Shown piece by piece: positions 1 to 57,917 of a DNA stretch of 57,917 bases. The translations under genes and the position numbers were made by a program. Location: IMG/VR virus record IMGVR_UViG_3300043409_000324, positions 1 to 57,917 of that record, one strand, 5' to 3'. The stretch comes from a virus (taxonomy: Duplodnaviria; Caudoviricetes). Below the pieces are notes generated by a model, which saw nothing but the letters and a program-made list of their open reading frames with translations, had not been told where the DNA came from and ran no database searches. Within the stretch, counting starts at the first letter, position 1; each line of letters opens with the position of its first letter.

Positions 1-329
1 ACTGACCAGACTAGACTTGATGTGGGTACTTGTTAAAAGCTGTTGCTAAAAGGGTGGGCTAACAACAGCCATAGATGAACACATCCCTTATGGGCTTTCT
101 AGGTGTATGTTCTAGATATTAGTGGTAGGTGGTATGTATTTCACTATGTGATATGTACCGTTCCCTACAGGTAATGGTAGTAGTTTCTTCACAGGACTTC
201 TACCGTTACCTTCATAGACACTATAGACATACATTGGGATAGGTTGTTATGAGTAGCAATAAATGCTACCATACCACCTTAGCTAGGCTATGTTTGTTTA
301 TTACACAAACTGTGTTAGCATAAAGTATT

Positions 330-611
330 ATGAACTATTACACCCGACAAGAGCTAGATGACAGAGGTTTAACAAACACATACCCCTACAGTGTGGCTAC
401 ACAGGCTTCACTAGCGTTACACAGAGGCTATGTAGATAAGATGCACCTATTCCACAGTGATGTTTATTATGTTAGAGCAGCACTGGAGAAAAACACAGGA
501 TATGTATTTCCCTTAGACAGAGTTGAAGATGCTATGAGAGCTGAGGGATGGAAAGAACACAGACACCTTCCAAGGAAGAAACAAGATGGCAACAAAGAAA
601 AGTACAGTTAA
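330..611 (+). CDS. hypothetical phage protein
   Basis: First ORF of the + arm, 93 aa, overlaps the next gene; no motif recognised. Confidence 0.6.
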   Translation: MNYYTRQELDDRGLTNTYPYSVATQASLALHRGYVDKMHLFHSDVYYVRAALEKNTGYVFPLDRVEDAMRAEGWKEHRHLPRKKQDGNKEKYS

Positions 612-765
612 TGCTGCGAACAATTACACCAAGCCTACAATGCGTAAGGCGTTGGTAGCTAGGGTGAAGGCTGGTTCTGCTGGTGGAGATCCGGGAGAGT
701 GGTCTGCTAGGAAAGCACAGCTTGTAGCAAAGAAGTATAAAGCTGCTGGTGGTGGTTACAAATGA
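586..765 (+). CDS. small basic protein (DUF5872-like, N-terminal half)
   Basis: Not in ORF track. 59 aa MATKKSTVN...YTKPTMRK...GEWSARKAQLVAKKYKAAGGGYK; ATGA overlap with next gene. Family name recalled from memory. Confidence 0.75.
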   Translation: MATKKSTVNAANNYTKPTMRKALVARVKAGSAGGDPGEWSARKAQLVAKKYKAAGGGYK

Positions 766-995
766 AGCCTTCACAGAAGTCTTTAAAAGATTGGACAGAC
801 CAGAAGTGGACAACTAAGTCTGGTAAGCCTTCTGCTAAAACAGGAGAGCGTTATCTTCCTGAAGCTGCCATTAAGTCTTTAAGCTCTGCTGAGTATGCAG
901 CCACCACTAAGGCTAAGCGTGAAGGCACAAAGGCTGGTAAGCAGTTTGTTAAACAGCCTAAAGACATTGCTAAGAAAGTGAGCAAGTTCAGATGA
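762..995 (+). CDS. small basic protein (QKSLKDW...TKSGKPS...ERYLP family)
   Basis: 77 aa, Lys-rich, ATGA coupling on both sides. Confidence 0.75.
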   Translation: MKPSQKSLKDWTDQKWTTKSGKPSAKTGERYLPEAAIKSLSSAEYAATTKAKREGTKAGKQFVKQPKDIAKKVSKFR

Positions 996-1261
996 TTAAA
1001 AAAGGCAGTGAAGAGTTTAGCGGGTATAACAAGCCTAAGGCTACGCCTAAGCATGCTACAAAGAGTCATGCTGTGTTAGCTAAAGAGGGTGACACAGTGA
1101 AGCTCATTAGGTTTGGACAGCAGGGTGTTAGTGGTGCTGGCTCTAGTCCAGACACTCCTAAGGACAAGGCTAGGCAGAAGAGCTTTAAAGCTCGTCATGC
1201 TGAGAACATTAACAAAGGTAAGATGTCTGCTGCATATTGGGCAGACAAAGTAAAGTGGTAA
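992..1261 (+). CDS. conserved small basic phage protein
   Basis: 89 aa with IRFGQQG, RQKSFKARH and SAAYWADKVKW motifs; coupled to upstream gene. Confidence 0.75.
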   Translation: MIKKGSEEFSGYNKPKATPKHATKSHAVLAKEGDTVKLIRFGQQGVSGAGSSPDTPKDKARQKSFKARHAENINKGKMSAAYWADKVKW

Positions 1262-1276
1262 CTACAAGGAGAAACT

Positions 1277-1597
1277 ATGGCTACCGATGCAGAGAAAGTA
1301 AAGATGTACCGAGAGAAGGCTAAGGACACTACCATTCCTCAAGAGGTGCGTAACACCTACTTGGACAGAGCCAATGAGCTAGAGCGTAAAGCCTTTGAAG
1401 CCACTAAGGTTCCTGAGAAGAAGCTTGCTAAAGGTGGTGTTGCTTCTAAGAAGCCTATGCTTGCTATTATGATTGGTATTGGTAAGCCATCAAAAGCTCC
1501 TGCTAAAGGTAGTCCTGCTAAATATATGGAGTTTTCTAACAAAGGAAAACCAAAAGGCATGACCCCTGTTAAAGCAGCCCCTAAAAAGAAGAAGTAA
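1277..1597 (+). CDS. basic protein carrying an LAKGG motif
   Basis: AAGGAG RBS, 106 aa, Lys-rich C-terminus. Confidence 0.75.
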   Translation: MATDAEKVKMYREKAKDTTIPQEVRNTYLDRANELERKAFEATKVPEKKLAKGGVASKKPMLAIMIGIGKPSKAPAKGSPAKYMEFSNKGKPKGMTPVKAAPKKKK

Positions 1598-1613
1598 ATA
1601 GAAAGATTGTCTA

Positions 1614-2288
1614 ATGTATTTGACAAGTAACATCCCATATTTTAAATGTTGGGTTAGAAAAGAGTTTACGAATGGACATCAAAACTATCATGGGGAATAC
1701 ATACATGCATTAGCAGTGGCTGTTACCACCATGCCTGATAGGTGTCTTAGCTTTCAAGTTATCTTCACTGGATGTGAAGCGGATGATGGTAGTCAACCTA
1801 ATGTACATGGTGGTGCTATGTGGGCGAGGATGCCCATTACAGCTTTAGTTGGAGACATCCCTTTGGAAGTGTGGCCTGAGCGTATGAAGACTCACTTAGC
1901 ACAGCCTTGGGATTGTAGTAGTTACAACCACAGTATTATTCGTATTGATAGAGCACAGCCTTCTCCTTGGCTATGCAAGATTAATAATGAGTTTCACACA
2001 GGGCGGTATTTATTTACAGTTGATTATGCCGAGAGTGAGGTGTCAGAAGATCCTTCACAGCATAAACAAAGTCATGTGTTGATGTTGACGGACGCAGGGG
2101 AATGGACAGGTAATATAGTGGCTCTACCTAACAATAGAGTTAGAGTTACCAGTCCAGCGTATTGGAACACTGGAGAAGGAGCACCCGACTTCCGTCCCAG
2201 TCAGTGGGCGCATTGTGCGGAACAAGATGATTCGTACATGGATGCTAATGTTACTTTTAATAACCTATACATGGAGAGTGTGAAATGA
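1614..2288 (+). CDS. conserved hypothetical phage protein
   Basis: 224 aa globular, aromatic- and His-rich (HGEYIHA, HKQSH, PNNRVR); function unknown. Confidence 0.8.
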   Translation: MYLTSNIPYFKCWVRKEFTNGHQNYHGEYIHALAVAVTTMPDRCLSFQVIFTGCEADDGSQPNVHGGAMWARMPITALVGDIPLEVWPERMKTHLAQPWDCSSYNHSIIRIDRAQPSPWLCKINNEFHTGRYLFTVDYAESEVSEDPSQHKQSHVLMLTDAGEWTGNIVALPNNRVRVTSPAYWNTGEGAPDFRPSQWAHCAEQDDSYMDANVTFNNLYMESVK

Positions 2289-2491
2289 TGAAAGCAAAGA
2301 TGATGGCTACTGGTGGTATGACTAAAAAGGGATATGCTGCTGGAGGTATGGCTAAGAAGGGCTATGCTGCTGGTGGTATGCCTATGGTTGAAAAGGGTGG
2401 AATGAAAGTACCAGCTTTTGCTGCTGACGGAAAAGGCAAGATGGCTAAGGGTGGTGCTGTTAAAGCACCAATGAAAGCTAAGAAGAAATAA
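2285..2491 (+). CDS. small basic protein built from repeated xAxGG motifs
   Basis: 68 aa: MATGG, YAAGG x2, VEKGG, MAKGG; GGAG RBS upstream. Confidence 0.75.
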   Translation: MMKAKMMATGGMTKKGYAAGGMAKKGYAAGGMPMVEKGGMKVPAFAADGKGKMAKGGAVKAPMKAKKK

Positions 2492-2649
2492 TGGCTACTA
2501 AAAAGCAAACAGCTAAAGTGGCTAAGGTGATGGGGGAGTTTAAGGACGAAGGCTTGCACAGTGGTAAAGGTGGCAAGGTTGTTACCAACCCCAAGCAAGC
2601 CATTGCCATTGCCTTGTCTGAAGCTAAAGTGAAGCCTAAGAAGAAATGA
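2491..2649 (+). CDS. small basic protein (DUF6496-like)
   Basis: Not in ORF track. 52 aa MATKKQTAKVAKVMGEFKDEGLHSGKGGKVVTNPKQAIAIALSEAKVKPKKK; TAATG and ATGA overlaps with neighbours. Family name recalled from memory. Confidence 0.75.
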   Translation: MATKKQTAKVAKVMGEFKDEGLHSGKGGKVVTNPKQAIAIALSEAKVKPKKK

Positions 2650-2993
2650 ACAAAGAACCTAAGGTTAGAAGTTTAGGAAAAGTGTTAACAGCGGGAGCTG
2701 CTAACACTATCTACACTTGTCCTGATAATTTTATTTCAAAAGTTGTCTTGTTGTTTGTTTCCAATCATGGGGGCAACAACAAGACGATGACTGTCAAATG
2801 GACTGATGTTAGTGCTGGTGAAAGCTACTTTATTATTGGTGGATTTGTGTTGTCTGCAAATGGCTTTTTAAAACTTGATACAAGCTACCTTGTTCTTAAT
2901 CCCGGAGACACTGTTAGTATAACTCCAGAGGCTGGTGCAACCACCGATTCCACCATCACTGTAGAAGAACATTATGAACAAGGACTATTTTAA
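2646..2993 (+). CDS. beta-rich putative virion protein
   Basis: 115 aa; pattern resembles 15842..16237. Confidence 0.7.
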   Translation: MNKEPKVRSLGKVLTAGAANTIYTCPDNFISKVVLLFVSNHGGNNKTMTVKWTDVSAGESYFIIGGFVLSANGFLKLDTSYLVLNPGDTVSITPEAGATTDSTITVEEHYEQGLF

Positions 2994-2995
2994 TC

Positions 2996-3364
2996 ATGGC
3001 TAAAAGAGAATTAAGCGAACAACAGAAGAGGTTCATTGAGGTGTTATTTGCTGAGGCTGGGGGCAATCCTCACAAGGCAAGGCAGCTTGCTGGCTATAGC
3101 GAAGGCTACAATACCAAAGTCCTTATGGAAGTTCTTAAGGAAGAAGTGATTGAGGCTACACAGCTTTACATCGCCATGAACGCCCCTAGAGCAGCTATGG
3201 CTGTTGTTAGTGGCATTGCTGACCCTACAGAGCTGGGCTTGAAAGAGAAGCTCAATGCTGCTAAGGATTTGTTAGACAGGGCTGGTTTGGTGAAGACAGA
3301 GAAAGTTCAGGTGACAGCACCTAACGGCATCATGATTTTGCCAGCCAAAGACAGCGGTGAGTGA
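2996..3364 (+). CDS. putative terminase small subunit (HTH)
   Basis: N-terminal LSEQQKRFIEVL...ARQLAGYS HTH pattern and AAKDLLDRAG motif; upstream of TerL. Confidence 0.6.
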   Translation: MAKRELSEQQKRFIEVLFAEAGGNPHKARQLAGYSEGYNTKVLMEVLKEEVIEATQLYIAMNAPRAAMAVVSGIADPTELGLKEKLNAAKDLLDRAGLVKTEKVQVTAPNGIMILPAKDSGE

Positions 3365-3839
3365 TAGAGATTTAGGGGCTTGGATATTACCCCAGCCCAA
3401 AGCAAAGGAAACATATGTTGCCATTCCAAAAATTAGAAAAACTATACCATTTGGTTATAGACAAGATGAAGAAGATGCTAACCTCTTGCAGCCAATTCCT
3501 ACAGAGCTTGAAGCGTTAGAACTAGCTAAGAAACATTTAAAACAGTATAGCTCTAGGCAGGTAGCAGCTTGGCTTACCACCACTACAGGTAGAACTATAA
3601 GCCATGTGGGATTGTTAAAGAGAATAAAGACTGAAAGATCGCATGGACGAAAATCCGCTACTTACCGCAACCTTGCCACAAGGCTCCAAAAAGCCCTTGA
3701 GCAAGCGGAAAGGTACGAAGAGAAATCTAAGAGGCTCGGCAGGGAAGACCAAACAGGATACTTCGAGTCAGAACAGTACATCAAGCTCACCGAATATATC
3801 GATAGTAAGCTCGCCAGAGACTCCTCTAGCGACACCTGA
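3357..3839 (+). CDS. hypothetical DNA-binding protein (IPFGY + HTH-like)
   Basis: IPFGY...SSRQVAAWLT...ISHVGL resembles the DNA-binding domain of serine recombinases. Confidence 0.6.
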   Translation: MSDRDLGAWILPQPKAKETYVAIPKIRKTIPFGYRQDEEDANLLQPIPTELEALELAKKHLKQYSSRQVAAWLTTTTGRTISHVGLLKRIKTERSHGRKSATYRNLATRLQKALEQAERYEEKSKRLGREDQTGYFESEQYIKLTEYIDSKLARDSSSDT

Positions 3840-5238
3840 TGATAGGGAAGTATTGTTTAAGCCCAATGCTGGGCCTCAAACATTCTTCTTAGCTTCCTCA
3901 GAAAGAGAAGTGTTATATGGTGGTGCTGCTGGTGGTGGTAAAAGCTACGCTATGTTGGCAGATCCATTGAGGTATATGGTACATCCACAGTTTTCTGGGC
4001 TGCTTCTTCGTCATACAACAGAGGAACTTCGAGAACTTATTTGGAAGAGTCAAGAGCTTTATCCAAAGATTTACCCCGGCATCAAGTGGAGTGAGCGCAA
4101 GATGCAATGGGAAGCTCCGTCAGGGGCTAGACTGTGGATGTCCTACCTTGATAGAGATGAAGACGTATTGAGATATCAGGGTTTGGCGTTTAGCTGGATT
4201 GGTTTTGATGAGTTGACGCAGTGGCATACACCATTTCCGTGGAACTATATGCGTTCTAGGCTGCGTACAGCAGCGTCAGACCTACCAATCTTCATGAGAG
4301 CTACAACAAATCCGGGTGGTCCGGGCCATGCTTGGGTGAAGAAGATGTTTATTGACCCTTCTCAGCCCGGTAAAGCGTTTGATGCGACAGATATTGAGAG
4401 CAGTACTACCCTAGTGTATCCCAAAGGACACAGCAAAGAGGGGCAACCACTGTTTAAGCGTAGGTTTATCCCTGCTATGTTGACGGATAACCCCTATTTG
4501 ATGCAGACAGGTGACTATGAGACTATGTTGTTGTCTCTTCCTGAGCACCAAAGGAAGCAACTACTAGAAGGAAACTGGGATATTGCTGAAGGTGCAGCCT
4601 TCACTGAGTTTAATAGGCAGATACATGTCGTGGAACCGTTCCACATACCAAGTAATTGGACTAAATTTAGGGCTTGCGATTATGGATACGGAAGTTTTAG
4701 TGCTGTGGTGTGGTTTGCTGTGTCTCCAAGTGAGCAATTGGTTGTCTATCGTGAGCTATATGTTAGCAAGGTGCTTGCCAAAGACCTCGCTCACATGGTG
4801 ATGAGGGCTGAAGAGAACGATGGCCCTATGAGATATGGGGTGTTGGACAGTAGTTGCTGGCATAAGAGGGGTGATACTGGTCCATCACTGGCAGAACAGA
4901 TGATTGCAGAGGGCTGTAGGTGGAGGCCATCGGATAGAAGTGCTGGAAGTAGGGTGGCAGGTAAGAATGAGCTGCATCGAAGGCTACAACTTGACCCCTT
5001 TACAGAAAAGCCAAGACTAGTTATAACAAGCAACTGTGTGAACACGATTGCTCAGCTACCTGTACTGCCTTTGGACAAAAGAAACCCAGAGGACATTGAT
5101 ACTAAAGCTGAAGATCACTTATATGATGCTATTCGGTATGGAGTTATGAGCAGACCTAGAAGTAGTTTGTTCGATTACAATCCATTAACCTCTGGCGGTA
5201 GTGGCATGAAGATGGCAGACCCCACATTTGGGTATTAA
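3643..5238 (+). CDS. terL: terminase large subunit
   Basis: Walker A YGGAAGGGKS, Walker B IGFDE, ATTNPGG, nuclease D-Y-G and DHLYDA motifs. Start codon uncertain. Confidence 0.95.
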   Translation: MDENPLLTATLPQGSKKPLSKRKGTKRNLRGSAGKTKQDTSSQNSTSSSPNISIVSSPETPLATPDDREVLFKPNAGPQTFFLASSEREVLYGGAAGGGKSYAMLADPLRYMVHPQFSGLLLRHTTEELRELIWKSQELYPKIYPGIKWSERKMQWEAPSGARLWMSYLDRDEDVLRYQGLAFSWIGFDELTQWHTPFPWNYMRSRLRTAASDLPIFMRATTNPGGPGHAWVKKMFIDPSQPGKAFDATDIESSTTLVYPKGHSKEGQPLFKRRFIPAMLTDNPYLMQTGDYETMLLSLPEHQRKQLLEGNWDIAEGAAFTEFNRQIHVVEPFHIPSNWTKFRACDYGYGSFSAVVWFAVSPSEQLVVYRELYVSKVLAKDLAHMVMRAEENDGPMRYGVLDSSCWHKRGDTGPSLAEQMIAEGCRWRPSDRSAGSRVAGKNELHRRLQLDPFTEKPRLVITSNCVNTIAQLPVLPLDKRNPEDIDTKAEDHLYDAIRYGVMSRPRSSLFDYNPLTSGGSGMKMADPTFGY

Positions 5239-5247
5239 AGGGTATTT

Positions 5248-7344
5248 ATGGCGACAAACAATTTCATGGATGACAAGTCCATTGGTTTAGAAGACAAGAA
5301 AGAGAATGATACTACACCATTTACAGGTGATAGTCTTTTAGTTTTTCTAAACGACAGATATACGAAAGCTGAAGAGAGCCGTAGACAGGACGAACAGCGT
5401 TGGTTGAGGGCTTATAGAAACTATCGTGGTATTTATGGACCTGATGTTAAATTTACAGAGACAGAGAAGAGCCGTGTATTTATTAAAGTGACAAAGACCA
5501 AGGTGCTTGCAGCATATGGTCAAATCACTGATGTATTATTTGCTAATAACAAGTTTCCTCTTAGTGTTGACCCCACTGTACTACCAGATGGTGTGGTTGA
5601 TTCAGTACATATCGATCCTAAAGCACCAGAAGGTGCAGAAGCAGAGACTGCTTCACCATTTGGGTATAAAGGCGATGGCAATCCCCTGCCTCCCGGTGCT
5701 ACATTAACATCTTTGATGGATCGTCTTGGTCCATTGAAGGATCAGCTTAAAGACACTGAGAATCTTAAGGAAGGTCCGGGAGTAACTCCTACTTCCATCA
5801 CCTTCCATCCTGCAATGGTAGCAGCTAAGAAGATGGAGAAGAAGATACATGACCAGTTGGATGAGAGTGGTGCTAATAAGCATCTTCGTTCCACTGCTTT
5901 TGAGATGGCTCTGTTTGGTACAGGCATCATGAAGGGTCCATTTGCTAAGACCAAAGAATATCCTAGTTGGGATGAAGAGGGTACTTACAAGCCTGAGATG
6001 AAGACAGTACCAGAGACATCACATGTCTCTATCTGGAACTTCTATCCTGATCCTGATAGCACTAACATGGAAGAAGCTCAATATATTATTGAGCGTCACA
6101 AGCTTAGTGCTACACAACTTAGGGCTTTAAAGAATCGTCCCTTCTTTAGATCTAATGTCATTGAAGATGTTATTGAGAGTGGTGCTTCTTACACTAAGAA
6201 GTATTGGGAAGATGACTTAAGAGACTATGCTCCCAATTTGGGACTAGATAGATTTGAAGTGTTGGAGTATTGGGGTAATGTTGACATTGACATGCTCAAA
6301 GAGAACGACATTGATATTCCTGATGCTTTGTTGGAAGCAAAGGAGTTGCAAGCCAACGTGTGGTTCTGTAACAATAGAGTGATTCGTTTAGTATTGAATC
6401 CGTTTAAGCCCGCCAACATTCCGTATTACGCTGCTCCTTGCGAACTAAACCCCTACTCTCTATTTGGCATTGGTGTTGCCGAAAACATGGACGACACCCA
6501 GACCCTCATGAATGGTTTTATGCGTATGGCTGTAGATAATGCAGTGTTGTCGGGCAACCTTGTATTCGAGGTGGATGAAACCAATCTTGTTCCCGGACAG
6601 GACATGTCTGTCTATCCCGGTAAAGTGTTTAGGAGACAGGGTGGTGCTCCCGGTCAAAGCTTGTTTGGAACTAAGTTTCCTAACGTGGCTGCTGAGAACT
6701 TGCAACTGTTTGATAAAGCAAGGCAGCTTGCTGATGAATCAACAGGCATGCCTTCCTTTGCACATGGACAGACAGGTGTTAGTGGTGTGGGTAGAACAGC
6801 CTCTGGCATTTCTATGTTGATGAATGCTGCATCAGGTAGTGTTAAAACCATCATCAAGAACGTGGATGATTATTTGTTAGCTCCTTTGGGTAAGGCTTTC
6901 TTTAGCTTCAATATGCAGTTTGATTTTGATCAAAGTATTAAAGGCGACTTGGAAGTTACAGCTAGGGGTACAGAGAGCTTGATGGCTAATGAGGTGAGGA
7001 GCCAACGCTTGATGCAGTTCTTGCAAATTGCAAGCTCTCCTGCACTGATGCCGTTTGCTAAGTTTCCTTACATTATTCGTGAGATAGCTAAGAGCATGGA
7101 TCTTGATCCAGACAAAGTGACTAACAACATGGAAGAGGCTATGCGTCAAGCTTTGCTGATGCAACAAGCTACAGCTCCTGCTCCAGCAGAAGGTGCTCCT
7201 CCTGTTGCTGGTCCAGAAGGTGGCCCTCCTCCAGTATCTGATATGACTGGTGGTGGTGGTGGAAATATTGGTGTTGGTGCTGCACCAGTGCCGGGTGAAC
7301 AAGGATTTGCTGGTAATGTCCAAGCTGTACCTCCCCAAGCTTAA
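5248..7344 (+). CDS. portal protein
   Basis: 698 aa directly after TerL; GTGIMK, NFYPDP, FGIGVAE and RTASGISML motifs typical of podovirus portals. Confidence 0.9.
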   Translation: MATNNFMDDKSIGLEDKKENDTTPFTGDSLLVFLNDRYTKAEESRRQDEQRWLRAYRNYRGIYGPDVKFTETEKSRVFIKVTKTKVLAAYGQITDVLFANNKFPLSVDPTVLPDGVVDSVHIDPKAPEGAEAETASPFGYKGDGNPLPPGATLTSLMDRLGPLKDQLKDTENLKEGPGVTPTSITFHPAMVAAKKMEKKIHDQLDESGANKHLRSTAFEMALFGTGIMKGPFAKTKEYPSWDEEGTYKPEMKTVPETSHVSIWNFYPDPDSTNMEEAQYIIERHKLSATQLRALKNRPFFRSNVIEDVIESGASYTKKYWEDDLRDYAPNLGLDRFEVLEYWGNVDIDMLKENDIDIPDALLEAKELQANVWFCNNRVIRLVLNPFKPANIPYYAAPCELNPYSLFGIGVAENMDDTQTLMNGFMRMAVDNAVLSGNLVFEVDETNLVPGQDMSVYPGKVFRRQGGAPGQSLFGTKFPNVAAENLQLFDKARQLADESTGMPSFAHGQTGVSGVGRTASGISMLMNAASGSVKTIIKNVDDYLLAPLGKAFFSFNMQFDFDQSIKGDLEVTARGTESLMANEVRSQRLMQFLQIASSPALMPFAKFPYIIREIAKSMDLDPDKVTNNMEEAMRQALLMQQATAPAPAEGAPPVAGPEGGPPPVSDMTGGGGGNIGVGAAPVPGEQGFAGNVQAVPPQA

Positions 7345-7528
7345 AGGCTTTGTAAACACTCATGTGACATGGGATGCGTTCCTAGATTTACTTGATGCTG
7401 AAATTGAAAACAAGCAAAGAGATTTGGAACAAGCTTCAGATATGCGTGAGATTGGAAAGGCTCAAGGAGCCATTGCTGCTTTACGCAGATTGAAATATCT
7501 TAAGGATGAAGTTAATGTACTCAAATAA
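7316..7528 (+). CDS. small helical protein following portal
   Basis: Start re-called at MSKLYLPK (70 aa); KAQGAIAALRRL motif. Confidence 0.65.
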   Translation: MSKLYLPKLKGFVNTHVTWDAFLDLLDAEIENKQRDLEQASDMREIGKAQGAIAALRRLKYLKDEVNVLK

Positions 7529-8675
7529 CATGGCTAGGCTGTTTGCTGAAGGCGGCATGAATGATGAAGGTGGCACAGTAGATCCTGTGTCTGGTAATGA
7601 TGTACCTGCTGGTTCTTTACAGAACGAAGTGAGAGATGACATTGATGTAAAAATAAGTGAAGGTGAGTTTGTCATCCCTGCTGATGTTGTTAGATACATT
7701 GGTCTTGAAAAACTAATGAAGATTCGTGATGCAGCTAAAGAAGGTCTTGCTCGTATGAATGAGATTGGTCAGATGGGTAATGCAGAAGAGGTGACTAATC
7801 CAGAAGCGTTGCATGAGGGTGAAGAAGGCTTTGATTCTGAAATTGATGACATCATTCAAGAGGTGGATGGTGAGGCTATGGGAGAGAAGAAGTTTGCTGC
7901 TGGTGGCTTTGCTGAACCCGGTGTAGATCTTTTATCTAAATATAACATTCCTAAAACTTCATTAACAAATCCAGCTTTGGATGTTAGAGCATATAAAAAT
8001 AAAGATGGTAGAGTGATGTACATTACCTTCTTCAATGGTAAGCCCTCTATTGAAATACCTTCTGGATATGACTATGTTAGTTCTGCTGGTCAACTGTTAG
8101 CCGAAACAAAAACAGACACCACTAAAGTTGAGACACCTACAGCTACTGGTGACATTGGTGGTGGAGGTGGTGATGGTGCTACTGATGGAGGTGGTGCTAC
8201 TGTAGGCGGTAGTGGTATAGGAACTGGAACTGGTATAGGTAACTCAGCCATTGGTATTGCCATTGGAGCTGTTGCTAATGCCATTTCAAATGCAATAGGT
8301 CTTTCTAATGCTCCAAATCCTGATATTAGTGTTGTAGATGCTGTTGCTTCTCCTTCTGATGCTGCCGCTGCCGCTGCAGCCGCTGCTGCTGCTGCTGACG
8401 CAGATGATGCTGACTCTGGCCCCGGAGCTAATGCTGCTGCTGCAGCTTCTGCTGCTGCTGATGCAGATGATGCTGACTCTGGACCTGCTGCTAATGCTGC
8501 CGCTGCTGCTGCTCCCGGTGATGCTGCCGCTGCTGGTGATTCAAGTGGTAATACTGGTGGTGGTCCCGGTACTGGAGCAGATGGCGATAGCGCATTTGCC
8601 AGAGGTGGTCTTGTTGCTAAACGCATGAAGAAACCAACACTTGCTCAAAAAAGAGGCATTGCTTCTAAAAGATAA
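7515..8675 (+). CDS. putative virion protein with DDIxxxISEGEFVIPADVV domain, three FAxGG motifs and an Ala/Asp/Gly low-complexity region
   Basis: AAGGA RBS 8 nt before ATG 7515; lies between portal and scaffold. Confidence 0.8.
   Translation: MYSNNMARLFAEGGMNDEGGTVDPVSGNDVPAGSLQNEVRDDIDVKISEGEFVIPADVVRYIGLEKLMKIRDAAKEGLARMNEIGQMGNAEEVTNPEALHEGEEGFDSEIDDIIQEVDGEAMGEKKFAAGGFAEPGVDLLSKYNIPKTSLTNPALDVRAYKNKDGRVMYITFFNGKPSIEIPSGYDYVSSAGQLLAETKTDTTKVETPTATGDIGGGGGDGATDGGGATVGGSGIGTGTGIGNSAIGIAIGAVANAISNAIGLSNAPNPDISVVDAVASPSDAAAAAAAAAAAADADDADSGPGANAAAAASAAADADDADSGPAANAAAAAAPGDAAAAGDSSGNTGGGPGTGADGDSAFARGGLVAKRMKKPTLAQKRGIASKR
8362..8535 (+). repeat. (GCT)n/(GCC) poly-Ala tracts with a duplicated ~60-nt unit (AAAAADADDADSGP x2)
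   Basis: Direct reading of the sequence. Confidence 0.85.
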
Positions 8676-8686
8676 TACTATATAAT
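8659..8686 (+). promoter_or_regulatory. sigma70-like promoter upstream of scaffold gene
   Basis: TTGCTT-N16-TATAAT. Confidence 0.5.
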
Positions 8687-8795
8687 TAGCATACTCAAGC
8701 CAGAGGTGGGCTGGTGAGTGTCAACAATTTCCCACCATATGGCTACCTATCTCCCTGCTATGCAGCTACAGTTAGCCCCAACTTAAAGGTATGTT

Positions 8796-9656
8796 ATGAC
8801 AGAAGCGGTAATTAATCAGAATCAACAAGCTCAGGCTTTCTCTCCCTTTGGTAAACGTAATGCTAACAAGGATAGGATTGAACAAGAAGAGGCTGAGTTG
8901 AAACAATTGGCTGAAGATAAGAGCAGCCCTCAAGAACCACAGGATGGTGAGGACAGCAACTTAAGCGCAGAAGAGAAAAGCTTTAAGAAGCGTTATGGAG
9001 ATCTGCGTAGACATTCTCAGCAACAGCAAGTGGGCTTGCAAAAGCAAATTGATGAGCTTCGCTCACAGCTACAGCAAAGTACAGAGCAGCAAATCAAGCT
9101 TCCTAAGAGTGAAGAAGAGTTGAATGAGTGGGCTAAAGCCTATCCTGATGTTGCAAAGATTGTTGAAACCATTGCAATTAAAAAGGCTAAGGAACAAACT
9201 CAAGCATTGGATGAACGATTCAAACAGCTAGATGAGCGTGAGCATAAGACATCTAAGGATAAGGCAGAATCTGAATTGATGCGTTTACATCCAGACTTTG
9301 ATGTTATTCGTGATGATGATGACTTTCACAACTGGGTTGAAGAACAACCTAAATGGATTCAAGACGCTTTGTATGATAATGAGAGTGATGCCGTGTCTGC
9401 TGCTCGGGCTATCGACTTATACAAAGCTGATAAAGGTATTAAGACCAAGAAAACTACACCAGATAAGGGTGCTGCTGAAAGCGTAAATACCCGTGGTAGT
9501 CGTTCTGCACCTACAGGTGAGAGCAAAGATGGTGTCTTTTATGAGTCACAGGTAAGTAAAATGTCTACCTTTGAGTACGAAAAGAATCAAGAAGCTATTG
9601 CTAAAGCATTACAATCAGGTAAGTTTGTATACGATATTAGCGGAAGTGCTCGTTAA
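8796..9656 (+). CDS. capsid scaffolding protein
   Basis: Acidic coiled-coil (FKKRYGDLRRH, HPDF) immediately upstream of MCP. Confidence 0.8.
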   Translation: MTEAVINQNQQAQAFSPFGKRNANKDRIEQEEAELKQLAEDKSSPQEPQDGEDSNLSAEEKSFKKRYGDLRRHSQQQQVGLQKQIDELRSQLQQSTEQQIKLPKSEEELNEWAKAYPDVAKIVETIAIKKAKEQTQALDERFKQLDEREHKTSKDKAESELMRLHPDFDVIRDDDDFHNWVEEQPKWIQDALYDNESDAVSAARAIDLYKADKGIKTKKTTPDKGAAESVNTRGSRSAPTGESKDGVFYESQVSKMSTFEYEKNQEAIAKALQSGKFVYDISGSAR

Positions 9657-9659
9657 GTA

Positions 9660-9688
9660 TTGACAAACCTGAAACAACTGGTATAACT
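9660..9688 (+). promoter_or_regulatory. promoter upstream of major capsid gene
   Basis: TTGACA-N16-TATAAC(T) with TG extension. Confidence 0.65.
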
Positions 9689-9925
9689 TTAAGCAGGACT
9701 AGGTACCTAGTCTTGCTCCTATGGGCCGTAACAATGCTAGCTACCATACCCCATAGAGTTATCTGTCACGCAAAACAATAAACTGTCAGAACAACCTGAA
9801 GTTTGTTGGCCTGTATAGACAAGTGGAGGCATCCCTGTTCTATACACACCCATCAAATACAGCCTCTGTGGTGATGTTCAGCGTATTTAATTATATGCCT
9901 AACACATATCTAGGAGGATATTAAA

Positions 9926-10996
9926 ATGGCCTTTCCAAAAGCAGTTGGCTACGGGAATCTACCTAATGGTAATTTCTCGCCAGTCATCTATTCAAAGCAA
10001 GTACAACTTGCATTCCGTAAAGCGTCTACTGTTGAAGACATCACCAATAATGATTACTTTGGTGAAATCGCAAACATGGGCGACAGTGTCAAAATCATTA
10101 AAGAACCTGAAGTGTCTGTTCAAAGCTACGCCCGTGGCACACAGATCACTGCTCAAGATCTGAATGATGACGACTTCACATTGGTTGTTGACCAAGCCAA
10201 CTACTACGCTTTCAAGATTGATGACATCGAAGCAGCTCACTCACATGTGAACTTCATGCAGATGGCTTCTGATCGTGCAGCGTATCGTTTGCGTGATCAG
10301 TATGACCAAGATGTATTGGGTTACTTGTCTGGCTTTAGACAGTCTGCCAAGCATGTCAATCCTGACACAGCTCGTACAGCAGCCGCTGGTACTAATGCAA
10401 TTACTGCTGCTGGTGCTGATGAGTTGTTGGCTACTATGAAGCTGAAAAAGGGTAGTTTTACCAACATCACTACTGGCTCTGCTGGTGAGCATTCAATTCC
10501 TTTGACTCCTCGCCTTCCCGGTGCTACAGCCCTCCCAACAGCAACAGCTTCTCCTTTGATGGTGATTGCTCGTATGGGTCGTCTGTTGGACACGCAGTTT
10601 GTAGATTCTGCTGGTCGTTGGTTGGTTGTCGATCCCATCTTTGTTGAGATGTTGAAAGACGAAGACAGCCGTATGTTGAATGGTGACTTTGGTGGTTCTG
10701 GTTTGCAGAACGGCTTGGTCATTAACAACTTGCACGGCTTCCGTGTGTATGTTTCTAACAACCTACCTAAAGTTGGTGGTGGTGCTGGTACTGCAGGTAC
10801 TGCAAACCAAAACACTGACTTTGGTGTGATTGTTGCTGGTCATGATTCTGCTGTTGCAACTGCTCAGCAAATTACTAAGACCGAGACATATCGTGATCCC
10901 GACAGCTTCGCTGACATCGTGCGTGGTATGCATCTTTATGGTCGTAAAATCTTGCGTCCTGAAGGCATCGTCACTGCTAAATACAACGCTGCTTAA
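9926..10996 (+). CDS. major capsid protein (HMO-2011-like)
   Basis: AGGAGG RBS; N-terminus GYGNLPNGNFSPVIYSKQVQLAFRK and C-terminus RDPDSFADIVRGMHLYGRKILRPE; strongly biased codon use. Confidence 0.93.
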   Translation: MAFPKAVGYGNLPNGNFSPVIYSKQVQLAFRKASTVEDITNNDYFGEIANMGDSVKIIKEPEVSVQSYARGTQITAQDLNDDDFTLVVDQANYYAFKIDDIEAAHSHVNFMQMASDRAAYRLRDQYDQDVLGYLSGFRQSAKHVNPDTARTAAAGTNAITAAGADELLATMKLKKGSFTNITTGSAGEHSIPLTPRLPGATALPTATASPLMVIARMGRLLDTQFVDSAGRWLVVDPIFVEMLKDEDSRMLNGDFGGSGLQNGLVINNLHGFRVYVSNNLPKVGGGAGTAGTANQNTDFGVIVAGHDSAVATAQQITKTETYRDPDSFADIVRGMHLYGRKILRPEGIVTAKYNAA

Positions 10997-11007
10997 GGAG
11001 AAACTAA

Positions 11008-11502
11008 ATGGCAACTATTACTACTCTCTCAAACGCTGTTGGTGCAGGTACACAACCTAGCCGTAGTCTTCGCAACATGCCTTATGTTGTTGAAAACACT
11101 ATTAGCTGGTCTGCTGCTGTAACAGCTAAAGGCTCTGCCTTGGCTGCTGCTGATGTGATTGAAGCTCTTCAGATTCCTGCACAATCTATTGTGTTGGCTG
11201 CTGGCTTTGAAGTACTCACTGCAGCTACTGGTAGCTGTACAGTTAGCTTGGGTGTTACTGGTGTTACTGCTGCTGCTTATGTCTCTGCTTTTGCAGTGAC
11301 TAGCTCAGCTACTGCCGGAACCTATGCAACTCCAGCGGCTGCTGGCTATCCAATCGTGGTTGGAGCTGCTGACACATTGGACTTGCTGTTGGTTACTGAA
11401 ACCACTACATTAAGTGCTGGTTCAATCCGTGTCTTTGCTGTCATCGTTGACGCACAAGACCGTGTTGGTCCTGCTTCTGTAGACCGTGAGCAACTGGCCT
11501 AA
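11008..11502 (+). CDS. capsid decoration/minor capsid protein
   Basis: Strong RBS, Ala-rich beta protein co-transcribed with MCP before the terminator. Confidence 0.65.
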   Translation: MATITTLSNAVGAGTQPSRSLRNMPYVVENTISWSAAVTAKGSALAAADVIEALQIPAQSIVLAAGFEVLTAATGSCTVSLGVTGVTAAAYVSAFAVTSSATAGTYATPAAAGYPIVVGAADTLDLLLVTETTTLSAGSIRVFAVIVDAQDRVGPASVDREQLA

Positions 11503-11517
11503 TAGCTAGTTGATACT

Positions 11518-11545
11518 GGGAGGGGCTTAACCGCCTCTCCCTTTT
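11518..11545 (+). terminator. intrinsic terminator
   Basis: GGGAGGGGC-ttaacc-GCCTCTCCC followed by TTTT. Confidence 0.85.
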
Positions 11546-11559
11546 ATTGTTTAAAAAAT

Positions 11560-12270
11560 ATGTCTACATATCTTTCTTTAACGAATGAATTGCTACGAAG
11601 AATGGGTGAGGTCACTATGGACTCCACCGAATTCGATGGTGCTAGAAACATACAGTCTCTAGCAAAGAATGCTATCAATTCATCCGTTAGAGAATTGATG
11701 CACTCTGCACAAGAGTGGCCTTTTGCTCTTGTTACTTACACACAGACAATGACTGTGGGAACAGGAACATATTCTTTTCCTGCCACTTTGTCTAGTGTTG
11801 ATTGGGAAAGTTTCTATCTTAAGAAACTAACAGCAGCAGATAATGATCCTACTCGTCTGTCTGTTCTTACATATGTTGACTACTTAGACAACTATCGTCC
11901 CGGTGAGGACATGAATGGTACTGGTGGTTATGGTGTTCCCATTGCTGCTTATCAAACACAAGAATCTAAGTTTGGTGTGACTCCATTGCCTGATCAGGCT
12001 TATGAAGTTGAGTATAAGTATTGGTCTTTCCCTGCTGACTTAGCAGTATCTACTGATACATGTATTGTTCCAGATAGATTTACCAGTGTCTTACTTGATG
12101 GTGCTATGTTCTATATGCTCATGTTCAGGTCTAATGAACAAGGTGCATCCATTTATAAAGACAAGTTCGACAATGGCATTAGAATAATGCGTAGAGTATT
12201 GTTAGATGAGCCTTTGTATATGCGCTCAACGATGATTGTTAAGCCCTCGTTCAATCCTAGAGTGTTTTAA
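11560..12270 (+). CDS. tail adaptor / tail tubular protein A
   Basis: YLSLTNELLRRMGE N-terminus, WPF and P-P-D-Y motifs; position after capsid genes. Confidence 0.75.
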   Translation: MSTYLSLTNELLRRMGEVTMDSTEFDGARNIQSLAKNAINSSVRELMHSAQEWPFALVTYTQTMTVGTGTYSFPATLSSVDWESFYLKKLTAADNDPTRLSVLTYVDYLDNYRPGEDMNGTGGYGVPIAAYQTQESKFGVTPLPDQAYEVEYKYWSFPADLAVSTDTCIVPDRFTSVLLDGAMFYMLMFRSNEQGASIYKDKFDNGIRIMRRVLLDEPLYMRSTMIVKPSFNPRVF

Positions 12271-13826
12271 TGGCAGATAGAATTAGTGGTTATCCGGTAG
12301 TCTGTATTGGTGGAATGAACACCAATAAGGATGTACTGTCTCAAGGAGAAAGAGAACCCGGCTCTGCTATTCAGCTTATCAACTATGAGCCAGCTACAAC
12401 TGGTGGCTATAGAAGGATTAGTGGCTATAGTAATGACTATGGTACTTTAGCAGGTACAGGTAATGTGCTTGGTGTGTTTGTTTGTGAAGATATCAATAAT
12501 GGTATATTTGCATGTAGAAAGCCTTCAGCAGGTACAAACTATTTCTATAGGTGGAACACTGCTACTAGTGCTTGGGTTGCTGTAACAACTCCCGGCACTG
12601 TATCAATGGTGGGTGTTAAGAAGGTTAGGTTTACTCGCTACAATTGGGTGGGCGTTAAGATGGCTTTAGTGGATGGTGTTAATCCAGCAGCTATCTATGA
12701 TGGTACAACATACACACAAATCACACACACTAATGCACCAACAGCTCCTAAGTATTTAGCAGCTTTTAAGAATCATTTGTTTTTAGCTGGTGATCCGTCT
12801 GAGCCTTTCAATCTATACATCTCTTCTCCTTTAGCAGAGACTGATTTCAATCCAGCTAATGGTGCTGCTGTTATTAATGTAGGCTTTGAGATTGTACAGA
12901 TTAAAGCTTTTAGAGATACGTTGTATATCTTTGGTAAGAATGCTATTAAGAGTTTGACTGGCACTAATGTAGCTGACTTTGTTGTTAGTGAAGTGACAAC
13001 AAATCTAGGTTGTGTAGTACCTGACAGTGTGGTAGAACTGGGCGGTAGCTTAATATTTCTAGGACCAGATGGATTTAGACCTGTAGCAGGTACTAACAAG
13101 ATTGGTGACGTTGAGCTAGAAACTATTTCTAAGCAAATCCAATTTACAGTTAATGCCATCTTGCGTGAGCTTGTGGCTGAAGACATTGATCCAGAAACAT
13201 TAAGTTCTGTTGTTGTTAGAAAGAAGTCTCAGTTTAGATTCTTCATTCCAGCACAAGGAACTTTTGGATTGTTAGGTGGTTTGAGGGAAAGAGAAGGTGG
13301 GTTTGGTTTTGAATACTCACAACTCTTTGACTTCCCTGCTACCTGTGCTTCTAGTGGTTACATTGGTACTGATGAAGTAGTGATTCATGGTGACTCTACT
13401 GGTAAGGTACATAGACAGGAAAGTGGTAGCTCTTTTGCTGGTAGTGAAATTTTATCTGTCTATCAAACACCTTATTATTATTTCCAAGATCCTACAATTA
13501 GAAAGAACTTCTATAACCTCACTACGTTTTTACGAAGTGAGGGTGCTTCAACAATTAGTTTAGGTGTGTCATACGATTTTGATGATAGTCAGAATGTGTT
13601 CAATCCTGCTAACTATTCGATGACAACAACAGGGGCAGCAGCTTATTACAATGAAGCTGTCTATGATGCTGCTGCCATCTTCGATGGTAATCCATCACCA
13701 GTGGAAAAGACAAATATTGAAGGCTCTGGATTCTCCATTGCTTTTAAGTATGTGACTAACGATATAAATGCTAGTCATACAATTCAGGGCTTGGTCTTGA
13801 ATTATTCAATGAATGACAGACGCTAA
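12270..13826 (+). CDS. tail nozzle / tail tubular protein B
   Basis: 518 aa beta-propeller-like (GGMNT, GGYRRI, LGCV, DGFR); position. Confidence 0.75.
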   Translation: MADRISGYPVVCIGGMNTNKDVLSQGEREPGSAIQLINYEPATTGGYRRISGYSNDYGTLAGTGNVLGVFVCEDINNGIFACRKPSAGTNYFYRWNTATSAWVAVTTPGTVSMVGVKKVRFTRYNWVGVKMALVDGVNPAAIYDGTTYTQITHTNAPTAPKYLAAFKNHLFLAGDPSEPFNLYISSPLAETDFNPANGAAVINVGFEIVQIKAFRDTLYIFGKNAIKSLTGTNVADFVVSEVTTNLGCVVPDSVVELGGSLIFLGPDGFRPVAGTNKIGDVELETISKQIQFTVNAILRELVAEDIDPETLSSVVVRKKSQFRFFIPAQGTFGLLGGLREREGGFGFEYSQLFDFPATCASSGYIGTDEVVIHGDSTGKVHRQESGSSFAGSEILSVYQTPYYYFQDPTIRKNFYNLTTFLRSEGASTISLGVSYDFDDSQNVFNPANYSMTTTGAAAYYNEAVYDAAAIFDGNPSPVEKTNIEGSGFSIAFKYVTNDINASHTIQGLVLNYSMNDRR

Positions 13827-13837
13827 GGAGAACTACC

Positions 13838-15832
13838 TTGACAGGTTATGTAAGACAATCCGCTGCTGATATTGTACCTACCGCAGTTGTACGGGCAGCA
13901 CCAATTAACAATGAGTACAATGCTCTGCGTGATGCTTTTGCTACTGCTGGTGGACATAAGCACGATGGTACTGCTGCTGAAGGACACCCTGTTCCTGTCA
14001 TAGGTGACACTGACTTATTAAATAAGATTGCCACTGATACAGCTAACAATCGTCATGGTGTGTTTGTTGAGGTGGCTGCGGCTGCTGTTGAACAGGTGCG
14101 CTTCCAAGATGGTGCTATTGTTCCAGTGACAGACAATGACATTGACTTAGGTACAAGTGCTCTAGAATTTAAAGACTTGTACATTGATGGTACAGCTAAC
14201 ATTGACAGCTTAGTTGCTGACACTGCTGACATTAACGGAGGCACAGTTGATGGTGCAGTTATTGGTGCATCCACTGCAGCAGCAGCTACAGTAACAAACT
14301 TAACAGTTAACACAGCAGCAACCATTGCTTCTGCTGATATTAATGCAGGTACTATTGATGGTGCAGTGATTGGTGGAGCCTCTGCTCAAGCTATTACAGG
14401 CACTACAATTACATCCACTGTTGGATTTGTTGGCGGTCTTACTGGTAATGTCACTGGTAACACAGCAGGTACACATACTGGTCCTGTTGTTGGTAATGTC
14501 ACAGGTAACTTAACAGGTAATGTAACAGCTTCCTCTGGTTCTAGCACATTCAACAATGTAACTATCAATGGCACATTGGACATGGATGCTGCTTCTGCAT
14601 CTACCATCACTAACCTACCATCACCAACCAACTCAGGTGATGCTGCTAGTAAGGGGTATGTAGATGCACAAGTAGCTGCTATTGTTGATAGTGCTCCTGC
14701 TGCTTTGGATACATTGAATGAACTTGCAGCAGCCTTAGGTGATGATGCCAGCTTTGCAACCACAGTAACTACCTCTATTGCAGCTAAACTTCCTTTGGCT
14801 GGTGGCACTATGTCTGGTGCTATTGCAATGGGTACATCTAAGATTACAGGTCTTGGTACTCCAACAGCAGGTACGGATGCAACAACTAAAACTTATGTAG
14901 ACACTGCTGATGCTTTGAATCTACTTAAGTCTGGTGGCACTATGAGTGGTGCTATCGCAATGGGTACTAATAAGATCACTGGAATGGGTGATCCTACTAG
15001 TGCTCAAGACGCTGCCACTAAGAATTACATTGATGTATTGTTTGGAAGTACATCTTCTGCTGCTGCTTCTGCAGCCGCTGCTGCAACATCTGCATCTAAT
15101 GCAGCCACATCAGAAACCAATGCTGGTAACTCAGCCAGCACAGCATCAACTGCTGCTACTAATGCTGCTGCTAGTTATGATAGTTTTGATGATAGATATT
15201 TAGGAGCTAAGAGCAGTACCCCTACTTTAGATAATGACGGTAATGCTTTATTAACTGGTGCTTTGTATTGGGATACGGTAGCTAATCAGATGCGTGTCTA
15301 TACAGGTTCTGTGTGGGTAGCTGCTGGTTCTGCTGTTAATGGCACATCGTCTAGACAAACATATACAGCTACAGCAAGTCAAACTACATTTGCAATTACA
15401 TATGATGCAGGATTTGTTGATGTATACTTGAACGGTGTTAGGCTTGTAGCTGGTTCAGACTTTACTGCTAGTAGTGGTACAAACATTGTTCTAGCTACGG
15501 GAGCCGCTGTAAATGATATAGTTGATATCATTGCTTATGGTGCTTTTAGTTTAGCTAACACATACACACAAGCTGCTGCTGATGCTAAGTTTATGCAAGC
15601 AGCTAATAACTTATCAGAACTTACAAATGCTGCTACTGCTAGAACAAATCTTGGACTAGCTATAGGTACAGACGTACAAGCATACGATGCAGATCTTGCA
15701 GCTATTGCAGCATTGACACCAACAAATACATATCTCATTACTGGCAATGGTACATCGTGGACTTCTGCTGCACCACCAGCTAGTTTATCAGCAGGTAAAG
15801 CAATTGCTTTTGCAATAGTTATGGGCTTCTAA
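13838..15832 (+). CDS. tail fibre protein
   Basis: TTG start with AAGGAG RBS; GHKHDG, APAALDTLNELAAALGDD, repeated GGTMSGAIAMGTxKITG, and VDVYLNG motifs. Confidence 0.85.
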   Translation: MTGYVRQSAADIVPTAVVRAAPINNEYNALRDAFATAGGHKHDGTAAEGHPVPVIGDTDLLNKIATDTANNRHGVFVEVAAAAVEQVRFQDGAIVPVTDNDIDLGTSALEFKDLYIDGTANIDSLVADTADINGGTVDGAVIGASTAAAATVTNLTVNTAATIASADINAGTIDGAVIGGASAQAITGTTITSTVGFVGGLTGNVTGNTAGTHTGPVVGNVTGNLTGNVTASSGSSTFNNVTINGTLDMDAASASTITNLPSPTNSGDAASKGYVDAQVAAIVDSAPAALDTLNELAAALGDDASFATTVTTSIAAKLPLAGGTMSGAIAMGTSKITGLGTPTAGTDATTKTYVDTADALNLLKSGGTMSGAIAMGTNKITGMGDPTSAQDAATKNYIDVLFGSTSSAAASAAAAATSASNAATSETNAGNSASTASTAATNAAASYDSFDDRYLGAKSSTPTLDNDGNALLTGALYWDTVANQMRVYTGSVWVAAGSAVNGTSSRQTYTATASQTTFAITYDAGFVDVYLNGVRLVAGSDFTASSGTNIVLATGAAVNDIVDIIAYGAFSLANTYTQAAADAKFMQAANNLSELTNAATARTNLGLAIGTDVQAYDADLAAIAALTPTNTYLITGNGTSWTSAAPPASLSAGKAIAFAIVMGF

Positions 15833-15841
15833 GGAAAATTT

Positions 15842-16237
15842 ATGGCAAATCCAAATATCACCAATGTAACAGCCATCTATGGCAATACAACTTATCTCAC
15901 TCCATCAGCTACAACTGCTGTAGTGTTGTTACCTAATGCTGCATCCTCTGGTAAAGTTTTTAAAATCAATCAGATTGTTGCTGCCAATGTTAATGGCTCT
16001 TCTGCTGTTAACACCACTGTTTCTATTTATAGCAATGGTGCTGTAGCTCAAGGCTCTGCCCCTTCTGGTGGCACTGCATTCCCAATTGTATCTACTGTGT
16101 CTGTTCCTGCAACAGCTTCTTTAATTGTTACAGATAAAACAACAGCTATCTATTTACAAGAAGGAACTTCTATTACAGTTACTTCAGGTACAGCTAGTGG
16201 CATTACTTATAGCATTAGCTACGAAGAAATTAGCTAA
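15842..16237 (+). CDS. putative tail-associated beta protein
   Basis: MANPNI...YLQEG...SYEEIS, 131 aa, RBS present. Confidence 0.7.
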   Translation: MANPNITNVTAIYGNTTYLTPSATTAVVLLPNAASSGKVFKINQIVAANVNGSSAVNTTVSIYSNGAVAQGSAPSGGTAFPIVSTVSVPATASLIVTDKTTAIYLQEGTSITVTSGTASGITYSISYEEIS

Positions 16238-16248
16238 GGAATAACGCC

Positions 16249-17133
16249 ATGTCAATGCGTTACGAAGGTGGGTTCATCACTGCCACGTTTAATCCGTTAG
16301 CAGCCTCTATTGACTACTTGATCATAGCTGGTGGTGGTGGTGGAGGCACTGGTAATGGAGGAGGTGGTGGTGGTGCAGGTGGATTCCTTACAGCCAATGG
16401 ACTAAATCTTACAGCGGGTGTAACGTACCCAATTATAATTGGTGCTGGTGGGTCGGCTGTTACTGGAGCGTCTGCAGGGAATAGAGGTTCAAACTCATCC
16501 TTATCTATTTTTGGATCTCCTACCGCTATTGGTGGCGGTGGTGGAGGAGGCGATGGAAACGCAGGAAACCTTGCTGCTTTAAGTGGAGGTTCTGGTGGTG
16601 GTGGTACTGGTGGCGGTGGAAGCGTTGCTTTACCCGGAGCTTCTGGAACTTCTGGTCAAGGTAATGCTGGTGGGGCTGGCTATCACGCAGGTGGGTTTTA
16701 TATTGTTGGTGGTGGTGGTGGAGGTGCTGGTGCAGTTGGTGGAAATTCATCAACAGTTGCATCATCCGCTGGTGTTGGCGGTGTTGGTGGTGCAGGTACA
16801 GCATCAACAATTACAGGTTCTTCTGTAACTTATGCTGGTGGTGGAGGTGGTGGTGATCATTCCCTTGGGGTTTCTGGTGCTGGTGGTGCTGGCGGTGGTG
16901 GTGCAGGTGGTACACAAAATAGTCCAAATGGTGTTTCAGGAACTGCCAATACTGGTGGTGGTGGCGGTGGTGGTGGAAATATAAACAATTCACAGCCGGG
17001 TGCTGGTGGTTCTGGTGTTGTAATTATTCGCAGCCTATCTGCAGCTACAGCTACTACAGGTTCTCCAACTGTGTCTTACAGCACCCAGTACACCATCTAC
17101 ACCTTCACATCTTCTGGCTCAATAAGGTTCTGA
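16249..17133 (+). CDS. glycine-rich domain tail protein
   Basis: YLIIAGGGGGG...GGSGVVIIR architecture. Confidence 0.8.
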   Translation: MSMRYEGGFITATFNPLAASIDYLIIAGGGGGGTGNGGGGGGAGGFLTANGLNLTAGVTYPIIIGAGGSAVTGASAGNRGSNSSLSIFGSPTAIGGGGGGGDGNAGNLAALSGGSGGGGTGGGGSVALPGASGTSGQGNAGGAGYHAGGFYIVGGGGGGAGAVGGNSSTVASSAGVGGVGGAGTASTITGSSVTYAGGGGGGDHSLGVSGAGGAGGGGAGGTQNSPNGVSGTANTGGGGGGGGNINNSQPGAGGSGVVIIRSLSAATATTGSPTVSYSTQYTIYTFTSSGSIRF

Positions 17134-17140
17134 GGATAAT

Positions 17141-18007
17141 ATGACTCAATACGCAGGAATGTGGACACGCACACAGCAGATGCAAGCTAAAGAGGCAAGC
17201 AACTGGCCTTCTCCTAATCCCACATTTGTCAACTACTTAGTGGTTGCAGGTGCAGGTGGGGGTGGTCCCGGTGCAGGTGGTGGCGGTGGAGCAGGTGGTT
17301 TATTAAGTGGCTCAAGCATGGCACTTACTGCCGGAACTACATACACAGTTACTGTGGGAGCAGGTGGTACTGGAGGTGGTGTTTATCCCGGTAGTTACGC
17401 AGATGCCACTGGAGGCACAGCCTCTACATTTAATGCAATCTCTACAACTGGTGGTGGTCGTGGAGGTGGTCAAAATTCACGGGGAATTGATGGTGGCTCA
17501 GGCGGTGGTGGTGGTGGTGGAACCAATGCACCAAATGAACAAAATGCAGGTACTGGAGTTGCTGGACAAGGTAATGCGGGTGCTGCAGGTGTTCAAAATA
17601 GTCGGGGTGGTGGTGGCGGTGGTGCAGGTGCAGCAGGTAGTGGATACACTGGTGGTGATGGCTTAACTTCATCCATTACTGGAACATCTGTTTATTATGC
17701 TGGCGGTGGTGGTTCTGGTGGTTATCAAAACAATACATTTGGTAATGGAGGCCAAGGAGGTGGTGGTGCAGGTACTGGTAATAATGCTTCTCCCGGTGTA
17801 GCAGGAACTGCAAACACTGGTGGCGGTGGCGGTGGTGGTGGAGAAGGTAGTACTTTTAGTACTGCTGGTGGAGGTAACGGTGGATCTGGTGTAGTAATTA
17901 TTTCTTCATCCACAGCAGCCTCATCTACCACAGGTTCTCCAACAGTAACCACAAGTGGCGGCAACACTATTTATAAATTTACAGCCTCTGGCTCAATTAC
18001 ATTCTGA
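17141..18007 (+). CDS. glycine-rich domain tail protein (paralog)
   Basis: YLVVAGAGGG...GGSGVVII...FTASGSITF. Confidence 0.8.
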   Translation: MTQYAGMWTRTQQMQAKEASNWPSPNPTFVNYLVVAGAGGGGPGAGGGGGAGGLLSGSSMALTAGTTYTVTVGAGGTGGGVYPGSYADATGGTASTFNAISTTGGGRGGGQNSRGIDGGSGGGGGGGTNAPNEQNAGTGVAGQGNAGAAGVQNSRGGGGGGAGAAGSGYTGGDGLTSSITGTSVYYAGGGGSGGYQNNTFGNGGQGGGGAGTGNNASPGVAGTANTGGGGGGGGEGSTFSTAGGGNGGSGVVIISSSTAASSTTGSPTVTTSGGNTIYKFTASGSITF

Positions 18008-18014
18008 GGACAAC

Positions 18015-18434
18015 ATGGCACATTTTGCAAAAGTAGAAAACGGTATTGTTACACAAGTTATTGTGGCTGAACAGGACGTTATTGATTCTGGAATGTTTGG
18101 CACAGGTTGGGTGCAAACTTCTTATAACACTCATGGTGGTTGGCATCCCAATGGTCGTCCCTTGCGTAAGAACTACGCAGGTATTGGTTACATCTATGAC
18201 ATTTCCCGTGATGCGTTTATCCCGCCCAAGCTCAATGCGTCTTGGACATTGGATGAGGAAACTTGTCTTTGGATTGTTCCAGCTAGCGACCTTACAACAG
18301 AAACCGCAGTTGTGGATAACACCAATGGTGCTGATACCATCATTATTGAAATGAGTTCAAACGGTGCTGATAGTATTGTTGGCGGGGCGGATTCTATTAC
18401 GGGTGGTATAGATTTAGGTAACGGAGGCGTTTAA
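18015..18434 (+). CDS. tail-associated protein (MAHFAK...QTSYN...RKNYAGIG family)
   Basis: Start re-called at MAHFAK with GAGGA RBS. Confidence 0.75.
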   Translation: MAHFAKVENGIVTQVIVAEQDVIDSGMFGTGWVQTSYNTHGGWHPNGRPLRKNYAGIGYIYDISRDAFIPPKLNASWTLDEETCLWIVPASDLTTETAVVDNTNGADTIIIEMSSNGADSIVGGADSITGGIDLGNGGV

Positions 18435-20473
18435 TGTCCAAACAATACCCCGGCGGTTTAATTACCAAAACCCCTGTCGTGCCGACAAGTTTTTCTGCGC
18501 CCGGTATATGGAGTCTTAGCGACCAAGCCTATTGGCAGTCTCTTAATTCTTGGCCTTTTCCCCGTGACCCACAATTTAACTACGTCACCATGCTCTTGCA
18601 TGGAGATGGAACTAATGGCGCACAGAACAATACGTTCTTAGACTCATCCACAAACAACTTCACCATCACCCGCAACGGCAATACAACCCAAGGCACGTTT
18701 ACGCCTTATGGTAGTAATTGGTCAGCAAACTTTGCTTCTTCTTCAACTGATTATTTATCTGCGGCAAGCAATGCGGCTTTTGCTTTTGGTACTGGCGACT
18801 TTACGATGGAAGCGTTTGTATTTGCTACTGCAAGTCAAACAGATAACTGGATTATTGGTTTAGCAAATAATTGCTGGTTTAGAGTTGGCTCTGGCGGTGC
18901 TTTGGAGTTTTATAATGCAGTAACTTCAACAAGCACACTTGCAAGTTCTGCCATGCCCATAAATACATGGAATCATGTGGCTGTAGTAAGAAGTGGAACA
19001 GCTTTAACAATATATCAAAATGGTGTTTCTGTTGGTACTGCTACTGTATCAACAAATTTTAGTTCATCGGTTGCTTGCACTATCGGAAATCAAGTTGGTT
19101 ATGATAGGCGTTTTAATGGTTACATTTCTAACGCAAGGATTGTCAAGGGAACGGCAGTTTATACGGCGGCGTTCACACCAAGCACTACACCGCTTACCGC
19201 AATCACCAATACATCTTTGCTAACTTGTCAAAGTAACCGCTTTATTGACAACTCAAGCAATGCTTTTACGTTGACTGTTTCTGGCTCACCAAGCGTCCAA
19301 CGCTTCAGCCCATTTAGCCCTACAACTGCCTACTCCACAAGCGTGATTGGTGGCTCTGCCTATTTTGATGGAACTGCTGATAATCTCCAAACACCATCTA
19401 ATTCTGCGTTTAACTTTTCAGCCACAGATTGCACACTTGAGTTTTGGTACTACGGGGCAGGGTCAAGCGGTTTAGTTTTTGAGTTTGGTAGTTCAACGCC
19501 TGATACTGCGGCAATGCAATGTGAGTTTTCTAGTGGTACTTTGACGTTCAAACCAATTGGTGCAAGTAGTAGTTTCTTTGCTATTCAAAAAGATGCTTGG
19601 AATTACATAGCAGCAGTTAAGACAGGTACAACTTATTACCTGTATATCAACGGCACAAGAAACACATCGTCTACTGGTACTGCGGCATCAAGCAGTCAGA
19701 TTATTAACATTGGCGCAAGGAATGGCGGTTCAGTTGCACCGATTACTGGTTATCTTTCAGATTTCCGTGTGTCAAATACTGCAAGGTATACAGCCGCAAC
19801 AATGACTGTGCCAACAACGCCATCAACAGCAATTGCCAATACGCAGTTAATGCTGAACTACACCAACGCTGGCATCTTAGACAACGCCATGATGAACGAC
19901 TTAGAAACTGTGGGTAACGCACAGATTTCTACTAGCGTTAAGAAGTATGGTACTGGCTCAATGTATTTTGATGGTAGCGGTGATGGGTTAATTAGACCAG
20001 TTAGCCCCTTATTTGATTTTGGTAGTGGCTCATTTACTGTTGAATTTTGGGCTAATTGTGTAAGTACAAGTGGCTTTGGATTTTTTGTTAGTTGTTGGGA
20101 AGATTCTGGTGGTTCAGATGCCAATTCATCTTGGCTTATACGACTTAACAGTGGAACTGTTATTACTCACTTTATGCAAGGCACTGGTACTTTCAACACA
20201 TTGACATCAACATCAATAAGCACAAATACATGGTTTCATTTTGCTTGGGTTAAAAATGGCACAACACAAACAATGTACATTGATGGAACATCTGTAGCAT
20301 CTGGAACTGTAACTGGCTCAATGAATACAGCAGTAAGGTCATTAAGAGTTGGCTATCAAGGTGCGTCAACAAACTTTCTAAACGGCTACATAGACGACCT
20401 ACGCATCACCAAAGGCGTTGCTCGGTACACAGCTAACTTCACGGTTCCCGATCAGGCATTCCAATTAGGATAA
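18434..20473 (+). CDS. LamG/concanavalin A-like multi-domain receptor-binding protein
   Basis: Three repeats of DFTxEF/W...WxHxAxV...YxNG...GYIxxxR. Confidence 0.85.
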   Translation: MSKQYPGGLITKTPVVPTSFSAPGIWSLSDQAYWQSLNSWPFPRDPQFNYVTMLLHGDGTNGAQNNTFLDSSTNNFTITRNGNTTQGTFTPYGSNWSANFASSSTDYLSAASNAAFAFGTGDFTMEAFVFATASQTDNWIIGLANNCWFRVGSGGALEFYNAVTSTSTLASSAMPINTWNHVAVVRSGTALTIYQNGVSVGTATVSTNFSSSVACTIGNQVGYDRRFNGYISNARIVKGTAVYTAAFTPSTTPLTAITNTSLLTCQSNRFIDNSSNAFTLTVSGSPSVQRFSPFSPTTAYSTSVIGGSAYFDGTADNLQTPSNSAFNFSATDCTLEFWYYGAGSSGLVFEFGSSTPDTAAMQCEFSSGTLTFKPIGASSSFFAIQKDAWNYIAAVKTGTTYYLYINGTRNTSSTGTAASSSQIINIGARNGGSVAPITGYLSDFRVSNTARYTAATMTVPTTPSTAIANTQLMLNYTNAGILDNAMMNDLETVGNAQISTSVKKYGTGSMYFDGSGDGLIRPVSPLFDFGSGSFTVEFWANCVSTSGFGFFVSCWEDSGGSDANSSWLIRLNSGTVITHFMQGTGTFNTLTSTSISTNTWFHFAWVKNGTTQTMYIDGTSVASGTVTGSMNTAVRSLRVGYQGASTNFLNGYIDDLRITKGVARYTANFTVPDQAFQLG

Positions 20474-20506
20474 TCTGTTATAACTAATAACATATAAGGA
20501 CACACA

Positions 20507-21109
20507 ATGACTAAGGCAAGAACACTAGGAAACTTTGTTAGTAATGGTAATCCATTATCTGATGGAAGTTTAGCTGCTTCTGAAATAACAGGGTTGGCAA
20601 CAGTGGCTACAACAGGTAGTTATACTGATTTGACTAATGAGCCAACAGCTCCATCTGGAACTATTGTTGGTACAACAGATACACAGACATTAACAAACAA
20701 GACATTTAGTAATGACAAGATAGTAACTGCCAGAGAAACTATTACCATTTCAGCCACTGCTGCTACAGGTACTATTAACTATGATGTAGTTACACAAAGC
20801 ATTCTTTACTACACTACTAATGCTTCTGCAAACTTCACTATCAATGTTAGAGGAGATGGCTCTACAACATTGAACAGTATTATGAATACAGGAGAGTCTT
20901 TATCTTTTGTGTTCTTATCTACCAATGGTGCAACAGCTTATTACAACTCAGCTTTTCAAGTGGATGGTTCTGCTGTAACAGCTAAGTGGCAGGGAGGCAC
21001 TGCTCCTTCTACTGGCAATGCTAGTTCTATTGATGCCTATGTATACACTGTGATTAAGACAGGCAGTGCTGCATTCACTGTCTTAGCATCACAAACAAAG
21101 TTTGCTTAA
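20507..21109 (+). CDS. tail fibre-associated protein
   Basis: MTKARTL start, TQTLTNKT, KWQGGTAP...IDAY motifs. Confidence 0.75.
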   Translation: MTKARTLGNFVSNGNPLSDGSLAASEITGLATVATTGSYTDLTNEPTAPSGTIVGTTDTQTLTNKTFSNDKIVTARETITISATAATGTINYDVVTQSILYYTTNASANFTINVRGDGSTTLNSIMNTGESLSFVFLSTNGATAYYNSAFQVDGSAVTAKWQGGTAPSTGNASSIDAYVYTVIKTGSAAFTVLASQTKFA

Positions 21110-21118
21110 GGAATAGTT

Positions 21119-21937
21119 ATGCCATTGTTTAGTATAACAGCAGCAGCTACTTCTAAGGCATTTGGCTTTGCAGCTTCTACTGGCCCTAGAGGACAACAAG
21201 CTTATACAACAGCAGGTACATACACATGGGTAGCTCCTGTTGGTGTGACATCAGTTTCTGTAGTTTGCGTGGGTGCTGGCGGTGGTGATGCAGACGGAGA
21301 TGATACCGATGGCTCAGCTGGTGGTGGCTTATCTTACGCAAACAATTATGCAGTAACTGCAGGAGCTTCTTACACAGTTATTGTAGGAGCTGGCGGTTCT
21401 CAAAGCGCAGGTGGTGCTTCGTCTTTTAACGGCACTGGTGTCTTATTTGCTGGTGGCGGTCAGACCTCTATTAATGGCTCACCAGCTCCCGGTGGTACTG
21501 GAAGTGGTTCTGCTAGAACTGGTGGTGGTACTGGTGGTGCTGGAGGTGGACCTAACGGTAACCCAACTGGTGGTGGTGGTGGTGCTGCGGGCTATTCAGG
21601 TAATGGTGGTCAAGGTGGGTATGATGGCAACCCTGCCAAAGCTGGTGCAGGTGGCGGTGGTGCTGGTGGTAATAGACAAGGCCAATCAGGTGGCGGTGGC
21701 GGCGGTGGTGTTGGCATACTGGGTGAAGGTGCTAATGGCATACCCGGCAACGGGGGCGGTAGCGGAGGAGCAGACGGAACTAGTGCTGGGACTGCAGGTG
21801 GTAATGGCGGTGCTTATGGTGGTGGCGGTGGAAGTGCAAACGGTGGCACAGGTGGGCGTGGTGCAGTAGGTGCTGTGCGTATTATCTGGGGATCAGGTAG
21901 ATTTTTTCCATCTACTAACACAGGAGATGTTGTCTAA
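21119..21937 (+). CDS. glycine-rich domain tail protein
   Basis: AGTYTWVAPxGVTSVSVVCVGAGG...GAVRIIWG. Confidence 0.8.
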   Translation: MPLFSITAAATSKAFGFAASTGPRGQQAYTTAGTYTWVAPVGVTSVSVVCVGAGGGDADGDDTDGSAGGGLSYANNYAVTAGASYTVIVGAGGSQSAGGASSFNGTGVLFAGGGQTSINGSPAPGGTGSGSARTGGGTGGAGGGPNGNPTGGGGGAAGYSGNGGQGGYDGNPAKAGAGGGGAGGNRQGQSGGGGGGGVGILGEGANGIPGNGGGSGGADGTSAGTAGGNGGAYGGGGGSANGGTGGRGAVGAVRIIWGSGRFFPSTNTGDVV

Positions 21938-22341
21938 TGAAACTCTACATAAAAATTAAAGATGGTGTTCCTTTTGAACATCCTATTATGGAAGAGAATT
22001 TTGTTCAAGCTTTTACTAGTATAGATATTAACAACTTACCAGAAGAATGGTCTGTTTTTGAAAGAGTAGCTGCACCAACTGTAGGTCCATATGAATTGAT
22101 TGAATCTTGCTCATATCAAATTGTAGAGGGTGTAGTTAAAGATGTCTGGGTTACTAGAGACATGACTACAGAAGAAAAACTAGAACAACAAAACAAGGTT
22201 AAGAGCAGGTGGAGGGGGGTCAGACTTGCTTCATGGATATTTGATGAAGCCACTTGTGCTTTTAAACCACCAGTAGCTATGCCAACAGATGGCAAAGAAT
22301 ATAAATGGGATGAACCAACAACATCTTGGATTGAAATATGA
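21937..22341 (+). CDS. tail fibre assembly-like protein
   Basis: C-terminal SWIFDE..C....PVAMP.DG..Y.WDE...SW. Confidence 0.65.
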   Translation: MKLYIKIKDGVPFEHPIMEENFVQAFTSIDINNLPEEWSVFERVAAPTVGPYELIESCSYQIVEGVVKDVWVTRDMTTEEKLEQQNKVKSRWRGVRLASWIFDEATCAFKPPVAMPTDGKEYKWDEPTTSWIEI

Positions 22342-22565
22342 AGCAAGAAATAAGTCACGAACAAATCTATGAACGCTTGTGTGCTGTAGAAGCCAAGGTA
22401 GATACCCTAGACGCAAACACTAAGATTGTTGTTGCAGCTTTCACAGCAGCCTCTGGTGCATTCACTATACTGGAATGGCTTGCTAAGGCCGTTAAACCTT
22501 TGATAGTCATTGGTGCTTTCTTCGGTGCTATATGGCTGGCTATAGAAAACAAGCTACATCAGTAG
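22338..22565 (+). CDS. membrane protein, possible holin
   Basis: Coiled N-terminus, C-terminal hydrophobic helix. Confidence 0.55.
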   Translation: MKQEISHEQIYERLCAVEAKVDTLDANTKIVVAAFTAASGAFTILEWLAKAVKPLIVIGAFFGAIWLAIENKLHQ

Positions 22566-22696
22566 TATTAATATTTTTATTATCTTTTCCTGTTGTGTCC
22601 AAGGAGGAAAAGTATAGATGTGTTCGTTGGGCATGGACTGGAGATGTATACAACAGGAAGGTTGTATGTCTTGAATGGAAAAGAGTTGAGCGATGA
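22532..22696 (+). CDS. small exported peptide with Cys pair
   Basis: Not in ORF track. 54 aa MAGYRKQATSVVLIFLLSFPVVSKEEKYRCVRWAWTGDVYNRKVVCLEWKRVER; fills the gap and has ATGA overlap with the next gene. Confidence 0.55.
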   Translation: MAGYRKQATSVVLIFLLSFPVVSKEEKYRCVRWAWTGDVYNRKVVCLEWKRVER

Positions 22697-23187
22697 TTGA
22701 TCCCCTCACCGCACTAGCTGGAATACAGAACGCAATCAGCATGGTCAAGAAGGCTAGCAAGGTTGCCAATGACTTAGGCTCTCTTGCCCCAATGATTGGG
22801 AAGATGTTTGATGCCAAGAGCACAGCTACCAAGGCATTGATTGATGCGAAGAAGGGCAAAGGTTCCAACATGGGAACTGCTCTTCAGATTGAGATGGCAC
22901 TTGAGCAAGCAAGAGCATTTGAAGAAGAACTCAAGATGCTCTTTATGACAACAGGTAAGGTTGACGTTTGGAACAAGATTAAAGCCCGTCAAGACCAGAT
23001 GGACATAGATGATGCTAGAGAACTCAGGTCTTTAGAAAAGGCAGAGAAGAAGGCTAAACAAGAAGAAGAAGAAATGCAACAGCTTGCCATCGTCATTGGT
23101 GGTGTTGCTTTTGTTTTGTTCTTGGTTGGAATTGGTATTTATGAGTTGATGGAATTCTGTGAAACCACCAGAAGGTGTGGACGGTGA
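22693..23187 (+). CDS. membrane-anchored coiled-coil protein
   Basis: MIDPLTAL start, C-terminal TM helix. Confidence 0.75.
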   Translation: MIDPLTALAGIQNAISMVKKASKVANDLGSLAPMIGKMFDAKSTATKALIDAKKGKGSNMGTALQIEMALEQARAFEEELKMLFMTTGKVDVWNKIKARQDQMDIDDARELRSLEKAEKKAKQEEEEMQQLAIVIGGVAFVLFLVGIGIYELMEFCETTRRCGR

Positions 23188-23339
23188 ATGAATACCAGAA
23201 GACCTTTGATCTTTGCTTAAAGATATTTGTTTATGGGTGTGTCGCTTTGTGGTTTCTTGGTTTCTTAAAGTTTTTGCCTGATGACTTGTCAGACAAGATT
23301 GTTAATCTTCTACTTGGAAGGGTTGGATTGGGCAAATGA
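23184..23339 (+). CDS. small membrane protein
   Basis: Not in ORF track. GTG start, 51 aa MNEYQKTFDLCLKIFVYGCVALWFLGFLKFLPDDLSDKIVNLLLGRVGLGK, coupled at both ends. Confidence 0.6.
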   Translation: MNEYQKTFDLCLKIFVYGCVALWFLGFLKFLPDDLSDKIVNLLLGRVGLGK

Positions 23340-23497
23340 AAGTAACACCATATCAACACAATGCAAACATGCTTCGTGAATATCAAAGAGTTATTCATCA
23401 GCAAAACTTAAAAGAACTTGAGAAGCTAAACCACCAACGCCAAGAGAAGATTAAAGCTCAGTGGGTAAAAGCAAATTCTGTGGATGTAATGGTATGA
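23336..23497 (+). CDS. small hypothetical protein
   Basis: Not in ORF track. 53 aa MKVTPYQ...NSVDVMV; ATGA overlaps at both ends. Confidence 0.6.
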   Translation: MKVTPYQHNANMLREYQRVIHQQNLKELEKLNHQRQEKIKAQWVKANSVDVMV

Positions 23498-23721
23498 AAT
23501 ATTTATTATTGTTATTGCTGCTCACTGGGTGTGAAGACAGGTACAGATACTTCTGTCAAAACCCTGACAACTTTCATGCTGAGCAATGTCAAAAACCTAG
23601 ATGTCAATTCACACAGACATGCCCTGAGTATTTAGTTGCACCTATATTGGAGAAACAAATTGATAGAACTGCTAACAAAAATGATGACACCAAGCCAGCC
23701 AAAACCAAAGCTGACAACTGA
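23494..23721 (+). CDS. Cys-rich lipoprotein
   Basis: MKYLLLLLLLTG-C lipobox plus four further Cys. Confidence 0.75.
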   Translation: MKYLLLLLLLTGCEDRYRYFCQNPDNFHAEQCQKPRCQFTQTCPEYLVAPILEKQIDRTANKNDDTKPAKTKADN

Positions 23722-24190
23722 AGAGTTTGAGGTTAGGGTTTGGGGATTTGTAGTGGTGGCTATTACAGTCATCCTATTTGGCATTGTGTTTGCCTTATTG
23801 TATTCCGTCACCTTTGTGACACAGCCCATCAAGAGCATGGCTCCTATTGATCAAGCATATACCAAAATGCTTAATGATATAGTATTACTTATTGTAGGTG
23901 GTATTGGTGGTATTGTAGGTAAGAGGGCTGTTAACTCAGCACAGAATGCTTTTAAACCACCACAGCCTCCTATGATGCAGCAATGTGGTGGTGGCTATGG
24001 TAGTAGCTATGCTCCCCCACAGTCGGCCTATGGCCTACCTTCACAGCCTTTTGGTGCTATGCCTGTATGGAAGAACCCAGAGCTGGATGAAAGCTGGACT
24101 CCCGGTCCTCCACCAACAACACCTCCAGAACACATGGAGCCTGATGAGGACAGAGAAGAGATAGCAGCAGCTAGAAAAGAGGTGGACTAA
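23660..24190 (+). CDS. two-TM membrane protein with Pro-rich tail (holin-like)
   Basis: GGAG 7 nt before in-frame TTG; two hydrophobic segments. Confidence 0.65.
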   Translation: MIELLTKMMTPSQPKPKLTTEEFEVRVWGFVVVAITVILFGIVFALLYSVTFVTQPIKSMAPIDQAYTKMLNDIVLLIVGGIGGIVGKRAVNSAQNAFKPPQPPMMQQCGGGYGSSYAPPQSAYGLPSQPFGAMPVWKNPELDESWTPGPPPTTPPEHMEPDEDREEIAAARKEVD

Positions 24191-24660
24191 TGTTTCCTAT
24201 ACCACTTCCTTGGCTAATCATTGGTGCAATAGTTGCACTATTTGGTTCATATCAAACTGGTCATCATTACGGCTGGCTTGAGCGTGACGCTGATATGCAA
24301 GCAGAGATAGCTAAGAAGAATGAAGAAGCCCGTGAGATAGAGAAGAACATGACTATTAAACTTGCTGATAAAGAAACAGCATTAAGAAAGGCAAAGAATG
24401 AAATATCTAAAAAGCAAACTGCTATGCATGAGCTTGCTAACACTGGCAGGTTGCGCCTCCCCACCACCAGTTGTGTACAAACCAGCACAAGTTCCTCCCC
24501 TACCACAGGAGATAGCAGAGCCGATGCAAGCGAACTTGAGCGACAGACTATTGCAACTCTTATCGACATCGTTGCCGAAGGAGACAAAGCCATCGTCAAA
24601 CACGCAGCCTGTGTTACAGCCTACAACGAAATGAGGGAGTTGGTCAATGGTAAACGCTGA
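24190..24660 (+). CDS. inner-membrane spanin (Rz-like)
   Basis: N-terminal TM, periplasmic coiled coil, embedded lipoprotein gene, adjacent endolysin. Confidence 0.85.
   Translation: MFPIPLPWLIIGAIVALFGSYQTGHHYGWLERDADMQAEIAKKNEEAREIEKNMTIKLADKETALRKAKNEISKKQTAMHELANTGRLRLPTTSCVQTSTSSSPTTGDSRADASELERQTIATLIDIVAEGDKAIVKHAACVTAYNEMRELVNGKR
24398..24634 (+). CDS. outer-membrane spanin (Rz1-like), embedded in +1 frame
   Basis: LLTLAG-C lipobox and Pro-rich mature part, wholly inside the Rz-like gene. Confidence 0.85.
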   Translation: MKYLKSKLLCMSLLTLAGCASPPPVVYKPAQVPPLPQEIAEPMQANLSDRLLQLLSTSLPKETKPSSNTQPVLQPTTK

Positions 24661-25261
24661 ACAATTAAGACAACTTAAGATTGATCCATCTTTGGCAGAT
24701 CCTTTTAATGAAACCTTTCAGAGGTTTGGTATTGTTACACCAGCACAACAGGCTTCATGGATTGGTCAATGTGGTCATGAGTGTGGCAACTTCCGTATCA
24801 TGGAAGAAAACCTGAACTATCGTGCTCCTACCTTGCTTAAGCTATTCCCTCAGCATCCTAAGCGAGTCTGGGGATTCACACCTGAGAGTGCAGCAGCTTA
24901 TGAGAAGCAGCCACAGAAGATTGCCAATAGGATTTATGGCAATCGTATGGGTAATAGGGATGAGGCTAGTGGGGATGGGTTCAGGTTCCGTGGCTCCGGC
25001 TTTCTCCAGCTAACTGGCATGAACAACTTCTTCCATGCAGGACAAGCCTTGGGCGTAGACTTCATTATGCAGCCTGAGCTGGTTCGTACACCTATGTACG
25101 CTGCTCAAACTGCTGGCTGGTTCTGGCAGACTCATAGGCTTAATCAGTATGCTGATAGTGGTGACATTCTTACCATGACAAAGCGTATTAATGGTGGCAC
25201 AATAGGACTTGAAGATCGTAAGAAGCATATCGAACATGCCTTACATGTACTAGGTGGTTGA
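24647..25261 (+). CDS. endolysin, glycoside hydrolase family 19
   Basis: QCGHECG, EENLNY, FRGSGFLQLTG, TKRINGG...GLEDR motifs. Confidence 0.92.
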   Translation: MVNAEQLRQLKIDPSLADPFNETFQRFGIVTPAQQASWIGQCGHECGNFRIMEENLNYRAPTLLKLFPQHPKRVWGFTPESAAAYEKQPQKIANRIYGNRMGNRDEASGDGFRFRGSGFLQLTGMNNFFHAGQALGVDFIMQPELVRTPMYAAQTAGWFWQTHRLNQYADSGDILTMTKRINGGTIGLEDRKKHIEHALHVLGG

Positions 25262-25286
25262 CTAAGCCAACTATTTGTGGTATGAC
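25258..25286 (+). promoter_or_regulatory. promoter-like site before ejection-protein cluster
   Basis: TTGACT-N17-TATGAC. Confidence 0.45.
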
Positions 25287-25304
25287 AAGGTATAAAGATA
25301 TATA

Positions 25305-25616
25305 ATGCAACTACCCGCTTCTCTCAATATCGTTGGCAGAGAAGTGCCAATAATTGTAGTTGACGTATTCCCTGAGCAGCTTGGAGAATACAACTATGAC
25401 GATTATTCAATTAAAATAAAGTCTGGTCAGCACCCCTTAGCGGAGGCAGATACATTGTTACATGAATGTATACACGCTATAGACGACTGCTTCCAATTAA
25501 AAATGTCAGAAAGACAGGTGTATTGTTTAGCTGTTGGAGTGATAGCACTCCTTAGAGATAACAAAGATATGCTTGACTATTTAACTGAAGCAATAGAGAA
25601 ACCAAGAAACATATGA
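25305..25616 (+). CDS. small HExxH metallopeptidase-like protein
   Basis: DTLLHECIHAI...E motif. Confidence 0.7.
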   Translation: MQLPASLNIVGREVPIIVVDVFPEQLGEYNYDDYSIKIKSGQHPLAEADTLLHECIHAIDDCFQLKMSERQVYCLAVGVIALLRDNKDMLDYLTEAIEKPRNI

Positions 25617-27991
25617 AAGATTTTACATCCCAACAAAGAGAAGTTGTAGCCCGAAAGATTGGCTACGATGGTCCTATGCAGGGCTTTGATGAGTTTCTCT
25701 CATCCTCTCCTTCTTTGGCTATGAAGTATGCAACCATCACTGGCAAGTTTGCTGAGCGAATGGCTAAGGGTGGCTTGGTTAAAATGAAGAAGTATGCTGC
25801 TGGTGGTATTGTCATTCCTAAAGACCTCACTACACCAGAACAGAAGGCTGACTTCTATAATTCACAGATAGCTGCAGGTAAAACAAATGAAGAGATTAGA
25901 ACTGCTGCTGGTACACAATCTGATGCTGATTGGAACTACCTAACAAACCTAGCAGCCAGTAGACCAAAGACAACCAGTGCTGGTGGCATCACTGTATCAG
26001 CAGATGTCAAAGCTGGTACTGCTGATCAGAAAGGTTCTTTCTATAACACACAGCTAACTGCTGGTAAAACAGATGAAGAAATTAGAGCTGCTTCAGGAAC
26101 ACAAACAGAAGCAGACTGGCAAGCCCTACAAAACATTGCTCGTACACAAAGAGAAACTACTGGTGCTGTAACTGGTGGTGGTGATGTTACCTTCACTGAT
26201 GTTGGTGGTAAGCCACAGGCAGGTGAAGCTGCTCAAGTAACTGCTCAGAAGATTGCTACTAATGCAGGGCAGAACATTGACACTGCTGCAAGAGCAGATG
26301 AAATAGCAACCACTGTTACACCTGAGGCAGATATTACTGCAGACACCACTGCTGCTCCCGGAACCGCAAAAGCAGACACATATGGAGCCACACAAACTGC
26401 TGAAGACACAGCCAAACTTCTTAAAGGAGTTAAAGCAATTACGGGAACTGTAGATAAAGAGAGTCAAGTGGCTGCTCAGACAATGGAGGTTACTAGCTCA
26501 GCATTAAATAATTTAAAAGCTGCTCAAGGAGATGCAACCCTCATTACAAAAGGAGGCGTTCCTACCCTACCTTCTGGGTGGAAAGAGTTTAATGCAGAGC
26601 AAAAGATTGCTTGGTTCAATCAGAACAATGTTTCAGAACAAGGATTGTTAGCAGCAGGGGCTGCTAAATCAGATATTGATTTCATGAAAGCTAACGGTCT
26701 TAAAGAACCAGTATCAACAGAACGAACAATAAAAGAAGATGAAAAGATTTCATCCGGTGTTGATACGGTTAAAGCTGCTGAAGCTGTAGCTTCCACAGAA
26801 AAAGCTGCTGCTCAAGGAACAGTGACAGAAGAGATGACTGTTCAAGGTCAGTTGAATAAACTGATGAAAGATTTTGATTCAGGTAATCCACCACCTTGGG
26901 CTGCTGCTAACCTGCGTAATGTCACTGCTGTACTTGCAGCCAGAGGTCTTGGTGCTTCTAGCTTAGCGGGTCAAGCTTTAATTCAAGCAACTCTTGAATC
27001 TGCTTTGCCTATTGCTTCTGCTGATGCACAAGCTAATCAAGCAATGGCTGCACAGAATCTTTCTAACAAACAACAAACTGCTGTGCTTGCTGCACAACAA
27101 CGTGCTGCTTTCTTAGGGCAAGAGTTTGATCAAGCCTTCCAGTCTAAAGTTACTAACGCTGCTAGAGTGTCTGATATTGCTAACATGAACTTCTCTGCTC
27201 AACAGCAGATTGTTCTTGAGAATGCTAGAGCAGCACAGACAATGAATCTGGCTAACATGAGTAATCAACAAGCATTGGTAATGGCTAATGCTGCACAGAT
27301 GGCTTCACTTGAGACAGCCAACTTAAGTAATAAACAACAAGCTGCTGTTGTTAATGCTCAGGCATTCTTGCAGATGGATATGCAGAACTTGAGCAACCAA
27401 CAACAAACTGTATTGTTTAAGACACAGCAGATGACTCAGTCTTTATTATCTGATGCTGCTTCTTCTAATGCTGCTAAGCAATTCAACGCAGCCAGTACAA
27501 CTCAGGTTGATCAATTTAATAACACACTGTCTGCACAAGTTGGTCAATTTAATTCTTCACAGAAGAATGCTATTGCTCAGTTTAATGTAGACCAAGAGAA
27601 TGCTCTTAAGAAGTTTAATGCTGAATCACAGAACCAACGTGAAGTGTTTAATGCACAACAACGATTGGTGATTGATCAGTCTAATGCTCAGTGGCAGAGA
27701 GAAATCTCTACAGCCAACACAGCAGCTACCAATGCTGCTAACATGGTGAATGCTCAAATGTCACAGCAGATGACACTGACAGAATATAATAATGAGATAC
27801 AGATGTATCGTGACAGTGTTACACATGCTTGGCAGTCTGCTGAGAACGATGCTAACAGAGCAACTACATTAGCTGCTTCTGAAATTTCTGCTGCTGCTGC
27901 TATCACTGGTGCTGAAATTAAAGCAGATGGCGAGTCTTCAGCAGCCATTGGTGGGTTTATTGGAAGAGTATTATTTGGTGCTATAAAATGA
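25613..27991 (+). CDS. internal virion/ejection protein (Gln/Asn/Ala-rich)
   Basis: 792 aa helical, repeated NL.N.QQ and QFN motifs; position before the giant protein. Confidence 0.75.
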   Translation: MKDFTSQQREVVARKIGYDGPMQGFDEFLSSSPSLAMKYATITGKFAERMAKGGLVKMKKYAAGGIVIPKDLTTPEQKADFYNSQIAAGKTNEEIRTAAGTQSDADWNYLTNLAASRPKTTSAGGITVSADVKAGTADQKGSFYNTQLTAGKTDEEIRAASGTQTEADWQALQNIARTQRETTGAVTGGGDVTFTDVGGKPQAGEAAQVTAQKIATNAGQNIDTAARADEIATTVTPEADITADTTAAPGTAKADTYGATQTAEDTAKLLKGVKAITGTVDKESQVAAQTMEVTSSALNNLKAAQGDATLITKGGVPTLPSGWKEFNAEQKIAWFNQNNVSEQGLLAAGAAKSDIDFMKANGLKEPVSTERTIKEDEKISSGVDTVKAAEAVASTEKAAAQGTVTEEMTVQGQLNKLMKDFDSGNPPPWAAANLRNVTAVLAARGLGASSLAGQALIQATLESALPIASADAQANQAMAAQNLSNKQQTAVLAAQQRAAFLGQEFDQAFQSKVTNAARVSDIANMNFSAQQQIVLENARAAQTMNLANMSNQQALVMANAAQMASLETANLSNKQQAAVVNAQAFLQMDMQNLSNQQQTVLFKTQQMTQSLLSDAASSNAAKQFNAASTTQVDQFNNTLSAQVGQFNSSQKNAIAQFNVDQENALKKFNAESQNQREVFNAQQRLVIDQSNAQWQREISTANTAATNAANMVNAQMSQQMTLTEYNNEIQMYRDSVTHAWQSAENDANRATTLAASEISAAAAITGAEIKADGESSAAIGGFIGRVLFGAIK

Positions 27992-28203
27992 AAAACTTTA
28001 AAAATTATTACAGCAAGCTTGATGGAATGGCTAACGCTAAACTGTCTAAGCCAGAAAAAGATACAGGTAAAGGTTTGTTATCTAAACCGTCTGGTAAGTC
28101 TGATGTAACTACAAAAGATTCTAAAGATGTTTTTGAGAAAGTATCTACTTACATTGCAGCAATTAGAAAACAAAAAGAGGAGTTGATAAATGGAAGATCC
28201 TAG
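27988..28203 (+). CDS. small basic hypothetical protein
   Basis: 71 aa, coupled to neighbours. Confidence 0.6.
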   Translation: MKNFKNYYSKLDGMANAKLSKPEKDTGKGLLSKPSGKSDVTTKDSKDVFEKVSTYIAAIRKQKEELINGRS

Positions 28204-28663
28204 TTCTTTTCTGACAGCACCTATCCCCGGCATGTCTTTGACAGTAGAACCGGGCAGTGTACCTTGGGAGCAGCCTCCTCAGTATGTCACCATAGATGAT
28301 GTAGCTTCTTTCTATTCTGATAAGCTAGACAACCCAGAGGCTATCTTTGAGTTGATGGATTTGCTTGAGAACGGTATGCCCATCCTTACTATTGTTAATA
28401 CAATGGTGAAGTCATCTATCATGAAGGGCTTCCACACTGTTGATACAGGTTTCTTAGTCACACCAATCATTGTAGAAATCATTAAGACACTAGCAGAGTT
28501 GAATGATGTTACTTACACAGTAACTGCTGAAGATGCAGCTAATAAAAACACTGTAAACCCTGCAATCATTAAGCAATTGATTAAAGAAGCAAAGAATAAA
28601 GTAGAGAAAAATCCTGAAGCTGTTGTAGAGCGTAAAGGTTTAATGGCTAAAGGAGCAGCATAA
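28190..28663 (+). CDS. putative virion protein (APIPGMSLT...PWEQPP family)
   Basis: GAGGAG RBS; conserved-looking N-terminus. Confidence 0.75.
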   Translation: MEDPSSFLTAPIPGMSLTVEPGSVPWEQPPQYVTIDDVASFYSDKLDNPEAIFELMDLLENGMPILTIVNTMVKSSIMKGFHTVDTGFLVTPIIVEIIKTLAELNDVTYTVTAEDAANKNTVNPAIIKQLIKEAKNKVEKNPEAVVERKGLMAKGAA

Positions 28664-30081
28664 TGGGATTTAAACTAGGTTCATTTCTTGGTGGTGCAGC
28701 TAAAGGTGCAACAGAATTAATCGAAGAGAGAGAAAAAGAGAATGCTCTTCAGATTAAAGAGAGTATTAAAAACATGTACCACAACTATGCTGAGTACAGA
28801 AAAGAAACAGATAAGAAGAAAGAAGAGATTAGAGAAACAGTAGGCTCTCTTCGTTCCTTTAAATTTGCTGATGGTGTCTTAGATGATAAAGAGCTTATTG
28901 CTCTTGCTTCTGATTTACCAACGGCTAAATCTATTGCTACAGAATTACAGAAAAATCCAGCAGCCCTAGAAAAACTATCTAAGTCATTTATTAAATCAAC
29001 AGGTAAGATTCCTGAGGGGATGACTTTCAATGACTATGTTAATCAATATGGTAAAGTGTCTAAGATGGACGCTGCTGAGTTTGAACAAGCTGCTTCTGAC
29101 AAACAAGATGGCTTCTTGAATAAGATGGTGTATGGTAATAATGTAAATAAGATTAGAGCTGCTGCTGCTAAGTATGGCGTTACTGCTGAAGAGTTATACA
29201 ACGTAGGTGCAGCTAAGGGTTCTAAGTCTTTCCCAGCACTTCTTGAAGTTGACTATGCTAAGCTGCAGAAAACACCAGAGTTTAAAGATATTAAAGATAA
29301 AGCTATGGTTACTATGTACCAAGCAAAACAAGAAGGAACAGATGAGCAAATATTAGCAGCGGCTAAAAATATGGGTTTCATTAAGGGAACAGAACTTATG
29401 GCTGAACTTAAAGAAAAACCAAAAGAAACACAGCAAGATATAGAAATTGATTATGGAAAAAGAATTTTAGCAACTACTGATCCTAAGCAAAAGGCTAAAC
29501 TAACTAGCGAACTTAGAACACAACAAGAAATCTGGGCTAATCCATCGCTTAAGAAGTTGACAGATGGTGAGAAGATTACTACTGGTAATAAACTTGTTGG
29601 CTACAAAGGTATTATTAACTCCACTGTTGCAAACTATTTACCACCCGGCACTTTCAAGACTAATCCTATAACGGGTGATCTTGAAGTTAGCGAATTGGTA
29701 AAATCTGGTGATTTTGCTAAGGGTAAAAAAGCGGGTATGGAAGCAGCAATTGCTTTTGGTACAAACCCTGATGGTAAACCAAAGTCAAATGAGGATAAAC
29801 TTGCTTTGGCTTCTGTTGGTATACAGTTTGATCAAAGCGGTAAAGCATTTGCTCCTAAGGTTGAATTTGCTACTGAGGCAGCACCAGCACCAGTAGCACC
29901 ACTAAAAAGAGATGGGCGTGGTGGTGGGCCTATGGCTCCTAAGCCTAAGCCAGCCGCTGCTGCACCTGCACCTATTGATAAAGCAACAGCTAGAGCACAA
30001 GCTACAGCAGCTATAGAGGGTGGTGCAAAAGCTGGGGATGTAGCTAAACGATTTAAAGAAACATATGGTGAGGATTTATAA
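28663..30081 (+). CDS. putative internal virion protein
   Basis: Amphipathic GFKLGSFLGGAAKG N-terminus, helical; in ejection cluster. Confidence 0.7.
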   Translation: MGFKLGSFLGGAAKGATELIEEREKENALQIKESIKNMYHNYAEYRKETDKKKEEIRETVGSLRSFKFADGVLDDKELIALASDLPTAKSIATELQKNPAALEKLSKSFIKSTGKIPEGMTFNDYVNQYGKVSKMDAAEFEQAASDKQDGFLNKMVYGNNVNKIRAAAAKYGVTAEELYNVGAAKGSKSFPALLEVDYAKLQKTPEFKDIKDKAMVTMYQAKQEGTDEQILAAAKNMGFIKGTELMAELKEKPKETQQDIEIDYGKRILATTDPKQKAKLTSELRTQQEIWANPSLKKLTDGEKITTGNKLVGYKGIINSTVANYLPPGTFKTNPITGDLEVSELVKSGDFAKGKKAGMEAAIAFGTNPDGKPKSNEDKLALASVGIQFDQSGKAFAPKVEFATEAAPAPVAPLKRDGRGGGPMAPKPKPAAAAPAPIDKATARAQATAAIEGGAKAGDVAKRFKETYGEDL

Positions 30082-33000
30082 ATGGGAATGTTTGATGACT
30101 TAATCCCCGCTAAAACTAGTGGTGGGATGTTTGATGATTTAATCCCTGCTAAAACTAGTGGTGATGTGTCTGATGACTTGATGCCAGCTAAGCCTACGAT
30201 TCAGCAAATTGAAAGACAAGCTGCTCAGGGTTTAGAAGCTGAGCGAAAGGCTGCAGAGAAACCCGCCATCATCACCAAAGCTCCTATGCCTAGCAAGGCT
30301 AAGATTGAAGAAGCAACCAAGAAGAGCTTAGAACCCACCATTCCTTTTGAAGAGATATATAAAAATCCAAAGATATTTCCTGTAATTAAAGACTACATGA
30401 AGGTTCGCCTCAATGTCGAACAAGGAAAAGACCAGACAGACGAAGACTTTGCTAAAGACTTTATGGCACGAATGAGGTTTGAAGAGTACAACACCTTCTT
30501 AGGACTCATGCCAACTCTTGTTAAAATGCGTGAGGCCAATCCTGAAGAAGCCACATCTATGGCTTTAGGAAAAGAACTATTTAAACAAACAAGAAGTGTG
30601 TTCCAGCCCGGTGGTCAAGGCTATGGAAGTGCTGATGCTTTAGTTCCTTATTGGAATACACTCACCGCATTTGCTACAGACCCCCTTAGCTATGTTGGCT
30701 TTGTTGGTGGTAAAGTTGCGGGTCAGGTTGTTAAAATATCTGCTGCCCAAGAAGCTGCACAACTTGCTGCTGGAGCTGCTGCCAAAGGAAAAATTGCTTC
30801 CCTATTAACACCAACTAAAGGTAAAGCAATAGCTGGGGTGGCTGGTATAGAAACAGGATCAGGCATAGTACAAAGTCTACGCAGTCAACAATTAGATCAG
30901 ATGGTAGCTGAGAGCCTTGGCAAAGATGTAGAAGAACTTAGCGTAACACAAATGGCTGTTAGCGGAATTATCAATGGAGTGTTTGGGGGGTTGGAAGCTA
31001 AGACCGCTGTTACTAAGTTTGGTAAAACAGGGACAAAACAGTTTGAAGACTTAATTAAAAAGGCTAAAGAAAAAACACCAACAGATCCTAACGCACCTCC
31101 TACTAAAACAGAGGCAGCATTGTTGTCTCCTGTCGATGAGAACATGGACCTACTTGCTGAAGAGTTTATGAAGCAAGAGGGTGCTAAGATATTGGATGAG
31201 ATATCTCCCGCTGCTGCTTTGGTAGAGCCAGCTATTCGTAGAGACTTATCACAGAGAGCCATTCGTGTGGCTATGAATGTAATTGAAAACGATCCTACCT
31301 ACAAGGTTAAAGCAGGACAGAAAACCAGTACAGCTATTGCTGAAGTGTTCTCTGCTATGGACCAAGGACTTATTGATGACACCTTATTAGAGCAAGCCAT
31401 TAGAAAAGAAGGACTGAGTCCTGAACAGTTTGCTCAAGCTAACAGAGTGACAGTTACACAGGCTGCTCAGATTATGCAGCAATATTCCACAGCATCTAAG
31501 ACTCTTAATCGTCTGCGTCAGATTGATCCAGATGTTGCTAAGCAGGTGGATGCTTTGTATGGTGCTCCTGATGAATATACCTCTGCTATGGGCTGGTGGA
31601 TGGGAGCCTTCTTAAGAGCTGAGAGAGAAAGTAAAGCTGTCATGGTGAGTGGAATTGGTACTAGTGTGCGTAATGGTATTGGCACTGGTACTGGTTTAAC
31701 TTTAAATTCCGCAGCCTCTCTTATTGAAGGTACTCTGATGACTGTAGGTAAGACTTTATCAGGAGATGCCAAAGGAGCAAGGATAGCTACATTAAAAACA
31801 AGTATTAGTGACACCATTGAAAAAGCTTTTGGCTCTTGGTATTATCTATCCAAGGGTGACTTGTCTTCAGTGGTGACAGATGAATTACTAAAACACAATC
31901 CTAGTCTTAGGAACAACATCTTATCTTCTATGCAAGAAGATTCAACAGACCTATCTAAGTTTGCTCGTTTAATTAATAGTCTTAATGTGGCACAAGATGC
32001 AATATTTAGAAAAGCAATCTTTGCTCACTCTGTTGAAACTAAACTAAAAGATGTTGGTTTAGATATGTATGAACTTCTAGCACAAGGGAAAGTTATTCCT
32101 TCAGATGTTCTTAAAGAAGCTGCAGATGACACGCTGAAAGCTACCTTCTCATATATGCCTAAAGTACCTAAGAAAGGTATTAATACTTTAGAAGCTAAAT
32201 CTGAACAAATTGGTAACTACGTTGTTAAGGCTATTGAAGACACACCCTTCACTAGTTTAGTTGTTCCTTTCCCTCGCTTCATGGCTAATGCTATAGCCTT
32301 CCAATATAGATATAGCCCTTTGGGTGGTATTGCTGGAGCTGAGTCTGTTATCAGAGGCTCTAAGATGATGGCTAATGGGGATGCGGGTGGTGCTTCTCTT
32401 GTTAGAAAAGGACAAGAGAACATTGCTAAAGGCGTAGTTGGTACAGCAGCTTTGATTGCTGCCATAGATTACAGAGCTAACAACCAAGATGTTGAATGGT
32501 TTGAAAAGAAAAATAGTGATAATACAACAACAGACTTAAGAGGCTTGTTCCCATTAGGAGGAGTGACATTAGCTGCTGCTGACTTAATTGTTAAACAACA
32601 GCGGGGTCTTTCTATAAAAGTTGGTGGTGCTATAGAAGCACTGATTGGAATGAAGCTTCCAGCAGGTACTCAAACATATCTTGTAGATCAGATCATCTCT
32701 GCTGTCGATTCAGAAAGAGACACAGATAAACTGAGTGTAGCAATTGGTAGAGTTACTGGGGATTTTATTGGTAGATTTACAACTCCTTTTATTGTTAAAG
32801 ACATCTTCAACTTTGTTGATGCTATTCGTGAAGGAGGCTCTATTGCTAGAGATCCTAATGTAATTACATCAGATAAACCAGCAGATAAAATGTTAGAGGC
32901 AATGGGTAATAGACTTAAGTCTAAGATTCCTGTATTGAAGGAAGATCTACCTGAAGCTATTCCCCGTGTTAAACAAGGACCAATATATAAAGAAGGTGAA

Positions 33001-35142
33001 TACTTTAACAACTTAGTTGGTGTTCGTATTACACCTGAGAAAACACCAGAAGAAGTTGAACTGATATACCTTGGTATTGATCCATATAAACTGTTTGGTC
33101 AATCATCAGGCGATAAAGAATATGACAGAGCTTTTGTAGAAGCAGCTAATCCAGTAATTATTTCTACTATGCAAAGAGTAATGATGGATCAACGCTATCA
33201 ATCTAAGCCAGAAATTGAACAGAAAAAATCCATTGAGGACGCAGTTAGTAAAGCTCTTCTGAAAACAGCCAGACCACTTACAGAAGCTAAGTTTATGCAG
33301 AAAGACTTGAATCGTATATACAAGATGGAGTTTAATAAACTTCCTGCAGATACTCGTAAGATTATTAACAACAGGTATGCTGCTGAAAATAATGGTAAAA
33401 CATTAGAAGAAGCTAATGACTACATGAAAGTACCTGAGTATAAAACTAAACTTAAAGATCTTAAGTTTGCTACTGGTGGCATAGTTGCTGGTAAACTTTT
33501 TAAGGCGGGAGCTAAGGCTGCTGCTACAGGCACTGAGGGGATGCTAGAACTTATTAGAAAGACTAAGAATCCTGAAGCTCTTGTTGCCAATGAAATTAAT
33601 AATATTGTAGAAAATACTTTAAGTAAGACAGACTTAACAACTAAAGCAATAACCACACAACCTGCTGCTAAAGTTAAGAGCACAACTAAATCTGCTATGT
33701 CTGAACCTAAGCCAGTGGATGCAGAGATGGAGAAGCTGGTAACAGATGCTGAAGCTACATTCACTCCACCACCTAAGGTAGAGCCTGAGGTGTTGCCAGA
33801 GATTAAGATAGACCTTCCTATGGAGGTTGCTGTTCCTTTGTCTCCTTATAGGCAAGCACTAATTGAAAGCCCTAATCTTAATAAACCTAAGTTTGGTTCT
33901 GATTTTGAAACTAGACAAAAAACATTAGGGGTGTTAAGAGATATTAGAACAAACGCTTTTGATAAGCTAGTAGAGATGCCCAATGTAACAGCCAAACTTG
34001 AAGATGATGTTATTGCTGTAGCTCAGGGTGAATACAGAGCAGCAAAAGGTAAAGAGGTGGATGTTAATAATCAAGAAGCTATTACTGACTTCATTACTTT
34101 TGCCCTTCCTTTACAGGATAAATTAAAAAGCTTACGGAAAACATATAAAAATAAACCACCAGTAGTGCTCTATCATGGTACAAAAGGGGACGCTGATGAT
34201 ATTCTTGCTAAGGGTCTTACAGACCCCACCAGCTTAGACAAGGGTCATTCAGAAATGTCGGTGGGAGCCACCTCATTTACTAAAGATATTAGATATAACT
34301 TTGCTGGAGCTAAGGGCGGTAAGAACCCTTCACAGATTTTAGAGACTAGCATTCCTTACGCTGATTATGAATTCAGACGCATTAACATGCCAATGAGTAA
34401 GTATCAAGAAAGCGAAGGCTTTGGAGATATGAATACCATTGCTCGTTCCATCACAGGTAGTCCTACTGTGGCTCGACCTTTGGGACTACCTCAATCTGTT
34501 GGATTAAGAGAAACTGAAGATGCTTTTGTTGAGAGTGATAAACTAGTGCTTGGAAGAAAGACAGAAGAAGTAGCATCTAAACTTCCATTTGTAATAAAAC
34601 AAGATAAAATAGCTAGCCAAGGTTTTAAAAGATTAACCACTATTAGAGATAATTTCTTAACTCCAGATTCTTTAAAGCCAATTAAGAAAGGTGGGATGGG
34701 TAGTGAAGAAGTTCAAGCAACCACTGCTTATAGAATTATTAGGGATCTTGTTAGGAATGAGTTTACAGAAACTAAAGGGCTGGTAAAAACATCTCAAACA
34801 ACCCTCGGAAGACTTCGTAAGATAGCTACAGACAGAGCCTTTTTAAAAGATGCAGAAATAAATCCAGACATAGTTAACTTTATACCTGAGGTTATTACTT
34901 CTTTAGAAAGAGTGGGTAGTAAAGAGAAAGCAGAAGCTTTAAAGATATTAGAAAATCAATTTAATTACCTGCGTAAATACCAAACTGGAGATGGTGGGGG
35001 TAATGAAGAAATTACCCGTATCACCAGTGAACAAACTAAAGCAGTAGATGCTATTAGAGACTTGGTAGGTGGAACCTACAGAGATAAAGAAACTAAGAAA
35101 AGAATTGGCTTAGCTAAGGGTGGCCTAGCCAGCCGTAGATAA
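30082..35142 (+). CDS. giant internal virion/ejection protein with candidate C-terminal ADP-ribosyltransferase-like domain
   Basis: 1686 aa, last gene of late arm; MFDDLIP repeats, PFPRF core motif, LYHGT...SFTKD near the C-terminus. Confidence 0.8.
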   Translation: MGMFDDLIPAKTSGGMFDDLIPAKTSGDVSDDLMPAKPTIQQIERQAAQGLEAERKAAEKPAIITKAPMPSKAKIEEATKKSLEPTIPFEEIYKNPKIFPVIKDYMKVRLNVEQGKDQTDEDFAKDFMARMRFEEYNTFLGLMPTLVKMREANPEEATSMALGKELFKQTRSVFQPGGQGYGSADALVPYWNTLTAFATDPLSYVGFVGGKVAGQVVKISAAQEAAQLAAGAAAKGKIASLLTPTKGKAIAGVAGIETGSGIVQSLRSQQLDQMVAESLGKDVEELSVTQMAVSGIINGVFGGLEAKTAVTKFGKTGTKQFEDLIKKAKEKTPTDPNAPPTKTEAALLSPVDENMDLLAEEFMKQEGAKILDEISPAAALVEPAIRRDLSQRAIRVAMNVIENDPTYKVKAGQKTSTAIAEVFSAMDQGLIDDTLLEQAIRKEGLSPEQFAQANRVTVTQAAQIMQQYSTASKTLNRLRQIDPDVAKQVDALYGAPDEYTSAMGWWMGAFLRAERESKAVMVSGIGTSVRNGIGTGTGLTLNSAASLIEGTLMTVGKTLSGDAKGARIATLKTSISDTIEKAFGSWYYLSKGDLSSVVTDELLKHNPSLRNNILSSMQEDSTDLSKFARLINSLNVAQDAIFRKAIFAHSVETKLKDVGLDMYELLAQGKVIPSDVLKEAADDTLKATFSYMPKVPKKGINTLEAKSEQIGNYVVKAIEDTPFTSLVVPFPRFMANAIAFQYRYSPLGGIAGAESVIRGSKMMANGDAGGASLVRKGQENIAKGVVGTAALIAAIDYRANNQDVEWFEKKNSDNTTTDLRGLFPLGGVTLAAADLIVKQQRGLSIKVGGAIEALIGMKLPAGTQTYLVDQIISAVDSERDTDKLSVAIGRVTGDFIGRFTTPFIVKDIFNFVDAIREGGSIARDPNVITSDKPADKMLEAMGNRLKSKIPVLKEDLPEAIPRVKQGPIYKEGEYFNNLVGVRITPEKTPEEVELIYLGIDPYKLFGQSSGDKEYDRAFVEAANPVIISTMQRVMMDQRYQSKPEIEQKKSIEDAVSKALLKTARPLTEAKFMQKDLNRIYKMEFNKLPADTRKIINNRYAAENNGKTLEEANDYMKVPEYKTKLKDLKFATGGIVAGKLFKAGAKAAATGTEGMLELIRKTKNPEALVANEINNIVENTLSKTDLTTKAITTQPAAKVKSTTKSAMSEPKPVDAEMEKLVTDAEATFTPPPKVEPEVLPEIKIDLPMEVAVPLSPYRQALIESPNLNKPKFGSDFETRQKTLGVLRDIRTNAFDKLVEMPNVTAKLEDDVIAVAQGEYRAAKGKEVDVNNQEAITDFITFALPLQDKLKSLRKTYKNKPPVVLYHGTKGDADDILAKGLTDPTSLDKGHSEMSVGATSFTKDIRYNFAGAKGGKNPSQILETSIPYADYEFRRINMPMSKYQESEGFGDMNTIARSITGSPTVARPLGLPQSVGLRETEDAFVESDKLVLGRKTEEVASKLPFVIKQDKIASQGFKRLTTIRDNFLTPDSLKPIKKGGMGSEEVQATTAYRIIRDLVRNEFTETKGLVKTSQTTLGRLRKIATDRAFLKDAEINPDIVNFIPEVITSLERVGSKEKAEALKILENQFNYLRKYQTGDGGGNEEITRITSEQTKAVDAIRDLVGGTYRDKETKKRIGLAKGGLASRR
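30088..30192 (+). repeat. tandem 39-nt repeat (MFDDLIPAKTSGG, ~2.7 copies)
   Basis: Direct reading of the sequence. Confidence 0.85.
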
Positions 35143-35568
35143 TACAACATGAGATAGTCTATCAAGAGGAACCTTGTAAAAGAGTTCACCTTGGTAGACA
35201 TATTTATTTCTAGACTCTTTAACTTCTGAATCTAATACAGCAGCAGCTTCGCAATGAAACAATGCTGTGCCATCTTTATTAATAGAGAAGAAGTGTGTAG
35301 GTAGTTCTTGTGTTAAGAGCTTCTTCTTCCTAGCAGGTACATTCAAATCTTCATAGGGAAACTCTACAGTTTTCCATGACAGTCTGACTTCTACCTCAGC
35401 GTACCCCACCAACAAGCTGTCTTTGTACAGATGCAGATCAATCCCATACCTGTCAGGATTGTCTCTAGCTTCCATATCCCAAAAAGAAGAGACATAGTTT
35501 TTAACTACATCTCTTCCAAACTTGTCGTAGGTATCGTGCAGTTCTTTATCAAACCGCTTGGTAGCCAT
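35125..35568 (-). CDS. PD-(D/E)xK nuclease-like protein
   Basis: Start re-called at MATKRF; GIDL...YAEVEVR pattern. Confidence 0.55.
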   Translation of the reverse strand: MATKRFDKELHDTYDKFGRDVVKNYVSSFWDMEARDNPDRYGIDLHLYKDSLLVGYAEVEVRLSWKTVEFPYEDLNVPARKKKLLTQELPTHFFSINKDGTALFHCEAAAVLDSEVKESRNKYVYQGELFYKVPLDRLSHVVLSTAG

Positions 35569-35737
35569 TAAGTCTTTCAATGTTATCGAAGTAGCCACGA
35601 TCAAATCCTCGTTGCCATTCCTTACCTGCCACAGATGATGGTTCATATTGATTGACCAACCATCCATGCCTGAAAGCTTTATAGCCCTGTTCAAATTGAA
35701 TACGCAATGGTGCAGATCGTTCAGACTTGACTTGCAT
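35549..35737 (-). CDS. Rmf/CrpP-fold-like small protein
   Basis: FEQGYKAF..G...NQY......KEWQRGF pattern. Confidence 0.5.
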   Translation of the reverse strand: MQVKSERSAPLRIQFEQGYKAFRHGWLVNQYEPSSVAGKEWQRGFDRGYFDNIERLNGYQAV

Positions 35738-35738
35738 G

Positions 35739-35945
35739 TTATTCCCCTGTAGGTTTATCGCCCTTGATGAGTTCGCCTATCTCTTCAAACTCACCAATAT
35801 AGATACTAAGAAAAGGCAACTTAAGTAGTATACCACTATAAGATACCAACTTATCCTGTGGTCCACCATCATCTATGATGTGACAGATGGTGTCATTGAA
35901 TTCAATGTCCAGTCCAATGCCTTGCCTTAGCTCTACAACAATCAT
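35739..35945 (-). CDS. hypothetical protein
   Basis: 68 aa, coupled to nrdB. Confidence 0.6.
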   Translation of the reverse strand: MIVVELRQGIGLDIEFNDTICHIIDDGGPQDKLVSYSGILLKLPFLSIYIGEFEEIGELIKGDKPTGE

Positions 35946-36901
35946 GCTGCCTTACCCCATACATCATCCCAAGTACCAGTGGTAGCACCCTTGCTGTAGT
36001 CTGTTACACGTTGCTCAAAGAAGTTGGTGTGGCTAACACCAAGCATACCATCCACCCAAGGCAGAGGGTTCTTCTTGATCTTGTAGATGCCTTTCATCCC
36101 CATAGAGATGAGTCTGCGATCAGCAATGTAGCGAATGTATTGCTTCACTTCTTCTTTCGTGAGTTTCTCAACCTCAACCATTGAAAAAGCCAGATCCACA
36201 AACTGATCCTCCAGACCCACCATTTGATCTGCAATTTCCTTGATGCGGTCCGAAGTGCTCTCATCTTTGTTGTGCTTAACATACTCACGATACACCTTTA
36301 TCATGCCTTCAGCATGCTGAGTTTCGTCCACAATAGACCAAGCAATGATTTGGCCCAACCCCTTAAGCTTACCATTCCTTGCAAAGTTTAGCAACATAAC
36401 AAAGCTAGAGAATAGCTGCATGCCTTCACCGAATGCAGAGATGGCTGCAATTTTCTCAGCCATTGGTGCTGCACTCAGATTGTTAATGTAGTCATGCTTC
36501 TCCACCATCTCCCTATACTGTAGGAATTCATTGTAGGTGGATTCAGGTAAGCCTAAGGTTTCAATGAGGTGAGCATAGGCTGCTACATGCAGGGCTTCCC
36601 TACCTGCAAAGCCACTCATCATCATCCTCACTTCAGGCTGCTTGAACACTGGGATGTAGTGGTCATGGTATCCACTGCCAATGTCCAAGTCTCCTTGTAC
36701 AAAGAAGCGCAAGATCTTTGTTAGAAACTCTTGCTCTTGTTTGCTCAGCTTCTTATAGTCTTTAACATCCTCAGACATTGGTACTTCTGTATGAAGCCAA
36801 TGGCTCTGCTCATGTTGCAGCCAAGCATCATAAGCCCAAGGATACTTAAAGGGTTTGAATGTTGTACGCTCTTGCGTGATGTCTGTCTTAGTCTTTACCA
36901 T
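35942..36901 (-). CDS. nrdB: ribonucleotide reductase class Ia beta subunit
   Basis: W...E, EALHVAAY, EGMQLFSSF, DETQH and NFFE motifs. Confidence 0.95.
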   Translation of the reverse strand: MVKTKTDITQERTTFKPFKYPWAYDAWLQHEQSHWLHTEVPMSEDVKDYKKLSKQEQEFLTKILRFFVQGDLDIGSGYHDHYIPVFKQPEVRMMMSGFAGREALHVAAYAHLIETLGLPESTYNEFLQYREMVEKHDYINNLSAAPMAEKIAAISAFGEGMQLFSSFVMLLNFARNGKLKGLGQIIAWSIVDETQHAEGMIKVYREYVKHNKDESTSDRIKEIADQMVGLEDQFVDLAFSMVEVEKLTKEEVKQYIRYIADRRLISMGMKGIYKIKKNPLPWVDGMLGVSHTNFFEQRVTDYSKGATTGTWDDVWGKAA

Positions 36902-36902
36902 A

Positions 36903-38684
36903 TCATCCTTCACATGCTAAACAAGTTTCACCTTCTGCCACCTGCTTCAAATCAATATCGTCTTCAATACGTTGACGTTTAATCTGAGCACCCACCTTAT
37001 CTGCCTTACGCACCTTCTCTGAACGAAGATAGTATAGGCTCTTTAGTCCACTCTTCCAAGCAAGGAAGTGAATGGCATGTAGATATTTAATGGATACATT
37101 GGCAGGGAAGAACAGGTTAATGCTCTGTCCTTGGTCAATATATTTCTGTCTGTCTGATGCAAGCTCAACCAACCAACGCTGATCAATCTCCATAGCAGTC
37201 TTAAACACTTCCTTCAATTGATCAGAGATGTCTAGGTGCTGTACAGATCCTTCGTTGCTGATGATGGATGCCCACACATCATCATCGTCCATGCCCAGTG
37301 CAGCAAGTTGTGCTTTCAGGAACCTGTTCTTGTAAACGAATGACCCACTGAGCGTGTCTTGGCGAAATACATTCGCTCTGTACGGCTCGACTGAAGGGCT
37401 AGTATTACCCATGATAAGGCTGCTACTGGCATTAGGGGCAATAGCAGTGTGATGACTAAACCTTCTACGAATATTACCGTGACCAGCATCAATACAACTA
37501 CCACGCTGCTGCTCCAAGATAGAGTCAGCAATTAAACACGAAGAATGAATGTGCTTAAAGATTTCATTGTTAAAGCTCTTAGCCATCACACCATCGATGG
37601 CTACACCTTTCTTCTGTAAGAATGCATGAAAGCCTAGAGTACCTACACCAATGCTTCGCTCCATCATTGCGCTGTACTTAGCCCTAGCAATTGTTGATGG
37701 TGCTTTGTCGATGAAGTATTGCAAGACATTGTCTAGCATTTCCATAACATCTAAAATGAATCGCTTGTCATCTTTCCAGTCATCGTAGTATTCTAAGTTG
37801 AGAGAAGACAAGCAGCACACTGCTGTTCGTTTCTCGTTAGTTGGTAGGAAGATTTCTGTACACAAGTTGCTGCCATTAATCTTCAAGCCTTTGTCACTCA
37901 ACCACTTAGGCATAGCCTTATTAGCTGTATCAATGAACACCAAGTATGGCTCACCTGTCTGCATACGCAGGTCCAATATCTTCTGCCACAAATATTTAGC
38001 AGACACTGTCTCTACCACCTCACCACTGGAAGGATTCTTTAGCTGAAAGCTATCATCAAAGTCAGGATCTTTCATGGCCTTCTCAATGATGGTCATGAAT
38101 TCATCAGTGATGTTGATGCCGTGATGCAGGTTTAATGTGCGTACATTCTGGTCACCTGTAGGCTTACGCATCTCCAGAAACTGGATGATGTCAGGGTGGT
38201 GGATGTCTAGATAGGCAGCATAGCTACCCCGTCTTGTGCGTCCTTGGCGATAGGCCAATGAACTAGCATCGTATATCTTAAGGTGGGGCATAACACCAGT
38301 AGACTTATCATCGCCATTGCGGATACCAACATGAACCCCGACACCACCACCATACATGGATAGCCAATTAGTTTCTGATAGGTTATCGACCAAGCCTTCT
38401 GCACTATCATCCATATAGTTAAGGAAGCAGCTAATAGGGAAACCACGCTTAGAGCGACCAAAAGATAGGATAGGCGTAGAGTAGCTAAGCCAGTGCTTAC
38501 TACTGTAGTCATACAATCGCTGAGCATGCTCTTGACTTGACGCAAACGATTCCGAAACATATGCAAATCTTTCTTGAGGGCTAGCCTCTTCATCCTTCAT
38601 ATAACTCTCTCTCAATCTCTGGATGCCTAGCTCATCAAACAATGCGTCCCGAGACAGGTCAATGCTGACCTTAAACTTTGCCAT
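36903..38684 (-). CDS. nrdA: ribonucleotide reductase class Ia alpha subunit
   Basis: STP, PISCFL, GSNLCTEI, AIAPNASSS, KSLYY and C-terminal CxxC motifs. Confidence 0.96.
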   Translation of the reverse strand: MAKFKVSIDLSRDALFDELGIQRLRESYMKDEEASPQERFAYVSESFASSQEHAQRLYDYSSKHWLSYSTPILSFGRSKRGFPISCFLNYMDDSAEGLVDNLSETNWLSMYGGGVGVHVGIRNGDDKSTGVMPHLKIYDASSLAYRQGRTRRGSYAAYLDIHHPDIIQFLEMRKPTGDQNVRTLNLHHGINITDEFMTIIEKAMKDPDFDDSFQLKNPSSGEVVETVSAKYLWQKILDLRMQTGEPYLVFIDTANKAMPKWLSDKGLKINGSNLCTEIFLPTNEKRTAVCCLSSLNLEYYDDWKDDKRFILDVMEMLDNVLQYFIDKAPSTIARAKYSAMMERSIGVGTLGFHAFLQKKGVAIDGVMAKSFNNEIFKHIHSSCLIADSILEQQRGSCIDAGHGNIRRRFSHHTAIAPNASSSLIMGNTSPSVEPYRANVFRQDTLSGSFVYKNRFLKAQLAALGMDDDDVWASIISNEGSVQHLDISDQLKEVFKTAMEIDQRWLVELASDRQKYIDQGQSINLFFPANVSIKYLHAIHFLAWKSGLKSLYYLRSEKVRKADKVGAQIKRQRIEDDIDLKQVAEGETCLACEG

Positions 38685-38705
38685 AGAAATACTCCTGATA
38701 GGGGG

Positions 38706-38728
38706 AAAAAAAGGGAGCCAAAGCTCCC
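38706..38728 (-). terminator. intrinsic terminator between thyX and nrdA
   Basis: Minus strand GGGAGC-tttg-GCTCCC followed by T7. Confidence 0.7.
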
Positions 38729-38766
38729 AGAGGAAAGGTAGTTATACCTCAGATGGCTACTGCTTG

Positions 38767-39384
38767 CTATGCTGTAAACAGTGAAGGGAATAAGTTAGTT
38801 AGTACCCTCTTACATTCTTCTGCCACTTCACGATGTTCTTTCTGTGTTGCTTTGTCACAACGGATATCAACGTAGTGCATCCAGCTTCTCAGTGTACCAT
38901 TCATGTACATCCTACTGGTGGTCATACCTTCAGGTAACACCTTTCGTGCCACCTCCTTAGCTATACCCATGCCTAATGCAGCCTCATAGGACCGCCTAGA
39001 AGCCCTTAAAACATCCTGTTGTAGCTCCTGCCATACCCTCATCAGTTCACGGTCCTGTACGGGGATGGAGTTCTGTCTATTCTTATCGTCCTGCAGCCTT
39101 GCCTCACTAGTTTCATAGCGTGAGGAAATGGCATAGCGTTGTGAGAATTCTTGGAAGCTGAAGCTACGATGACGTAGGATTTGACGGGCAACGTCACGGG
39201 TAGTTTCAATTTCCATACAAACATTGACCATTTCAAATGGACTCCAGTGTTTGTTGTCCATCAAATACTTCAACAGCTTAGGTGCTGTCTCAGGATTGTC
39301 CTGATTCTCCGGGTTGCTCACCCTCGCCATGTAAGCTATCAGATGTTCCGCATTTGGTGTAGCCCATATCAACGTCACCCACAT
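38767..39384 (-). CDS. thyX: FAD-dependent thymidylate synthase
   Basis: HWSPFE and RQILRHRSFSFQEFSQRY ThyX signature; start re-called from GAAGGA RBS. Confidence 0.95.
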   Translation of the reverse strand: MWVTLIWATPNAEHLIAYMARVSNPENQDNPETAPKLLKYLMDNKHWSPFEMVNVCMEIETTRDVARQILRHRSFSFQEFSQRYAISSRYETSEARLQDDKNRQNSIPVQDRELMRVWQELQQDVLRASRRSYEAALGMGIAKEVARKVLPEGMTTSRMYMNGTLRSWMHYVDIRCDKATQKEHREVAEECKRVLTNLFPSLFTA

Positions 39385-39523
39385 ATTTATTTCCTTCTTC
39401 AATGCCGTTCTTAAGGGCTGTAATTATACCGAGGTTGAGCAGGATGTTACGCTCTTCCCAATTTAAATCGAAGTGATAGGTTGCACTACCATCATCGTGT
39501 TCTGCTAACAGTTCTACATTCAT
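39290..39523 (-). CDS. hypothetical protein
   Basis: 77 aa with EHDDGSA motif; overlaps thyX start. Confidence 0.55.
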   Translation of the reverse strand: MNVELLAEHDDGSATYHFDLNWEERNILLNLGIITALKNGIEEGNKYVGDVDMGYTKCGTSDSLHGEGEQPGESGQS

Positions 39524-39912
39524 TCCTTTTTCCTTTCTGCTTTCTCTTCTTCTGTCTTCACCTTATGGCATGGCTTACACAACACCTGAAGGTTTTCTAT
39601 CTCACAGAAGATACGATCAATAAACATATCCCAACTAACAAAGCCTTCTGTTGGTGATACTACAGGTAGTATGTGATCTACCTGTACATCAGCAGCAACA
39701 AACTGTTTCTTACATTTGGCACACTTGTAATGCATTGCCAACTTGCCTGTCTTCTTATTAGTCTTCCTGCCAACGAAGGCTTCTTTAAGAGCCTTGTATT
39801 TAGGAGGCCAACGCCTAGACGCAGCTCTCAGTGCTGAGGTGACAAAGCTTCTAAACCTAGAGTCTGTCCACTCACCACCATTTCTTTTCTTATCTACCAA
39901 TTTGTGTATCAA
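39520..39912 (-). CDS. HNH endonuclease
   Basis: CAKC...VDHI.P...NLQVLCKPCH..K. Confidence 0.88.
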   Translation of the reverse strand: MIHKLVDKKRNGGEWTDSRFRSFVTSALRAASRRWPPKYKALKEAFVGRKTNKKTGKLAMHYKCAKCKKQFVAADVQVDHILPVVSPTEGFVSWDMFIDRIFCEIENLQVLCKPCHKVKTEEEKAERKKE

Positions 39913-40090
39913 CTAAATGCGACATGTCAGCAGCATCGTAATGCACAAATAAATCTCTAGCAATTAATAAAGCTTCGTCAACATCTAAAGCAACAAACTC
40001 AGTTTGATACTTATCAAATTCATCCTCAATTACATGTTCAACAACATAGCCATTACTGGCTTCTCGAATTGTTACAGAGTTAACTTTCAT
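39890..40090 (-). CDS. hypothetical protein
   Basis: 66 aa, coupled to neighbours. Confidence 0.55.
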   Translation of the reverse strand: MKVNSVTIREASNGYVVEHVIEDEFDKYQTEFVALDVDEALLIARDLFVHYDAADMSHLVDTQIGR

Positions 40091-40263
40091 TCTAGTCCTT
40101 CCACATCCACATGACGAAAGATAATCTCATGTGCATCCATTCTTTCCAATGAGGCTGTTAGGTTCTCAATGAGTACCTCGCTCAACACTTCTTCATTCAG
40201 ATAGACATTAGGCAGGTCTTCTGGTTTAAAGAATACTTTTAAACTAATGTCTACAGCAATCAT
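40087..40263 (-). CDS. hypothetical protein
   Basis: Not in ORF track. 58 aa MIAVDISLKV...DVEGLE with ATGA overlaps at both ends. Confidence 0.6.
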   Translation of the reverse strand: MIAVDISLKVFFKPEDLPNVYLNEEVLSEVLIENLTASLERMDAHEIIFRHVDVEGLE

Positions 40264-40523
40264 AATTTTTCCAGTCTTTCTTCTACAAGTCTAGCATACC
40301 CAATGATGTCATGCCATGAGTCATGATACCAAGGATCACCATTAACAATGCGAGAGATTTTATTACAGATGAGATCAAGGCTTTCCTTCATATCATCATC
40401 CATCTCTTTCCATTCAGCACCAGACCTAACAGATTCTTTTAAAGCTTGTGAAACTCTAGAGACATCTTCTTTGTAGTTGCCATACCTAACACCTCGTTGT
40501 ATTAATGTATCATCTATGTTCAT
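40260..40523 (-). CDS. DUF6378-like protein
   Basis: RG..YG...KISRI..GD...DSWHDIIGYA; family name recalled from memory. Confidence 0.7.
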   Translation of the reverse strand: MNIDDTLIQRGVRYGNYKEDVSRVSQALKESVRSGAEWKEMDDDMKESLDLICNKISRIVNGDPWYHDSWHDIIGYARLVEERLEKL

Positions 40524-40858
40524 TGAATGCCTCCAATTGTTTTGGTGTTAATGGTGAAGCTGCCATCGCCAAAGCTATCATGATCTGCATTGTAAGAGAA
40601 GTCACCAACATCAGCAAACATCTTACCGCAATACTCAACAAGCTTATTAGCAAGCTCCTCATCTTCTTCCATGTGTTGAATGGTTGCTGCTAATATCGTA
40701 GCCATACCAATCAGGTTATTCACATCGTCTTCACTGATAGTGAGTGGACCAAAGCCACTGACTAACACTTGAAAGTTGTTTGTATATTTCCCATCCACAA
40801 TAGTAGGACGGAGGATTAGTGCAATGTCATTTGGCTTTAAGCTTGTGGAGGATTCCAT
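40520..40858 (-). CDS. hypothetical protein
   Basis: 112 aa, GAAGGA RBS. Confidence 0.6.
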   Translation of the reverse strand: MESSTSLKPNDIALILRPTIVDGKYTNNFQVLVSGFGPLTISEDDVNNLIGMATILAATIQHMEEDEELANKLVEYCGKMFADVGDFSYNADHDSFGDGSFTINTKTIGGIQ

Positions 40859-41538
40859 ATTTGTCCTTCATATCTTCGTAGAAAAAGAAGCCGAGCATTC
40901 TCTAAGACACGCTCAGCATTATCCTCATAAGCTTCCAACACTTTGTTGTATAGCTCAAGTTCATCTGTTGTGTCCCCAATTATCTTGGCTGCTTTCACTG
41001 GGCCAATACGGAACAATCCTTTGATGTTATCAGCAGCATCACCTGTCAGCATCTGCGTATACAGCTTAACCAAACCCTCTTCTGGTTTGATGTAGTAGCC
41101 TATACGCTTAACAAAGTTGTAATGCCAACCAACAATCTGATCTAAGTCTTTGTCTAAAGACACAATGACACAGTTGTCACCAAGCTTTGTAGCTTCAATG
41201 GCAATGGTGTCATCAGCTTCTTCACCCTCAGATATAGAAGCATTCCATTCCTTTACTAGATGGCTTCTAAGGAAAGCTAAGTGCTTTGGCTTAGGCTTGT
41301 CCACTCTGTTACCCTTGTAAGGCACAGTGGTAGCTATCTCATATCGGAAGTTGTTCTTACCTGTGAGGTGCATGCTCCAACTATCCACGAAGCAATCAGG
41401 ATAGATGTTATCAACACCGCACATGAGGACATCAACAATTAAACGATCCAGTGTTCGCTGTGCTGTTGCTTCGTCTTCGTCCTCACATGCAGATGCTGCC
41501 CGATAAGCGAAGATATCGCTATCGAACAGAGCTTTCAT
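40837..41538 (-). CDS. 5'-3' exonuclease (T7 gp6-like)
   Basis: FDSD, YKGNR, EADD, DKDL, GD.ADNI.G..IGPVKA motifs. Confidence 0.92.
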   Translation of the reverse strand: MKALFDSDIFAYRAASACEDEDEATAQRTLDRLIVDVLMCGVDNIYPDCFVDSWSMHLTGKNNFRYEIATTVPYKGNRVDKPKPKHLAFLRSHLVKEWNASISEGEEADDTIAIEATKLGDNCVIVSLDKDLDQIVGWHYNFVKRIGYYIKPEEGLVKLYTQMLTGDAADNIKGLFRIGPVKAAKIIGDTTDELELYNKVLEAYEDNAERVLENARLLFLRRYEGQIWNPPQA

Positions 41539-41958
41539 TTACAGAACATCCTCATCGTCTGCACTGATGCCACTGGCTGCAGAGTATTCAATCAAGTCAG
41601 TGACAACCAGCTTCTTCAATGAAGGGCTAACACCTTTCTTGTTCTTGTATGTCCAAGAGTATGAAGACACCAAGGCTTTGGCTTTGCTGCCATTACCAAT
41701 TGCTTCAGTAATCTCATCGTTGTCAATGTCATAGACACGCATAGGCTTCTCTGATTTGCAAGTGATGTACCTGCCCATATCAGACTTCTTATCTTCACCA
41801 GTCTGAACACTGATGCCCATCTCTTCCAATGCTTCAACAGCAGCATCAGACAAGTTGCACAAGTTCAACTGAAACTTACCAGACATCTCATTAATCTTAG
41901 TGTGCTGACACCAGAACAAATCAGCCTTAAGCTTAATCGCTTTCTTTTCTTCACTCAT
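41539..41958 (-). CDS. single-stranded DNA-binding protein (gp2.5-like)
   Basis: Between polymerase and exonuclease; IGNGS motif, acidic C-terminal tail. Confidence 0.7.
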   Translation of the reverse strand: MSEEKKAIKLKADLFWCQHTKINEMSGKFQLNLCNLSDAAVEALEEMGISVQTGEDKKSDMGRYITCKSEKPMRVYDIDNDEITEAIGNGSKAKALVSSYSWTYKNKKGVSPSLKKLVVTDLIEYSAASGISADDEDVL

Positions 41959-41991
41959 AATATTCTCCAATATAAAAACCCACCTCTATCG

Positions 41992-43707
41992 TTAGTGGCA
42001 CTCACGCCAGTTGTTACCAACTTTTCCTTCGGCATCAACTGGACAACGGAAACCTAAAGCCTCACCTGCCTTGGTTGCTGCTTGCTCTATGAGCCTAGCT
42101 GCTTCCTCTGCCTGATCTTCCTTAACTTCCCACTGTGTTTCGTCATGAACAAACGCTAACAGTTTAGCATTTATTCCCCTCTCTTGCAACAGCTTTGTTG
42201 ATTCAATAAGCCACTGCTTAGCCACAATAGCACCTGCACTTTGCAGCAATGTGTTCAAAGCAGCATGCTCAGATCTAACCCACACTCTCCTACCATCCAG
42301 TGCAGGGAGATGACCCTTAGCCATCAGTCTAGATATCTTCTTCTTCAAGGCAGAAAGGCCGGGTGTGTTATTGATAAAACTATCAATAAGTTTCTTGCCT
42401 TTGCTACTGTTACCACCAACAATCGATCCTGCCTTAGCAGCACCTGCTCCATACAGCACACCATATGTCAGAGTCTTGGTAACATTCCTAGCCTTCTTAT
42501 GCTCAGGGTTGTTATCGTCCTTCACAGTGCCTTTGTCAACTAAGCCAAAGCTCTGTGCATTAAACCAGTGGATGTCTCCTTTAAGCAACTCATCCATCCA
42601 CTCTTGGTCATTTAAGTAGTGACCTAAGCAGCGAAGCTCAATACCTGATAGGTCTACACCCACCTGCTTATACCCCTTAGGCACTGTCCATACCTCTCTG
42701 CACTCAGCACCATATGGACCACCCACTGCAGGGATCTGTGCCATGTTAGGACTGCTGTGTGTGGCTCTGCCAGTGACAGCACCATTGGTAGTGACTCTGC
42801 CATGCACCCTACCATCATCGGCTACCAGTTCAAGCCAACTGCTGATCTGAGCCACACGCTTTTGAATCATTAAGTATTCAGCTACAAGCTTTGCTTCAGG
42901 CAAGTCAATCTTCTCAAGTACAGCTTCATCCACAATGACATTGCCTTTGTCTGTCTTCTTTGTAAACACCACACCAAGCCCCGCCAATCGCTCAGCAATC
43001 TGCTGCCTACTACCTGAATTAAAAATGGTAATCTTATCTTTCAGTTGCTTGCCTGTCTTCTCAGAGATGCGTTGCTCTACGATGGGAGGGAACACTTTCT
43101 GCATGCTCTCTTCAATGTCAGACATGCGTCCACTCAGTGTGGCATGTAACACCATAGCCTTAGGCATATCAAGCATGAAGCCATTGTCTTCCATGCCTCG
43201 GCAGATCAGTGCCACCTCATGCTCAAGCTGTATGCTTTGTAGGGAAAACCCTTCTCTTATCATGGTTGTTGTCAGAAACTCATACAGTTTTCTGACAAGT
43301 TGAACATCCTGCTCACAATAGGTAGCCATCTCTTGTGTCCACCCACCATCGAAGTCAGTGAAGCCAATCTTGTAGCTACCTAATCGGTAGCCCCATGCCT
43401 CTAAGCTGTGAGGGGTGGGTGCTTTACCTTCTTTAGGGAGTACCACCTCAATGTCAGGTTTGTACAGCCGTGACATCACCAGTGTATCCACTAGCATGTT
43501 GGCAGGAATGCCAACACCCCATACCTTATTTAGTATGGGAGCATCAAAGCCAATGATGTTGTGGCCCACCACTTGCTCACCCTCTAAGTATTGCTGCAAG
43601 CTGTCGGCTTCCCGCCAGTGCCTCACCTCACCAGTAACGCTGTGCTTAGTAACACACAACCATATGGTGTCATGTTTCAGGTTTGTCTCTATGTCTAAGA
43701 AGATCAT
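41992..43707 (-). CDS. DNA polymerase family A with 3'-5' exonuclease
   Basis: DIET, HN..GFD, YCEQDV; DLSGIELR, K...YG..YG and VHDE motifs. Confidence 0.96.
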   Translation of the reverse strand: MIFLDIETNLKHDTIWLCVTKHSVTGEVRHWREADSLQQYLEGEQVVGHNIIGFDAPILNKVWGVGIPANMLVDTLVMSRLYKPDIEVVLPKEGKAPTPHSLEAWGYRLGSYKIGFTDFDGGWTQEMATYCEQDVQLVRKLYEFLTTTMIREGFSLQSIQLEHEVALICRGMEDNGFMLDMPKAMVLHATLSGRMSDIEESMQKVFPPIVEQRISEKTGKQLKDKITIFNSGSRQQIAERLAGLGVVFTKKTDKGNVIVDEAVLEKIDLPEAKLVAEYLMIQKRVAQISSWLELVADDGRVHGRVTTNGAVTGRATHSSPNMAQIPAVGGPYGAECREVWTVPKGYKQVGVDLSGIELRCLGHYLNDQEWMDELLKGDIHWFNAQSFGLVDKGTVKDDNNPEHKKARNVTKTLTYGVLYGAGAAKAGSIVGGNSSKGKKLIDSFINNTPGLSALKKKISRLMAKGHLPALDGRRVWVRSEHAALNTLLQSAGAIVAKQWLIESTKLLQERGINAKLLAFVHDETQWEVKEDQAEEAARLIEQAATKAGEALGFRCPVDAEGKVGNNWRECH

Positions 43708-43870
43708 CGTCCTTGTCCTTATCATTTTGTTGGAGATTGTTAACTTTCTCCGACTGTTTGTAATCTTCTAATGAGTCTCTACCAAAGATGGCATTCCATC
43801 TTGATGCCCACTCTTCATCAGCTATTGACTTGGGACGCTGAGCATGTCCCTTTCCACCGTCACTCGTCAT
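43670..43870 (-). CDS. hypothetical protein (GGKG..RP...W..IF family)
   Basis: 66 aa. Confidence 0.55.
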   Translation of the reverse strand: MTSDGGKGHAQRPKSIADEEWASRWNAIFGRDSLEDYKQSEKVNNLQQNDKDKDDDLLRHRDKPET

Positions 43871-44090
43871 ATCTTTGCCACACCAGTACAGGCGTGTCCT
43901 CTCCTATGTAAGCACCCTCAATGTTGAAGACAATGTATTCATTTGCTTCCTCTTCAGACATACCATCCCTATCCATAAACACTTTGATTATTAGATCAGC
44001 ATCATAGACTAAGACCTCCACTCTCTTGTTGCCTTTCCATACGGAAGCTTGTCCTAGTATGGCATCGTCAAGGCCATCCCACTGTTTCAT
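43860..44090 (-). CDS. conserved hypothetical protein
   Basis: DGLDDAILG...DGMSEEEA.EY..FNIEGAYIGE.TP. Confidence 0.7.
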   Translation of the reverse strand: MKQWDGLDDAILGQASVWKGNKRVEVLVYDADLIIKVFMDRDGMSEEEANEYIVFNIEGAYIGEDTPVLVWQRYDE

Positions 44091-45700
44091 AACATCATCC
44101 TTTCTATAGTGTCATCAATCTCAAACATTCTGCCAGTGTCTTTGTTATAAAGCAAGCTGCAAGCAGGACCAGTTTGTCCACTGTATCTGTTCTTTAACAC
44201 CCTCACCTTGGTGGTGTTACGCTCAATGGGATCGTCAGCCTGACCGTTCCTCTCAAGAGACACCACCATGTCACTAAGCTGTGCAATGGCTGCACTACCC
44301 CTTAGCTGAGCTAAGCTAGTGGCTGCACCTTCTTCATGTCCCTTGTCTGATGGACGCTTGAGGTGGCTAACAATGATGAGAGCAATGTTAGTTTCCTGCA
44401 CAAGCATGCGAAGCTTGGTCATGATTTCATCAATGGCTTTGCGTTCATCACCATTGTCCTGACTGGATACGATGATGCTGAGGTGGTCTAGGAATACATA
44501 CTTACAGCCTAGTCCCTTAGCCATATACTTCACACGATTGACAATGTTCTCAATGGCTGTGCTGCCGAAGTGGTCAAAGAAGTACAAACGTCCAGTGCCT
44601 AGAGTCTTCTCGAATGCGTCCTTGCGTACAGCATCAGACACCATAGATGTAGGCAGGTGCAGGGGTGTGTCAGCAGCAAGGCTCATCATGGATAGGCTAG
44701 TCTTACGCACACTCTCTTCAAGAAACATTAAGCCAATGCTGTCATCACAGTTCTGCAACAGATGCCAAACTATTTCCCTTAGGGTTTGACTCTTACCTAG
44801 TCCACTACCTGCTGTGAATGTAACCAGTTCACCTGCTCTGATGCCATAGGTAATATCATTCAACCCCTTCCAAGGATAGAAACAGTCTGCTGCCTCCATT
44901 GGTTTAGACACTAGCTCCCACAACCCAGTGCCACTAACAATACCATCAGGTATGAATGGCTCTGCTGCCCACCAACGGGATACGAATGCAGCCTCCTTGC
45001 TTTCAGCAAGCCACTCACATGCATCCTTGTATGAGGGATCAGGTTTAAATATCTTGCACTTGCTGCCAAACAATTCAGCAACTTCCTTTGCTGCCTTCTG
45101 CCCTGCCTCATCACCATCAAAGCACAGCACCACAGTTTCAAAGCTGTTGATGTATTCGTAGTTGGCTTTGGCATCCTTCAATGCACTACCTGCACCTGTG
45201 CGTATAGACACCACAGGATATTTACTGCCTGTCAATTGGTATGCAGCCAGTGCATCAAACTCACCCTCAGTGATGGTGAGATACTTACCATTGGATGGGT
45301 ATAGGTTCTGTCCAAACAATGTACCCTTGCTCCACCCACCCACTGTCGTAAACTTCTTATCCTTCACCTCTCTACGCTTAGCTGCCACCAGTTGTGAGTT
45401 GCTGTCGTAATAGGGGAAGTAGTAATAACCACCACTGCGAACAACCCCATAGCGTTCCATCGTGGCTTTGTTAATGCGTCTGTCTGATACAGACACACTA
45501 ACACCTTCGTTGTAGTCTTTAAAGAAAGAACTTGTGTCTTTCGTTTCTGTATCAACATCAATCACTTCAAGTCTTTCTTTGTTCATTGAGGGAATGTATG
45601 TGTTACATACAAAACATTTGGTGGACATGTCATCGTTGATGGACAAGCCATCACTACTGCCACATGTCTCACAAGGTAGGTGGGTTTTTAAGAATGTCAT
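44087..45700 (-). CDS. primase-helicase (T7 gp4-like)
   Basis: Zn finger CETC/CFVC, TOPRIM EGEFD/FDGD, Walker A AGSGLGKS, LDHL and LRGS motifs. Confidence 0.96.
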   Translation of the reverse strand: MTFLKTHLPCETCGSSDGLSINDDMSTKCFVCNTYIPSMNKERLEVIDVDTETKDTSSFFKDYNEGVSVSVSDRRINKATMERYGVVRSGGYYYFPYYDSNSQLVAAKRREVKDKKFTTVGGWSKGTLFGQNLYPSNGKYLTITEGEFDALAAYQLTGSKYPVVSIRTGAGSALKDAKANYEYINSFETVVLCFDGDEAGQKAAKEVAELFGSKCKIFKPDPSYKDACEWLAESKEAAFVSRWWAAEPFIPDGIVSGTGLWELVSKPMEAADCFYPWKGLNDITYGIRAGELVTFTAGSGLGKSQTLREIVWHLLQNCDDSIGLMFLEESVRKTSLSMMSLAADTPLHLPTSMVSDAVRKDAFEKTLGTGRLYFFDHFGSTAIENIVNRVKYMAKGLGCKYVFLDHLSIIVSSQDNGDERKAIDEIMTKLRMLVQETNIALIIVSHLKRPSDKGHEEGAATSLAQLRGSAAIAQLSDMVVSLERNGQADDPIERNTTKVRVLKNRYSGQTGPACSLLYNKDTGRMFEIDDTIERMML

Positions 45701-45923
45701 AGCCCTTGTAAGTTACTTTGTTAGTCTTTAATACTTGTTCGTATCCGCTAAATAGCTTGGTCATTCTAGCATCGTGAAGACTATGGAGTCCAATTAATAA
45801 ATTGGCAAGCTCATCTTCTGTTGTATGTTTCTCTCTGTCCATTAACACCCACAAGATGGAGTCAATGTCCTCCTTAGTTATCCATGCTGCCATGATGAGA
45901 TCTTCTAGTTCATGTAGTTTCAT
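45669..45923 (-). CDS. hypothetical protein
   Basis: 84 aa with AGGA RBS. Confidence 0.6.
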   Translation of the reverse strand: MKLHELEDLIMAAWITKEDIDSILWVLMDREKHTTEDELANLLIGLHSLHDARMTKLFSGYEQVLKTNKVTYKGYDILKNPPTL

Positions 45924-46249
45924 TTGAGTCCTTTTAAAATCTGCTTACCAAGATTGCTAAGCTTTTCAACTTCGTTGAAGTCATCAGGCTGTACCTCCTG
46001 ACCTAATCGCTGCACTTCATACATAGCGTGTTCACGTAAGGCTTGTCCCCTTGCTCGGATGGCTTCTGCAATAACTGTTGATGGATGAAACCAACCTACT
46101 GCCCACTCATCTGCAATCCTTGCACACGCCTCACGCTCCAAGCGAATGGCAGCTTTGATGGCATTAGCTTCCCAGTTATAGGGCTGTCCCTTCATAGAGT
46201 TCTCACGTTCAATGCGAGCAAACTCATCGTCTTCATCTGTATGTATCAT
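45920..46249 (-). CDS. hypothetical protein (EREACA...AIRARG family)
   Basis: 109 aa. Confidence 0.65.
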   Translation of the reverse strand: MIHTDEDDEFARIERENSMKGQPYNWEANAIKAAIRLEREACARIADEWAVGWFHPSTVIAEAIRARGQALREHAMYEVQRLGQEVQPDDFNEVEKLSNLGKQILKGLK

Positions 46250-46392
46250 TTTACTGCCTCCATATACAAACCCACATTACCCAGTGCATAACCAACAAAG
46301 GCTATGCCTAGCCCAGTGTTCCCTTTGAATAGCAGATCCACTGCCACCACTGTATACACCACCCCAACAATTGCAATAAGCCATGCACTCAT
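46246..46392 (-). CDS. small two-TM membrane protein
   Basis: Not in ORF track. 48 aa MSAWLIAIVGVVYTVVAVDLLFKGNTGLGIAFVGYALGNVGLYMEAVK, coupled at both ends. Confidence 0.65.
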   Translation of the reverse strand: MSAWLIAIVGVVYTVVAVDLLFKGNTGLGIAFVGYALGNVGLYMEAVK

Positions 46393-46655
46393 GATTGCAC
46401 CTTAAACTCTTGAAGCACTCTTATAGTTGCTTTAATAAGTTCCATATCTTGAGTTGGCTCAGGCACATTACTTTCCCACCTCAGCAGGAATTCCAATTCA
46501 TCTACGATGATGGCTTCAATTTCATCTCTTGTCATTTGTTTCTCCTCTTTCATTAGTCGAACATATTGATCTGTCTTAGTGCAATAGCTTCTTATCCAAG
46601 CCTTGTCACTGTCACGTTCATACACTTCATTACAGTGTACACATCTGTACTTCAT
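46389..46655 (-). CDS. hypothetical protein with N-terminal CxxC
   Basis: 88 aa; an internal RBS and ATG suggest a possible fused pair. Confidence 0.55.
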   Translation of the reverse strand: MKYRCVHCNEVYERDSDKAWIRSYCTKTDQYVRLMKEEKQMTRDEIEAIIVDELEFLLRWESNVPEPTQDMELIKATIRVLQEFKVQS

Positions 46656-47752
46656 ACCAGTCCCCTCATTTCCTGTGTCACTGTTGCACTACGCAAAGTG
46701 TTCTTGATGTAGGGTGTTAGGCTCTGCGGTGTGGCATGGCCTGACACTGACATGATGTTGGTGATGGGTACACCCACCTCAATCATCTCTGTGATGGCTG
46801 TCCTTCTCAAGTCCTGCAACACTAGGTCACTAGGCAAAGCAGCATCAGCTAAGATTTGCTTAGCCACTCTAGACAAGTTGAACAAGCTGTAAGGAACCAG
46901 CCCACCCTTCCTATCAGGAACATTAGAGGGTGCAATGTATTGCTGCCAACCAAACTCAGCATGCTGTTGTCTCAGCATAGTTAGTAGCCCAGTGCTTGTG
47001 GGAATGGTCACCCTAGACCTACGCTTGCTTTGTTCCAAGTGCAACACACCCTTCTCTAGGTCAACCTGATCCCACTTAAGCTTACGCATATCCCCCATAC
47101 GCTGTCCATATTCATAGCCCATCTGCACTATGAGTCCCACATTACGCCACTTGAATGTGGAGTAGGCAGTGTTCATGAATGCTCTCACATCTTCTCTGCT
47201 CCACACAGTTCTGCGAGGCTTGTCTGCCCTTCGTAGCACCTTGCTGAATGGATTGTGTGTGATGTAGCCATGACGAATAGCGAAGTTAAAGAGCAGTCTA
47301 TAGACAGCTAGAGTGTGGTTAGCTAAGCTAACACTGTGCTCAGCATGTTGTTCATATATCTTCTGACAATGTGGTGTGACTAAGCTTCCAAGCTTACACT
47401 GATACAGTGTCACTCCATTGGCCTTGCTGTCCTGCCACCCCTGTAGGTAGTAGATGTAGTCACGCTGTGCTTTAGCACTGAGCTTAGTGTAGGTGATGTT
47501 GTTCTTGTATGCCTTAACTAGATCAGCCACCTTCGTATTCACAGAGATATCTTTAAGATATCTAAGTTCTTTACGCCAGTTGTCTAGCTTAGCATTCAAC
47601 TCCTCAGCCAAAGCAAAGGCTTTGTCTTTGTTAGTGCCGAGCATAGTGCGTTCAACAACACCCGCATCCACTGCATCCTGAGGTGGGTTGTAGCGGTACT
47701 TGATGACACCTTCGGTGGCCTTAGCTAGTGTCACATAGCGAGGGAGATTCAT
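46652..47752 (-). CDS. tyrosine recombinase/integrase
   Basis: GQRMGD, QSK, QDLRRT (His replaced by Gln), SGH, and terminal catalytic Y. Confidence 0.88.
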   Translation of the reverse strand: MNLPRYVTLAKATEGVIKYRYNPPQDAVDAGVVERTMLGTNKDKAFALAEELNAKLDNWRKELRYLKDISVNTKVADLVKAYKNNITYTKLSAKAQRDYIYYLQGWQDSKANGVTLYQCKLGSLVTPHCQKIYEQHAEHSVSLANHTLAVYRLLFNFAIRHGYITHNPFSKVLRRADKPRRTVWSREDVRAFMNTAYSTFKWRNVGLIVQMGYEYGQRMGDMRKLKWDQVDLEKGVLHLEQSKRRSRVTIPTSTGLLTMLRQQHAEFGWQQYIAPSNVPDRKGGLVPYSLFNLSRVAKQILADAALPSDLVLQDLRRTAITEMIEVGVPITNIMSVSGHATPQSLTPYIKNTLRSATVTQEMRGLV

Positions 47753-47973
47753 TCTTGTTCCCTTGCCTTCATCATCTGTTCAGCAAACCAATAGGCTCTG
47801 CTTGCCACTTCAGCATGTGGAATGTTATATGCACTGGTCATCAGTATAGCCATAGCCTTAGCTGCGAAGTAGTCACGCAGGGTCATGCCATCTTTGAATT
47901 GATCGGGGAATGCTGATTGCATGTTGTTGCTCTCCATGTAATTTCCTGCTGTTGTAAATTTTAAATCATTCAT
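47749..47973 (-). CDS. conserved phage protein (GMTLRDYFAAKAM family)
   Basis: Motif recognised directly. Confidence 0.75.
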   Translation of the reverse strand: MNDLKFTTAGNYMESNNMQSAFPDQFKDGMTLRDYFAAKAMAILMTSAYNIPHAEVASRAYWFAEQMMKAREQE

Positions 47974-48802
47974 CTGTTCCTCCTAGTGCATAAAGTGTTT
48001 CAGCCATATCAATGAGTTCATCCTTCTTCATTAGCTTTTCTAGCCATCTATTTGGTATACCTTTCAAGCCATACTTACGTCCTGCTAACATACCAGTGAC
48101 AGCACCTAAAGTGTCAGCGTCAAAGCCCATGTTCACTGCCTTCACTAAAGCTTTCTCGAAGGTAGAAGTTTCTCTCACACATTCCCATGCCATGTTGTAT
48201 GTATACATGATAGTTCCTGTGGCATACGGATCACGATAGTGTTTGAGATAGTCGAAGCTGTCCTCTGCCTTGCCTGACATAAGCTCAGTCACAAACCCTG
48301 CAATGTAATGCACAGTGTCTGCATTACCATGTGTCATCAATGACACGGCTATGCTCTGTGCCACAGCATTAGGCATGTTGTTGTGATTGGCAAGCACAAT
48401 GGGAGCAAGCCTCATGATGGAGCCATTACCACTAGCACCATAACTACTGCTACCTGCATAGGGGTTTGTAACATCCATCCTGTGGATGGCTTCACTGCAT
48501 GTCCTACCAATGTCAAAGACATAATCTCTAGTACCGAAGTGGCCTGTCTTCTTCCACATCTTAAAGTTCATGGCAATGGCTTCAGGGTCAAAGCGTTTGC
48601 TGCTTATGTATGCATCGGCAATAGCCACAGCCATAGCGCCATCGTCTGTCCATTCACCTTCGGCAGTGTTGTGCATACCCCCACCCTCCATCTCTGTCAG
48701 TGTGTGTGTCATCTCATGTGGCCTCATGAATTCCAATGGAGCACCTAGTGCATCTCCAATGAACAGACCCATGAACATACCAATTGCTTTATCTTGATGC
48801 AT
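47966..48802 (-). CDS. ADP-ribosylglycohydrolase (DraG/ARH family)
   Basis: GDALGA..E, WTDD, GNGSIMRLAP, TH, DADT.GA..G motifs. Confidence 0.93.
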   Translation of the reverse strand: MHQDKAIGMFMGLFIGDALGAPLEFMRPHEMTHTLTEMEGGGMHNTAEGEWTDDGAMAVAIADAYISSKRFDPEAIAMNFKMWKKTGHFGTRDYVFDIGRTCSEAIHRMDVTNPYAGSSSYGASGNGSIMRLAPIVLANHNNMPNAVAQSIAVSLMTHGNADTVHYIAGFVTELMSGKAEDSFDYLKHYRDPYATGTIMYTYNMAWECVRETSTFEKALVKAVNMGFDADTLGAVTGMLAGRKYGLKGIPNRWLEKLMKKDELIDMAETLYALGGTDE

Positions 48803-48984
48803 TAAATGTCCGTATTCGTTACAGTTATTTCAAAATCAATACCATCACCTAACTTGTTGATGTCTTCACGCAACACATCACAAATCTTTTGAATAGTTTC
48901 CCAAGGACACAGGCAGTCTATGTTCATGTGTAGTACCTTTACACCGTCCATGTAACCTGCAATTTTTGTCTTGTTACTTAACAT
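48802..48984 (-). CDS. hypothetical protein
   Basis: Start re-called at MLSNK with AAGGA RBS. Confidence 0.5.
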   Translation of the reverse strand: MLSNKTKIAGYMDGVKVLHMNIDCLCPWETIQKICDVLREDINKLGDGIDFEITVTNTDI

Positions 48985-49027
48985 ATATGTTCCTTTATGC
49001 AGGGGACTAAGCCCCTGCCTTGGTTGA

Positions 49028-49870
49028 TTAAGCGAAGGCAATGTCTTCAGCAATGTTCCACAACTCTGAGTTGATGCGGATGTTCTCTCTCACACTGCTA
49101 ACAGGACGAGCCTTACGGATCACACCATTGGGGTGCTTGTCAGACAGGCTCTTAACGAATGCATTGCCACGGATGACACCTTCCTGAATACGATTGAACA
49201 CAGTGAATGCATCCATGTAGTTGTCTTGATAGCGAGAGATCTTCAACACATCGGCAATGGTTTGAGGGGTAGCATACACACCATTGGTCTGCTGTTCAAG
49301 CATGTCCCATCGTGTCTCAATACCACGCTTAGCCATGATCACTGACTGATGTGGGTCAAGTGTCACACCACGCAGTCTTTCAAGACGCTCCATCATGGTG
49401 GGCAATGTAGCCACAGTGTTACGAAGCATCTCTTCAAAGCCACTCAGTGCCTTGCTGTGGTAGATACGAGACTGGAAACCATCACCTGCAATGAGGCCAT
49501 TGTCACAGATGAAACGGAAGCAACCTGCAAACAATCTCACTGAGCCAGTGCCATCGTGAGAGTTGTAAAGAATAATCTCAGGACGAATGTCAGCAGTGCC
49601 GAAGTCAATGTCCCATGTCTTAGCGAAGGCTACCATGTGACCTGAGTGAGCAGGGTTGTTCTTACGGCTACGCTTTTGTGCTGCTTGCACTGGTGCATAT
49701 CCATAGTCTTGCATCACTGTGATGATGTCGCTTGTGTTCAATGACACATAACGATCTGTAAGTCGGTCAGCCTTGGTTGTGCTGAAAGCAGCGGGGGCAA
49801 GTTGTTGGATACGCTCTGTAGAGAGAGCAGAATTGTTAACATTGCGAGAGAAGATTACATGTTTAGCCAT
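49028..49870 (-). CDS. DUF932/DUF945-family protein
   Basis: APAAF...RY, PEIILYNSHDG.S...AG.FRFICDNGLI, FNRIQE motifs. Confidence 0.85.
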   Translation of the reverse strand: MAKHVIFSRNVNNSALSTERIQQLAPAAFSTTKADRLTDRYVSLNTSDIITVMQDYGYAPVQAAQKRSRKNNPAHSGHMVAFAKTWDIDFGTADIRPEIILYNSHDGTGSVRLFAGCFRFICDNGLIAGDGFQSRIYHSKALSGFEEMLRNTVATLPTMMERLERLRGVTLDPHQSVIMAKRGIETRWDMLEQQTNGVYATPQTIADVLKISRYQDNYMDAFTVFNRIQEGVIRGNAFVKSLSDKHPNGVIRKARPVSSVRENIRINSELWNIAEDIAFA

Positions 49871-49916
49871 GATGTTTCCTTAAGAAAAGTGAATGAGTGT
49901 CAGCAACTGACGCTTA

Positions 49917-49946
49917 ATTATAACCACAAAATTAGGGGCAGTGCAA
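49917..49946 (-). promoter_or_regulatory. sigma70-like promoter with inverted repeat over the -35 box
   Basis: TTGCAC-N18-TATAAT; TAGGGG...CCCCTA flanks the -35. Confidence 0.6.
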
Positions 49947-49958
49947 TACCCCTACAGT

Positions 49959-50177
49959 TTACTCAGGCTTTTTAGCCAAAGGTATTACATCCATCCAAGC
50001 CATCAGATGGATAGTGTCACCGAACATATCTAGGCAGTAGCTATACATGCCATCGATGTGATCGAAGTAGTAGACAGCCCCAGTGCGAGGGCATTGTACA
50101 TAGCTCTTAGGCTTCACTGAGTACAGTGGTGTCACTGGTTGCTTGTCGAAGTCCCTGATGTCCACTTCGCTTAACAT
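49959..50177 (-). CDS. hypothetical protein (FDHIDGMYSYC family)
   Basis: GGAGG RBS, 72 aa. Confidence 0.65.
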   Translation of the reverse strand: MLSEVDIRDFDKQPVTPLYSVKPKSYVQCPRTGAVYYFDHIDGMYSYCLDMFGDTIHLMAWMDVIPLAKKPE

Positions 50178-50325
50178 AATTTTCCTCCTGTAATAGGTGT
50201 AGTCGTTTCATCTCAGTGCCTTTGGCATAGCCTCGGACATAGTCTTTGCTCATCCACTGGTATGCCATACCTAAGCCACGTTGTCCATGTACAAAGCCTA
50301 GCTGATAACTAATGTCTACTTCCAT
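50107..50325 (-). CDS. hypothetical protein
   Basis: YQLG..G...DYVRGY..G pattern; start uncertain. Confidence 0.4.
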   Translation of the reverse strand: MEVDISYQLGFVHGQRGLGMAYQWMSKDYVRGYAKGTEMKRLHLLQEENYVKRSGHQGLRQATSDTTVLSEA

Positions 50326-50385
50326 AGCATTAAAATCACAAATGCTATAGCAAAGAGAAGAGCAAACCATCCATATAAAGTTTCA

Positions 50386-50553
50386 TCATCCATTTGCAAC
50401 ATCCTTTCTTTGTACTGGTGTAGCCAACAACCACTTGTCCCCAAGGTAACGAATGCTTCGCACCCACTGCCGTTGGTTGTGTCTATTGATACGCTTCTCT
50501 ACACCTTCGGTGTTGAACAGAGTGCGAACATGCTTTAACATCTTTGTATTCAT
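50386..50553 (-). CDS. small basic hypothetical protein
   Basis: Not in ORF track. 55 aa MNTKMLKHVR...WVRSIRYLGDKWLLA; AAGGA RBS. Confidence 0.6.
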   Translation of the reverse strand: MNTKMLKHVRTLFNTEGVEKRINRHNQRQWVRSIRYLGDKWLLATPVQRKDVANG

Positions 50554-50554
50554 T

Positions 50555-50752
50555 TCATTCCTTAACTATACGAAAGTTTCCTAAGTCTACCTGTTCTCTG
50601 TTGGCAAAGAACAAGCCATCAAGGTAGCGTTCCAGTGCATTTGATGCATCAGGTAGTGTGGCATAACGCCTTGGTTTGTAGTTGCCACTGTCTGTCACAT
50701 CAAACTCTAGGCAGTACCACTTGTCACGCAGTCTGGTTTGTATCTTGTACAT
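50555..50752 (-). CDS. hypothetical protein
   Basis: Start re-called at MYKIQ. Confidence 0.55.
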   Translation of the reverse strand: MYKIQTRLRDKWYCLEFDVTDSGNYKPRRYATLPDASNALERYLDGLFFANREQVDLGNFRIVKE

Positions 50753-51023
50753 ATGCATACCTTTCATAAGAACGGATCTTGCTATCACCATCGGTGTTCT
50801 TAGTCACAAACTTGACTGCCACATTGTCAGAGTGTAGTCGCTGTATTAACAACGACAAGTCACAGTCTTCCTCAAGGTAGACATTGTCCTTGTACTGATA
50901 GCTGTAGCTGCTTACATCAGGGGCAATGCCTAAGTTGTCTAACACCTTACGCTTCACCTTACCCCATCCATGCCCTGCATCAGTGTATACAGTGATGGTG
51001 AATGTCTTACCTTTCTTTATCAT
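50724..51023 (-). CDS. conserved hypothetical protein (D.GHGW..V...YLEEDCD family)
   Basis: Motif seen; GAGGA RBS. Confidence 0.7.
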   Translation of the reverse strand: MIKKGKTFTITVYTDAGHGWGKVKRKVLDNLGIAPDVSSYSYQYKDNVYLEEDCDLSLLIQRLHSDNVAVKFVTKNTDGDSKIRSYERYAYVQDTNQTA

Positions 51024-51286
51024 GATGTTAGTTCCTCAATGGTTCCTGCCAACACCACTGTCTTACCAGTAGCACCAACCACGAAGCTAAGCTTCATGAT
51101 GTTAGGATGTGATCTAAGTCCACAATTAGTCATGTATGTTTCCATCTGTCCTCTTTCATCGAAAGAGTGTTGACATCCATGTCCATTACTGAACTCCCAG
51201 TGCAGGGTGTAGGGTGGTGGTAGCACCTCCTCCGCTTTGATTGCCCACATCTTATCAATCCTTTCATACGAATCATCTTTGATCAT
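51020..51286 (-). CDS. hypothetical protein
   Basis: 88 aa, coupled to neighbours. Confidence 0.55.
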   Translation of the reverse strand: MIKDDSYERIDKMWAIKAEEVLPPPYTLHWEFSNGHGCQHSFDERGQMETYMTNCGLRSHPNIMKLSFVVGATGKTVVLAGTIEELTS

Positions 51287-51471
51287 GCCAGTTCCTTTGT
51301 AGGGATAATGATAGTGTGTACCACATCCCCTTGTTTGTTATAAACATACAAGTGCAACTCACTGTTCTCCATGACGGAGTCAAGGTAGCACTCAACATAT
51401 CCATTGTTTTTACCAATGTTAATCACTGTGGAATTAACAAAGTTATCCAAGGTTTCTACTGTCAGTTTCAT
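51283..51471 (-). CDS. hypothetical protein
   Basis: 62 aa, coupled to neighbours. Confidence 0.55.
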   Translation of the reverse strand: MKLTVETLDNFVNSTVINIGKNNGYVECYLDSVMENSELHLYVYNKQGDVVHTIIIPTKELA

Positions 51472-51920
51472 AGGTTATGTTCCATAATATATTTAGCATC
51501 GGCAATGTCTTTAGACAGTGCCTCTATCCACTTACCATCCTCAATGTACTTGTCAGCCGACTCAGTCAGGTTCTTAAGCACCCCTCGAATGTCAGCCTTA
51601 GCACCCTTGGAAATGACAGGGAATTGCTCATGTCGTTCCATGCCCCGAATGAATGCATACCAAACCTTTGACTTCGGAGTGTAGAAGGTGGTTGCAATTT
51701 CCTTACGCTCCCAGTGCTTAGTGTAGCTAGGGTGGACATAAGCATAGTGTTGCCCAAAGATTCGGGCAGTCTCTTCCTGCTTGGTGACTGTCAATGTGCA
51801 GAGAACTTCCCTTGCTTGGTTGAAGGTGGTGAATACATTGTTACCCTGCTCATCACAAGCATAGTCTTCATTGGACATCAGCACCCTGTAACCTTCGGTT
51901 GTTTTAATAATTTGATTCAT
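51468..51920 (-). CDS. hypothetical protein
   Basis: 150 aa, AGGAG RBS. Confidence 0.6.
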   Translation of the reverse strand: MNQIIKTTEGYRVLMSNEDYACDEQGNNVFTTFNQAREVLCTLTVTKQEETARIFGQHYAYVHPSYTKHWERKEIATTFYTPKSKVWYAFIRGMERHEQFPVISKGAKADIRGVLKNLTESADKYIEDGKWIEALSKDIADAKYIMEHNL

Positions 51921-52102
51921 TTCTGTTCTCCTTTAAGTGCCAGTTCTTTTTCCATCCCCTTGATGAAGGCATAGTAGCCCTTTGTCTTTGGGGTGTAGAA
52001 GGTGGATGCTATTTGCTTAGGCTTCATTGACTTAGCAAGTTTGGGCAGGGTGACTACATAACACCTACCAAAAAAGTCTGCAGTAAATTCTATCTTAGTC
52101 AT
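51917..52102 (-). CDS. hypothetical protein, partial paralog of 51468..51920
   Basis: Shares IAxTFYTPKxKxxYAFIxGME. Confidence 0.6.
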   Translation of the reverse strand: MTKIEFTADFFGRCYVVTLPKLAKSMKPKQIASTFYTPKTKGYYAFIKGMEKELALKGEQK

Positions 52103-52358
52103 CACATGCCCCTTCCATAACATCACTCAGTTTAATGCCACTGCATAAGTCATCAGCACTATTCTCAAATGAGCTTCGAGTGTCATCAATAATTTCAATG
52201 ACACTTTCAGGTGGGTAATTCTCAATTGGTTCCCACAGAATAACATCCTCATGCTCCTCTGTTATCATTTCTAACACCTCATCGTATGTCTTATCATCGG
52301 GGTAGTCAGAGAGCCACTGACCGAGAGCAAAACGCTCACTCACTTTCATTCTGTTCAT
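52095..52358 (-). CDS. acidic hypothetical protein
   Basis: 87 aa, palindromic RBS element upstream. Confidence 0.6.
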   Translation of the reverse strand: MNRMKVSERFALGQWLSDYPDDKTYDEVLEMITEEHEDVILWEPIENYPPESVIEIIDDTRSSFENSADDLCSGIKLSDVMEGACDD

Positions 52359-52552
52359 AATGTATTTCCTTTCAGGAGTTGTTCTCGTTTAATGAAGGGT
52401 AGGTAAACTTTGTTACCAAAGAATTGATGCTCAAACAATTGATCTTCAACGATCTTGTCTGAGTGTGCTCTCGCTGCTTTCAATGTCTTGAAAGAAGCAA
52501 CAGGGCTAGTGCTATTGGGATAACACACAATGAATTTGTATCTGTATCTCAT
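52355..52552 (-). CDS. hypothetical protein
   Basis: GGAG RBS before MRYRYK. Confidence 0.55.
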   Translation of the reverse strand: MRYRYKFIVCYPNSTSPVASFKTLKAARAHSDKIVEDQLFEHQFFGNKVYLPFIKREQLLKGNTL

Positions 52553-52737
52553 ACGATCTCCCATTTGTTGTATGAATCATTCATCCACTCATCAATAATT
52601 TCTTGTGGAAATTGTTGAGTATCTTCAACAGTGTAGTCTGTCCAGTGTTCAGACCTATCTCTGTTAACTTCCAACAGAAATTCTTCTGTTGTGTGTAAGG
52701 TAATCTTCCCTGTGTAGTCTGTGTTTTTAAACTGCAT
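52549..52737 (-). CDS. hypothetical protein (EVNRDRS..W family)
   Basis: Start re-called at MQFKN. Confidence 0.5.
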   Translation of the reverse strand: MQFKNTDYTGKITLHTTEEFLLEVNRDRSEHWTDYTVEDTQQFPQEIIDEWMNDSYNKWEIV

Positions 52738-52738
52738 A

Positions 52739-53119
52739 TCACCACCATGAATCGTAGAACACTGCCTTGCCATCAGCAAGGGCTTGCCTTGCCACCTTGA
52801 CGAAGGTAGCTACGCTTTCGAGATCTTCGGAGTCTATCTCTTGAGCACCGAAGAAGAACCCATTGATAGGCACTAGCTTGTTGTTGCCAGTGTCCATCTC
52901 TAAACGATCAAGATCGTTAGCAGTGAGCCTCACTGTAGTGCAATTAAAGCTACCTTTAGCACCTCCCCTTTGGCGGTAGAGATCCTCCATCCAACCATGA
53001 AGTGCATTAAACTTACGCCAGTAGCAGATCTCCGTAGCACCATCACCCAGTGCCACATCAGTAGCTTTGTCACCCACCTTGTCAGCATCCACAATGAATG
53101 CATACATATCAAGTCCCAT
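52739..53119 (-). CDS. conserved phage protein (MGLDMY...YWRK.N.LHGW...YDSWW family)
   Basis: Start re-called at MGLDMY. Confidence 0.75.
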   Translation of the reverse strand: MGLDMYAFIVDADKVGDKATDVALGDGATEICYWRKFNALHGWMEDLYRQRGGAKGSFNCTTVRLTANDLDRLEMDTGNNKLVPINGFFFGAQEIDSEDLESVATFVKVARQALADGKAVFYDSWW

Positions 53120-53270
53120 AATTGTTCCTCGGAAAGTTAATGGTTGAATAATAGAAGTCGAGGATTTCATCCTCTGTTAGTTCAAAGTCTATGTCACCGA
53201 GTGCCACAGCAATGCCAATGTCATAGACATTCCGAGACATACCAGTCTCGAATATCAGCGGTGTGTTCAT
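53109..53270 (-). CDS. small acidic hypothetical protein
   Basis: MNTPLIF start; fills the gap. Confidence 0.45.
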   Translation of the reverse strand: MNTPLIFETGMSRNVYDIGIAVALGDIDFELTEDEILDFYYSTINFPRNNYGT

Positions 53271-53271
53271 G

Positions 53272-53415
53272 TCACCTACAGCAAACATGTACCACCATCC
53301 TGTCCTCATCCACTGTCAGCCATGCCTTCCGAGTGAATGAATCGTAAACAATAATGTCACCGACATTAATGATTGCCCCTGTCTTGCAACAGATACCTTT
53401 GTATCTAGCCTTCAT
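53272..53415 (-). CDS. small hypothetical protein (MKARYKGIC...G..I..GD)
   Basis: Not in ORF track; 47 aa, ATGA overlap upstream. Confidence 0.5.
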   Translation of the reverse strand: MKARYKGICCKTGAIINVGDIIVYDSFTRKAWLTVDEDRMVVHVCCR

Positions 53416-53606
53416 GATCCGTTCCATGTTGCCTCCGAATGTTGTTCTTCAATATGCCAAGTGCCTATCTTGACAGCCTCTGCTATGGTTTCTGCGAAAC
53501 CAATGTAACCCACTGCATCTGAGTCAGAGAACATCTCAAATATCTCAGCGTCCTTCTCCCATCTAACCCACACTTCGTAGCCCTTCTTATCAAGGATTTT
53601 CCGCAT
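53412..53606 (-). CDS. hypothetical protein
   Basis: GGAG RBS before MRKILD. Confidence 0.55.
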   Translation of the reverse strand: MRKILDKKGYEVWVRWEKDAEIFEMFSDSDAVGYIGFAETIAEAVKIGTWHIEEQHSEATWNGS

Positions 53607-53925
53607 TGTATTTCTCCAAATATTTAAACAAATATTCCAGTGCCTCTGACTCTCTGTCAAAGGCTCGGTACTCACCATCCTCATCTATCCATTCACAAGA
53701 CACAGTCTTGGCAAACAGTACACAGTAGTCACCGACATGTTCCACATACCAGTCATCCATCAAGTTCAAGGCATAGTCCTTGAGATAAATCTCATGGCAA
53801 GCTTTTTTACATGTTGTGTCATCGACTCTAGTGAGTCGCTCCAGTTCTGATGGGTGGTTGTCAGATAACAACCCCATCACTGCATACTTAAACATAAATC
53901 TTTTATGTTCGTCATCGTCCATCAT
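53590..53925 (-). CDS. acidic hypothetical protein
   Basis: 111 aa. Confidence 0.55.
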   Translation of the reverse strand: MMDDDEHKRFMFKYAVMGLLSDNHPSELERLTRVDDTTCKKACHEIYLKDYALNLMDDWYVEHVGDYCVLFAKTVSCEWIDEDGEYRAFDRESEALEYLFKYLEKYNAENP

Positions 53926-54326
53926 TTGAAATCCCTCATGTAAATTGCACCACGCTTAGTGCCTTCGGCATCAGCAAACACTTTCATTCCAACAACATCA
54001 GCCCTATCCACTGATTGCTCAGTGGCTTTGATGATGAAGCTTGAATACTTATAAGGGTTATAAGATACTTGCCTACCAACCATGCTAAGGAATTCATAGT
54101 GGCTCTCGACTCTGTCGCCATTGATCCACACCCCAGTAACTCCGGCATGGACATTCTTTCGCTTCTCTCGAAGCACCCTCTGTCGCCCTGCTTCGGACAC
54201 CTTGAACTTGCAACCCTCAAGCAACACAGTTTCACTGTGAGCAACAACTCTACCCTTTCGGTCACCTTCCAGTGCCTTAATGCTGAAGCATTTCTTGTGC
54301 AGATTGAAGTAAACGAAGACTCTCAT
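53922..54326 (-). CDS. conserved phage protein (VYFNLHK...GRQRVLREKRKNVHA...YNPY family)
   Basis: Motifs seen; palindromic RBS element upstream. Confidence 0.75.
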   Translation of the reverse strand: MRVFVYFNLHKKCFSIKALEGDRKGRVVAHSETVLLEGCKFKVSEAGRQRVLREKRKNVHAGVTGVWINGDRVESHYEFLSMVGRQVSYNPYKYSSFIIKATEQSVDRADVVGMKVFADAEGTKRGAIYMRDFK

Positions 54327-54337
54327 TGTGTTTCCTT

Positions 54338-54424
54338 TCAGGAAAGCTTAGTTAATAACCAAAACTTTACAGCGACAAATGCTGCAAAGCAGAGCACACC
54401 TATTACATATTCCATGTCATTCAT
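54338..54424 (-). CDS. 28-aa single-TM peptide
   Basis: Not in ORF track. MNDMEYVIGVLCFAAFVAVKFWLLTKLS; GGAG upstream; stop codon lies inside the next RBS hairpin. Confidence 0.5.
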   Translation of the reverse strand: MNDMEYVIGVLCFAAFVAVKFWLLTKLS

Positions 54425-54668
54425 CTCCTGTCGGAAGGAATGTCAGATTCCCATCTGTGTACCTCATATCAAACATCAGAGCTTTCGCCCTGTTTAGATA
54501 CTTCATAGCAGTCTCAGTGTCACCCATTGCCATCAGTTCCTGTGCATCGGACAACAGTCCGGCAAGCACCATCACACCACCTGATATCTTGTAAGTGAGA
54601 CTGTCCTTCACGCTTTCTTTGAAAGCTTGGAAGTCACAGCCATACATTTGCATTTCTTTATCTGTCAT
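54417..54668 (-). CDS. hypothetical protein
   Basis: 83 aa, palindromic RBS element upstream. Confidence 0.65.
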   Translation of the reverse strand: MTDKEMQMYGCDFQAFKESVKDSLTYKISGGVMVLAGLLSDAQELMAMGDTETAMKYLNRAKALMFDMRYTDGNLTFLPTGDE

Positions 54669-54859
54669 GTTGTTTCCTTTAGGAAGTTCAATGTGGGTTG
54701 CTTCAAAGTTACTAAGTAACCAAGCGAAGCAATGTCAATCATCACTTTGTGAGTGAGGGTTTTAGTCCCTGCAATGGAAGCAAAAAGCTTTGCTTTGTTA
54801 CATACAGGGTAGACTTGTTCTACTCCGTAGACGTTTCTAATTTCAACTATCATTTCCAT
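54665..54859 (-). CDS. conserved phage protein (VYG...YP.C..A..FA.IAGTKTLT family)
   Basis: 64 aa, palindromic RBS element upstream. Confidence 0.7.
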   Translation of the reverse strand: MEMIVEIRNVYGVEQVYPVCNKAKLFASIAGTKTLTHKVMIDIASLGYLVTLKQPTLNFLKETT

Positions 54860-54870
54860 GTTGTTTCCTT

Positions 54871-55083
54871 TCAGGAAGTTGCTTCAACCAGTGCATTTTC
54901 ACTGTCGATAGTGACAGCATCAAACACCTGTTGCTTCGTGCCTTTGTAACCCATCCCTTTAAGAATTGCATAGCAAGTCTTACCTTTAGAGGTGAGTCGC
55001 ATACCTTTCATCTCCAGTTTAAGACCTTGTCTTAAGCAACGAAGACGATAAGCATTGATTTGTTCCGGTGTAGTTAATACCAT
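54871..55083 (-). CDS. hypothetical protein (LKLEMKGM family)
   Basis: 70 aa, palindromic RBS element upstream. Confidence 0.7.
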   Translation of the reverse strand: MVLTTPEQINAYRLRCLRQGLKLEMKGMRLTSKGKTCYAILKGMGYKGTKQQVFDAVTIDSENALVEATS

Positions 55084-55122
55084 TTTGTTTCCTTTAGGAA
55101 AAGCGAAGCGACTTTGCTTCTG

Positions 55123-55319
55123 TTAAGACTTGTCTTAGCCCTAACAGAAACCCACTGTCTAGCACCGACCCCAGTGCCACAATGGAATTGTCTCTCATAT
55201 ACATTATCAACATGATGTATTAGCATGTCCTGTACATTTACCCTGTACAGACTGGGCTGATCCATAGTGATGATGCATACCTTGCTAATAGCATGCACCC
55301 TCACCGACTTCAGTCTTAA
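55123..55319 (-). ncRNA. candidate structured RNA with pseudoknot
   Basis: Closing helix TTAAGACT/AGTCTTAA, several internal hairpins, 8-nt loop complementarity; G-U pairs favour the minus strand. Confidence 0.45.
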
Positions 55320-55352
55320 TTTTTAAAGAACATTCGTTTGAAGCTTTGCTTC
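55318..55352 (-). promoter_or_regulatory. boxA-like antitermination element with upstream hairpin
   Basis: Minus strand GAAGC-aaa-GCTTC ... TGTTCTTTAAAAATT, compared with rrn boxA TGCTCTTTAACAATT. Confidence 0.5.
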
Positions 55353-55438
55353 ACAGCAGGGCTTCACCCTATAGAGAACGCTAGATAACATTCTGCAAAG
55401 CCCTAAGGCTTTACGCAAGGCTATCAAATAAGCTCTGC

Positions 55439-56155
55439 TTATACAACAAATCCTGTCGTATCAAGCTTCGCTTTACCTTTAGCATACAGTCCGACAATGA
55501 CTTTGTCATCAAGGTGACGAACATCAGAGTTGTCTCCAGAGACAACAGGGATTCCCATAAAGCTTTGGGGAATGTCTTGTTCCTTTCGGAACACTACCGC
55601 CATTCTCATGTTGTTTAACAAAGCATTTTCGACATAAGGCTGAAAGCCTTCCACACCGGAATAGGAAAATGTCAGGTCATAGTTACTTGGTAACTCAGTG
55701 CGGTTTCCTCTCTTAGTGTAGTCATAGAATTGAATCTCAGGAAAAGCAGCAAATATGTTTACATATTCAATGCCATCAGTGTCAGTAAAAGCTACGCTTT
55801 CCCACCGAATGTCACTAGTACCATTCAATCTGACTAAAGGCTTTAAGCCTTGCTTGTTAGCCTTCTTGATAAGCTTAGCAATATCAACAACAAGTTGTTG
55901 CATGAAGCTGTTTCGCTCAGTGAAAAACCATGTGGTTTTATTGATCCTAGCTTGCTGAACAGAGCTGAAAGCTCCACGACCTGCAGTGTTGAGGCAAGCC
56001 ACATCACATTGAGCCTTTTTAGCCATTGGACAAGTGTTCCACTTGGTAGTGTTTGCCGGAGCTAGATAGAGAATGCCAGTTAAGAAACCTAAGGTTTCAC
56101 CCTTGATAGTTTTGGCATCGGACGATACAGAAAGCAGAGCTTTAGACTTGAACAT
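55439..56155 (-). CDS. GP88-like protein (Cys cluster)
   Basis: Start re-called at MFKSKALL; TCPM....CDVACL, RLNGTSDI, FYDYTK motifs; family name recalled from memory. Confidence 0.7.
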   Translation of the reverse strand: MFKSKALLSVSSDAKTIKGETLGFLTGILYLAPANTTKWNTCPMAKKAQCDVACLNTAGRGAFSSVQQARINKTTWFFTERNSFMQQLVVDIAKLIKKANKQGLKPLVRLNGTSDIRWESVAFTDTDGIEYVNIFAAFPEIQFYDYTKRGNRTELPSNYDLTFSYSGVEGFQPYVENALLNNMRMAVVFRKEQDIPQSFMGIPVVSGDNSDVRHLDDKVIVGLYAKGKAKLDTTGFVV

Positions 56156-56202
56156 TGTGTTTCCTTTAGGAAAGTTGTGGCAACATTGCCGTTGAGGTTT
56201 CA

Positions 56203-56231
56203 ATTGTAGCGGTATCCAATAACCCTGTCAA
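56203..56231 (-). promoter_or_regulatory. strong sigma70 early promoter
   Basis: TTGACA-N17-TACAAT. Confidence 0.8.
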
Positions 56232-56468
56232 TCACAGGGCTTTTCTAGTGCCAATAAAGGTTTTACCTTTAAACAACAGGGCTTCATCATAACATCCCAT
56301 CCACTGCATTGCCTCAGCTTTGCTGAGTGTGTAGTGGGATTTCTTGAATCCGACACCAGTTACTTTGTAACCGAATTTCCTAGCAACTAGTGCCAATGAA
56401 TCGTCTTTGACAGCATAGACAAATGATGCAAGTGATGCAAAGAAAAGTGAAGGGATAATGTATTCCAT
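56232..56468 (-). CDS. N-terminally anchored membrane protein
   Basis: 78 aa, palindromic RBS element upstream. Confidence 0.65.
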   Translation of the reverse strand: MEYIIPSLFFASLASFVYAVKDDSLALVARKFGYKVTGVGFKKSHYTLSKAEAMQWMGCYDEALLFKGKTFIGTRKAL

Positions 56469-56494
56469 GATAGTTCCTTAAGGAAAGTTAAAAA

Positions 56495-56821
56495 TTAATA
56501 ACCACAATTAATTCTGAAAGCTTGGAAAGCTTTTGTAAAATGTTGCTTGTCGTTTGAAACCAGTGCAACAACATCGACCCAGCCAGCTTGTTCCATAGCA
56601 TAGGCTTCATCAGTTTTCTTTTGAATTGCCTTCAAAAGATCTTGGATTATTTTCCGAAGACTCTTGATATCTTCATCAATTACGCCCCTCTTTTTCAAGA
56701 AAGGTTTGACAATGGTATGCCATTTTTCATTGATACCGAAAATGTGATTCCCTTTTTCGGAACAAATCGATTCGGTTAAATCTAAAAACTTGTTGTCAAT
56801 TTTCATCTTCATGTCTTTCAT
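56495..56821 (-). CDS. hypothetical protein, first gene of early arm
   Basis: ~105 aa; several candidate ATGs, all at or inside a long hairpin. Confidence 0.45.
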   Translation of the reverse strand: MKDMKMKIDNKFLDLTESICSEKGNHIFGINEKWHTIVKPFLKKRGVIDEDIKSLRKIIQDLLKAIQKKTDEAYAMEQAGWVDVVALVSNDKQHFTKAFQAFRINCGY

Positions 56822-56895
56822 TTTATAAGAAAGAGAATAAGTTCCCTTTTTCACAAGTTAAAAAGGAACCTTATTCTCATAAAATGAAAGACATG
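56810..56895. repeat. long imperfect inverted repeat
   Basis: CATGTCTTTCATTTTAT/ATAAAATGAAAGACATG (17 bp), GAGAATAAG/CTTATTCTC, TTCC/GGAA, T5/A5. Confidence 0.9.
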
Positions 56896-56918
56896 GGTTC
56901 AGGCGCATGCCCGCAGAT

Positions 56919-56988
56919 CTTCCTATATTTAAACAAAAGAAGATGCCAGCAAAGCTGTCATATCTTTTGTGATTATAAATATAGGAAG
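56919..56988. repeat. second long imperfect inverted repeat (AT-rich)
   Basis: CTTCCTATATTTA/TAAATATAGGAAG, CAAAAGA/TCTTTTG, CAGC/GCTG. Confidence 0.85.
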
Positions 56989-56999
56989 TCAAGATAGAG

Positions 57000-57113
57000 T
57001 TGTCCACAGTTTGTTCTTGGCTCGGCTTGAGATGTTGTGGATAACTCCAGTGACTGCTGTGGATAACTTTGGATTTTGAAGGCTGTGGATAACTTTGGTT
57101 TTGCTGTTGATAA
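57000..57113. promoter_or_regulatory. cluster of DnaA boxes
   Basis: TGTGGATAA (reverse complement of TTATCCACA) at 57036, 57058 and 57084; one-mismatch boxes at 57000 (TTGTCCACA) and 57105 (TGTTGATAA). Confidence 0.8.
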
Positions 57114-57760
57114 CTATACTGATCGGGGTATAGCTTTAGGGTGGTGGATATACCGACCTTTCTGTCAAGGGGTTATGCCAAAAAAGCATAACCTTTTCCG
57201 GTGGTTTTTAAGGTGGTGAACCGATTTTGAATCAGTATTCAAAGATCTTCTAAGTCCTTGAATTCATTGAAGATATCTTCTTCTTGAGTGAACTGCATTC
57301 TATGTCTTTGATTCACCTAAGATCTGCATCGCATCGCAGGGCTGCTACGGCTGCAGGGCTGGGCGGCAGCGTGGCGGGGCGGGGGCCAGCGGGGGGTGGT
57401 GCGTTATTGTATATGGCCTCGTACAAAAATCAGGAAAATAGAGCCTGTTAACCAAACTCCATTCTTGGCAGCTCCCACACCGTCATAGAAATAATATTTC
57501 ATAACAAAGCTGCAGATGAAACAATCGATCTGCACCGTCAACTACCCAGAGATGTGTACACGCTAGTATAGGAAATGTTCAGTATATTAAACAAAAGGAC
57601 AGATCAACTATGCATATAAAATTGCACAAGGTGCTAGTAGTAGTAACATATATGTTACTGGATAAGAACTGTTCTCATTGAAGTTTCATGCAAACTTAGA
57701 CACCCCTATGGACCATTTGTTAAACAGCTAACATATCTGAACATCCCCTACAGAAAAAGC

Positions 57761-57789
57761 TTGACATTGGTTTCAATATGTGTAAAACT
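57761..57789 (+). promoter_or_regulatory. rightward promoter for the late arm
   Basis: TTGACA-N16-TAAAAC(T), same geometry as the MCP promoter. Confidence 0.55.
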
Positions 57790-57917
57790 ACCCGTACCTG
57801 CACCATGTATGCCTTTATGCATACAGGCGATACGAAACAAAGTATGAGCTACCTTCCGGCTACAGGTAAAGAAATGAGCTTGCAATCGGCTGCTGAAGAG
57901 AAAAGACTCGGAGAGAG

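What the first reader, a model, noticed from the sequence alone, without database searches (positions are those of the whole stretch)
55105..55319. Pseudoknotted ~200-nt RNA in the early transcript with mutually exclusive 3' helices
Seen on the minus strand: closing stem TTAAGACT/AGTCTTAA; hairpin GGTGCATGC/GTATGCATC (two G-U pairs) whose loop TATTAGCA is complementary to downstream TGCTAATA; further stems CTGTACA/TGTACAG, CCATTGT/ACAGTGG and GCACTG/CGGTGC. An alternative helix TTCTGTTAG/TTAACAGAA competes with the closing stem just before the RBS hairpin. I do not recognise the family. Inference: a new ncRNA, riboswitch-like element, ribozyme or RNA decoy.
Basis: partly seen in the sequence, partly recalled or inferred. 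Interest (0 to 1): 0.7.

Follow-up and report, generated by a model that had tools for sequence, protein, structure and literature searches.

The report
Conserved double-pseudoknot RNA in phage
A stretch of about 320 bases between two early genes of an uncultured freshwater phage folds into a conserved RNA with about ten helices and two pseudoknots that matches no catalogued RNA family, so it is a good candidate for a new regulatory or catalytic RNA whose job is still unknown.

Summary
The whole minus-strand intergenic region 55084-55438 is a conserved structured RNA with no Rfam match. It lies between a GP88-family gene and a 70-aa gene in a complete 57.9-kb HMO-2011-type phage record.

I collected 74 distinct copies from viral and metagenome contigs and none from 185,579 prokaryote genomes. 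In 70 of 70 testable copies the element directly follows GP88. The gene after it varies.

Covariation supports four 5' hairpins (Ha-Hd) and a core of P1-P6. The 76-aa ORF is open in 1 of 74 copies.

Contigs from three RNA libraries bridge the element to both flanking genes, and a conserved sigma-70-like promoter precedes GP88. The element therefore sits inside an early polycistronic transcript.

My best reading is a cis-acting, operon-level control RNA, perhaps put/EAR-like antitermination. The mechanism is inferred, not shown. A trans-acting ncRNA, a riboswitch or a ribozyme remain open.

The parts
55084..55438 (-). Whole intergenic region between the GP88 stop and the start of the 70-aa gene. 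It is conserved and structured throughout.
   Evidence: Fifteen-sequence mean pairwise identity is 0.829, against 0.745 and 0.771 at third codon positions of the flanking genes.
55395..55414 (-). Ha: GC-rich hairpin GUAAAGCC/GGCUUUGC with a variable tip. It looks like a terminator but is followed by only three U.
   Evidence: 97.3% paired, 3 of 6 pairs changed on both sides. (25 distinct versions; 72 of 74 fold to one hairpin).
55375..55394 (-). Hb: hairpin AGAAUGU/GCGUUCU.
   Evidence: 98.4% paired.
55347..55369 (-). Hc (GGG/CCC) and Hd (UGCU-GUGA-AGCA, a GNRA-type tetraloop hairpin).
   Evidence: In Hd the pair 97-108 is UA 42 / CG 24, and the pair 100-105 has one CG exchange.
55319..55329 (-). 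Nearly invariant single-stranded UCUUUAAAAAU at the 5' edge of the core.
   Evidence: invariant columns. It occurs once in the window with no mismatch.
55257..55313 (-). P1 (CUGAA 55313-55309 with AUCAG 55261-55257), plus the invariant UC/GG extension. It encloses P2.
   Evidence: 99.0% paired, and 5 of 5 pairs changed on both sides.
55266..55305 (-). P2: variable-length hairpin.
   Evidence: 30 distinct versions, 74 of 74 form one hairpin. (81.3% paired on the sequence-only alignment).
55241..55256 (-). Pseudoknot 1: CCC 55256-55254 pairs with GGG 55243-55241 in the P3 loop.
   Evidence: 98.3% paired. Third pair CG 25 / UA 23 / UG 11; middle pair CG 54 / UA 5; at least 16 changes of pair state on a tree.
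55229..55251 (-). P3: UCUGUACA/UGUACAGG.
   Evidence: 99.5% paired, 5 of 5 counted pairs changed on both sides.
55210..55228 (-). Pseudoknot 2: ACAUG 55228-55224 pairs with CAUGU 55214-55210 in the P4 loop.
   Evidence: Found by a mutual-information scan; 100% paired. Outer pair AU 41 / GC 18 / CG 11 / UG 3 / GU 1; inner pair GC 73 / CG 1; at least 13 changes of pair state.
55199..55220 (-). P4: AUACAU/AUGUAU with the invariant loop CAUGNUGAUA.
   Evidence: 100% paired, 3 of 6 pairs changed on both sides.
55146..55195 (-). P5: long helix made of AGAGA/UUUCU, then UCCAUUGU/ACAGUGGG, then GGCAC/GUGCU, with the invariant loop UGGGGUCG (55173-55166).
   Evidence: 96.7% and 98.6% paired; 5 pairs changed on both sides.
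55122..55145 (-). P6: variable hairpin.
   Evidence: 5 inner pairs changed on both sides. (35 distinct versions, 74 of 74 form one hairpin).
55086..55120 (-). Not part of the fold: a small hairpin GAAGC/GCUUC with a U-rich tail, present only in some copies, followed by the shared ribosome-binding cassette UUCCUAAAGGAAACA.
   Evidence: terminator-like site 55120-55105. (the cassette stands before six early genes).
55439..56155 (-). GP88-family gene (PF17338). It is the constant upstream neighbour.
   Evidence: E = 2.1e-44. (70 of 70 testable copies).
56203..56231 (-). Sigma-70-like promoter TTGACA-17-TACAAT upstream of GP88.
   Evidence: 11 of 12 matches. (both hexamers kept in 13 of 14 relatives while the spacer varies).
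54871..55083 (-). 70-aa gene, the usual but not constant downstream neighbour.
   Evidence: this type in 50 of 73 copies.

Best explanation
What it is (high confidence): a conserved, non-coding, highly structured RNA domain read from the minus strand. It has four 5' hairpins (Ha-Hd) and a core of about 190 nt. The core consists of P1/P2, P3 with pseudoknot 1, P4 with pseudoknot 2, a long P5 capped by the invariant loop UGGGGUCG, and a variable P6. It lies inside the early polycistronic transcript that starts at a sigma-70-like promoter in front of the GP88 gene.

How it most likely works (inferred, not shown): it acts in cis at the level of the operon, not on one particular gene. Once transcribed, the folded RNA would bind a fixed partner through its invariant loops and junctions. 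The partner I favour is the elongating host RNA polymerase, as with HK022 put RNA or the Bacillus EAR element. Binding would set how much transcription or expression passes from the first early gene into the variable block of small early genes behind it.

Shown: the structure, its conservation, its fixed place after GP88, that it does not code, and that it occurs in RNA libraries joined to both neighbours. Inferred: that it acts in cis, its partner, and its effect on termination.
For: Structure:
- 98.6% of cells are paired in P4-P5, against 26-55% when partners are slid; 8 pairs change on both sides.
- 90.1% are paired in P1-P3 plus pseudoknot 1, with 22 pairs changed on both sides.
- 97.8% are paired in Ha-Hd.
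- 99.8% are paired in P3, pseudoknot 2 and P4.
- Many G-U pairs, such as 48 of 48 at one P5b pair, fit only the minus-strand transcript.

Non-coding: the ORF is open in 1 of 74 copies.

Selection: intergenic identity is 0.829, against 0.745-0.771 at third codon positions.

Place in the operon:
- GP88 lies just upstream on the same strand in 70 of 70 testable copies.
- The first ORF downstream is the 70-aa type in 50 of 73 copies. The other 23 show at least 8 other N-terminal types, judged by eye.
- In 68 of 73 copies the next start codon lies 10-28 nt past the aligned element.
- I saw no conserved promoter or U-tract terminator of the element's own. A conserved promoter stands before GP88.
- Terminator-like sites lie downstream at 55120-55105 and 54390-54364.

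Expression: RNA-library contigs from three studies cover the element. One runs from GP88 into it (55158-55475). One runs from it into the 70-aa gene (55016-55329).

Precedent: put RNA is described as a cis-element that suppresses pausing and termination in phage early genes (PMC9378689, listing and start of abstract only).
Against: - No experiment or read-level data show a transcript end, a partner or any effect on termination.
- Contigs from RNA libraries can contain DNA and cannot show a single transcript.
- The terminator-like Ha lies upstream of the core, not downstream.
- The downstream terminator-like hairpin at 55120-55105 is absent from the copies whose ribosome-binding cassette follows AAGCAA directly.
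- From recall, put and EAR are much smaller than this element, and no sequence or structure likeness to them was found.
- Phages with GP88 at 63% identity or less lack the element. So do the two closest deposited phage records. The early-operon design therefore does not need it.
- A fold this elaborate, with two pseudoknots and many invariant unpaired bases, is equally typical of ligand-binding or catalytic RNAs.
Confidence: 0.4

Rival explanations
1. A stable trans-acting non-coding RNA. It would be cut out of the early transcript and work as part of a ribonucleoprotein, or as a decoy or sponge for a host protein such as a defence factor, a nuclease or an RNA chaperone, or as a partner of GP88.
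For: It has a compact fold with two pseudoknots and invariant loops (UGGGGUCG, CAUGNUGAUA), which suggests a specific binding surface. It is strictly linked to GP88 (70 of 70) and independent of the downstream gene. The peripheral hairpins P2 and P6 vary freely in length, as in many RNP RNAs.
Against: I saw no conserved promoter or terminator of its own. RNA-library contigs run on into both neighbouring genes. More distant GP88 genes have no such RNA, either next to them or elsewhere in 5 nearly complete records (0 of 5, a search without a positive control). GP88's fold hints at a radical-SAM-like enzyme, not a known RNA-binding protein (Z only 5.5-6.8).
Confidence: 0.25
2. A riboswitch-like sensor. 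The core would be an aptamer for a metabolite or ion, and would control transcription or translation of whatever gene follows.
For: It has a complex conserved junction-and-pseudoknot architecture with invariant unpaired nucleotides. It sits 10-28 nt before the next start codon in 68 of 73 copies. In part of the family UUUCU can pair either with AGAGA (outer P5) or with AGAA after P6, in 42-60 of 74 copies. A small terminator-like hairpin follows in some copies.
Against: The downstream gene is not constant and none has a recognisable metabolic function. No expression platform is shared by all copies. No known aptamer class matches.
Confidence: 0.12
3. A new self-cleaving ribozyme that cuts the early transcript between GP88 and the following genes.
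For: Double-pseudoknot folds with highly conserved cores are typical of small self-cleaving ribozymes (general knowledge, recalled). The position is intergenic in a phage operon. Invariant nucleotides cluster at junctions.
Against: There is no likeness to any ribozyme model in Rfam 15. RNA-library contigs span large parts of the element, 55016-55329 and 55158-55475, though uncleaved molecules or DNA could explain that. Nothing marks a cleavage site.
Confidence: 0.08
4. A passive structural spacer. It would be a set of hairpins that only stabilises the mRNA, offers RNase III/E processing sites, or shields a long untranslated gap from Rho, with no specific partner.
For: The whole 355 nt is a row of hairpins. 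Ha looks like a weak terminator.
Against: A passive role does not explain the two covarying pseudoknots. It does not explain invariant loop and junction sequences kept over 74 copies while helix sequences change. It does not explain conservation above synonymous sites.
Confidence: 0.1
5. It codes for the 76-aa protein (55074-55304, minus strand), or it is a DNA-level site such as an origin or an internal promoter.
For: The ORF is open in the window. A weak promoter-like match, AGGACA-17-GATAAT, lies at 55231-55203 (9 of 12), and its GATAAT part is invariant.
Against: The ORF is open in 1 of 74 copies, and the start codon is lost in 26 of 74. Indels are not in threes. G-U pairs and strand-specific covariation point to RNA. 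The -35-like hexamer is not kept in other clades.
Confidence: 0.03

Closest known systems
HK022 put RNA (phage cis-acting antitermination RNA)
   Same: Both are structured RNAs encoded in a phage early operon downstream of an early promoter. Put is said to act alone, in cis, to suppress pausing and termination (PMC9378689, listing and start of abstract). Like putR and nutR (recalled), this element sits after the first gene of the operon.
   Different: Put is a pair of stem-loops of roughly 70 nt (recalled). This element has about ten helices and two pseudoknots in roughly 190-320 nt. No sequence or structure likeness was found, and no effect on RNA polymerase was tested.
EAR (eps-associated RNA) and the conAn antitermination system of conjugative elements
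   Same: Both are structured RNAs inside operons, between genes, that promote read-through of later terminators. For EAR this is recalled. For conAn I saw PMC8191782, listing and start of abstract only.
   Different: They come from other hosts (Gram-positive bacteria and their conjugative elements). No Rfam match to any such family was found. ConAn needs a protein partner. Membership here is not supported.
Orphan structured RNA motifs predicted in phage and viral metagenomes (Weinberg et al. 2017, PMC5737381; Fremin et al. 2023, PMC10690425)
   Same: The kind of evidence is the same: an intergenic element, covariation, metagenome-derived phages, unknown function. Fremin et al. mined IMG/VR, the collection this window comes from, and report 8,495 candidates averaging 67 bases (passages read).
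   Different: 'GP88' and 'PF17338' do not occur in the main text of PMC10690425 (0 occurrences). This element is far longer than their average and has two pseudoknots.
Small double-pseudoknot ribozymes and riboswitch aptamers
   Same: A compact core in which junction strands pair with hairpin loops, with invariant unpaired nucleotides and freely variable peripheral hairpins.
   Different: No covariance model of any such class matches. No cleavage site, ligand or conserved expression platform is known.

Membership tests
Any Rfam 15 family | Match to the family's covariance model at its gathering score | tested here: not met
   There are 0 matches in the whole window. With relaxed filters on 54900-55600, 4 matches appear at E 0.62-9.2, all far below gathering. 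Seven diverse homologous loci show no match at the element at E <= 1.
tRNA / tmRNA | Cloverleaf or tmRNA recognised by ARAGORN | tested here: not met
   0 genes in the window.
Protein-coding gene (76-aa ORF) | Reading frame kept open in relatives | tested here: not met
   The frame is open for 60 or more codons in 1 of 74 copies, the window itself. The start codon is kept in 48 of 74.
Riboswitch | Conserved, complex aptamer fold | tested here: met
   Multi-helix core with two covarying pseudoknots. This feature is not specific to riboswitches.
Riboswitch | Consistent association with downstream genes of one pathway or transport function | tested here: not met
   The first ORF downstream is the 70-aa type in 50 of 73 copies, and the rest show at least 8 other types. 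The window's own first two downstream ORFs have no Pfam family.
Riboswitch | Expression platform (alternative terminator or RBS-sequestering helix) shared by the family | tested here: inconclusive
   The UUUCU alternative pairing occurs in 42-60 of 74 copies. The small terminator-like hairpin is present only in part of the family.
Riboswitch | Ligand binding | not testable with these tools
   Needs in-line probing or similar.
put/EAR-type processive antitermination RNA | Lies in the transcript downstream of the operon's promoter and upstream of terminators | tested here: met
   A conserved promoter-like site stands before GP88. Terminator-like sites lie at 55120-55105 and 54390-54364 (consensus matches only).
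put/EAR-type processive antitermination RNA | Sequence or structure likeness to put or EAR | tested here: not met
   No Rfam match of any kind. The architecture differs: two pseudoknots and about ten helices. The put and EAR structures themselves are recalled, not fetched.
put/EAR-type processive antitermination RNA | Increases terminator read-through in cis | not testable with these tools
   Needs in-vitro transcription or reporters.
Self-cleaving ribozyme | Site-specific self-scission | not testable with these tools
   Contigs cannot show RNA ends.
Intrinsic terminator (for hairpin Ha) | GC-rich hairpin directly followed by a U-tract | tested here: not met
   The hairpin is present and covaries, but only CUUUGC follows, with three U. 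The terminator scan does not list it.
Radical SAM superfamily (for the neighbour GP88) | Partial TIM-barrel fold with a three-cysteine cluster near the N-terminus | tested here: inconclusive
   The model has pLDDT 86.9. Nineteen of the top 19 VIA-align hits are radical SAM enzymes, but at Z only 5.5-6.8. Foldseek finds nothing at E <= 0.001. Three cysteines are invariant, spaced Cx7Cx3C rather than the canonical CX3CX2C (the canonical motif is recalled).

The most novel reading that the evidence does not exclude
The core (about 55122-55329, minus strand) is a new class of functional RNA with activity of its own. It would be either a self-cleaving ribozyme, or a protein-independent RNA that reprograms the host RNA polymerase or senses a ligand. 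It would be carried by a lineage of abundant freshwater HMO-2011-type phages next to a radical-SAM-like gene.
Probability: 0.25. Interest if true: 0.85.

Novelty: new variant of a known kind. Interest (0 to 1): 0.62.

Why it matters
Large phage RNAs with well-supported complex folds are rare. Those studied so far have opened new biology, such as put RNA and the large ornate RNAs.

This element has 74 natural variants, two covarying pseudoknots and clearly dispensable peripheral hairpins. That gives a ready-made design for a minimal construct for probing, cleavage assays, transcription assays or structure determination.

It also marks the entry to a variable block of small early genes that are joined through a repeated ribosome-binding cassette. 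It may therefore bear on how these uncultured, widespread phages time early gene expression.

Tried and rejected
- Closing stem: present in the window but 51-59% paired across 74 copies, no better than shuffles.
- Pseudoknot TATTAGCA/TGCTAATA: only the invariant AGCA/UGCU remains, and the loop is missing in 20 of 74 copies. A role in the subfamily that has the long P2 is not excluded. One A-to-G change gives 8 extra G-C pairs.

My own rejected ideas:
- A helix UGCU with the 3' AGCA of AAGCAA. I dropped it because GAAGCAA recurs before other ribosome-binding cassettes and genome-wide (31 found against 12.6 expected).
- Pairing of column 215 with 240. I rejected it in favour of 215-239 and 240-258, because two copies break 215-240 but none breaks 240-258.
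- An internal promoter AGGACA-17-GATAAT. The -35 part is not conserved.

Searches that found nothing:
- blastn of the region against 50,697 phage records.
- A motif scan of one genome for each of 185,579 prokaryote species.
- Model R1 on 50 loci with more distant GP88 or gp70 relatives: only the window matched.
- R1 on 5 nearly complete records with distant GP88: 0 of 5, without a positive control in that call.
- R1 on Limnohabitans phage DC31 and MW202701.1: best E = 0.73.
- GP88 against PDB sequences: 0 hits.
- 'GP88' or 'PF17338' in the paper library: only unrelated uses among the 15 of 225 papers listed.

Other:
- Depth and uncovered parts in the RNA-library contigs cannot be interpreted.
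- Tree-based counts of co-changes probably overcount, because these phages recombine and the paired columns lie 11-18 nt apart.

Full report
**Setting.** The window is a complete 57,917-bp virus record. It is a tailed phage. Its large terminase is 64-78% identical to those of Puniceispirillum phage HMO-2011 and Roseobacter CRP phages. It has structural genes on the plus strand and an early/replication block on the minus strand. That block holds a family A DNA polymerase, a primase-helicase, ribonucleotide reductase, ThyX, an integrase and an ADP-ribosylglycohydrolase.

The finding lies near the start of the minus-strand block. It sits in the 355-nt gap (55084-55438) between a GP88-family gene (PF17338, E = 2.1e-44) and a 70-aa gene.

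The 215-nt stretch folds with z = -5.5 (0 of 200 shuffles as stable). The whole gap folds with z = -6.8 (0 of 100). Rfam 15 gives no match at gathering score anywhere in the window. Relaxed filters give only four chance-level hits at E 0.62-9.2. ARAGORN finds no tRNA or tmRNA.

**Relatives.**
- The two flanking proteins recovered 80 and 36 loci from IMG/VR.
- A 22-nt invariant motif recovered 39 IMG/VR stretches.
- A two-part motif recovered 55 metagenome stretches and none in one genome for each of 185,579 prokaryote species.
- After removing duplicates there are 74 distinct full-length copies and 13 partial ones.
- No deposited phage record has the element by blastn.
- The two closest records by GP88, Limnohabitans phage DC31 (65.7%) and MW202701.1 (62.8%), give no significant match to a covariance model of P4-P5 (best E = 0.73).

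**Structure.** I used sequence-only MAFFT alignments, so the counts are not fitted to the structure.
- P4 and P5 are 98.6% paired over 48 distinct sequences. Slid partners give 26-55%. Eight pairs change on both sides.
- P1, P2, P3 and pseudoknot 1 are 90.1% paired over 60 distinct sequences, with 22 pairs changed on both sides. P1 has 5 of 5 such pairs and P3 has 6 of 7.
- The four upstream hairpins Ha-Hd are 97.8% paired over 74 sequences, with 8 such pairs.
- P2 and P6 are replaceable hairpins, with 30 and 35 distinct versions. Every one of the 74 copies folds to a single hairpin at each place.
- Frequent G-U pairs fit only the minus-strand transcript.

Pseudoknot 1 pairs the three bases after P1 (CCC, 55256-55254) with GGG in the P3 loop (55243-55241).
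- It is 98.3% paired. The third pair is CG 25 / UA 23 / UG 11, and the middle pair is CG 54 / UA 5.
- The single unpaired row, L175, is shifted by one column. By eye it reads CGU/ACG, a further exchange.

Pseudoknot 2 came from a mutual-information scan. It pairs NCAUG (55228-55224) with CAUGN at the start of the P4 loop (55214-55210).
- All 74 copies pair. The outer pair is AU 41 / GC 18 / CG 11 / UG 3 / GU 1.
- One copy (L145) exchanges the otherwise invariant inner G-C for C-G.
- This explains why CAUGCU and AUCAUGNUGAUAAU are nearly invariant.

I built a tree from the other columns. On it the two variable pseudoknot pairs change state at least 16 and 13 times. Recombination probably inflates these counts.

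**What falls.** In P6 only the inner five pairs covary. The UUCU/AGAA part pairs in 42-60 of 74 copies, whereas UUUCU pairs with the upstream AGAGA in 96.7% of cells.

**Boundaries and context.**
- The 3' end of the fold is P6.
- Behind it comes the cassette UUCCUNAAGGAAACA-NN-AUG, which precedes six early genes of this phage.
- GP88 lies directly upstream on the same strand in 70 of 70 copies with enough sequence.
- The first ORF downstream is the 70-aa type in 50 of 73 copies. Otherwise it is one of at least 8 other types, judged by eye from the N-termini found by a simple ORF finder.
- GP88 genes at 63% identity or less have no match to the model. In 30 of 35 such loci the next ORF starts within 100 nt.
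- The promoter-like site TTGACA-17-TACAAT precedes GP88. It keeps both hexamers in 13 of 14 relatives while the spacer varies.
- The gap is more conserved (0.829) than third codon positions of either neighbour (0.745 and 0.771; 15 sequences).

**Expression.** Nine runs on record as RNA hold part of the stretch. I laid four of them at 85% likeness. Contigs from three studies cover the element:
- one from GP88 into it (55158-55475),
- one from it into the 70-aa gene (55016-55329),
- one inside it (55152-55308).

These are contigs. They cannot show ends, strand or level, and DNA carry-over is possible.

**Interpretation.** The RNA is non-coding and under selection for a specific three-dimensional fold. 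It is embedded in the early transcript, tied to its position after GP88, and indifferent to what follows.

That fits a cis-acting, operon-level element best. I favour a put/EAR-like action on the elongating polymerase. Terminator-like sites downstream are compatible with this. However, no sequence or structure likeness to those RNAs was found, and the mechanism is inference.

A processed trans-acting RNA, a ligand sensor and a self-cleaving ribozyme all remain compatible with the fold. A purely passive spacer is unlikely, given the covarying pseudoknots and the invariant loops.

**The neighbour.** A model of GP88 (pLDDT 86.9) aligns best to radical SAM enzymes. These include PFL-activating enzyme, QueE, NifB and viperin, at Z 5.5-6.8. 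Three cysteines are invariant in 28 homologs. Foldseek finds nothing at E <= 0.001. This is a lead, not a membership.

**Novelty.** No Rfam family matches. The main text of the IMG/VR-wide survey PMC10690425 does not mention GP88. Its supplementary candidate lists could not be seen, so partial overlap with one of its short candidates is possible.

Noticed in passing
window 56158-56172, 55086-55100, 54862-54876, 54671-54685, 54329-54343, 49873-49887 (minus strand): A repeated ribosome-binding cassette, UUCCU(A/G)AAGGAAACA-NN-AUG, precedes six early genes and could form a small hairpin over the Shine-Dalgarno bases. In relatives, different small genes are joined to the RNA element through the same cassette. 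RNA-library contigs join 56155 directly to 54327 (runs X2 and X4, table 5c). The cassettes may therefore be recombination points for shuffling early genes.
   Followed up: partly
window 55439-56155 (minus strand): The GP88 family (PF17338, no known function) models as a partial barrel whose best structural neighbours are radical SAM enzymes (Z 5.5-6.8). It has three invariant cysteines spaced Cx7Cx3C.
   Followed up: partly
window 56203-56231 (minus strand): A sigma-70-like promoter, TTGACA-17-TACAAT, is conserved in relatives. A hairpin (CCCUGUGAUUGACAGGG) overlaps its -35 hexamer.
   Followed up: partly
L032:3745-4360, L033:3727-4345, L034:3727-4135: Downstream of GP88 genes about 63% identical to the window's, there is a strong terminator and then 400-600 nt without ORFs. 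This stretch holds a unit of about 250 nt repeated twice (GGCCGUGGUAUAAAAACAACACACAGGGUA...). It is unrelated to the element studied here.
   Followed up: no
L213:3224-4041 (Limnohabitans phage DC31, PQ492658.1): An 818-nt stretch without annotated genes follows the GP88 homolog. It has no significant match to model R1.
   Followed up: partly
L024:2616-2779, L105:1164-1252, L160:420-496: Long near-perfect hairpins upstream of GP88 give weak two-strand hits to microRNA and plastid 3'UTR models in Rfam. They are probably just long inverted repeats.
   Followed up: no
window 54698-55352 (minus strand) and genome-wide: The heptamer GAAGCAA occurs 31 times against 12.6 expected, with seven copies (five on the minus strand, two on the plus) in the 650 nt around the element. 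Three of them stand just upstream of ribosome-binding cassettes.
   Followed up: no
window 54364-54390 (minus strand): A terminator-like hairpin (10 pairs, then UUUGGUUAUU) lies inside the early gene block, just upstream of the L5 gp82-like gene.
   Followed up: no
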